Assembly (NCBI RefSeq): GCF_013122565.1
Contig: NZ_CP053258.1
Strand: one strand, 5' to 3'
Length of the DNA stretch: 64,000 nucleotides
From: Escherichia coli
Lineage (GTDB): Bacteria; Pseudomonadota; Gammaproteobacteria; Enterobacterales; Enterobacteriaceae
Position numbers and translations under genes: made by a program. The notes under the pieces are model-generated. The model was given only the letters and a program-made list of their open reading frames with translations. It was not told the origin of the DNA and ran no database searches. Positions 1-64,000 of the stretch are shown here, piece after piece. Position 1 is the first letter of the stretch. The number at the start of each line of letters is the position of its first letter.

Positions 1-165
1 TTTTATCTAACATAGCCCTTCCACGGAGAATTTTTTTCTCTTTTAATTCTATTTTAAAGGTGAAATCGCGACAATTTATTCTGTGCGGTTTAAACACCAC
101 GGCACAAAATGACAAATTCAACGCAAAAAAAACCGGGCAATTGCCCGGTGCTGGAAGGGATCTCG

Positions 166-984
166 TTATTCGGGGGAATAAGGTAGATGTGGATAGTCCA
201 GCCAGTGCGTCAAATAGTGAGAGACAGCCTGATTTCGGCAATGTCCAATCACCGGTAAATGCGGGAGCTCCGCGCGCAGTTGCGGCATCGCATTGCCCAT
301 AATAAATCCGCTACCGACGCTGCCTAACATTTCGCGATCGTTCATCGCATCACCAAAGGCCATGCAATCGCGCAACGATAAACCTAAATGTTGGGTCAGC
401 ACCGTCAATGCAGCGCCTTTATTGCAGCCCACCGGCAGCACTTCGAGGCAATCCGTGGCGGAAAAACACAAATGTGCACGCTCGCCTAATGCTTCGTATA
501 GCTGGATCTGCAAGCGTGTAAGATCGTCGTGATCGCCACAGAAGCAGATCTTGGTGATGCTGCCGAGTGGCATTTTTTTGACATCGATTATCTGATAACG
601 AAAACCGCTATAGACAAATGCCTGCAACAACGCAGGGATCTCTTTCCCGGTAAACCAACCGTCGTCATTGAAAATATGCATGCTGGCTCGGGTATCCCAT
701 TGCTGATACAGCACCAGCTCCGCGACATCCGCAGGTAAATCATCACGATGTAAAAGTTCACCTTCCAGAGAATGCACGCGCGTTCCGTTGCCGGTAATCA
801 AATATGCATCCAGCGATAGCGCCCCGAGAATATGCTGCATCTCCAGCGCATGACGCCCCGTGGCAAAAGTGAGGGTAATGTCGCGTTCACGCAGTCGCGC
901 CAAAGTAGAGAGGGTTTTCTCACCTAAATGATGGTCAGGCATCAATAAAGTGCCATCCATATCAAATGCTGCCAGACGAGCCAT
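166..984 (-). CDS. cof: HMP-PP phosphatase, HAD superfamily (Cof)
   Basis: Translation matches K-12 Cof from [17 protein letters not shown] track start at 996 is 4 codons upstream of the K-12 start. Confidence 0.9.
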
Positions 985-1083
985 TTCTTTCTCCACTCTG
1001 TGACACGGTTAATGGTGATTGAGTATCACCTGATATATACGGAAGTAATAGTGAATAGTTAAATAATATTGTTCCGGGTTTAT

Positions 1084-2784
1084 ATGCGACTGCTCAACCG
1101 TCTTAACCAGTATCAACGTCTGTGGCAACCTTCCGCCGGAAAGCCGCAAACCGTCACCGTCAGCGAACTGGCCGAACGCTGTTTTTGCAGCGAACGCCAT
1201 GTTCGTACGCTGTTGCGTCAGGCACAAGAGGCGGGATGGCTGGAGTGGCAGGCGCAGTCAGGACGCGGAAAGCGCGGACAATTACGCTTTCTGGTCACGC
1301 CAGAATCGCTACGCAATGCGATGATGGAACAGGCACTGGAAACCGGAAAGCAGCAAGATGTGCTGGAGCTGGCGCAACTGGCCCCAGGTGAGCTGCGCAC
1401 TCTGTTACAGCCGTTTATGGGCGGACAATGGCAAAACGATACACCCACGTTGCGTATTCCCTACTATCGCCCGCTCGAACCGCTACAACCGGGCTTTTTG
1501 CCCGGCCGTGCCGAGCAGCATCTCGCCGGACAGATATTTTCCGGCCTGACCCGCTTCGATAATAATACCCAGCGCCCGATTGGCGATTTAGCGCATCACT
1601 GGGAAACCTCTACTGACGGATTACGCTGGGACTTTTATCTTCGTTCAACCCTACACTGGCATAACGGCGATGCAGTAAAAGCCTCACACTTACACCAGCG
1701 ATTATTGATGCTGTTACAACTGCCAGCACTGGATCAATTATTTATTAGCGTGAAGCGTATTGAAGTCACCCATCCGCAGTGTCTGACCTTCTTTTTACAT
1801 CGCCCTGATTACTGGCTTGCACACCGGCTGGCGAGCTATTGCAGCCATCTGGCGCATCCGCAATTCCCACTGATCGGCACGGGTCCTTTTCGCTTAACAC
1901 AATTCACAGCGGAGCTGGTGCGCCTGGAAAGCCATGATTATTACCATTTACGTCATCCGCTGCTTAAAGCGGTTGAGTACTGGATAACTCCGCCGCTTTT
2001 CGAAAAAGATTTGGGAACCAGTTGTCGGCATCCCGTGCAAATCACCATCGGCAAACCGGAGGAGCTGCAACGGGTCAGCCAGGTCAGTAGTGGCATCAGT
2101 TTAGGTTTTTGCTATTTAACGTTGCGCAAAAGTCCCCGACTCTCCCTCTGGCAGGCGCGAAAAGTGATCTCCATTATTCATCAATCCGGTTTATTACAAA
2201 CGTTAGAAGTCGGAGAAAACCTGATCACCGCCAGTCATGCATTACTGCCAGGCTGGACTATTCCACAATGGCAAGTACCGGATAAAGTCAAACTACCGAA
2301 AACCTTGACGCTGGTTTATCACCTACCGATAGAACTTCATACCATGGCAGAACGCCTACAGGCGACACTGGCAGCGGAAGGCTGTGAACTCACAATTATT
2401 TTTCATAACGCAAAAAACTGGGACGACACGACCCTACTGGCACACGCAGACCTCATGATGGGCGACAGATTAATTGGCGAAGCACCGGAATATACGCTGG
2501 AGCAATGGCTGCGTTGCGATCCACTGTGGCCACATGTTTTCGACGCTCCAGCATATGCACATTTGCAATCGACACTGGACGCGGTGCAAGTAATGCCTGA
2601 TGAGGAAAACCGATTTAATGCCCTGAAAGCGGTTTTTAGCCAGTTAATGGCAGACGCGACACTGACGCCGCTATTCAACTATCACTATCGCATTAGTGCC
2701 CCTCCCGGCGTGAACGGTGTGCGGCTGACACCGCGCGGCTGGTTTGAATTTACCGAAGCCTGGCTTCCCGCGCCGTCGCAATGA
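1084..2784 (+). CDS. ybaE: SgrR-like HTH plus solute-binding-protein family 5 domain protein YbaE
   Basis: 566-aa product from MRLLNRLNQYQRLW matches K-12 YbaE; divergent from cof. Confidence 0.85.
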   Translation: MRLLNRLNQYQRLWQPSAGKPQTVTVSELAERCFCSERHVRTLLRQAQEAGWLEWQAQSGRGKRGQLRFLVTPESLRNAMMEQALETGKQQDVLELAQLAPGELRTLLQPFMGGQWQNDTPTLRIPYYRPLEPLQPGFLPGRAEQHLAGQIFSGLTRFDNNTQRPIGDLAHHWETSTDGLRWDFYLRSTLHWHNGDAVKASHLHQRLLMLLQLPALDQLFISVKRIEVTHPQCLTFFLHRPDYWLAHRLASYCSHLAHPQFPLIGTGPFRLTQFTAELVRLESHDYYHLRHPLLKAVEYWITPPLFEKDLGTSCRHPVQITIGKPEELQRVSQVSSGISLGFCYLTLRKSPRLSLWQARKVISIIHQSGLLQTLEVGENLITASHALLPGWTIPQWQVPDKVKLPKTLTLVYHLPIELHTMAERLQATLAAEGCELTIIFHNAKNWDDTTLLAHADLMMGDRLIGEAPEYTLEQWLRCDPLWPHVFDAPAYAHLQSTLDAVQVMPDEENRFNALKAVFSQLMADATLTPLFNYHYRISAPPGVNGVRLTPRGWFEFTEAWLPAPSQ

Positions 2785-2848
2785 ATAGCTGGTCCGGGTT
2801 AATCGCAGGCGTTACCATAACGCTTTTATTGTTCAAGCAGGATTATCT

Positions 2849-3544
2849 ATGAAACGTGCTGTCGTTGTGTTCAGTGGAGGCCAGGATTCCACCACCTGTC
2901 TGGTGCAGGCATTACAACAATATGATGAAGTCCATTGCGTGACGTTCGATTACGGTCAGCGCCATCGCGCAGAAATCGACGTGGCACGCGAACTGGCGCT
3001 GAAACTGGGGGCACGCGCGCATAAGGTTCTTGATGTAACGCTGCTCAACGAGCTGGCGGTCAGCAGCCTGACGCGTGACAGCATTCCGGTGCCTGATTAT
3101 GAACCTGAAGCCGATGGTATCCCGAATACGTTTGTCCCAGGGCGTAATATTTTGTTCCTGACGCTGGCGGCAATATATGCGTATCAGGTAAAAGCAGAAG
3201 CCGTAATTACTGGCGTCTGCGAAACGGATTTCTCCGGCTACCCGGATTGCCGCGATGAGTTTGTGAAAGCACTAAACCATGCCGTCAGTTTGGGCATGGC
3301 GAAAGATATTCGTTTTGAAACGCCGCTGATGTGGATTGATAAAGCGGAAACCTGGGCGCTGGCAGATTATTACGGCAAACTGGATTTAGTCCGTAACGAA
3401 ACGTTGACCTGCTATAACGGCATTAAAGGCGACGGTTGCGGTCATTGTGCGGCGTGTAATTTACGCGCCAACGGTTTGAATCATTATCTGGCCGATAAAC
3501 CGACGGTGATGGCAGCGATGAAGCAGAAAACCGGGTTGAAGTAA
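2849..3544 (+). CDS. queC: 7-cyano-7-deazaguanine synthase
   Basis: 231 aa, [20 protein letters not shown]-loop ATPase motif, matches QueC. Confidence 0.95.
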
Positions 3545-3554
3545 TTATTCCAAG

Positions 3555-3588
3555 TGTTGCCGGATGCGGCTTGAGCATCCGGCACAAC
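3555..3588. repeat. REP-like inverted repeat (GCCGGATGC...GCATCCGGC), probable bidirectional terminator between convergent queC and fadM
   Basis: Inverted repeat read directly in sequence; REP consensus-like. Confidence 0.5.
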
Positions 3589-3595
3589 AAAACGT

Positions 3596-3994
3596 TTACT
3601 TGACCATCTGCTCCAGCTTTTCGCGCAATTCCCCTTCCAGAACTAATGCTTTCTGCGTTTTAAGATCAATACAAACAAAGGTAATAAGCGCATCCGCTAC
3701 TACCTGCCCTTCCGGCTCCAGTGTAATGACCTGGCTTAAGATGCCGCTTTTACCGTTTAATTGCTGTAACTGGCTCGTAATGGTTAACAAGTCGCTTAAT
3801 ACCGCCGGGCGACGATAGTTAATATTGATATTCACCACCACGAAAGCGATGTTATGGGCCGTCATCCACTGAAAACTGTCGCTATTTTCCAACCCATCCC
3901 AGCGGGCTTCTTCAAGAAATTCAAGGTAGCGGGCGTTGTTTACGTGCTGGTAAACGTCGAGATGATATCCACGAACTTTGATTTGTGTTTGCAT
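3596..3994 (-). CDS. fadM: Acyl-CoA thioesterase III (4HBT fold)
   Basis: 132 aa, MQTQIKVRGYHLDVYQHVNNARYLEF matches FadM/YbaW. Confidence 0.9.
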   Translation of the reverse strand: MQTQIKVRGYHLDVYQHVNNARYLEFLEEARWDGLENSDSFQWMTAHNIAFVVVNININYRRPAVLSDLLTITSQLQQLNGKSGILSQVITLEPEGQVVADALITFVCIDLKTQKALVLEGELREKLEQMVK

Positions 3995-4047
3995 AGCGCA
4001 ATAACCTTACGTTGTTGTTATAAGAACTGTTATAAGTACAGAGGTCA

Positions 4048-6493
<2,446 letters not shown>

Positions 6494-6684
6494 GGTGTAA
6501 CAACACTCCGCTGTAGATGACTGTGTACCTCACGCAACGTATCGATGCGCGCAAAGGCCTATTGTGACAAGAAACGGGGGCAATTGTCAGCCCACAAGAC
6601 GCAGAAAGTCACCGAATACAAATAAAAAAGGCACATCAGTAGATGCGCCCTTGAACTTCGTCACATCCCCACTGGGGACAACGC

Positions 6685-6957
6685 TTAGTTTACCGCGTCT
6701 TTCAGTGCCTTACCTGCACGGAAGCTCGGTACTTTAGCGGCAGCGATGGTGATCTCTTTACCGGTCTGCGGGTTGCGACCAGTACGGGCAGCACGCTCTT
6801 TAACGGCAAAAGTACCAAAACCTACCAGTGCTACATCATCCCCTTCTTTCAGAGATTCAGTTACGGAAGCAATAATAGCATCTAACGCACGGCCAGCCGC
6901 AGCTTTAGAGATATCAGCCCCTGCAGCAATCTTGTCGATCAATTGAGATTTATTCAC
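6685..6957 (-). CDS. hupB: Nucleoid protein HU beta subunit
   Basis: 90 aa [29 protein letters not shown] matches HU-beta. Confidence 0.97.
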
Positions 6958-7165
6958 TCTTCTCTTCCTCTTTATAATTTATATCGCACTTGAATCCTTC
7001 AAGGTACGAACGCGCAGCAGTTATATCAGGCCAGCCATCCCCTTACAACACCCCTTAATAAGGGCAAGCCCAATCCGCCATCTAACTTAGCGAGACAAAA
7101 AAAGGCTGGCAAGTCCGAATTAGCCTGCCAGCCCTGTTTTTATTAGTGCATTTTGCGCGAGGTCA

Positions 7166-9520
7166 CTATTTTGCAGTCACAACCTGCATGCCAGACGGTT
7201 CATTTTGCAGCGCCAGAGTCAGAACTTCCTCAATGCGCTTCACAGGATGAATGTCCAGATCGGCAATTACGTTGTCAGGAATCTCTTCCAGATCGCGTTT
7301 ATTTTCGAACGGAATTAACACTGTTTTAATCCCGCCGCGATGCGCTGCCAGTAGTTTTTCTTTCAAACCACCGATCGGCAGTACCTGACCACGCAGAGTG
7401 ATCTCACCGGTCATTGCCACATCGGCACGAACCGGGTTACCGGTCAGGCAAGAAACCAGCGCGGTGCACATAGCAATACCAGCACTCGGACCATCTTTCG
7501 GCGTCGCACCTTCCGGTACGTGGACGTGGATGTCGCGTTTTTCGTAAAAATCAGGGTTGATCCCCAGTTTTTCCGCACGCGCACGAACCACCGTTAATGC
7601 CGCCTGAATGGACTCCTGCATCACTTCGCCGAGCGAACCGGTATAGGTCAATTTGCCTTTCCCCGGAACACATGCGGTTTCAATGGTCAGCAAGTCACCG
7701 CCCACTTCAGTCCACGCCAGACCGGTTACCTGACCGACACGGTTTTCGTTATCCGCGCGTCCATAGTCAAAACGCTGAACACCAAGGTAGTCATGCAGGT
7801 TGTCGCCGTTAATTTCGATATGTTTTAATGACTTATCGAGCAGTAACTGCTTAACCGCTTTACGGCACAGCTTGGAGATTTCACGCTCCAGACCACGCAC
7901 GCCCGCCTCACGGGTGTAGTAACGAATAATGCCGATAATGGCGCTATCGTCGACGGTCAGCTCACCTTTTTTCAGTGCATTACGTTCAATCTGCTTCGGC
8001 AGCAGGTGACGTTTGGCGATGTTCAGTTTTTCATCTTCGGTATAACCGGAGAGGCGAATCACTTCCATACGATCCAGCAGCGGTGCCGGAATGTTCATGG
8101 AGTTCGACGTCGCGACAAACATCACGTCGCTGAGATCGTAATCCACTTCCAGGTAGTGGTCGCTGAACGCTACGTTCTGCTCGGGATCCAGCACTTCAAG
8201 CAGTGCAGAGGCCGGATCGCCTCGCATGTCAGAAGACATTTTGTCGATCTCATCGAGCAGGAACAGAGGGTTTTTCACGCCCACTTTCGCCATTTTCTGG
8301 ATCAGTTTACCCGGCATAGAACCGATGTAAGTACGGCGGTGACCACGGATTTCCGCTTCATCACGCACGCCGCCCAGCGCCATACGGACATATTTACGCC
8401 CGGTGGCTTTGGCAATGGACTGACCCAGGGAGGTTTTACCTACCCCCGGCGGCCCAACCAGGCAGAGGATCGGTCCCTTGATTTTGTTGACACGGCTTTG
8501 AACCGCAAGGTACTCAAGGATGCGATCTTTCACGCGCTCCAGACCATAATGGTCGGTATCAAGGATTTCCTGCGCCTGACGCAGGTCTTTTTTGACCTTG
8601 CTACGCGCATTCCACGGCACCTGAACCATCCAGTCGATATAACCACGCACTACGGTCGCTTCTGCCGACATCGGAGACATCATTTTCAGCTTCTGCAACT
8701 CTGCTTCCGCTTTCTCTTTTGCCTCTTTCGGCATTTTCGCCGCATCGATTTTGCGCTTCAGGGCTTCGTTTTCGTCCGGCGCGTCATCCATTTCACCGAG
8801 TTCTTTCTGAATAGCTTTCATTTGCTCATTCAGATAGTACTCACGCTGGGATTTCTCCATCTGCTTTTTAACGCGGTTGCGAATGCGTTTCTCAACCTGC
8901 AGCAGATCGATTTCCGATTCCATCATTGCCATCAGATATTCCAGACGTTCGTTAACGTCGGACATCTCCAGAACGGACTGTTTGTCAGCCAGTTTCAGCG
9001 GCATATGTGCAGCAATGGTATCCGCCAGACGCGCCGGATCGTCGATGCTATTCAGCGACGTCAGCACTTCTGGTGGGATCTTTTTGTTCAGCTTGATGTA
9101 GCCTTCGAACTGGCTGATTGCAGTACGCACCAGCACTTCCTGTTCCCGCTCATCAATGGTCGGCGACTCCAGATACTCCGCCTTCGCAGAAAAGTGTTCG
9201 CCATTGTCAGAGAGCGCAGAAATACGCGCGCGCTGTAACCCCTCGACCAGCACTTTGACGGTGCCGTCAGGCAGTTTCAGCATCTGCAATATAGAGGCCA
9301 CGGTCCCGACGGTGAAAAGATCGTTTACACCCGGCTCATCCGTTGAAGCTTCTTTCTGCGCGACCAGCATAATTTTTTTATCATGGTCCATCGCCGCTTC
9401 CAGACAACGGATAGATTTTTCCCGCCCGACAAATAAGGGGATGACCATGTGCGGATAAACCACCACATCGCGCAGCGGCAATACGGGGATTTCAATGCGT
9501 TCAGAACGCTCAGGATTCAT
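7166..9520 (-). CDS. lon: ATP-dependent Lon protease
   Basis: 784-aa product from [33 protein letters not shown] track start at 9565 is 15 codons upstream of the K-12 start. Confidence 0.95.
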
Positions 9521-9599
9521 AGAGCTCTCTCTTAGTTTAATTTCCGCCAGGTAATCAGATGACACGACTGTGCTTCACGCCATCTATTAACATGTACGT

Positions 9600-9632
9600 C
9601 AGTATATGGGGATGTTTCCCCCACATTCAACG
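9600..9632 (-). promoter_or_regulatory. Sigma-32 heat-shock promoter of lon (minus-strand CTTGAA-like -35, CCCCATAT -10)
   Basis: Reverse complement reads ttgaatgtgggggaaacatCCCCATATa; fits sigma-32 consensus. Confidence 0.45.
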
Positions 9633-9644
9633 CCGAGAATAGAG

Positions 9645-9690
9645 GAAAAATTAAAGGGGAGATAAAATCCCCCCTTTTTGGTTAACTAAT
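9645..9690 (-). terminator. Putative clpX terminator hairpin with flanking A/T runs
   Basis: GGGGA...TCCCC stem followed by T-run on both strands, just downstream of the clpX stop. Confidence 0.4.
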
Positions 9691-9707
9691 TGTATGGGAA
9701 TGGTTAA

Positions 9708-10982
9708 TTATTCACCAGATGCCTGTTGCGCTTCCGGCTTGCCATAAATCAGCAACGGTTTGCTTTGACCATCAATTACCGACTCGTCGATAACCACTTT
9801 TTCGACATCTTCCATGGACGGCAGATCGTACATGGTATCGAGCAGTGCGGCTTCTACGATGGAACGCAGGCCACGGGCACCGGTTTTACGCGCCATCGCT
9901 TTCTTAGCGATAGCATCCAGCGCCTCGTCACGGAATTCCAGATCCACGCCTTCCAGATTAAACAGCGCCTGATACTGCTTGGTCAGGGCGTTTTTCGGCT
10001 CTTTGAGGATCTGAATCAGAGCTTCTTCGCTCAGTTCATTCAACGTTGCGACAACCGGCAGACGACCAATAAACTCAGGGATAAGACCAAACTTGATCAG
10101 ATCTTCCGGTTCAACCTGCGCCAGCAGCTCGCCCTCGCTTGCTTTGTCGGACTTCGCTTTTACCGTCGCGCCAAAACCAATGCCGGAGCCGGTTTCTACA
10201 CGATGGGAAATCACTTTATCCAGACCGGCAAACGCACCGCCACAAATAAACAGGATCTTGGAGGTATCAACCTGCAAGAATTCCTGCTGCGGATGTTTAC
10301 GCCCACCTTGCGGTGGAACAGCAGCTACCGTACCTTCGATCAGTTTCAACAGTGCCTGCTGTACGCCTTCACCGGAAACGTCACGGGTAATAGACGGGTT
10401 GTCTGACTTACGAGAAATCTTGTCGATTTCATCGATGTAGACAATCCCGCGCTGCGCTTTCTGTACGTCGTAATCGCACTTTTGCAACAGCTTCTGAATG
10501 ATGTTTTCAACGTCTTCGCCCACATAACCGGCTTCGGTCAGCGTGGTTGCGTCGGCCATGGTGAACGGGACGTCCAGCAGGCGCGCCAGCGTTTCAGCCA
10601 GCAGCGTTTTACCGGAACCGGTCGGACCGATCAGCAGAATGTTACTTTTGCCCAACTCGACACCATTGCTGGTATCGCCGTTGCGCAGACGTTTGTAATG
10701 GTTGTATACCGCGACCGCCAGCACTTTTTTCGCCTGTTCCTGGCCGATAACGTAATCGTCCAGGTGGTTGCGAATTTCATGCGGCGTCGGTAGCGCACTG
10801 CGTTCACGATGCGGTGCAACTTCTTTAATCTCTTCGCGAATGATGTCGTTACATAAATCAACACATTCGTCGCAGATATACACGGATGGACCGGCAATCA
10901 GCTTGCGCACTTCATGCTGGCTTTTGCCGCAAAAAGAGCAATACAGCAATTTGCCTGAGCCATCTTTGCGTTTATCTGTCAT
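9708..10982 (-). CDS. clpX: ATP-dependent Clp protease ATP-binding subunit ClpX
   Basis: 424 aa, zinc-binding CSFCGK...CDEC and Walker A GPTGSGKT. Confidence 0.97.
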
Positions 10983-11107
10983 GGGTCAAAACCTCTTCTT
11001 TGTTCTTTGTGCCGCACACGACGACGCAAATGCCATTCTCAGGCGCAAGCCGCTTACAGCGTTGTGCCGCCCTGGATAAGTATAGCGGCACAGTTGCGCC
11101 TCTGGCA

Positions 11108-11731
11108 TCAATTACGATGGGTCAGAATCGAATCGACCAGACCGTATTCCACCGCTTCAGGGGCGGAAAGGAAGCGATCGCGCTCGGTATCACGTTCAAT
11201 CTGTTCTAATGATTGACCCGTATGAAGCGCCATAAGTTCATTCATGCGCCCTTTAACTTTCAGAATTTCACGGGCATGAATTTCGATATCGGTCGCCTGG
11301 CCCTGGTAGCCGCCCAACGGTTGGTGAATCATCACGCGCGAATTCGGCAGGCAGAAACGTTTACCTTTTGCCCCTGCGGTCAGCAAGAAAGCGCCCATAG
11401 AGGCCGCCTGGCCCATACAGATGGTGCTGACATCAGGTTTGATAAACTGCATGGTGTCATAGATAGACATCCCGGCAGTAATCACCCCGCCTGGAGAGTT
11501 AATGTAGAGATAGATATCTTTTTCTGGGTTTTCTGCTTCCAGGAACAGCATCTGCGCCACAATCAGGTTAGCCATGTGGTCTTCAACCTGGCCAGTCAGA
11601 AAAATGACGCGTTCCTTAAGTAGACGAGAATAGATATCAAAAGAGCGCTCACCTCGTGAGGTCTGTTCAATGACCATCGGCACCAGCGCCATATGGGGTG
11701 CAAAGTTATCTCGTTCGCCGCTGTATGACAT
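11108..11731 (-). CDS. clpP: ATP-dependent Clp protease proteolytic subunit ClpP
   Basis: 207 aa, matches ClpP. Confidence 0.97.
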
Positions 11732-11976
11732 TTCCGTCTCCTGGATAAAATTGAAAAAACCTGCTGTACCGATTGTAACCTTATGGACGGATTATCAGCT
11801 AGTCCCTGTGTTATGGGTACGGCATCACCATATTTCAAGCATAACAATCTTTTGTTGTTACGCTAACACCGAAAGAGGCTTTTCGCACGGTTCCATGCAA
11901 AATTCATGACAAAAAAAAGCCCACCACCTGGCGGTGACGGGCCTTTGTGCGAATTTAGCGCGTTATGCTGCGTAAA

Positions 11977-13284
<1,308 letters not shown>

Positions 13285-13618
13285 TCAAAAAATCACAGTG
13301 CTCGGTCAACTCTTACCCCGCAAGCACAGGTTGTTGGCTTCGCGGAACCGGGATGTTCTTATAATCAATCACATTCCCTGTTACCAGAATCATCCCGAAA
13401 GCATTCAAATAGGACGCGGCATTATAGCGGCATCACTTTTATGAGTCGAGAACGGTTATTGCGCGCTGTCGCGTATTTTTTCACAATTCCCGGGCAATTT
13501 TCGTCTGAATGCTGGGCAAAAAGCGCAAAATCCAGACAAAACAAAACGGCCCGCAGGCCGTTTTTCATAAAATCTTTAGCAACATACTGGAAAAGCGCCG
13601 ACAGTTGCAAATGCGTTT

Positions 13619-13936
13619 TTACGCGATGCTTCCTGCTCCACGACAGGGAGGAGAGGCAAAGACGGTGTCCTGCAACCCTTCCCACTCCTTAATAGTGTAA
13701 GTATGCAGAGCCAGCGCATGAACGGTAGTAGAGAGTTCCTCCGCTAAAGTACTGTAAATCATTCGATGACGATTCAGAAAACGTTCACCCGTAAAACGAT
13801 CGCTGACCAGCACAACTTTAAAATGGCTTTCAGAGCCGGCTGGGACATTGTGACGATAGCTTTCATCCACTACTTCGAGGAATACGGGTTGGAACGCCGC
13901 CCTTAATTTTTCTTCTATCCGCTCACGTATCATCAT
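13619..13936 (-). CDS. bolA: Stress-induced morphogene regulator BolA
   Basis: 105-aa product from [18 protein letters not shown] track start is 11 codons upstream. Confidence 0.9.
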
Positions 13937-14240
13937 GAAATATCTCCTCCGACAACGCTGAGATGTCATCCATCCCTTTAAATACTAGCCGCTTTTACCG
14001 TTTCCATTGCAGCTTAACAACAAATATTTAGGTTTCGTCCTGGTTTTTCCGTCAAGCGTATGAAGTTTACTGATTTAAAGATTGAAACACAGGCCTCGCA
14101 TCAGCGTTTCTTTTACCAGGGGCGATTATTTCGTCAACATGATGAATTTACATGCCTTACCCACTTCCCCTCGCCGTTGGCAATGTTATGATGGCGGGAA
14201 TTTTTACCAAACACGCTTAAGAGTCTCTGAGAGCCCGAAC

Positions 14241-14819
14241 ATGTTCAAAAAAATCCTCTTCCCGTTAGTTGCTCTGTTTATGCTTGCAGGATGCGCAAAA
14301 CCGCCAACAACTATTGAAGTTTCCCCGACGATTACACTGCCACAGCAGGATCCAAGCCTGATGGGCGTCACCGTAAGCATTAATGGTGCCGATCAGCGTA
14401 CCGATCAGGCGCTGGCAAAAGTCACCCGCGATAATCAAATCGTTACCCTGACCGCCTCCCGCGACCTGCGTTTCCTGCTGCAAGAAGTGCTGGAAAAACA
14501 GATGACCGCGCGTGGTTACATGGTTGGTCCGAATGGCCCGGTTAATCTGCAAATCATCGTTAGCCAACTGTATGCTGACGTGTCCCAGGGCAACGTGCGC
14601 TACAACATCGCCACCAAAGCGGATATCGCCATCATCGCTACCGCGCAGAATGGCAACAAAATGACCAAAAACTATCGTGCCAGCTACAACGTTGAGGGTG
14701 CGTTCCAGGCCTCCAACAAAAATATCGCCGATGCGGTTAACAGTGTGCTGACCGATACCATCGCTGATATGTCTCAGGACACCAGCATCCACGAATTCAT
14801 CAAGCAGAACGCACGTTAA
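14241..14819 (+). CDS. yajG: Lipoprotein YajG
   Basis: 192-aa product from MFKKILFPLVALFMLAGC (lipobox LAGC); ORF track start is 53 codons upstream. Confidence 0.9.
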   Translation: MFKKILFPLVALFMLAGCAKPPTTIEVSPTITLPQQDPSLMGVTVSINGADQRTDQALAKVTRDNQIVTLTASRDLRFLLQEVLEKQMTARGYMVGPNGPVNLQIIVSQLYADVSQGNVRYNIATKADIAIIATAQNGNKMTKNYRASYNVEGAFQASNKNIADAVNSVLTDTIADMSQDTSIHEFIKQNAR

Positions 14820-14862
14820 TTTCTGCCCTCTGGCCCGGTGCAAGCCGGGCCTGTAGACGCCC

Positions 14863-16338
14863 ATGTCCAGTCAATATTTACGTATTTTTCAACAGCCGCG
14901 TTCAGCCATATTGCTGATCCTGGGTTTTGCTTCCGGGCTACCACTCGCCCTGACATCCGGCACCTTACAGGCCTGGATGACGGTCGAGAATATCGATCTC
15001 AAAACCATTGGTTTCTTCTCTCTGGTAGGCCAGGCTTACGTTTTTAAATTCCTCTGGTCACCGCTGATGGACCGCTACACGCCCCCATTTTTTGGGCGGC
15101 GGCGCGGTTGGCTGCTCGCCACGCAAATCCTGTTATTAGTCGCCATTGCGGCGATGGGTTTTCTCGAACCAGGCACCCAACTCCGCTGGATGGCGGCGCT
15201 GGCGGTGGTGATCGCTTTTTGCTCTGCCTCCCAGGATATTGTCTTCGATGCGTGGAAAACCGATGTGCTCCCGGCAGAAGAACGTGGTGCGGGCGCGGCA
15301 ATCAGCGTGCTGGGTTACCGTTTAGGGATGCTGGTTTCCGGCGGCCTAGCCCTGTGGCTGGCAGATAAATGGCTGGGCTGGCAGGGCATGTACTGGTTGA
15401 TGGCGGCGCTGTTGATCCCCTGTATTATCGCGACGTTGCTTGCACCAGAACCGACCGACACCATTCCTGTGCCAAAAACGCTGGAACAAGCGGTTGTTGC
15501 ACCTCTGCGAGATTTCTTTGGTCGCAATAATGCCTGGCTTATTTTGCTTCTTATCGTGCTGTATAAGCTGGGCGACGCATTCGCCATGAGCCTGACAACC
15601 ACGTTTTTGATTCGCGGCGTCGGGTTTGATGCGGGTGAAGTAGGCGTGGTTAACAAAACGCTTGGCTTACTGGCGACCATTGTTGGCGCATTGTACGGTG
15701 GGATTTTGATGCAGCGCCTGTCGCTGTTCCGTGCACTGCTGATTTTCGGCATTTTACAAGGTGCATCTAACGCCGGTTACTGGCTACTGTCGATTACTGA
15801 TAAGCATCTCTACAGCATGGGCGCAGCCGTCTTTTTCGAAAATCTCTGTGGCGGGATGGGTACTTCAGCCTTTGTCGCGCTGTTAATGACGCTGTGTAAT
15901 AAGTCATTTTCCGCTACTCAATTTGCCCTGCTCTCAGCGCTTTCCGCTGTAGGGCGAGTTTATGTCGGCCCCGTGGCGGGTTGGTTTGTTGAAGCACACG
16001 GCTGGTCGACATTCTATCTGTTCTCCGTCGCCGCTGCCGTACCGGGGCTTATTTTGCTGCTGGTTTGCCGCCAGACGCTTGAATATACACGAGTAAATGA
16101 CAACTTTATCTCCCGTACCGAATATCCGGCAGGTTATGCCTTTGCCATGTGGACACTGGCGGCGGGCGTCAGCCTGTTGGCCGTGTGGTTACTGCTATTG
16201 ACGATGGACGCGCTGGATTTGACGCACTTCTCTTTCCTGCCGGCTCTGCTGGAAGTCGGGGTTTTAATCGCCCTTTCTGGCGTCGTGCTTGGTGGTTTGC
16301 TGGATTATCTGGCGCTACGAAAAACGCATCTGACGTAA
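14863..16338 (+). CDS. ampG: Muropeptide permease AmpG (MFS)
   Basis: 491 aa polytopic membrane protein matching AmpG. Confidence 0.95.
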   Translation: MSSQYLRIFQQPRSAILLILGFASGLPLALTSGTLQAWMTVENIDLKTIGFFSLVGQAYVFKFLWSPLMDRYTPPFFGRRRGWLLATQILLLVAIAAMGFLEPGTQLRWMAALAVVIAFCSASQDIVFDAWKTDVLPAEERGAGAAISVLGYRLGMLVSGGLALWLADKWLGWQGMYWLMAALLIPCIIATLLAPEPTDTIPVPKTLEQAVVAPLRDFFGRNNAWLILLLIVLYKLGDAFAMSLTTTFLIRGVGFDAGEVGVVNKTLGLLATIVGALYGGILMQRLSLFRALLIFGILQGASNAGYWLLSITDKHLYSMGAAVFFENLCGGMGTSAFVALLMTLCNKSFSATQFALLSALSAVGRVYVGPVAGWFVEAHGWSTFYLFSVAAAVPGLILLLVCRQTLEYTRVNDNFISRTEYPAGYAFAMWTLAAGVSLLAVWLLLLTMDALDLTHFSFLPALLEVGVLIALSGVVLGGLLDYLALRKTHLT

Positions 16339-16797
16339 TCTGTAAATATTATTTAGCCGTAGTAATCACTCGCCGTAATTATTACGGCTAAATAAACATC
16401 AGCATCGCTTATTAATATTTGTTCTTTTGTGCGGCTTAGCATTTGGAAATTATTGACGCCAATTATAAATTCTATTTTTCTTACACGATTCAGCTAATGA
16501 ATCTTTATTTTCTCACCACCCAGTTGTCACTTTAATGATAATTATTTGTTAAATAATTGTTTTATTTTATATTGGTTATACCAATTGCCCGCCAAAACGC
16601 CTTCTGCACTACCCTTTCGTTATAACGCCCTTTTGCAACAGCTTCTTAAAATCAACTTGATATGTTTTGCAACATATGTGACCTGATAGCCAAATCCAAG
16701 TAACAGGAATTTAATCATGTTTACAGTAATGTAACCTTCCCGTAAAATGCCCACACACTTTAAACGCCACCAGATCCCGTGGAATTGAGGTCGTTAA
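16339..16797 (+). promoter_or_regulatory. AT-rich cyoABCDE promoter/regulatory region, including ampG terminator hairpin near 16349-16393
   Basis: 460-bp AT-rich intergenic region upstream of cyoA; near-perfect inverted repeat ttagccgtagtaat/attattacggctaa just after the ampG stop. Confidence 0.5.
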
Positions 16798-17745
<948 letters not shown>

Positions 17746-17754
17746 AGGGGTTGA

Positions 17755-20691
<2,937 letters not shown>

Positions 20692-20702
20692 GAGCGGCGG
20701 TT

Positions 20703-21593
20703 ATGATGTTTAAGCAATACCTGCAAGTAACGAAACCAGGCATCATCTTTGGCAACCTGATCTCGGTGATTGGGGGATTCCTACTGGCCTCAAAGGGCAG
20801 CATTGATTATCCCCTGTTTATCTACACGCTGGTTGGGGTGTCACTGGTTGTGGCGTCGGGTTGTGTGTTTAACAACTACATCGACAGGGATATCGACAGA
20901 AAGATGGAAAGGACGAAGAATCGGGTGCTGGTTAAAGGCCTGATCTCTCCTGCTGTCTCGCTGGTGTACGCCACCTTGCTGGGTATTGCTGGCTTTATGC
21001 TGCTGTGGTTTGGCGCGAATCCGCTGGCCTGCTGGCTGGGGGTGATGGGCTTTGTGGTTTATGTCGGTGTTTATAGCCTGTACATGAAACGCCACTCGGT
21101 CTACGGCACATTGATTGGTTCGCTCTCAGGCGCTGCGCCGCCGGTGATTGGCTACTGTGCGGTAACCGGCGAGTTCGATAGCGGCGCAGCGATCCTGCTG
21201 GCTATCTTCAGCCTGTGGCAGATGCCTCACTCCTATGCCATCGCCATTTTCCGCTTTAAGGATTACCAGGCGGCAAACATTCCGGTACTGCCGGTGGTAA
21301 AAGGCATTTCGGTGGCGAAGAATCACATCACGCTGTATATCATCGCCTTTGCCGTTGCCACGCTGATGCTCTCTCTTGGCGGTTACGCTGGGTATAAATA
21401 TCTGGTGGTCGCCGCGGCGGTGAGCGTCTGGTGGTTAGGTATGGCCCTGCGCGGTTATAAAGTTGCTGATGATCGAATCTGGGCGCGCAAGCTGTTCGGC
21501 TTCTCTATCATCGCCATCACTGCCCTCTCGGTGATGATGTCCGTTGATTTTATGGTGCCGGACTCGCATACGCTGCTGGCTGCTGTGTGGTAA
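20703..21593 (+). CDS. cyoE: Protoheme IX farnesyltransferase (heme O synthase)
   Basis: 296-aa product from [22 protein letters not shown] track start is 15 codons upstream. Confidence 0.95.
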
Positions 21594-21608
21594 CACAACC
21601 TCTCTATT

Positions 21609-21636
21609 AAAAAGGTGCTACGGCACCTTTTTTATT
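21609..21636 (+). terminator. Rho-independent terminator of the cyo operon
   Basis: aaaaAGGTGCtacgGCACCTtttttatt: GC stem, 4-nt loop, T-run. Confidence 0.7.
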
Positions 21637-21646
21637 GTCTGAGATC

Positions 21647-21724
21647 AGAGATACGGCTAATAACCGTATCTCTTGACAGAGTGAGCAGATGCACATAAAT
21701 TAATCATACGGTTGATAGCCGTAT
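21647..21724 (+). promoter_or_regulatory. Promoter with two ATACGG-N7-CCGTAT palindromes, candidate operators of the antitoxin-toxin operon
   Basis: Palindrome 1 at 21647-21673 (agagATACGGctaataaCCGTATctct), TTGACA -35 at 21673-21678, TAAATT -10-like at 21696-21701, palindrome 2 at 21706-21724 (ATACGGttgatagCCGTAT). Confidence 0.55.
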
Positions 21725-21777
21725 TATGTATGAGATCGACTCCCTACGATTTCATTCAGTTAATCAAAGAGGTCACA

Positions 21778-22089
21778 ATGCCTGGAAAAACAGCCACTCT
21801 ACCCGATGTCGATAAAACGCTGAAAAATGCGCGGGTTGAACTCAAAACCAGTCCCGACGCCAAAAACAGACTTCGTGAAGCTGCGCAAGCCGTTGGGTTA
21901 GATTTAAGCGCCTTTATTTTGAGCGCTGCTATGGAACGCGCCGAAAGCGTGCTTGATAACCAACGTCGCCGTGAGCTTTCGAATCAAAGCTGGGAACTGA
22001 TGAACCAACTCATCGCCGAACCTGCTCAACCGACGCTCGCACTCAAGGCGTTAATGAAAAGGAAAAACAGCGATGGTCGACAAGCATGA
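21778..22089 (+). CDS. DUF1778 (RHH-fold) antitoxin of a GNAT-toxin type II TA module (TacA/AtaR-like)
   Basis: About 103 aa from MPGKTATLPD with AAGAGG RBS 7 nt upstream; motif LSAFILSAAMERAESVL typical of DUF1778 antitoxins; 17-nt overlap with the downstream toxin; absent from this junction in K-12. Confidence 0.75.
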   Translation: MPGKTATLPDVDKTLKNARVELKTSPDAKNRLREAAQAVGLDLSAFILSAAMERAESVLDNQRRRELSNQSWELMNQLIAEPAQPTLALKALMKRKNSDGRQA

Positions 22090-22615
22090 AGAGATTACTC
22101 TGCCCATAGTCCTCTCCTGTAATTATCAGTCTGATATTACTTATCCTGGGCAAAAACAGTTTGATTGCGGTAACCCTGTTATCGATAAATTTGTACGCAC
22201 ATCGCTAAAGAAAAGTGTGCGTAATAGCGACTGTGCGGCTAAAGCACTTATTGACAGACAAAGTGGTGAACTGATTGGCATCTGTACTTTTACGGCATAT
22301 TCGCTGGAAAAACAACGCGTTTCTGGCGTCCTTCAGGGTTCACAGCCTTCAGAGATTGGTGTTGTCAGATTAGTCATGTTGGGGGTGGCGCGGAAGTATC
22401 AAAAGCGGGGCTTTGGTCAGGACCTACTATGTGATTTTTTTGAACATGTAAAAATAATTCACCAGGCATTACCAATTAAAGGGGTTTATCTTGATGCTGA
22501 CCCTGCCGCCATTAACTTTTATGCTCGTCTCGGCTTTGTTCAGCTTTCAGCGACACCAAATGCTTTTGGTGCTGTACCTATGTTTTTGGCGATTCAGCAT
22601 ATTCTCGCGGCTTAG
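22073..22615 (+). CDS. GNAT-family acetyltransferase toxin (TacT/AtaT/ItaT-like, probable aminoacyl-tRNA acetylating)
   Basis: 180 aa; acetyl-CoA-binding motif VRLVMLGVARKYQKRGFGQDLL and C-terminal FYARLGF; operonic with the DUF1778 antitoxin. Confidence 0.75.
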   Translation: MVDKHEEITLPIVLSCNYQSDITYPGQKQFDCGNPVIDKFVRTSLKKSVRNSDCAAKALIDRQSGELIGICTFTAYSLEKQRVSGVLQGSQPSEIGVVRLVMLGVARKYQKRGFGQDLLCDFFEHVKIIHQALPIKGVYLDADPAAINFYARLGFVQLSATPNAFGAVPMFLAIQHILAA

Positions 22616-22629
22616 ATTATTATCGCCAC

Positions 22630-22668
22630 CCGCCAGGGCAAGTCTTGCCTCAGCCGGGGGCTGAGTAG
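22630..22668. terminator. Hairpin between the convergent toxin and Sel1-repeat genes, putative bidirectional terminator
   Basis: CTCAGCCgggGGCTGAG inverted repeat at 22649-22665. Confidence 0.45.
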
Positions 22669-22670
22669 CG

Positions 22671-23606
22671 TTACCACTTTTGTTCAATTGCCCCCGCTTT
22701 CAGCAACTCCACATCCTTGCCGTTAATGGTTGCCGTTGCGGCAACGATTGTGGTCCTTACAGTTGCACAAGATTTTCGCTCAAATTCCGGTTTATAAAGA
22801 ATTAGAGACGAATTACTGGTAAATGAATCAAATATGTAATCAGTAAAGCTAATATTCAGCCGGTTTAAACCGAAAGGCGCGAAGCCAACCGTTTGGTTAA
22901 TCTCTTTACCGGATGGGCTACGAATGCTGAATGTCACGCGAAGATTGGCCACTTCGCCTAATTTATTGGTGGTGACGAAGAGGCTATCCATGCAGGAAAA
23001 ACCTTTATCTAAAAAATTATCCCGCATCCCAGAACGGGTAACCGTGATCACGGGTAATGTATCGTCAACCGTTTTTCTGTCAATCATGTCTTTTCGACAT
23101 GTAGCCAGAAAGTCTTCCGGACCACCATAAATGTGGACACCTTTATCAAGATATTCCTTCGCTTTCTTACAATCTACCTCAACATACTGACCATTGGCGT
23201 ACATCATGCCCAACCTGGACCATGCTAAATTCACACCGTATTGCGCGGCCTGATTAAATAGTGCATACGCTTTGGCATAATCCACCCGCACCAGCTCACC
23301 GTCGTAGTAGATACTCCCCAGCGCTAACGGAGCTTCTCTGTCACCGTGTTTAGCGGCTAACTCGAACCATTTAATCGCTTCCTGAACATCAGGTTTGGTA
23401 TCATAACGAGGCTGATAATATTCCCAGCCTAACAGGCTCTGCGCGTCGACATCTCCCAATTCAGCCATTTTATGCAGTGTATTTATAACATCGGGCGCAG
23501 GTTGACCACCATATATGCTGTCATACAATTCATGAGCTTTCTCGCTTGCCACCACGCCTGGTGAAACTATTAGCATTAAAGAAAATAATATTCTTTTAGT
23601 TAACAT
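22671..23606 (-). CDS. Secreted Sel1-repeat (TPR-like) protein with uncharacterised beta-rich C-terminal domain
   Basis: Likely start at internal Met giving MLTKRILFSLMLIVSPGVVA signal peptide; about three Sel1 repeats (LGWEYY, LGSIYYDG, LGMMYANG); AT-rich; absent from this junction in K-12. Confidence 0.7.
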   Translation of the reverse strand: MLTKRILFSLMLIVSPGVVASEKAHELYDSIYGGQPAPDVINTLHKMAELGDVDAQSLLGWEYYQPRYDTKPDVQEAIKWFELAAKHGDREAPLALGSIYYDGELVRVDYAKAYALFNQAAQYGVNLAWSRLGMMYANGQYVEVDCKKAKEYLDKGVHIYGGPEDFLATCRKDMIDRKTVDDTLPVITVTRSGMRDNFLDKGFSCMDSLFVTTNKLGEVANLRVTFSIRSPSGKEINQTVGFAPFGLNRLNISFTDYIFDSFTSNSSLILYKPEFERKSCATVRTTIVAATATINGKDVELLKAGAIEQKW

Positions 23607-24012
23607 GTATACCTTTATGTCCTCACTGTCATATATTTCCATAATAATTAACCACCAAGCATCCATTTAATGAATAAATACAGTGCCATAAATGCCCAAG
23701 TAATAAGCACACATTTAGCCTGAAACATTATCATCCATGTCACCAAATCGTTTATTTAGTAAGATAAAACTAGCATATTCGTAAGATAAAAAATGCACAT
23801 GGTAATCAAGAAATGATATTATTATTTTTTTGATGTAAAACTATTTAGCTTTAAAATTCATTTTTTCAACATATAGAGCATTCATTTTATGAATGCAAAA
23901 AACATACCTGACACACAAATTATTCTCCTCTGTAATATTTTCTCATTAACACTCTGTTTACCCAACATGCGCTCCGCACTACACTATGTGGGCATTTTTT
24001 TAAGAGGTGGTA

Positions 24013-25377
24013 ATGAACGATTATAAAATGACACCAGGTGAGCGGCGCGCGACCTGGGGTTTAGGAACCGTTTTCTCGTTGCGCATGCTGGGCATGTTTA
24101 TGGTTCTGCCGGTTCTGACCACGTACGGCATGGCTCTGCAAGGTGCCAGCGAAGCATTAATCGGTATTGCCATTGGTATTTATGGTCTGACTCAGGCCGT
24201 TTTTCAGATTCCGTTTGGCCTGCTTTCCGACCGCATTGGTCGCAAACCATTAATTGTCGGTGGGCTGGCGGTGTTTGCCGCCGGTAGCGTTATCGCTGCG
24301 CTTTCTGACTCCATCTGGGGAATTATTCTGGGCCGGGCGCTACAAGGCTCCGGTGCGATTGCCGCTGCCGTTATGGCGCTGCTTTCCGATCTCACGCGCG
24401 AACAAAACCGCACCAAAGCGATGGCGTTTATCGGCGTGAGCTTTGGCATTACCTTCGCCATTGCGATGGTGCTTGGCCCAATCATCACTCACAAACTTGG
24501 GCTGCACGCGCTGTTCTGGATGATCGCTATTCTGGCAACGACCGGCATTGCATTGACCATTTGGGTTGTGCCCAACAGTAGCACTCACGTACTTAATCGT
24601 GAGTCCGGAATGGTGAAAGGCAGTTTCAGTAAAGTACTGGCGGAACCGCGGCTGCTGAAACTCAACTTTGGCATTATGTGTCTGCACATGCTTCTGATGT
24701 CTACGTTTGTTGCCCTGCCCGGACAGCTGGCTGATGCGGGGTTCCCGGCGGCTGAACACTGGAAGGTCTACCTGGCAACGATGCTAATCGCCTTTGGCTC
24801 GGTCGTGCCTTTCATAATCTACGCTGAAGTTAAGCGCAAAATGAAGCAAGTCTTTGTCTTCTGCGTCGGGTTGATCGTGGTTGCGGAAATTGTGTTGTGG
24901 AACGCACAAACGCAGTTCTGGCAACTGGTAGTCGGCGTGCAGCTTTTCTTTGTGGCGTTTAATTTGATGGAAGCCCTTCTGCCCTCACTTATCAGTAAAG
25001 AGTCGCCAGCAGGTTACAAAGGTACGGCGATGGGTGTTTACTCCACCAGCCAGTTTCTTGGCGTGGCGATTGGCGGTTCGCTGGGCGGCTGGATTGACGG
25101 CATGTTTGACGGTCAGGGTGTATTTCTCGCTGGCGCAATGCTGGCCGCAGTGTGGCTGGCAGTCGCCAGTACCATGAAAGAACCGCCGTATGTCAGCAGC
25201 TTACGCATTGAAATCCCTGCGGACATTGCCGCAAACGAAGCGTTAAAAGTACGTTTGCTGGAAACTGAAGGCGTCAAAGAAGTGTTGATTGCAGAAGAAG
25301 AACATTCAGCTTATGTGAAAATCGACAGCAAAGTGACGAATCGCTTTGAGGTTGAACAGGCAATTCGTCAGGCATAA
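24013..25377 (+). CDS. yajR: MFS transporter YajR
   Basis: 454-aa product from MNDYKMTPGERRATWGLGTVFSL; AAGAGG RBS; ORF track start at 24007 is an upstream GTG. Confidence 0.92.
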   Translation: MNDYKMTPGERRATWGLGTVFSLRMLGMFMVLPVLTTYGMALQGASEALIGIAIGIYGLTQAVFQIPFGLLSDRIGRKPLIVGGLAVFAAGSVIAALSDSIWGIILGRALQGSGAIAAAVMALLSDLTREQNRTKAMAFIGVSFGITFAIAMVLGPIITHKLGLHALFWMIAILATTGIALTIWVVPNSSTHVLNRESGMVKGSFSKVLAEPRLLKLNFGIMCLHMLLMSTFVALPGQLADAGFPAAEHWKVYLATMLIAFGSVVPFIIYAEVKRKMKQVFVFCVGLIVVAEIVLWNAQTQFWQLVVGVQLFFVAFNLMEALLPSLISKESPAGYKGTAMGVYSTSQFLGVAIGGSLGGWIDGMFDGQGVFLAGAMLAAVWLAVASTMKEPPYVSSLRIEIPADIAANEALKVRLLETEGVKEVLIAEEEHSAYVKIDSKVTNRFEVEQAIRQA

Positions 25378-25392
25378 AAAACGCGGCGAATT

Positions 25393-25486
25393 GCCTGCTG
25401 CGCTACGCTTACCAGGCCTACAAAGTTCTTGAGTTACAAACCGTTGTAGGCCGAATTAGCTGTTCATGCTGCATTCGGCATGAACA
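25393..25486. repeat. REP-like elements and hairpin between yajR and yajQ
   Basis: gcctgctgcgctacgcttaccaggcctac resembles REP consensus; 9-bp stem tgttcatgc/gcatgaaca at 25461-25486. Confidence 0.5.
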
Positions 25487-25504
25487 AAACGCACATAGTC
25501 GCGA

Positions 25505-25996
25505 TTAATCGCGGAAGTTTTTGAACTGGAACGGCTGGCCGAGATCGCCACCACGTACCATCGCCATGACAGCCTGCAAATCATCACGAGATTTGCCCGT
25601 TACGCGGATTTCATCGCCCTGAATTTGCGCCTGCACTTTCAGTTTGCTGTCTTTGATCATCTTGACGATTTTTTTCTGGGTCGCGCTCTCAATGCCCTGT
25701 TTCAGTTTCGCTTCCACAAACCAGGTTTTACCGCTATGAACGATATTCTCCGGTACATCCAGTGAACTGCCTTCAATGCCGCGCTTCAGCAGCTTGGCAC
25801 GCAAAATATCCAGCAACTGATTGACCTGGAAATCGGACTCGCTCAACACTTTGATGGTTTTGCTGGCGTCGTTCAGCTCAAATGAGGCTTCAACATTACG
25901 GAAGTCAAAACGGGACTCCACTTCGCGGCTCGCGTTATCGACCGCGTTACGTGCTTCCTGAAGATCAACTTCAGAGACAATATCGAAAGATGGCAT
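25505..25996 (-). CDS. yajQ: UPF0234 nucleotide-binding protein YajQ
   Basis: 163-aa product from [24 protein letters not shown] track start is 56 codons upstream. Confidence 0.92.
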
Positions 25997-26073
25997 CTTT
26001 TCCTCTCCCTTCATTTTTGATGCGAAGCATAATACCCGCAAAGTTAAATAACCGACAGTCCCGCACCAGGACG

Positions 26074-26121
26074 TATCCCTTAATTGTGCATAGTCACAAC
26101 AGCATGCACAATTAAGGGATA
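26074..26121. promoter_or_regulatory. Perfect 18-bp inverted repeat with 12-bp spacer in the divergent yajQ/panE promoter region
   Basis: TATCCCTTAATTGTGCAT (26074-26091) and ATGCACAATTAAGGGATA (26104-26121), read directly. Confidence 0.5.
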
Positions 26122-26163
26122 GCCTTATTGAACACCCGGAGTGGTTGCGGGTGAGGAGGAACA

Positions 26164-27628
<1,465 letters not shown>

Positions 27629-27629
27629 T

Positions 27630-27672
27630 GTCGGATGCGGCAAACGTCGCATCTGACCAGATGCGACGTAAA
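27630..27672. terminator. REP-like inverted repeat, bidirectional terminator between convergent yajL and thiI
   Basis: Perfect 12-bp arms ACGTCGCATCTG / CAGATGCGACGT at 27644-27669. Confidence 0.5.
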
Positions 27673-27681
27673 AACCACAAA

Positions 27682-29130
27682 TTATGGGCGATACACCTTC
27701 ACATTGTTAAAGCCCTGCTCGCGCAGATAGAGCGCCTGCAGACGGCTCATCACCCCGCGCTCACACCACAGTAGCCAGGTTCTGTTCTGGTCGAGATCGC
27801 CAAATTTGGTGCTCAGTTTATAGAACGGCAGAGAAACCACGTCGATACCTTCAACCTTCAGTGGCTTATCTTCTTGTTCATCGATAGAACGGATATCGAG
27901 GATCACGTCGTTCGGGCCAAAGCCATTGACGGTTTCCACTTCCACAACTTCCTGCTCGGTCTGCTGGGCGATTTCGCGGATATCAACGTTATTCGCTTCC
28001 TCAACCACTTTATCGAGAATACTGAAGTCGAACTTCTCTTCTTCCGCTTCAATCTTCGATTTAACCGCTTTCACCGTCGGGCTTTTGGAGATCACGCCAC
28101 AATATTCCGGCATCGTGCGAGCAAAGTCTTCGGTGCCAATCTGGCGGGCCAGGTTGATGATGTGCTCTTTGTCGTAAGAAATCAGCGGACGCAGGATCAG
28201 CGTATCAGAGACGTTATCAATCAGGCGCAGGTTGGTCAGTGTCTGGCTGGACACCTGGCCGAGCGCTTCACCGGTGACCAGCGCCTGTACGCCGTAACGT
28301 TCTGCCACTTTAGACGCGGCACGCACCATCATACGTTTGAGGATAACGCCCATCTGACCGTCGTCAACTTTTTCCAGGATCTCACCGACCACTGGCTCAA
28401 AGTTGATGGCGACAAAACGCACGCGGTGGGAGCTGCCAAAGCGGTTCCACAGATAATGCGCCACCTGACGCACGCCAATTTCATGCGCCGCGCCGCCAAG
28501 GTTAAAGAAGCAGTAGTGCACCCGGCAGCCGCGACGCATCAACATATAGCTGGATACACCGGAGTCGAAACCACCGGAAATGAGCGACAGCACATCTTCC
28601 TGGGTGCCGATCGGGAAACCACCAATACCTTCGTAGCGGCCTTTAATCAGCAGGAGACGATCGTCTTCAACTTCCAGATGGACAGTGACATCCGGGTTAG
28701 TCAGCTTCACGCGCGCGGATTCAATATGCTGATTTAAACCGCCGCCGACGTAACGTTCCACATCAATCGAGCTAAAATCATGTTTGCCACGGCGCTTCAC
28801 GCGTACGCAGAAGGTTTTCCCTTCCAGCTGATCGCGATACTGAACCAACGCTTTCTCGAAAATATCGTGCATGTCGGTAAACGGCACGTCTTCGACTTCG
28901 AGAATATGGTGGATACCCGGAATACGGGTCAGGGCGTCGCGAATGGCCAGACGCTGGTTCTCATCTTTTGCGCGAACTTCGATGTTATCCCAGTGGCGGA
29001 CGACAGCGAGCGTCTCATCATAGTGCTTTAAAACGTTACGAATGTTCCCGGTAAGGATTTTTATAAAGCGCAAGCGCACAGATTGGCTTTTGATGGTGAT
29101 TTCCGGGAACAATTTAATGATAAACTTCAT
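27682..29130 (-). CDS. thiI: tRNA 4-thiouridine synthase ThiI
   Basis: 482 aa [19 protein letters not shown] matches ThiI. Confidence 0.96.
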
Positions 29131-29335
29131 GGCGGCAATGGTTCGTTGGCAAGCCTTAAGCGACTTGTATAGGGAAAAATACAGCAGCCCACACCTGCGG
29201 CTGCATCCAGGCGCGGAAGTATACCACTAACATCGCTTTGCTGCGCACATCACCTTACCATTGCGCGTTATTTGCTATTTGCCCTGAGTCCGTTACCATG
29301 ACGGGGCGAAAAATATTGAGAGTCAGACATTCATT

Positions 29336-29578
29336 ATGCCGAAGAAAAATGAGGCGCCCGCCAGCTTTGAAAAGGCGCTGAGCGAGCTGGAACAGATTGT
29401 AACCCGTCTGGAAAGTGGCGACCTGCCGCTGGAAGAGGCGCTGAACGAGTTCGAACGCGGCGTGCAGCTGGCACGTCAGGGGCAGGCCAAATTACAACAA
29501 GCCGAACAGCGCGTGCAAATTCTGCTGTCTGACAATGAAGACGCCTCTCTAACCCCTTTTACACCGGACAATGAGTAA
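29336..29578 (+). CDS. xseB: Exodeoxyribonuclease VII small subunit
   Basis: 80 aa matches XseB. Confidence 0.95.
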
Positions 29579-30477
29579 TGGACTTTCCGCAGCAACTCGA
29601 AGCCTGCGTTAAGCAGGCCAACCAGGCGCTGAGCCGTTTTATCGCCCCACTGCCCTTTCAGAACACTCCCGTGGTCGAAACCATGCAGTATGGCGCATTA
29701 TTAGGTGGTAAGCGTCTGCGACCTTTCCTGGTTTATGCCACCGGTCATATGTTTGGCGTTAGCACAAACACGCTGGACGCACCCGCTGCCGCCGTAGAGT
29801 GTATCCACGCTTACTCATTAATTCATGATGATTTACCGGCGATGGATGATGACGATCTGCGTCGCGGTTTGCCGACCTGCCATGTGAAGTTTGGCGAAGC
29901 GAACGCGATTCTCGCTGGTGACGCTTTACAAACGCTGGCGTTCTCGATTCTAAGCGATGCCGATATGCCGGAAGTGTCGGACCGCGACAGAATTTCGATG
30001 ATTTCAGAACTGGCAAGCGCCAGCGGTATTGCCGGAATGTGCGGTGGTCAGGCATTAGATTTAGATGCGGAAGGCAAACACGTACCTCTGGACGCACTCG
30101 AGCGTATTCATCGTCATAAAACCGGCGCATTGATTCGCGCCGCCGTTCGCCTTGGTGCATTAAGCGCCGGAGATAAAGGACGTCGTGCTCTGCCAGTACT
30201 CGACAAGTACGCAGAGAGCATCGGCCTTGCCTTCCAGGTTCAGGATGACATCCTGGATGTGGTGGGAGATACTGCAACGTTGGGAAAACGTCAGGGTGCC
30301 GACCAGCAGCTTGGCAAAAGTACCTACCCTGCACTCCTGGGTCTTGAGCAAGCCCGGAAGAAAGCCCGGGATCTGATCGACGATGCCCGCCAGTCGCTGA
30401 AACAACTGGCTGAACAGTCACTCGATACCTCGGCACTGGAAGCGCTAGCGGACTACATCATCCAGCGTAATAAATAA
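29578..30477 (+). CDS. ispA: Farnesyl diphosphate synthase
   Basis: 299 aa; DDLPAMDDDDLRRG and QVQDDILD aspartate-rich motifs. Confidence 0.96.
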   Translation: MDFPQQLEACVKQANQALSRFIAPLPFQNTPVVETMQYGALLGGKRLRPFLVYATGHMFGVSTNTLDAPAAAVECIHAYSLIHDDLPAMDDDDLRRGLPTCHVKFGEANAILAGDALQTLAFSILSDADMPEVSDRDRISMISELASASGIAGMCGGQALDLDAEGKHVPLDALERIHRHKTGALIRAAVRLGALSAGDKGRRALPVLDKYAESIGLAFQVQDDILDVVGDTATLGKRQGADQQLGKSTYPALLGLEQARKKARDLIDDARQSLKQLAEQSLDTSALEALADYIIQRNK

Positions 30478-30501
30478 ACAATAAGTATTAATAGGCCCCT
30501 G

Positions 30502-64000: not shown

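Follow-up and report, generated by a model that had tools for sequence, protein, structure and literature searches.

The window analysed here, a stretch of 64,000 nt from Escherichia coli contig NZ_CP053258.1, carries a low-GC island of about 2.3 kb between cyoE and yajR (Table 1). From the ORF listing and the raw sequence, this interval contains a gene for a 103-aa antitoxin followed by one for a 180-aa GNAT-type toxin. The antitoxin gene is upstream and the two are translationally coupled, with 17 nt (22073–22089) common to both ORFs. The antitoxin start is the ATG at 21778, with AAAGAGGT directly 5′ of it, and the stop codon ends at 22089; the toxin start is the ATG at 22073, with AAGGAAAA directly 5′, and its 180-codon frame ends at 22615. 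Shine-Dalgarno sequences are placed 5′ of both start codons, and both ORFs are full length. Two earlier in-frame starts for the antitoxin (TTG at 21712 and ATG at about 21731) were ruled out, since 21778 is the start that agrees with the published mass of 11.4 kDa, with RefSeq and with the Shine-Dalgarno sequence. A 29-codon out-of-frame ORF in the leader, which has no Shine-Dalgarno sequence, was regarded as spurious.

In Pfam, the antitoxin belongs to the TacA1/DUF1778 family (PF08681, E 2.8e-17), and the toxin matches the GNAT families Acetyltransf_7, _10 and _1 (E 1.6e-07 to 1.9e-05). Its acetyl-CoA motif, RLVMLGVARKYQKRGFG, occupies residues 99–115. The calculated masses, 19.8 kDa for the toxin (ItaT, as identified below) and 11.4 kDa for the antitoxin (ItaR), agree with published values. 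An earlier sequence-only reading of this DNA had described a ribbon-helix-helix DUF1778 antitoxin of about 103 aa starting at 21778, overlapping by 17 nt a 180-aa GNAT protein with an intact acetyl-CoA motif, and had taken the two for a type II module of the TacAT/AtaRT/ItaRT kind. All of this is borne out: the ORF coordinates, the shared stretch and the motif are as described, and the architecture, Pfam families and pairing of homologues all agree with that type of module.

Table 1. Features of the cyoE–yajR interval (positions in the window).
Feature	Position	Strand	Description
Low-GC island	21637..23926		Between the cyoE terminator and the yajR promoter region; right edge approximate
Candidate operator O1	21651..21669		Palindrome ATACGG-CTAATAA-CCGTAT; ends 3 nt 5′ of the -35 hexamer
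Predicted sigma-70 promoter of itaRT	21673..21701	+	TTGACA (21673–21678), 17 nt, TAAATT (21696–21701); 10/12 consensus
Candidate operator O2	21706..21724		Palindrome ATACGG-TTGATAG-CCGTAT; starts 5 nt 3′ of the -10 hexamer; covers the expected transcription start
itaR	21778..22089	+	RHH/DUF1778 (TacA1) antitoxin, 103 aa, 11.4 kDa; PF08681; 101/103 identical to HS ItaR
itaT	22073..22615	+	GNAT aminoacyl-tRNA N-acetyltransferase toxin, 180 aa, 19.8 kDa; 392.8 bits vs 7BYY
GC-rich hairpins	22635..22662		Between the convergent itaT and Sel1 genes
Sel1-repeat gene	22671..23606	-	311 aa, signal peptide, three Sel1 repeats (Pfam, best E 2.4e-06); RefSeq "tetratricopeptide repeat protein"

The island and its third gene

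The window matches K-12 up to 21636, past the cyoE terminator, and the match resumes at about 23927, at first weakly, becoming clean at 24003. Between these points the GC content is 42.7%, compared to 51–52% in the flanks. A search of the island edges for a target-site duplication or terminal repeats of at least 8 nt found none. In MG1655, cyoE (b0428) and yajR (b0427) are 148 nt apart, so they are indeed neighbors in K-12 as had been stated, and the divergence of the window from K-12 at 21637 places the insertion just after cyoE, also as stated. The extent originally assigned to it, 21600–22670, takes in the toxin-antitoxin pair correctly but stops short of a third inserted gene.

This gene encodes a Sel1-repeat protein and converges on itaT. 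The 22610–22685 region between them has minimum free energies of -21.5 kcal/mol (plus strand) and -26.0 kcal/mol (minus strand) in ViennaRNA, with no T-run, and the hairpins there are possibly a two-way transcription stop. An Rfam scan of 21500–24100 at E ≤ 1 found no RNA families. For the Sel1 protein, PADLOC gave a marginal match at its E cutoff (E 0.001) with no matched stretch. NCBIfam has no model for the toxin, and only sub-threshold matches for the antitoxin and the Sel1 protein. In E. coli, itaRT and the Sel1 gene are always found together (the same 1367 genomes match both queries), while in other genera there is no Sel1 gene beside the ItaT-family pairs inspected. The Sel1 gene is a co-inherited gene of the island, not part of the toxin-antitoxin module.

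Orthology with ItaRT of E. coli HS

The gene pair is, with a probability of about 0.95, the chromosomal itaRT type II operon, orthologous to ItaR–ItaT of E. coli HS and thus an already characterised system. When all PDB chains were searched with the toxin, the sole overwhelming match was 7BYY, with 178 of 180 residues identical. This structure is of E. coli HS ItaT with an engineered, inactivating G115D substitution (PMC7367177); the window toxin carries the wild-type G115. Compared to the HS genome copy the identity rises to 179/180, the only change being T43 here for A43 in HS. The antitoxins differ at two positions, with R31 and L41 here and K31 and V41 in HS. The HS chromosome has genes annotated as DUF1778, GNAT and "tetratricopeptide repeat protein" between cyoE and yajR, as in the window. 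The island DNA differs from that of HS at 69 of about 2413 positions, and the Sel1 protein at 15 of 311 residues. The genes here are orthologues of EcHS_A0501 and its neighbor in HS, and of ECD_00377-00378 in BL21(DE3). In RefSeq, the proteins are identical to WP_001577859.1 (ItaR) and WP_032170811.1 (ItaT), and the itaRT DNA of strain 14EC033 is 100% identical to the window.

The published HS system (PMC6125619; 7BYY, Zhang et al. 2020, PMC7367177) therefore has the same genes, the same cyoE–yajR locus and the same Sel1 neighbor, as well as the same 17-nt overlap, promoter region and functional residues, and differs only allelically, by the substitutions and the nucleotide differences over the 2.4-kb island noted above. 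As far as sequence can tell, the pair is a member of ItaRT: both proteins are orthologous, and the locus, the architecture and the functional residues agree. Growth arrest and rescue (PMC6125619) and acetylation of Ile-tRNAIle, seen in vitro and through ribosome profiling (PMC6125619, PMC9177977), are properties of the 99%-identical HS allele.

The two-gene architecture and the Pfam families are common to other GNAT toxins, so the pair might in principle be an orthologue of AtaT, AtaT2, TacT or KacT, with Met-tRNAfMet or Gly-tRNAGly as target instead of Ile-tRNAIle. This is hardly credible given the scores against the window toxin, which are 31 bits for AtaT (about 27% identity over 143 columns), 30.7 bits for KacT (PDB structures) and about 23 bits for TacT (5FVJ, 7AK8), compared to 392.8 bits for ItaT. 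The locus is also that of ItaRT in strain HS, and none of the residues of the hydrophobic pocket that fits Ile, Val and Met is missing. The sequence-only reading had suggested this comparison with AtaT, ItaT and TacT, but held that neither the question of whether the toxin is AtaT nor that of its target tRNA could be decided. The former is settled by the comparison, since the remaining characterised GNAT toxins are only distantly related: the toxin is ItaT, and is an orthologue of neither AtaT nor TacT. For the latter, the target of the HS allele is known from the literature to be Ile-tRNAIle, with Val- and Met-tRNA added on overexpression.

The relationship to the better-known systems is accordingly one of family rather than identity. 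AtaR–AtaT of E. coli O157:H7 (6AJM, 6GTS and other structures) belongs to the same family and has the same gene layout; it too acetylates aminoacyl-tRNA and forms a hexameric repressor complex, but the antitoxins are just 32% identical, and AtaT and ItaT fall in separate phylogenetic clades (A against B; PMC9177977). Unlike ItaT, AtaT is biased toward Met-tRNAfMet in vitro and Gly in vivo. The cyoE–yajR site is empty in the O157:H7 genome examined, so this is not where ataRT is located. TacA–TacT of Salmonella Typhimurium is the founding GNAT/DUF1778 toxin-antitoxin system. As for ItaT, its products are detoxified by peptidyl-tRNA hydrolase (Pth), but TacT is specific in vivo for Gly-tRNAGly (PMC9177977). 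Judged by sequence, the window pair belongs to neither AtaRT nor TacAT. KacA–KacT of Klebsiella pneumoniae (5ZGN, 5XUN; Qian et al. 2019, PMC6698736) likewise combines a GNAT toxin with a DUF1778 ribbon-helix-helix antitoxin; KacA is 35% identical to ItaR, and the target tRNA of KacT has been reported differently.

Predicted promoter and candidate operators

The predicted itaRT promoter is flanked by two perfect 19-bp palindromes, O1 and O2, of the form ATACGG-N7-CCGTAT, spaced 55 nt apart. The more general pattern RTACGG-N7-CCGTAY occurs just twice in the whole window, at O1 and O2, compared to an expectation of 0 in shuffles. The island begins 14 nt 5′ of O1. Wilcox et al. (2018) found that a 172-bp upstream fragment has promoter activity, and that ItaR represses it only together with ItaT, whether or not the toxin is catalytically competent (PMC6125619). 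The predicted promoter lies within this fragment (-183 to -11), which corresponds to 21595–21767 if positions are counted from the itaR ATG. Neither Wilcox et al. (PMC6125619) nor the other ItaT papers reviewed report operator mapping for itaRT.

The palindromes were compared with those at eight independent ItaT-family loci, from Salmonella, a mixed Enterobacteriaceae cluster, Serratia, Dickeya, Providencia, Xenorhabdus, a second E. coli family member and one metagenome contig. All eight, at toxin identities of 39–78%, carry the RTACGG-N7-CCGTAY motif 5′ of the antitoxin gene, and in six of them there are two copies, 55–60 nt apart, a range that includes the spacing in the window. In the four promoter regions read (L007, L012, L016 and L019), the order is palindrome, TTGAC -35 hexamer, -10 hexamer, palindrome. 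Among cassettes in unrelated contexts, nucleotide similarity spans exactly from the first palindrome to the toxin stop codon. The toxin-antitoxin pair would have arrived as a self-contained cassette with these same limits, carried in an islet of low GC content.

A further comparison is provided by KacAT, for which there is a co-crystal of the KacA4KacT2 hexamer with a 27-bp operator DNA, AAATGTACGGTTATTAACCGTACATGA (PDB 5ZGN; PMC6698736). The core of this operator is GTACGG-TTATTAA-CCGTAC, i.e., GTACGG-N7-CCGTAC (PMC6698736), which matches the two itaRT palindromes. In the KacAT structure, KacA residues R8, D10 and R12 contact operator bases (PMC6698736); these align with R19, E21 and K23 of ItaR, so that two of the three positions differ (D to E and R to K). 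The published text for KacAT describes one palindrome over the transcription start, in contrast to the two flanking the itaRT promoter.

Because the palindromes are conserved across the family loci and match the KacAT operator core, O1 and O2 are very probably the itaRT operators. By analogy, the KacAT T-A2-A2-T hexamer on a single palindrome is likely to be a model for ItaRT repression. Each palindrome would probably be occupied by a single ItaT-ItaR2-ItaR2-ItaT hexamer, on the pattern of KacAT and AtaRT, and, going by sequence and homology, two bound hexamers would together occlude the itaRT promoter. The putative operator pair would be a modest new addition to the ItaT literature, and it offers a testable model.

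Mechanism, distribution and possible roles

What is known of ItaT function comes from the HS allele. Expressed alone, it halts the growth of MG1655; ItaR rescues growth, and the two form a tight complex (PMC6125619). ItaT acetylates Ile-tRNAIle (PMC6125619), and on overexpression Val- and Met-tRNA as well, both in vivo and in vitro (PMC7367177). Ribosome profiling showed A-site pausing at AUU and AUC, pointing to Ile-tRNAIle(GAU) as the primary physiological target, and overexpression of Pth counteracts the toxicity (PMC9177977). In structural terms, Y150 is the general acid, G115 is in the acetyl-CoA loop, the side-chain pocket consists of V36, I37, F40 and M102, L133 is required at the dimer interface, and helices alpha1 and alpha2 are the proposed tRNA-binding face (PMC7367177). 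In the scheme established experimentally for the HS allele, ItaT, a dimeric GNAT enzyme, acetylates Ile-tRNAIle, and Val- and Met-tRNA if overexpressed; the blocked aminoacyl-tRNAs are barred from peptide-bond formation, so that ribosomes stall at AUU and AUC and growth stops. The C-terminal part of ItaR binds and neutralises ItaT, and the ItaR–ItaT complex represses the operon via the N-terminal ribbon-helix-helix of ItaR. The acetylated tRNAs are recyclable by peptidyl-tRNA hydrolase.

All of the ItaT residues probed by published mutagenesis are conserved in the window protein. V36, I37, F40, M102, G115, Y150, K39, R42, K46, K47, R50, K80, R82 and L133 are all kept, and the Q/RxxGxG motif is present as QKRGFG at residues 110–115. 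From the presence of these residues we infer that the window allele (T43 in ItaT; R31 and L41 in ItaR) works as the HS allele does. T43 itself is on helix alpha1, flanked by R42 and K46, both proposed to contact tRNA, and it is conceivable that it alters tRNA binding quantitatively.

Of 5426 complete E. coli genomes, 1367 (25%) have the island, in one copy on the chromosome. BL21(DE3) carries it according to the original paper (PMC6125619), while the cyoE–yajR site is empty in K-12-like and examined O157:H7 genomes. Over itaRT, 25 genomes are at least 99% identical to the window and 1343 are 95–99% identical, making the window allele a minority one. The flanking core DNA is 97.7–98.7% identical to K-12, so the divergence of the island is of the same order as that of the core genome.

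Outside E. coli, the toxin-antitoxin pair is found without the Sel1 gene and often as prophage cargo. The pairing with DUF1778, on which the sequence-only reading had made its toxin assignment depend, is constant: a TacA1/DUF1778 gene is directly upstream of the toxin gene at eight of the eight loci in other bacteria. One family member is flanked by the gpA/Dam replication gene and the portal gene in P2-like prophages (L009, L010), another has terminase genes on one side and lysis genes on the other in a lambdoid Serratia prophage (L012, L013), and a third is beside a phage integrase (L016); some others are in chromosomal islets. In a tblastn search of a phage collection, the sole near-identical matches were two unannotated 2–6 kb "Escherichia phage" records, which were taken as fragments of host DNA.

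Since ItaT-family pairs are often prophage cargo, an anti-phage role is conceivable: the enzymology would be as described, but it would serve to defend against phages by abortive infection, and not for stress tolerance, persistence or mere addiction. Apart from the prophage and integrase associations of close family members (L009, L010, L012, L013 and L016), the gpA/Dam–portal position presumably corresponds to the P2 old/tin anti-phage hotspot. Against this, PADLOC has no defence-system model that matches ItaR or ItaT, the window copy is outside any prophage, and no experimental support was found in the ItaT papers reviewed, which describe what the chromosomal module does for the cell as unknown (Wilcox et al. 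2018, PMC6125619). On balance we consider a defence role unlikely. A far less probable alternative is that the window pair is a decayed or domesticated remnant, non-toxic or unregulated through T43 in ItaT or R31 and L41 in ItaR. Decay does occur in this lineage, since Shigella flexneri and some E. coli have truncated ItaT fragments (P0049, P0104–P0112), and position 43 is on the proposed tRNA-binding helix. Here, however, the ORFs are full length, with their Shine-Dalgarno sequences and the 17-nt coupling overlap; the mutationally tested residues are intact, as are the promoter and both palindromes, in which the differences from HS fall outside the twelve core bases; and other complete genomes encode the identical protein pair. 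An intact itaRT operon remains the preferred reading.

The value of this locus as a discovery is limited, as published work already covers the system together with its structure, targets and location. For annotation, the RefSeq "GNAT family N-acetyltransferase" and "DUF1778 domain-containing protein" could be named itaT and itaR. The resemblance of the operator half-site to that of KacAT raises possible cross-talk between GNAT toxin-antitoxin modules. More speculatively, and in our view improbably, the cassette of operator, promoter, antitoxin and toxin could be a mobile abortive-infection unit against phages, moving between prophage sites and chromosomal islets, and the RTACGG-N7-CCGTAY half-site in common with the distantly related KacAT could let co-resident GNAT/DUF1778 modules regulate one another's promoters.

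The Sel1-repeat gene and the yajR side of the island

The third gene of the cyoE-yajR island encodes a Sel1-repeat protein with a signal peptide and three Sel1 repeats (residues 54–155); for its C-terminal half, about 150 aa, no family match was found. In E. coli this gene invariably accompanies itaRT, the antitoxin-toxin pair of the island, and it was never found adjoining the ItaT-family pairs of other genera. It is far more polymorphic than the pair itself: relative to strain HS, which has a described ItaRT at the same locus, 15 of 311 residues differ, as against 1 of 180 and 2 of 103 for the toxin and antitoxin.

On the other side of the Sel1-repeat gene, the upstream (promoter) region of yajR adjoining the island is strongly diverged from K-12, with only gapped, patchy similarity. 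The coding sequence of yajR, by contrast, matches that of K-12 at about 98% identity, so the island insertion may have remodelled regulation of this gene.

Features of the window discussed in this part
Feature	Coordinates	Gene or ORF	Strand	Product
Sel1-repeat protein gene, third in the cyoE-yajR island	22671-23606		minus	311 aa
yajR upstream region	23927-24006			
yajO-pgpA insertion, about 2 kb	33394-35370	33624-35189	plus	pentapeptide-repeat protein, 521 aa
Small toxin-antitoxin-like pair, second in the window, inserted between yajD and secF	41815-42331		minus	80 aa and 104 aa
acpH-malZ insertion, about 1.65 kb	48625-50275	48733-50088	minus	451 aa

Other insertions in the window

The yajD-secF, yajO-pgpA, and acpH-malZ insertions are all missing in both K-12 and HS. 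The first carries an 80-aa ParD/CC2985-family antitoxin (TIGR02606, E 1.2e-27, above cutoff), whose gene overlaps an ORF of 104 aa; this ORF lies where a ParE/RelE-type toxin would be expected and had no match in NCBIfam. The pentapeptide-repeat protein has a weak, sub-threshold likeness to the type III effectors PipB2/PipB (E 3.4e-07, 29.5 bits; cutoff 354), and could be an EspX-like effector. The acpH-malZ protein is rich in lysine and asparagine, and likewise had no NCBIfam match.

Leaders and movement of ItaT-family cassettes

The distance from the second operator palindrome to the antitoxin ATG is just 53 nt in E. coli itaRT, but about 190–270 nt in the ItaT-family cassettes of other bacteria (leaders compared, in coordinates local to each locus: L009:2489-2708, L014:2508-2708, L019:1487-1708, L016:1447-1714, L012:2501-2699, and L007:2520-2705). 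These long leaders include an ORF of 15–21 codons with a Shine-Dalgarno sequence ahead of it (examples are MRNQINSAKLHRYRCLS, MRNQSNSVWLHKYRCLS, and MRYFDNALNLNRFRCFL). In L009 and L014 there is a perfect hairpin, TAGCGTAAGAAACACGCTA, 5' of the leader ORF, with one mismatch in L019 and a related form in L016, and in all four the ORF is followed by a conserved block, GTAACGTT-AAGGAGG, with few-base variation. The E. coli itaRT leader has no such ORF with a Shine-Dalgarno sequence, hairpin, or conserved block.

One toxin protein of the family, P0020, is found in identical form in two different contexts: in L009 and L010 it is part of a P2-like prophage, with a portal gene on one side and gpA/Dam on the other, and in L011 it lies in a chromosomal gap between a cpxP-like gene and cation-efflux/pfk genes. 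The two contexts have a stretch of about 1.8 kb in common, at 96% nucleotide identity, and this shows that the ItaT-family cassette has moved recently.

Follow-up and report, generated by a model that had tools for sequence, protein, structure and literature searches.

Two palindromes flanking the itaRT promoter of Escherichia coli as probable twin operators of a GNAT-RHH toxin-antitoxin system

Two palindromes of the form ATACGG-N7-CCGTAT, termed O1 and O2, flank the promoter hexamers TTGACA and TAAATT of the itaRT toxin-antitoxin operon in the analysed window, a stretch of E. coli DNA of 64,000 nucleotides (64 kb). Judged from sequence comparison, both are very probably operators of the itaRT promoter. 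Direct observations were the sites themselves, their placement relative to the promoter hexamers, their conservation and their match to a structurally defined operator. The best reading, made by analogy with characterised relatives, is that each palindrome would be one complete operator for one ItaT-ItaR2-ItaR2-ItaT complex. Each palindrome was read as a whole operator because its core and spacing are identical to those of the KacAT crystal DNA and because kacAT and ataRT carry single palindromes.

Results

Identity of the operon and its proteins

The features of the locus are listed in Table 1. The antitoxin and toxin genes overlap by 17 nt. The antitoxin matched Pfam TacA1 PF08681 (DUF1778) with E=2.3e-17 over residues 19-96, and its matches in the PDB were KacA (5ZGN_A, E=3.5e-11) and AtaR (E=8.4e-9). 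Its N-terminal ribbon-helix-helix (RHH) comprises the beta-strand N17-K23 with the residues R19, E21 and K23, which were invariant or at least 90% conserved among 25 homologues. The toxin was 99% identical to PDB entry 7BYY, which is ItaT(G115D) of E. coli HS (Zhang et al. 2020, PMC7367177). As it differed from 7BYY at only 2 of 180 residues, the engineered G115D and residue 43, the locus was identified as the published itaRT module. Residue 43 (window 22199-22201) is Thr here and Ala in the E. coli HS-derived 7BYY. No structure of ItaR and none of an ItaRT-DNA complex was found by the PDB search.

The listed antitoxin ORF opens at the in-frame TTG 21712; the Shine-Dalgarno sequence AAAGAGG points to ATG 21778. 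This sequence and the homologues, in which a GAGAGGT-N4-6-ATG motif is kept, favour ATG 21778 as the itaR start. The resulting ItaR of 103 aa agrees with the 11.4 kDa reported for ItaRT of E. coli HS. The upstream in-frame starts TTG 21712 and ATG 21730 have led to over-long public annotations of 125, 119 and 120 aa (P0003, P0005 and P0009).

Table 1. Features of the itaRT locus in window coordinates. Identity is the mean pairwise identity over the window and 13 two-palindrome loci.
Feature	Position	Strand	Basis	Identity
cyoE (cyo operon) intrinsic terminator hairpin	21609-21632	+	terminator scan; T-run ends at 21633	
O1, ATACGG-CTAATAA-CCGTAT	21651-21669	.	sequence read, pattern search	1.00 (arms)
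-35 hexamer, TTGACA	21673-21678	+	promoter scan; TTGACN kept in all homologous loci	0.89
17-bp promoter spacer				0.30, random level
-10 hexamer, TAAATT	21696-21701	+	promoter scan; TAnnnT at exact 17-bp spacing in homologues	0.75
O2, ATACGG-TTGATAG-CCGTAT	21706-21724, core 21707-21723	.	sequence read, pattern search	0.96 (arms)
Palindrome centres				0.63-0.68
Shine-Dalgarno sequence of itaR, AAAGAGG	21766-21772	+	sequence read; 5 nt before ATG	
itaR, antitoxin, 103 aa	21778-22089	+	Pfam TacA1 PF08681, PDB KacA match	
itaT, GNAT acetyltransferase toxin, 180 aa	22073-22615	+	GNAT Pfam domains, 7BYY match	
Sel1-repeat gene, 331 aa, convergent to itaRT	22671-23666	-	island content	

A genomic island carrying its own promoter

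The operon lies on an island of about 2.3 kb (window 21634-23926) between the cyoE terminator and yajR. In a base-by-base comparison, an island-free genome was identical up to 21633, diverged from 21634 and regained similarity near 23926, directly past which yajR is located. When positions 21560-22700 were used as the query, the match to island-free genomes stopped at query position 74-77. The island replaces about 25-30 bp of K-12-type intergenic sequence. It was also present at the same site in a Pseudocitrobacter MAG. The itaRT module was found in about 1,370 of 5,426 complete E. coli genomes (about 25%), including B-strain derivatives such as NEBExpress.

O1 sits 13-17 bp inside the left island junction. 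Since the promoter and both palindromes are inside the island, the itaRT operon brings its own promoter. The preliminary description had proposed such a promoter immediately after the cyo terminator; the island boundary at 21634 and the published promoter activity described below support it. The genome comparison showed that the promoter-operator cassette moves with the toxin-antitoxin genes as part of the island.

Palindromes and promoter architecture

A pattern search with up to one mismatch allowed found exactly two ATACGG-N7-CCGTAT sites in the 64-kb window, O1 and O2, which are separated by 55 bp. About 0.10 sites per 64 kb were expected by chance, and a count of two was reached in 0 of 100 dinucleotide-preserving shuffles of the window. 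A chance origin of the pair was ruled out by the two exact sites against 0.1 expected, together with their conservation in homologues. The claim that two such palindromes are present was thereby upheld.

The only sigma-70-like site in 21400-22800 combined TTGACA and TAAATT over a 17-bp spacer and matched the consensus at 10 of 12 positions in the promoter scan. O1 ends 3-4 bp before the -35 hexamer, and its centre lies about 48 bp upstream of the predicted transcription start. O2 begins 4 nt past the -10 hexamer, and the predicted start at about 21707-21709 falls within it. In its extended form with 10-bp arms, palindrome 1 reads AGAGATACGG-CTAATAA-CCGTATCTCT (21647-21673), and the last T of the extended arm is also the first T of TTGACA. 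The description of palindrome 1 as abutting the -35 hexamer and of palindrome 2 as lying just downstream of the -10 hexamer was thus accurate, given the promoter scan, the shared T and the 4-nt gap.

O1 is the longer and more perfect palindrome of the two in the window, and its core of the conserved type, TACGG-N7-CCGTA, covers 21652-21668. In E. coli B (NEBExpress), which reads CCGTATGTCT, palindrome 1 lacks an intact outer AGAG/CTCT extension. As they are unconserved even within E. coli, the 10-bp extended arms were placed outside the functional definition. In the left arm of O2 (window 21707), CACGG replaces TACGG in E. coli SWHEFF_69 and CRECJHTL34. CRECJHTL34 also has a frameshift annotated in the adjacent Sel1/TPR gene.

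A direct repeat, TGTCTGAGATC / TGTATGAGATC, at 21636-21646 and 21727-21737 with a spacing of 91 bp, flanks the cassette of O1, promoter and O2. It was considered as a duplication scar and rejected, as an estimated 0.36 such 10-of-11 matches are expected per 300 bp. It was not seen in the more distant homologous loci and is probably a chance match.

The terminator scan called no plus-strand terminator at O1 or O2. A minus-strand call at O2 was attributed to the palindrome adjoining the A/T-rich -10 hexamer and rejected as an artefact. A scan against Rfam up to E<=1 returned nothing overlapping either palindrome. Sub-threshold Rfam matches elsewhere were STnc40 on the cyoE terminator (20.8 against 45 bits) and potC within itaT.

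Published regulation of itaRT

Transcription from the upstream region has been measured for the E. coli HS orthologue, for which toxicity of ItaT, its neutralisation by ItaR and auto-repression of the operon by the complex were reported (Wilcox et al. 2018, PMC6125619). A 172-bp upstream fragment placed before galK raised transcript levels about 40-fold over those of a promoterless control. ItaR together with ItaT, either wild-type or catalytically dead, brought the activity of this promoter down to near background, whereas it was unaffected by ItaR alone in vivo (PMC6125619). The fragment is assumed to correspond to window 21595-21767, because its designation as '-183 to -11' makes sense only relative to the start codon. 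Since ItaR alone does not repress in vivo, the binding species is taken to be the ItaR-ItaT complex, which was reported as apparently stoichiometric (PMC6125619). Silencing by ItaR plus ItaT and its absence with ItaR alone also identify the toxin as an obligatory co-repressor.

The terms 'operator', 'palindrom' and 'footprint' are absent from the text of Wilcox et al. (PMC6125619). Operator, promoter hexamers and start site of itaRT are undefined in PMC6125619 and PMC7367177, and no paper defining an itaRT operator was found in the later literature that was searched.

Comparative footprint

Homologues of ItaR with 65-91% identity occur across Enterobacterales. Fourteen homologous loci, 12 genomic and two on plasmids, were compared. 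They covered at least 10 genera and 63-91% toxin identity to ItaT, and an ItaT homologue was located directly downstream in all 14. Only one locus, that of Pseudocitrobacter, had cyoE as a neighbour. The order TACGG-N7-CCGTA, 4-6 bp, TTGACN, 17 bp, TAnnnT, 4-10 bp, TACGG-N7-CCGTA was found in 13 of the 14 loci, and the O1 equivalent was accordingly positioned 4-6 bp upstream of TTGACN in these 13. The remaining locus, L012, kept O2 and had a decayed O1. O2 was therefore conserved in 14/14. Identity was highest in the operator arms, followed by the two hexamers and the palindrome centres, and fell to random level in the promoter spacer (Table 1). At the sequence level, the pattern of O1, -35, -10 and O2 is a classic example of a phylogenetic footprint.

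The consensus over 28 operators was TACGG-CT-RWT-AG-CCGTA. The preliminary description had treated the sites as ATACGG half-sites around a free N7 and had included the outer extension of palindrome 1. The TACGG/CCGTA core was retained by the comparison; the AGAG/CTCT extension was not, and the consensus reveals some constraint within the 'N7'. In the 155 kb examined, exact TACGG-N7-CCGTA sites numbered 28, each of them at a DUF1778-GNAT promoter.

The start-to-start distance of O1 and O2 ranged from 54 to 61 bp among the loci, with a mode of 57 bp (about 5.4 helical turns) and no conserved helical phase. As the spacing is variable and does not amount to whole turns, it does not speak for a rigid cooperative link between the sites. 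That the distance stays roughly constant follows from the packing of both sites against a promoter whose geometry is fixed, and not from helical phasing.

The exact pattern TACGGCT-N3-AGCCGTA was present in 87 viral contigs and had a second copy within 100 bp in exactly three. These were exactly the three contigs encoding a DUF1778-GNAT pair. In the other 84, the sites were mostly isolated and had no adjacent DUF1778 gene. The pair of sites is thus diagnostic for the toxin-antitoxin genes, and a single site is not. In IMG/VR contig 2636416057_000001 (locus L055), two TACGG palindromes 38 bp apart were found at 7818-7872 with a more distant DUF1778-GNAT pair, whose toxin was 41% identical to ItaT. 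Here, the same parts are packed in another way, with the centre of the second palindrome supplying the -10 hexamer TATCAT.

A Klebsiella pneumoniae IncFIA plasmid (NZ_CP138732.1, locus L016) carried no TACGG-N7-CCGTA in the 743 bp upstream of the antitoxin gene with two mismatches allowed. Its DUF1778 antitoxin is 53% identical to ItaR and has the similar beta-strand TRVELRTS (RVELR). What was observed instead was a AATTTTTTAATAAAAAAATT palindrome ending in the leader at 35 bp from the start codon and, further upstream, CATTTAAATATCAATCA direct repeats.

Five ItaRT homologues had long leaders of about 170-240 nt between O2 and the antitoxin gene, compared with about 54 nt (L002 2788-3000, L004 2791-3000, L009 2801-3000, L015 1332-1500 and L017 1260-1500). 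These leaders contained an upstream ORF of 16-22 codons with its own Shine-Dalgarno sequence (e.g. MKFTANVFNLNRFRCIF and MSLKKIQNLNNFKGIPFTGKR) and, after it, a second AAGGAG-like motif. The encoded peptides were poorly conserved. From its arrangement, the leader ORF could encode a translation-sensing leader peptide, which, if true, would be of interest for a toxin that blocks aminoacyl-tRNAs.

Discussion

Relation to characterised operators

The closest structural precedent is the complex KacT-KacA2-KacA2-KacT (5ZGN), which was crystallised with a 27-bp DNA, 5'-AAATGTACGGTTATTAACCGTACATGA (Qian et al. 2019, PMC6698736). The core of this DNA, TACGG-TTATTAA-CCGTA, has the same arms and the same 7-bp A/T-rich spacing as O1 and O2. 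One RHH dimer reads each arm in the crystal structure, and on GTACGG, KacA contacts the CG/G bases with R8, the C with D10 and the outer G with R12 (PMC6698736). These residues align with R19, E21 and K23 of ItaR, with K for R at the third position. The kacAT and itaRT modules combine the same pair of families, a DUF1778 RHH antitoxin and a GNAT toxin, and in both the toxin is a co-repressor. KacA and ItaR are 36% identical, and the toxins KacT and ItaT about 25%. On its own, KacA shows weak DNA binding in vitro, whereas ItaR without its toxin failed to repress in vivo. Conditional cooperativity was demonstrated for kacAT (Qian et al. 2019, PMC6698736).

The native kacAT locus has one palindrome, TACGG-AAAATAA-CCGTA, directly after its -10 hexamer (TATATT-aaatg-TACGGAAAATAACCGTA). 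It spans the kacAT start site (PMC6698736) and, beginning about 5 nt after the -10 hexamer, occupies the position of O2 of itaRT. The ataRT locus of E. coli O157:H7 likewise has a single palindrome, ATGTACGG-TGACATA-CCGTACAT, between the promoter and ataR and directly after the -10 hexamer (promoter and palindrome sequence: TACGGTGACATACCGTA). Its core, TACGG-TGACATA-CCGTA, is of the same type as in itaRT, and its position is equivalent to that of O2. According to published summaries of this system, the heterohexameric repressor AtaT-AtaR4-AtaT binds one palindrome (Jurenas et al. 2019, Yashiro et al. 2019; PMC8138530, PMC6698736). The ataRT operon occupies a chromosomal site other than that of itaRT, between livJ and panM, and ataRT-like loci were present in about 1,845 of 5,426 complete E. 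coli genomes.

The TACGG-N7-CCGTA core, located at L014 547, L018 447 and window 21652 and 21707, is common to kacAT, ataRT and itaRT, despite antitoxins that are only 32-36% identical. Whereas kacAT and ataRT have one operator each, the itaRT clade has added O1 upstream of the -35 hexamer, so that the two predicted operators set the ItaRT clade apart. The classical RHH repressors Arc, CopG and RelB place two dimers on one palindromic site, one on each arm; the site is about 20 bp long and overlaps core promoter elements. In these systems the repressor alone makes the tetramer, whereas in itaRT the tetramer would, by analogy with the KacAT complex, be assembled by the toxin. The itaRT promoter also differs from them in having the whole operator duplicated on either side.

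Proposed mechanism of repression

On the model of these relatives, ItaR would dimerise via its N-terminal RHH, and two ItaR dimers and two ItaT monomers would assemble into the ItaT-ItaR2-ItaR2-ItaT complex. Each RHH beta-sheet, with R19, E21 and K23, would read one TACGG arm in the major groove, and one complex would cover one palindrome of 17-19 bp across its A/T-rich centre. Occupancy of O1 and O2 would then block binding of RNA polymerase and formation of the open complex, presumably by steric exclusion, given O1 at the -35 hexamer and O2 at the predicted start. Loss of ItaR or an excess of toxin would be expected to cause derepression, as in kacAT and ataRT. Autorepression by an RHH antitoxin-toxin complex acting at the palindromes, as the preliminary description had it, is supported by the ItaRT reporter data, the footprint in 13 of 14 loci and the KacAT core. 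Two refinements apply: by analogy, each palindrome would be a whole operator for two RHH dimers of one heterohexamer, as opposed to the two palindromes sharing a pair of half-sites, and the cooperativity named in that description is a possibility to which the site spacing lends no support.

Alternative readings

It is considered improbable, at about the level of an outside chance, that only O2 works as an operator and that O1, without cooperating with O2, adds little to repression as an auxiliary or vestigial copy. Such a division is suggested by kacAT and ataRT, which each rely on one palindrome in the place of O2, by locus L012 without O1 and by the lack of helical phasing between the sites. 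However, the arms of O1 were 100% identical in 14 loci in the midst of randomised neighbouring DNA, and conservation this strong implies selection on O1. The distance of O1 to the -35 hexamer was moreover always 4-6 bp, in the window O1 exceeds O2 in length and perfection, and the distant viral-contig relative L055 carries two copies as well. Some observations weigh against twin operators in general: the L016 relative has a similar beta-strand and lacks the palindrome, some E. coli lineages have CACGG in O2, ItaR is only 36% identical to KacA and K23 stands in place of R12.

A function of the palindromes as RNA hairpins, with O1 stopping read-through from cyo and O2 stabilising or occluding the 5' end of the itaRT mRNA, is very unlikely. 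Both palindromes can form stems of 6-10 bp, the terminator scan flagged O2 on the minus strand, and the 9-10 nt between the -10 hexamer and O2 in L009 and L017 would allow full transcription of O2 at those loci. However, no plus-strand T-run follows either palindrome, and in most loci the predicted start is within the left arm of O2, which precludes the hairpin at the RNA level. In loci whose upstream genes are unrelated, O1 is still placed ahead of the -35 hexamer. The arms are always TACGG without compensatory changes, which is the signature of a site read by protein, no Rfam family matched, and crystallography has defined the identical motif as a site bound by protein. Recognition by another protein of the host or a mobile element, such as an island-edge recombinase or a global regulator, with ItaR binding elsewhere, is scarcely credible. 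The position of O1 close to the left island junction would fit such a protein, but the pair holds a constant position relative to the -35 and -10 hexamers of the toxin-antitoxin promoter across genera, plasmids and viral contigs with any flanks. Paired sites were moreover found only beside DUF1778-GNAT genes, and KacA, a homologous antitoxin, binds this motif.

Biological meaning

The general picture of type II toxin-antitoxin autoregulation is unchanged by these results, which describe ordinary control of a characterised system. Only two points are mildly new, the twin-operator layout and the core common to ItaR, KacA and AtaR. The published ItaRT system gains a concrete and testable operator-promoter map of O1, -35, -10 and O2. 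One operator core serves three experimentally studied GNAT-RHH toxin-antitoxin families, and the twin-operator variant is kept across Enterobacterales, plasmids and phage-like contigs.

Since the TACGG-N7-CCGTA core is common to antitoxins of about 36% identity (ItaR, KacA and AtaR), cross-regulation is conceivable. Loci of the ataRT type and itaRT are both common in complete E. coli genomes, so co-residence and cross-talk between operators are possible. It is a rather doubtful proposition that GNAT-RHH modules in one cell could cross-regulate their promoters and that the duplicated operator of ItaRT may alter its input-output behaviour. The toxins act on different tRNAs, AtaT on Met-tRNAfMet and ItaT on Ile-tRNAIle. 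The map is useful for the design of reporter, footprint and cross-talk experiments on tRNA-acetylating toxins. In comparison with the single operators of kacAT and ataRT, twin operators may, for instance, make repression tighter, bistable or more like a switch, or let toxin dimers bridge two heterohexamers.

Follow-up and report, generated by a model that had tools for sequence, protein, structure and literature searches.

The AT-rich spacer between a Sel1-repeat gene and yajR in Escherichia coli: probably shared regulatory DNA of two origins, containing a direct repeat and a palindrome

What do a direct repeat and a palindrome mean when they are found in a short AT-rich spacer between two divergent genes? 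Such a spacer separates a Sel1-repeat gene from yajR in E. coli, and the initial annotation suggested that its motifs could be regulator binding sites for either gene. We analyzed this question within a window of 64 kb (64,000 nucleotides of contig NZ_CP053258.1, the whole stretch of DNA under study). The start of the Sel1/TPR gene was placed at the ATG at 23606, as RefSeq has it in near-identical genomes, rather than at position 23666 of the longer open reading frame. With this start and the yajR start at 24013 the true spacer is 23607-24012. Its GC content is 30%, against 50.6% for the window. Taken over 300 bp, the GC content in the spacer is about 0.26-0.30, which belongs to the lowest 0.6% of 300-bp windows and makes the spacer the second most AT-rich 300-bp stretch of the 64 kb. 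The Sel1 gene on the minus strand, whose protein has a signal-peptide-like N-terminus, and yajR on the plus strand flank it with no frame-conserved open reading frame in between. The description of the region as an AT-rich spacer of divergent genes is thus borne out, and the spacer must carry the promoters of both genes. A search of Rfam over 21000-25500 gave no match at E ≤1. Intrinsic curvature by phased A-tracts was rejected, as the Fourier power at periods of 10-11 bp was not significant. Other AT-rich stretches of the window lie at 16256-16832, 33487-34739, 34445-35353 and 48876-50201, and the lowest 300-bp GC values outside the spacer are 0.243 near 34691, 0.303 near 49783 and 0.313 near 16376. 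The features of the locus are collected in Table 1.

Table 1. Features of the cyoE-yajR region, in window coordinates
Feature	Position	Strand	Description or basis
Intrinsic terminator of cyoE (cyo operon)	21606-21635	+	inverted repeat, then T-run
Islet-specific DNA, ~2.3 kb	21638-23933	none	absent from K-12-type genomes; itaRT, Sel1 gene and most of the spacer
itaR	21778-22089	+	Pfam TacA1
itaT	22073-22615	+	Pfam GNAT; full-length match to PDB 7BYY, E=1.6e-117
Sel1/TPR gene	22671-23606	-	Pfam Sel1; start as in RefSeq relatives
Sel1-yajR spacer	23607-24012	none	406 bp, AT-rich, between divergent genes
Putative junction from loss of the first Sel1 gene (499 aa)	23620-23643, approximate	-	ends of alignments
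Best-conserved islet-specific block	23648-23746	-	conservation profile; open 32-codon hydrophobic frame
Degenerate second dyad, GCATCCAT-TTA-ATGAATAA	23659-23677	none	219 bp from the palindrome
Imperfect 22-nt tandem duplication	23756-23799	+	head-to-tail, 17/22 identical; core is the two GTAAGATAAAA
Direct repeat GTAAGATAAAA, copies 1 and 2	23759-23769 and 23781-23791		exact 11-mers, start-to-start 22 bp
Palindrome, GCATTCAT-TTT-ATGAATGC	23878-23896		exact; 8-bp arms, 3-nt centre
yajR promoter block, predicted	23934-24012	+	95% conserved across Escherichia alleles
Candidate yajR promoter: -35 TTTACC, 17-nt spacer, -10 TACACT	23957-62 and 23980-85	+	conservation and consensus
Shine-Dalgarno GAGG	24004-07	+	within the yajR promoter block
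yajR, MFS transporter with YAM domain	24013-25377	+	Pfam MFS_1 and YajR_YAM; RefSeq of relatives

The genes of the locus follow each other in the order cyoE, itaR, itaT, Sel1/TPR gene (minus strand), yajR. According to BLAST, the islet is present in 1,367-1,369 of the 5,426 complete E. coli genomes, and about 4,053 genomes, including K-12, O157:H7 and ST131, have a cyoE-yajR spacer of 148 bp. On the left side homology to K-12 stops just past the T-run of the cyoE terminator, at about 21638. On the right side it resumes at about 23934, with ~82% identity over the matched stretch, and the flanking genes are 97-98% identical. Because homology to K-12 is absent between these two points, both motifs lie in islet-specific DNA. 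The alignment with the region upstream of yajR in K-12, which the initial annotation had proposed as a check, therefore gave a plain answer: the repeat and the palindrome are both islet-derived, and the K-12-type genomes have neither. An origin from a mobile element was rejected, since the plasmid matches were megabase records resembling mislabelled chromosomes and the sole phage match covered 52 bp. The islet is chromosomal and absent from true plasmids and phages.

ItaRT is described in the available text of Wilcox et al. 2018 (PMC6125619) as a GNAT toxin-antitoxin module of E. coli HS and BL21(DE3). The itaRT genes of these strains belong to the same islet as the one analyzed here, which occupies the cyoE-yajR position in the BL21 lineage and in many other genomes. 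The same text characterises the promoter upstream of itaR; yajR, cyoE and Sel1 are not mentioned in it, and the Sel1-yajR spacer is not covered. Repression of the module's own promoter by ItaR-ItaT is demonstrated there, in passages that define no sites (PMC6125619). In the window, two palindromes lie upstream of itaR at a distance of 55 bp from each other, AGAGATACGG-N7-CCGTATCTCT at 21647-73 and ATACGG-N7-CCGTAT at 21706-24. The palindromes of this region (21647-21727) are likely operators for ItaR-ItaT autorepression. Their pattern, ATACGG-N7-CCGTAT occurring twice, is unrelated to the repeats and the palindrome of the spacer.

The gap between cyoE and yajR is a variable locus across Escherichia, the genus to which homologues of the Sel1 protein are almost confined. 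For example, reading from yajR to cyoE, the strain E4694, the E. coli-labelled genome CP057686 and a contig of SRR8835206 have Sel1 genes for 499 and 311 aa followed by itaT and itaR, and Escherichia sp. E4930 has the same two Sel1 genes without itaRT. A metagenomic relative (60% protein identity) carries Sel1-478, Sel1-308 and an itaR-like gene. In E. albertii, Sel1-311 is accompanied by an unrelated gene for 325 aa without a Pfam match. Two further loci differ again, L028 with an IclR-type regulator and two genes for 145 aa, L029 with one gene for 322 aa. The larger Sel1 paralogue (478-499 aa) was seen directly upstream of the 311-aa gene in loci of other Escherichia lineages (L026, L027, L030 and L031, 1491-2990) and of the metagenomic relative (L024, 1542-2978). 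It is missing in E. coli, E. albertii and MOD1-EC7003.

Where does the spacer come from? Window positions 24060 down to 23644 align at 76% with the spacer between yajR and Sel1-499 in E4694, E4930 and others, and positions 23606 down to 23560 align with the start of the second gene, Sel1-311. Homology to the DNA upstream of Sel1-499 ends near 23644, and homology to the ribosome-binding region of Sel1-311 resumes near 23620. From these alignments we infer that the spacer is the promoter and leader of an ancestral operon whose first gene was lost in E. coli. A deletion explains this more parsimoniously than an insertion would, given that two genes are present in the most distant relative too. 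After this loss the old upstream DNA of the operon would have come to adjoin the remaining Sel1 gene. A divergent allele of the spacer (72% identity), found in AST85 and 18 other E. coli genomes, resembles the E4694 type. The Sel1 gene next to it has an internal stop and is annotated as a pseudogene, and in STEFF_1 the Sel1 gene is frameshifted; decay of the gene appears to be under way in some lineages.

We consider it fairly probable that the spacer is ordinary shared regulatory DNA composed of two parts of different origin. The part next to yajR, ~80 bp at ~23934-24012, would be a conserved yajR promoter, of which every E. coli has a diverged version. The remaining ~330 bp (23607-23933) would be islet DNA that formerly served as promoter and leader of the two-gene Sel1 operon.

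A Term-seq 3' end in K-12 maps to the cyoE hairpin, 107 nt upstream of yajR (PMC7815308 supplement). It shows a working terminator there, and so yajR must have its own promoter. This 3' end of cyoE is the only documented transcript end; no mapped 5' end was found for yajR or the Sel1 gene, nor a transcription start site for yajR in the supplements that we searched. On the plus strand TTTACC-17-TACACT is the sole candidate present in all eight alleles scanned. Neither the hexamers nor the distance between them varies among the Escherichia alleles, K-12 and the distant metagenomic relative L024, and the bases of the promoter spacer differ in K-12. To judge from its sequence, this is likely the yajR core promoter, which would place the yajR transcription start near 23992 with a leader of about 20 nt. 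Relative to this inferred start, the palindrome is centred near -105 and the repeats lie near -200 to -235. Both are upstream of the predicted core promoter, and ~75% of E. coli use the promoter without either of them. On the Sel1 side the minus-strand predictions differ between the alleles scanned, and no candidate is conserved across them. A simple scan counted 7 promoter-like pairs in the spacer against 3.1 expected, and an excess of such pairs is usual for AT-rich DNA.

Some details of the yajR-proximal DNA deserve mention. The K-12 sequence (L001 1763-1842) is ~18-25% different from 23934-24012, compared with 2-3% in the genes on either side. E. albertii, the cryptic clades and the distant relative have the islet-type sequence, and since it is shared so widely, the K-12 type is the odd one out. 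NEBExpress, of the BL21 lineage, has a tandem duplication of 9-10 bp around CTGTAATAT at ~23925-23935, just upstream of the promoter block, which is absent from the other genomes sampled.

The second part of the spacer contains the motifs, and both are exactly as they had been described (Table 1). The 11-mer GTAAGATAAAA has no further copy on either strand of the window; two matches with one mismatch occur elsewhere in it, which is close to chance. The two 11-mers form the core of a longer imperfect duplication with the units TTAGTAAGATAAAACTAGCATA (23756-23777) and TTCGTAAGATAAAAAATGCACA (23778-23799). How unusual are such structures in DNA of this composition? We shuffled the spacer 2,000 times with its dinucleotides preserved. 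Direct repeats of this size (exact, 11 bp or longer, within 60 bp) turned up in 2.0% of the shuffles, perfect inverted repeats with arms of 8 bp or more in 13.5%, and the two together in 0.15%. The whole window contains four direct repeats of this kind and about 22 distinct hairpins comparable to the palindrome. The direct repeat is mildly unusual, and the palindrome is not unusual.

The comparison of alleles shows how the repeat became perfect. In the common E. coli alleles, of which three were sampled (210205630, NEBExpress and ecoli019), copy 1 reads GTGAGATAAAA and the repeat matches at 10/11 positions. The 61-bp segment with both copies is identical in 17 of 1,350 genomes, and the perfect 11/11 repeat is a minority allele. 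The imperfect tandem duplication of 22 bp is probably old and has its best-preserved core in the two 11-mers, which one G-to-A change in the lineage of the source strain would have made identical. Across the Escherichia alleles only the GATAAAA core of copy 1 persists, with a conservation score of 1.0. Most alleles have GATAAAA in copy 2 as well; E. albertii has GGTAAAA there, and AST85 has AATAAAA. In nearly all alleles the GATAAAA cores stay 21-22 bp apart while the intervening DNA diverges, and the cores may be under some constraint.

The palindrome is likewise variable. Its arms match fully in the common E. coli alleles sampled, in E. albertii and in MOD1-EC7003, and one arm is broken in each of the strains 2018-05-2CC and VCSW7. 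It is degenerate in the alleles of AST85, E4694 and E4930; the E4694-type alleles, those with the two-gene operon, have 4-5 contiguous pairs left. In the divergent allele of 19 E. coli genomes the site reads GTATTAAT-GGC-AAGAATAC. One change is symmetric and two-sided, C:G to T:A at position 2 in the AST85/E4694 lineage, so that the tally is four disruptive events and one compensatory. The palindrome is thus a dyad of uneven quality, perfect in some alleles and degenerate in others. The second dyad (Table 1) is the sole other match to the palindrome with at most three mismatches in 64 kb, where 0.41 would be expected. Its first two bases are window-specific SNPs, on which the match partly depends, and in E4694-type alleles the pairing of the two dyad sites is lost.

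Conservation was scored on five representatives of Escherichia lineages, and the motifs were ranked against windows of equal length in the spacer. The islet-specific spacer averages 0.71 and the yajR-proximal block 0.95. Copy 1 scored 0.75, copy 2 0.57 and the palindrome 0.78; at least as conserved as these were 44%, 88% and 33% of the equal-length windows, respectively. Neither repeat copy stands above the non-coding background that flanks it, and the same is true of the palindrome. The best-conserved islet-specific blocks are 23667-23726 and 23752-23769, the latter including the core of copy 1. The comparison of related strains, by which the initial annotation had proposed to judge the motifs, goes largely against them: the full motifs are mostly unconserved. 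The GATAAAA cores with their spacing are kept in nearly all alleles. The suggestion that the motifs are regulator sites is left without support, given that the full motifs do not exceed background, that the perfect repeat is a minority allele and that yajR does without them in ~75% of E. coli. Most likely the repeats and the palindrome are mutational by-products in low-complexity AT-rich DNA and not dedicated operators.

What other explanations of the motifs can be weighed against this one? Tandem-site operators of AraC-family or response-regulator proteins have direct repeats about two helical turns apart. The repeats of the spacer, 21-22 bp apart, share this geometry, but they differ from such operators in having no known cognate regulator or matching consensus and in that the full repeat is not conserved above background. 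One could suppose that a specific regulator encoded elsewhere controls the Sel1 gene, yajR or both, with the GATAAAA repeats on one face of the helix binding a tandem activator or repressor in the AraC or response-regulator style, the dyad or dyads binding a dimer, and the two dyads, 219 bp apart, perhaps allowing looping. The rarity of the repeat in the shuffles (2%), the preservation of cores and spacing in most alleles while the intervening bases change, the presence of a related dyad elsewhere in the spacer (expectation 0.41 per 64 kb), and the one symmetric two-sided change of the palindrome all speak for sites of this kind. We nevertheless regard them as unlikely. Conservation of the full motifs is at or below the spacer background, E. 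albertii and AST85 carry changes in copy 2 (GGTAAAA and AATAAAA, respectively), the palindrome has suffered two independent single-arm breaks within E. coli and lost two inner pairs in the E4694-type alleles, and the match of the second dyad owes part of its quality to window-specific SNPs. The only linked regulator gene is itaR, whose operator-like palindromes are different and lie upstream of itaR itself; no E. coli factor consensus among those compared fits; and yajR works without the motifs in 75% of E. coli. The more elaborate proposal that the GATAAAA repeats and the dyads AT(C/T)CATTT(A/T)ATGAAT form one operator set, through which an unlinked regulator co-controls the secreted Sel1-repeat protein and YajR, possibly by looping, is very unlikely. 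Particular sites were also compared by eye with consensus sequences. Those of Fur, FNR, CRP, ArgR, IHF, RcsAB and PhoP gave nothing convincing, for LysR-type T-N11-A the generic pattern alone matches, and a sigma-54 site at TGGCAC (23683-88, minus strand) has no -12 GC.

The conserved block at 23648-23746 could also be read as coding DNA. A short hydrophobic peptide of 26-32 residues, for the membrane or as a leader, would then be specified by the minus strand, with the repeats as part of its promoter. The frame is indeed open in the main E. coli allele, in E. albertii and in four E4694-type alleles, its stop stands at the same position in three spellings (TAA, TGA, TAG), most substitutions exchange one hydrophobic residue for another, and the E4694-type alleles have GGAGG 8 nt before the ATG. 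However, pN/pS is 0.7-1.3, no better than in two other frames, the position of the ATG is not conserved, and the frame is interrupted by a nonsense codon in MOD1-EC7003 and a frameshift in AST85. No Pfam or NCBIfam family matches the peptide, a collection of 15 billion proteins never has it called as a protein, and no homologous peptide exists at the more distant L024 locus. We find this explanation quite improbable, and the 32-codon frame is probably not a gene. The palindrome, for its part, could be thought to act as an RNA hairpin, either in the leader of a longer yajR transcript that would start at the promoter-like TTGATG-16-TAAAAT (23830-23857), or as a weak minus-strand terminator or insulator towards Sel1. 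In agreement with such a role, the hairpin has a folding energy of -8.7 kcal/mol on one strand and -8.4 kcal/mol on the other (z about -3.3 relative to shuffles), a terminator scan flags it on the minus strand, and a strong plus-strand promoter-like site lies just upstream in the main, E. albertii and VCSW7 alleles. But the z-score merely restates the palindromy; the stem is AT-rich, weak and without a proper U-tract, pairing is lost in E4694-type alleles and broken in two E. coli lineages, TTGATG-16-TAAAAT is absent from the E4694-type alleles, and Rfam has no match. The pair changes are mostly disruptive, and we consider an RNA hairpin role of the palindrome highly improbable. Finally, the palindrome lies within 20-40 bp of the right boundary of the islet, where homology to the yajR region of K-12 and of distant relatives ends (~23914-23934), and might be taken for a scar left when the islet was inserted or deleted, or for the recognition site used then. 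Against this, no matching repeat is present at the left junction, the islet has neither direct nor inverted flanking repeats and does not occur on plasmids or phages, and the same boundary is found at loci with quite different cargo. Local alignment of the 30 junction-proximal nt of K-12 with the palindrome region did no better than shuffles (p = 0.29). Either role has, in our estimate, almost no probability.

Three related candidates were rejected directly. A 45-aa open reading frame at 23889-24026 on the plus strand is broken by an A-run whose length varies between genomes. A structured leader RNA in the 23648-23746 block received -7.9 kcal/mol from RNAalifold with a covariation term of -0.8, without covariation and without an Rfam match. 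The idea that K-12 retains half of the palindrome as a deletion scar failed with the alignment just mentioned (p = 0.29).

The AT content of the spacer leads to one more question, that of silencing. H-NS silences AT-rich intergenic regions which were horizontally acquired (xenogeneic silencing). The initial annotation called the spacer a likely target, and judged by base composition only, silencing by H-NS is plausible: GC is 0.26-0.30 in the spacer against 0.506 in the window, and the islet occurs in ~25% of genomes. The AT-rich islet DNA would be expected to hold the Sel1 promoter among many promoter-like sequences. It would also be expected to be coated by H-NS/StpA, so that Sel1 would be expressed at a low level and spurious transcription would be kept away from the promoter region of yajR. 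The spacer resembles H-NS-silenced regions in being a strain-variable islet of ~27-30% GC in a genome of 50% GC and in having more promoter-like hexamer pairs than shuffles (7 vs 3.1). It is unlike them in that its A-tracts are not helically phased and in that it contains no close match to TCGATAAATT, which we take to be the high-affinity nucleation consensus of H-NS; no match with at most two mismatches was found in the spacer. It is also short, at 406 bp, compared with typical H-NS filaments. The sole exact match to TCGATAAATT in the 64-kb window is inside itaT, at 22182-22191. Our literature search on the locus returned no ChIP or expression data and nothing relevant on yajR with H-NS or on cyoE, yajR and Sel1.

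Regions like this spacer are well known, and it is an ordinary example of them. Its motifs exist, but as sharpenings particular to a lineage in AT-rich DNA of low complexity, and they are of little importance alone. Conservation places the probable yajR promoter in a part of the spacer separate from them. A modestly useful by-product is the view of the cyoE-yajR gap as a variable locus which pairs the studied ItaRT module with a Sel1 operon, the latter apparently without its first gene in the E. coli copy. For studies of itaRT or yajR expression in BL21, HS or phylogroup B1 it matters that the adjacent spacer differs sharply from that of K-12. Elsewhere in the window, the only exact direct repeats that reach 11 bp and lie no more than 60 bp apart are CAGATTTATGA twice in tandem at 57523-57544, TACAAATGCGAATT twice with 15-bp spacing at 34268-34296 and GCATGGACATGA twice with 54-bp spacing at 17657-17722.

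Follow-up and report, generated by a model that had tools for sequence, protein, structure and literature searches.

Between the divergently transcribed genes yajQ and panE of Escherichia coli lies a long, perfect inverted repeat, and the question that it raises is whether the repeat acts as DNA or as RNA, and to what effect. The window, i.e. the whole stretch of DNA that was analysed, comprises 64 000 nucleotides of an E. coli contig (NZ_CP053258.1). An earlier note, made from the letters of the window, had described an 18-bp perfect inverted repeat with an N12 spacer between divergent yajQ and panE, had judged it unusually long and perfect for an intergenic site in core DNA, and had offered a dimeric operator, a cruciform or an RNA hairpin as its meaning, with no assigned function known to its author. 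The description itself was confirmed. The two arms, TATCCCTTAATTGTGCAT and ATGCACAATTAAGGGATA, are each 18 nt long and 100% complementary, and they enclose a 12-nt loop, AGTCACAACAGC. The repeat lies 77 nt from the yajQ ATG and 42 nt from the panE ATG; both genes are annotated accordingly in RefSeq for matching E. coli genomes. The positions of the features are collected in Table 1.

Table 1. Features of the yajQ–panE intergenic region and its flanks, in window coordinates.
Feature	Position	Strand	Remarks
yajQ CDS	25505–25996	−	163 aa plus stop; ATG 25996–25994; mRNA stabilized by cleavage
Putative panE −10 hexamer, CATAAT	26028–26033	+	Inside GCATAATACC; assigned by homology to the Klebsiella start
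Small hairpin, GUCCUG-GUG-CGGGAC in yajQ-sense RNA (DNA GTCCCGCACCAGGAC)	26058–26072	−	Abuts the large repeat
Extended stem, as folded	26067–26125		3–4 additional pairs (AGG/CCU and C-G, bulged); 23–24 bp on either strand
Left arm, TATCCCTTAATTGTGCAT	26074–26091		5′ arm in panE-sense RNA, 3′ arm in yajQ-sense RNA
Loop, AGTCACAACAGC	26092–26103		Position 26096 is A in the window, G in MG1655, ATCC 11775, Nissle and O157
Right arm, ATGCACAATTAAGGGATA	26104–26121		Includes 26106, the published RNase III site (NC_000913.3 444573)
panE CDS	26164–27075	+	303 aa plus stop; ATG at 26164; first ~100 nt antisense to the yajQ leader
yajQ transcription start	26263	−	99 nt inside the panE CDS; published start and promoter-string match
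Likely −10 hexamer of the distal yajQ promoter, TACAAT	26270–26275	−	Assigned from its position relative to the start

The length of the repeat was compared with chance expectation. Among the perfect inverted repeats of the 64-kb window the 18-nt arms rank first, the runners-up having arms of 13 and 11 nt. In 30 first-order Markov simulations of the window the longest arm was 9–13 nt, so that the judgement of unusual length in the earlier note was borne out against a simulated maximum of 13 nt. When up to three mismatches were allowed, the arm sequence was found in the window at these two places only (0.05 expected). A chance origin of the inverted repeat is excluded. The second-longest perfect inverted repeat of the window is found at 16349–16395, with 13-nt arms (TTATTTAGCCGTA) and a 21-nt loop. 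In E. coli MG1655 (NC_000913.3) the repeat occupies 444558–444605, with arms at 444558–444575 and 444588–444605, and is the same as that of the window except for one loop base; coordinates were converted by equating NC_000913.3 444515 with window position 26164, in descending order. The complete 167-bp spacer between the two genes was not matched at 100% identity by any complete E. coli genome, the best being 99.4% identical.

A role for this site has been reported for K-12. Gordon, Cameron and Pfleger (mBio, 2017; PMC5371410) compared MG1655 with an rnc deletion mutant by RNA-seq coverage and listed an RNase III site at 444573, labelled 'Intergenic (panE-yajQ)'. This coordinate falls within the MG1655 arm 444558–444575 and corresponds to window position 26106. 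Purified RNase III was used on an in vitro transcript of the 444573 region, for which cleavage was scored 'Y' (PMC5371410). For the panE–yajQ site, the cuts are mapped by 5′ RACE, and the legend to Fig. 4 describes staggered cuts that leave 2-nt 3′ overhangs (PMC5371410). The half-life of the yajQ mRNA was ~6 min in the wild type versus ~3 min in the rnc mutant (PMC5371410), an effect that comes from one study and is modest, about twofold. Cleavage in the yajQ 5′ UTR was described by the authors as transcript-stabilizing, and a stabilizing structure at the 5′ end generated by the cut was proposed (PMC5371410). Stability was affected for yajQ alone, with no panE effect seen; the authors remarked that a complementary hairpin could form in the panE transcript too, and their primer table contains panE-sense and yajQ-sense templates, both of which extend across the repeat (PMC5371410). 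A 2022 paper places yajQ among the mRNAs that are positively regulated by RNase III, through a mechanism that was left unresolved. The absence of an assigned function, as stated in the earlier note, is therefore corrected by the 2017 assignment of RNase III site 444573 to the yajQ leader. The inverted repeat is an already known and explained feature and not a new regulator site; its role has experimental support, and there is no reason to follow it up as an orphan operator.

Published 5′ ends, which the earlier note had named as a check, were examined and place the repeat inside the yajQ leader. The sole yajQ start in the table of Kim et al. (2012) is NC_000913.2 443640, with 29 reads and a 267-nt 5′ UTR (PMC3415461, supplementary file 2). 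The 51-nt promoter string of this start is the exact reverse complement of window 26263–26313. Counted from this start, the hairpin spans about +143 to +190; on the yajQ side the helix is thus contained in a real transcript, as defined by the published start and the 267-nt leader. The same table holds no E. coli panE start (PMC3415461), and the SMRT-Cappable-seq and Adams 2021 supplements make no mention of yajQ or panE. A start is given for panE (apbA) of Klebsiella pneumoniae, with 56 reads and a promoter string that ends in GCGTTGCATAATACCTGCA (PMC3415461). This string aligns to window 25990–26040. The block GCATAATACC (26028–26036, plus strand) is kept in every aligned Enterobacteriaceae intergenic region and matches the mapped K. 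pneumoniae panE −10 element. From this homology the E. coli panE start is probably near 26040, and the hairpin would then occupy about +35 to +82 of the panE leader. A panE start at ~26040 together with the yajQ start at 26263 would give leaders that overlap by ~224 nt. The upstream half of the K. pneumoniae panE promoter overlaps the start codon and the ribosome-binding site of yajQ, which lie on the opposite strand. At the other end of panE, the CDS overlaps the start of the downstream gene yajL by ~38 nt (27038–27075), as it does in annotated E. coli genomes; the arrangement suggests translational coupling of panE and yajL.

Folding of the repeat was calculated for both transcripts. The plus-strand RNA folds with −30.0 kcal/mol (z = −6.9) and the minus-strand RNA with −30.7 kcal/mol (z = −4.2); none of 200 shuffled sequences was as stable in either case. 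The extended stem (Table 1) amounts to about two turns of dsRNA and reaches the helix length of ~20 bp or more of an RNase III substrate. Among the options in the earlier note, the RNA hairpin is the one upheld, by the position of the repeat in the yajQ 5′ UTR and by the published RNase III site in its arm. We consider it very probable that the repeat serves as template for an RNA hairpin in the divergent mRNA leaders and that this hairpin is an RNase III substrate.

Because the arms are perfect, the E. coli sequence cannot tell which strand is functional. Seven related sequences from the Citrobacter freundii complex, which carry an orthologous stem of 23 pairs, were used for the strand comparison. 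A G·U pair on one strand becomes a C·A mismatch on the opposite strand. The panE-sense RNAs of the seven sequences fold with −24.9 to −32.5 kcal/mol, compared with −6.9 to −21.7 kcal/mol for the yajQ-sense RNAs. Over the 23-pair stem, 95.0% of the cells form a standard pair in the panE sense and 73.3% in the yajQ sense. Ten of the 23 pairs vary among the Citrobacter sequences. In the panE sense eight pairs vary by interchange of G·U and Watson–Crick pairs only, and there are 2–7 G·U pairs per fold; in the yajQ sense nine pairs depart by unpaired cells only. Since G·U turns into C·A on the other strand, this one-sided pattern is the signature of a structure in panE-sense RNA. No pair has changed on both sides within Citrobacter, and two shuffle controls for the strand asymmetry were not significant, the variation being one-sided. 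The inner stem has changed on both sides when Citrobacter is compared with Escherichia (G-C to A-U). From these alignments we infer that the structure is conserved on the panE-sense RNA, at least in Citrobacter. The one-sided pattern suggests that the palindromic RNase III site may control panE as well.

The distribution of the hairpin was surveyed using one genome per species with YajQ, and 80 loci were returned. Throughout Enterobacterales the genes panE and yajQ are divergent, and the spacer between them measures 75 to 240 bp. Beyond E. coli, the long perfect repeat was found in this species scan in E. albertii only, in a form identical to that of E. coli. Sampling of PanE clusters for E. 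fergusonii or another intermediate Escherichia lineage yielded E. coli, Shigella, E. albertii or short-form Citrobacter-like contigs only. Members of the C. freundii complex (C. werkmanii, C. youngae, C. braakii and Citrobacter sp. FP75) have a 174-bp spacer with an orthologous, imperfect hairpin, which directly follows a TATACT/TATAAT hexamer. Most aligned genera have a spacer of ~125 bp and lack the segment, among them Enterobacter, Leclercia, Lelliottia, Pseudescherichia and Superficieibacter. Salmonella, which was expected to carry the hairpin, has a 125-bp spacer without it, and the segment is likewise missing from C. amalonaticus and C. farmeri-like genomes (113 bp) and from Citrobacter sp. 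RHB25-C09 (125 bp). In these short spacers a TATACT or TATAAT hexamer region is found at the position of the hairpin. The conservation across Enterobacteriaceae that the earlier note had proposed to check therefore holds for Escherichia and the C. freundii complex and fails for Salmonella, Enterobacter and others. Its label of 'core DNA' is not appropriate in the wide sense, as most Enterobacteriaceae with the divergent gene pair do not have the segment; by this sequence comparison the hairpin is a lineage-restricted gain of Escherichia and the C. freundii complex.

Within E. coli the locus was found once per genome in 5424 of 5426 complete genomes. An apparent second place in each genome is the palindrome aligning with itself on the other strand, which was reproduced (50 bits). 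Of these 5424 genomes, 5384 carry the 48-bp repeat in exactly the MG1655 form, an invariance that says little because the whole spacer is 95–99% identical in nearly all genomes. An IS3-family element interrupts the region in two cases. In E. coli 13TMH22 the element (IS1203) is inserted in an arm, at about 100–125 of its locus, and truncates the hairpin; in E. coli LT883142 it lies between yajQ and the repeat (196–1500 of its locus). Because the insertion splits the hairpin in a natural isolate, 13TMH22, the hairpin is dispensable and not essential. The only matches labelled as plasmids are megabase-sized E. coli records that contain this same locus and are mislabelled chromosomes.

With these data in hand, the readings of the palindrome as DNA can be weighed. 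An operator for a dimeric or tetrameric factor such as NtrC, acting on the divergent panE and yajQ promoters, is favoured by the position of the perfect palindrome, between genes that diverge; a weak NtrC peak (41% intensity) in gSELEX in vitro is also located at NC_000913.2 443846, within ~20 bp of the repeat (443782–443829), a TGCACCA-like half-site is present just outside the MG1655 repeat, and TGCACAA/TTGTGCA occur in the arms. The NtrC box was tested as the 17-bp literature consensus (T)GCA(CC)AnnnT(GG)TGC(A), with eight core positions. Its core, GCAnnAnnnTnnTGC, had no match with up to two mismatches in 25950–26300, and the box was rejected despite the gSELEX peak in the spacer, only half-site-like heptamers being present. 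A generic palindromic operator is not supported. The centres of its half-sites would be 30 bp apart, an unusual distance for a dimer, and they are not conserved in related genera: both the gene pair and the flanking promoter blocks are retained without the segment in Salmonella, Enterobacter, C. amalonaticus and others. The sigma-70 promoter consensus had no match in 25700–26500; an operator at the repeat would have no overlapping promoter-like site to occlude. In Citrobacter the arms diverge asymmetrically by transitions, such that RNA pairing is kept and DNA symmetry is lost; the one-sided pairing and the both-sided change of the inner stem argue against a DNA operator. The dimeric operator put forward in the earlier note is accordingly not supported, in view of the absence of the segment from species that keep the gene pair, the Citrobacter asymmetry and the lack of an NtrC box, and an operator for a dimeric or tetrameric factor is considered very improbable. 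The chance is slighter still, close to negligible, that the repeat works as a cruciform or another DNA structure acting on supercoiling-sensitive divergent transcription. The single-stranded DNA of the region does fold (−18.1 kcal/mol, z = −7.0) and lies between divergent promoters. Arms of 18 bp around a 12-nt spacer form cruciforms poorly, the C·A mismatches on one DNA strand in Citrobacter make the structure imperfect, and the direct evidence at the RNA level already accounts for the site; the cruciform suggested in the earlier note was not supported.

Two further readings accept the RNA and its cleavage. Sense–antisense RNA duplexes are RNase III targets, and the yajQ start at 26263 (minus strand) with the putative panE start at ~26040 (plus strand) would create ~224 nt of perfect sense–antisense overlap, so that the substrate in vivo might mainly be an intermolecular yajQ/panE duplex, with the hairpin incidental. 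This is considered improbable: cleavage was obtained on separately transcribed single-strand templates (Gordon et al.; PMC5371410), the in vivo signal is inside the hairpin arm and is not spread over the overlap, and the Citrobacter pattern is that of a conserved intramolecular stem. It is also unlikely, if less markedly so, that the hairpin is a lineage-specific and essentially neutral palindromic insertion, perhaps perfected by template switching between the arms, that RNase III cuts without selected function. Such neutrality would agree with the confinement of the hairpin to Escherichia and the C. freundii complex, the IS3-family interruption in one natural isolate, the small effect on yajQ half-life with none on panE, and an invariance of the repeat in E. 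coli that does not exceed that of the spacer around it. It is hard to reconcile, in the absence of selection, with 10 of 23 Citrobacter pairs that vary while 95% of the cells remain paired on one strand. The element, moreover, either predates the split between Escherichia and the C. freundii complex or has been kept after a transfer between the two.

Other identities were considered and rejected. The earlier note had named identity with a known REP-type repeat as grounds for refutation, and these do not apply. A REP/BIME assignment was discarded, as the repeat is single-copy, has no other copy in the window and does not match the REP consensus; REP40a is a different sequence, downstream of yajQ. 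A REP-like palindrome, GCCTGCTGCGCTACGCTTACCAGGCCTAC, is present at 25391–25422 in the spacer between the convergent 3′ ends of yajR and yajQ and is presumably the REP40a that one paper ties to yajQ. An intrinsic terminator was rejected, with no scan match in 25700–26500; its stem is rich in AT, and the sequence after the stem reads GCCUUAUUG on one strand and CGUCCUGG on the opposite one. A MITE-like mobile element was rejected since the repeat is single-copy and has no phage match. A search of Rfam 15 with 25300–26900 returned one chance snoRNA match (E = 9.7), outside the repeat.

Two smaller hairpins flank the repeat. The one at 26058–26072 lies ~11–16 nt downstream of the expected RNase III cut in the yajQ-sense RNA. 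At 26062 the window has C versus T in MG1655, and pairing is kept in the yajQ sense only, as G·U. In Escherichia this small palindrome, GTCC(T/C)GCACCAGGAC, stands in place of the TATACT/TATAAT hexamer of the genera that lack the large hairpin. Its location hints weakly that it may be the 5′ stabilizing structure proposed by Gordon et al.; folding of the processed yajQ leader is at the level of shuffled sequences (z = −0.01). The other small hairpin, at 26133–26153 on the plus strand (CACCCG, 9-nt loop, CGGGTG), is directly upstream of the panE Shine–Dalgarno sequence. It is kept across many Enterobacteriaceae with covarying stems, the variants being CACCTG/CAGGTG, CACCTG/CGGGTG (U·G), CACCCG/CGGGTG, CATCTG/CGGATG and CATTCGC/GCGAATG; where U·G occurs, pairing is confined to the panE sense.

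The RNA hairpin in the divergent leaders, as the preferred explanation, suggests the following course of events. A hairpin of 18 perfect pairs (~23–24 bp when extended) would form in the overlapping 5′ leaders of yajQ and panE. Transcription of yajQ begins inside panE, as others have shown for E. coli K-12, and gives a 267-nt leader that holds the hairpin. RNase III, a double-strand-specific endonuclease, then processes one hairpin arm, and the yajQ mRNA is about twice as stable with the enzyme as without it; both steps have been shown by others in K-12. The cut may act by removing the long upstream part of the leader, which is antisense to panE, to leave a shorter and more slowly decaying yajQ mRNA. 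The same hairpin is predicted to form in the panE leader, given the Klebsiella panE start, the conserved −10 element and the G·U pattern in Citrobacter. The present analysis extends the published account by the taxonomic range, by the one-sided pattern of G·U conservation that Citrobacter shows, and by using published starts to place the hairpin in both leaders. A more speculative history, which we hold to be possible though rather doubtful, is that the hairpin originated as an RNA element of the panE leader, in an ancestor common to Escherichia and the C. freundii complex, and later became perfect in Escherichia, so that one RNase III site would serve both mRNAs, with selection acting on the panE side. 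If this were true, the expression of panE (coenzyme A pathway) would be coupled to that of yajQ (nucleotide-binding protein). The locus is a clear case of a recently gained, lineage-restricted RNA processing site between genes whose arrangement is otherwise conserved.

The site of the window and the panE–yajQ RNase III site of E. coli K-12 (PMC5371410) are the same locus, and nothing differs in kind; the loop base at 26096 is A in place of G. It resembles other RNase III processing hairpins, such as the T7 early mRNA sites and adhE, in having a long, near-perfect stem of about two turns in a UTR that is cut with stabilization of the mRNA. Unlike the T7 early and adhE hairpins, the yajQ–panE stem is a perfect DNA palindrome common to two divergent, overlapping transcripts, and for this reason the same RNase III site can form in both mRNAs. 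With REP/BIME elements it shares a palindromic, extragenic nature and an RNA stem-loop that affects mRNA stability, whereas REP elements are multi-copy, GC-rich, conform to a consensus and are usually found at 3′ ends, and the yajQ–panE repeat is single-copy and is situated between 5′ ends. As in head-to-head antisense pairs that are cut by RNase III, the yajQ leader starts inside panE, with a leader overlap put at ~224 nt; it differs from such pairs in that the mapped cut is in an intramolecular hairpin and that single transcripts are cleaved in vitro.
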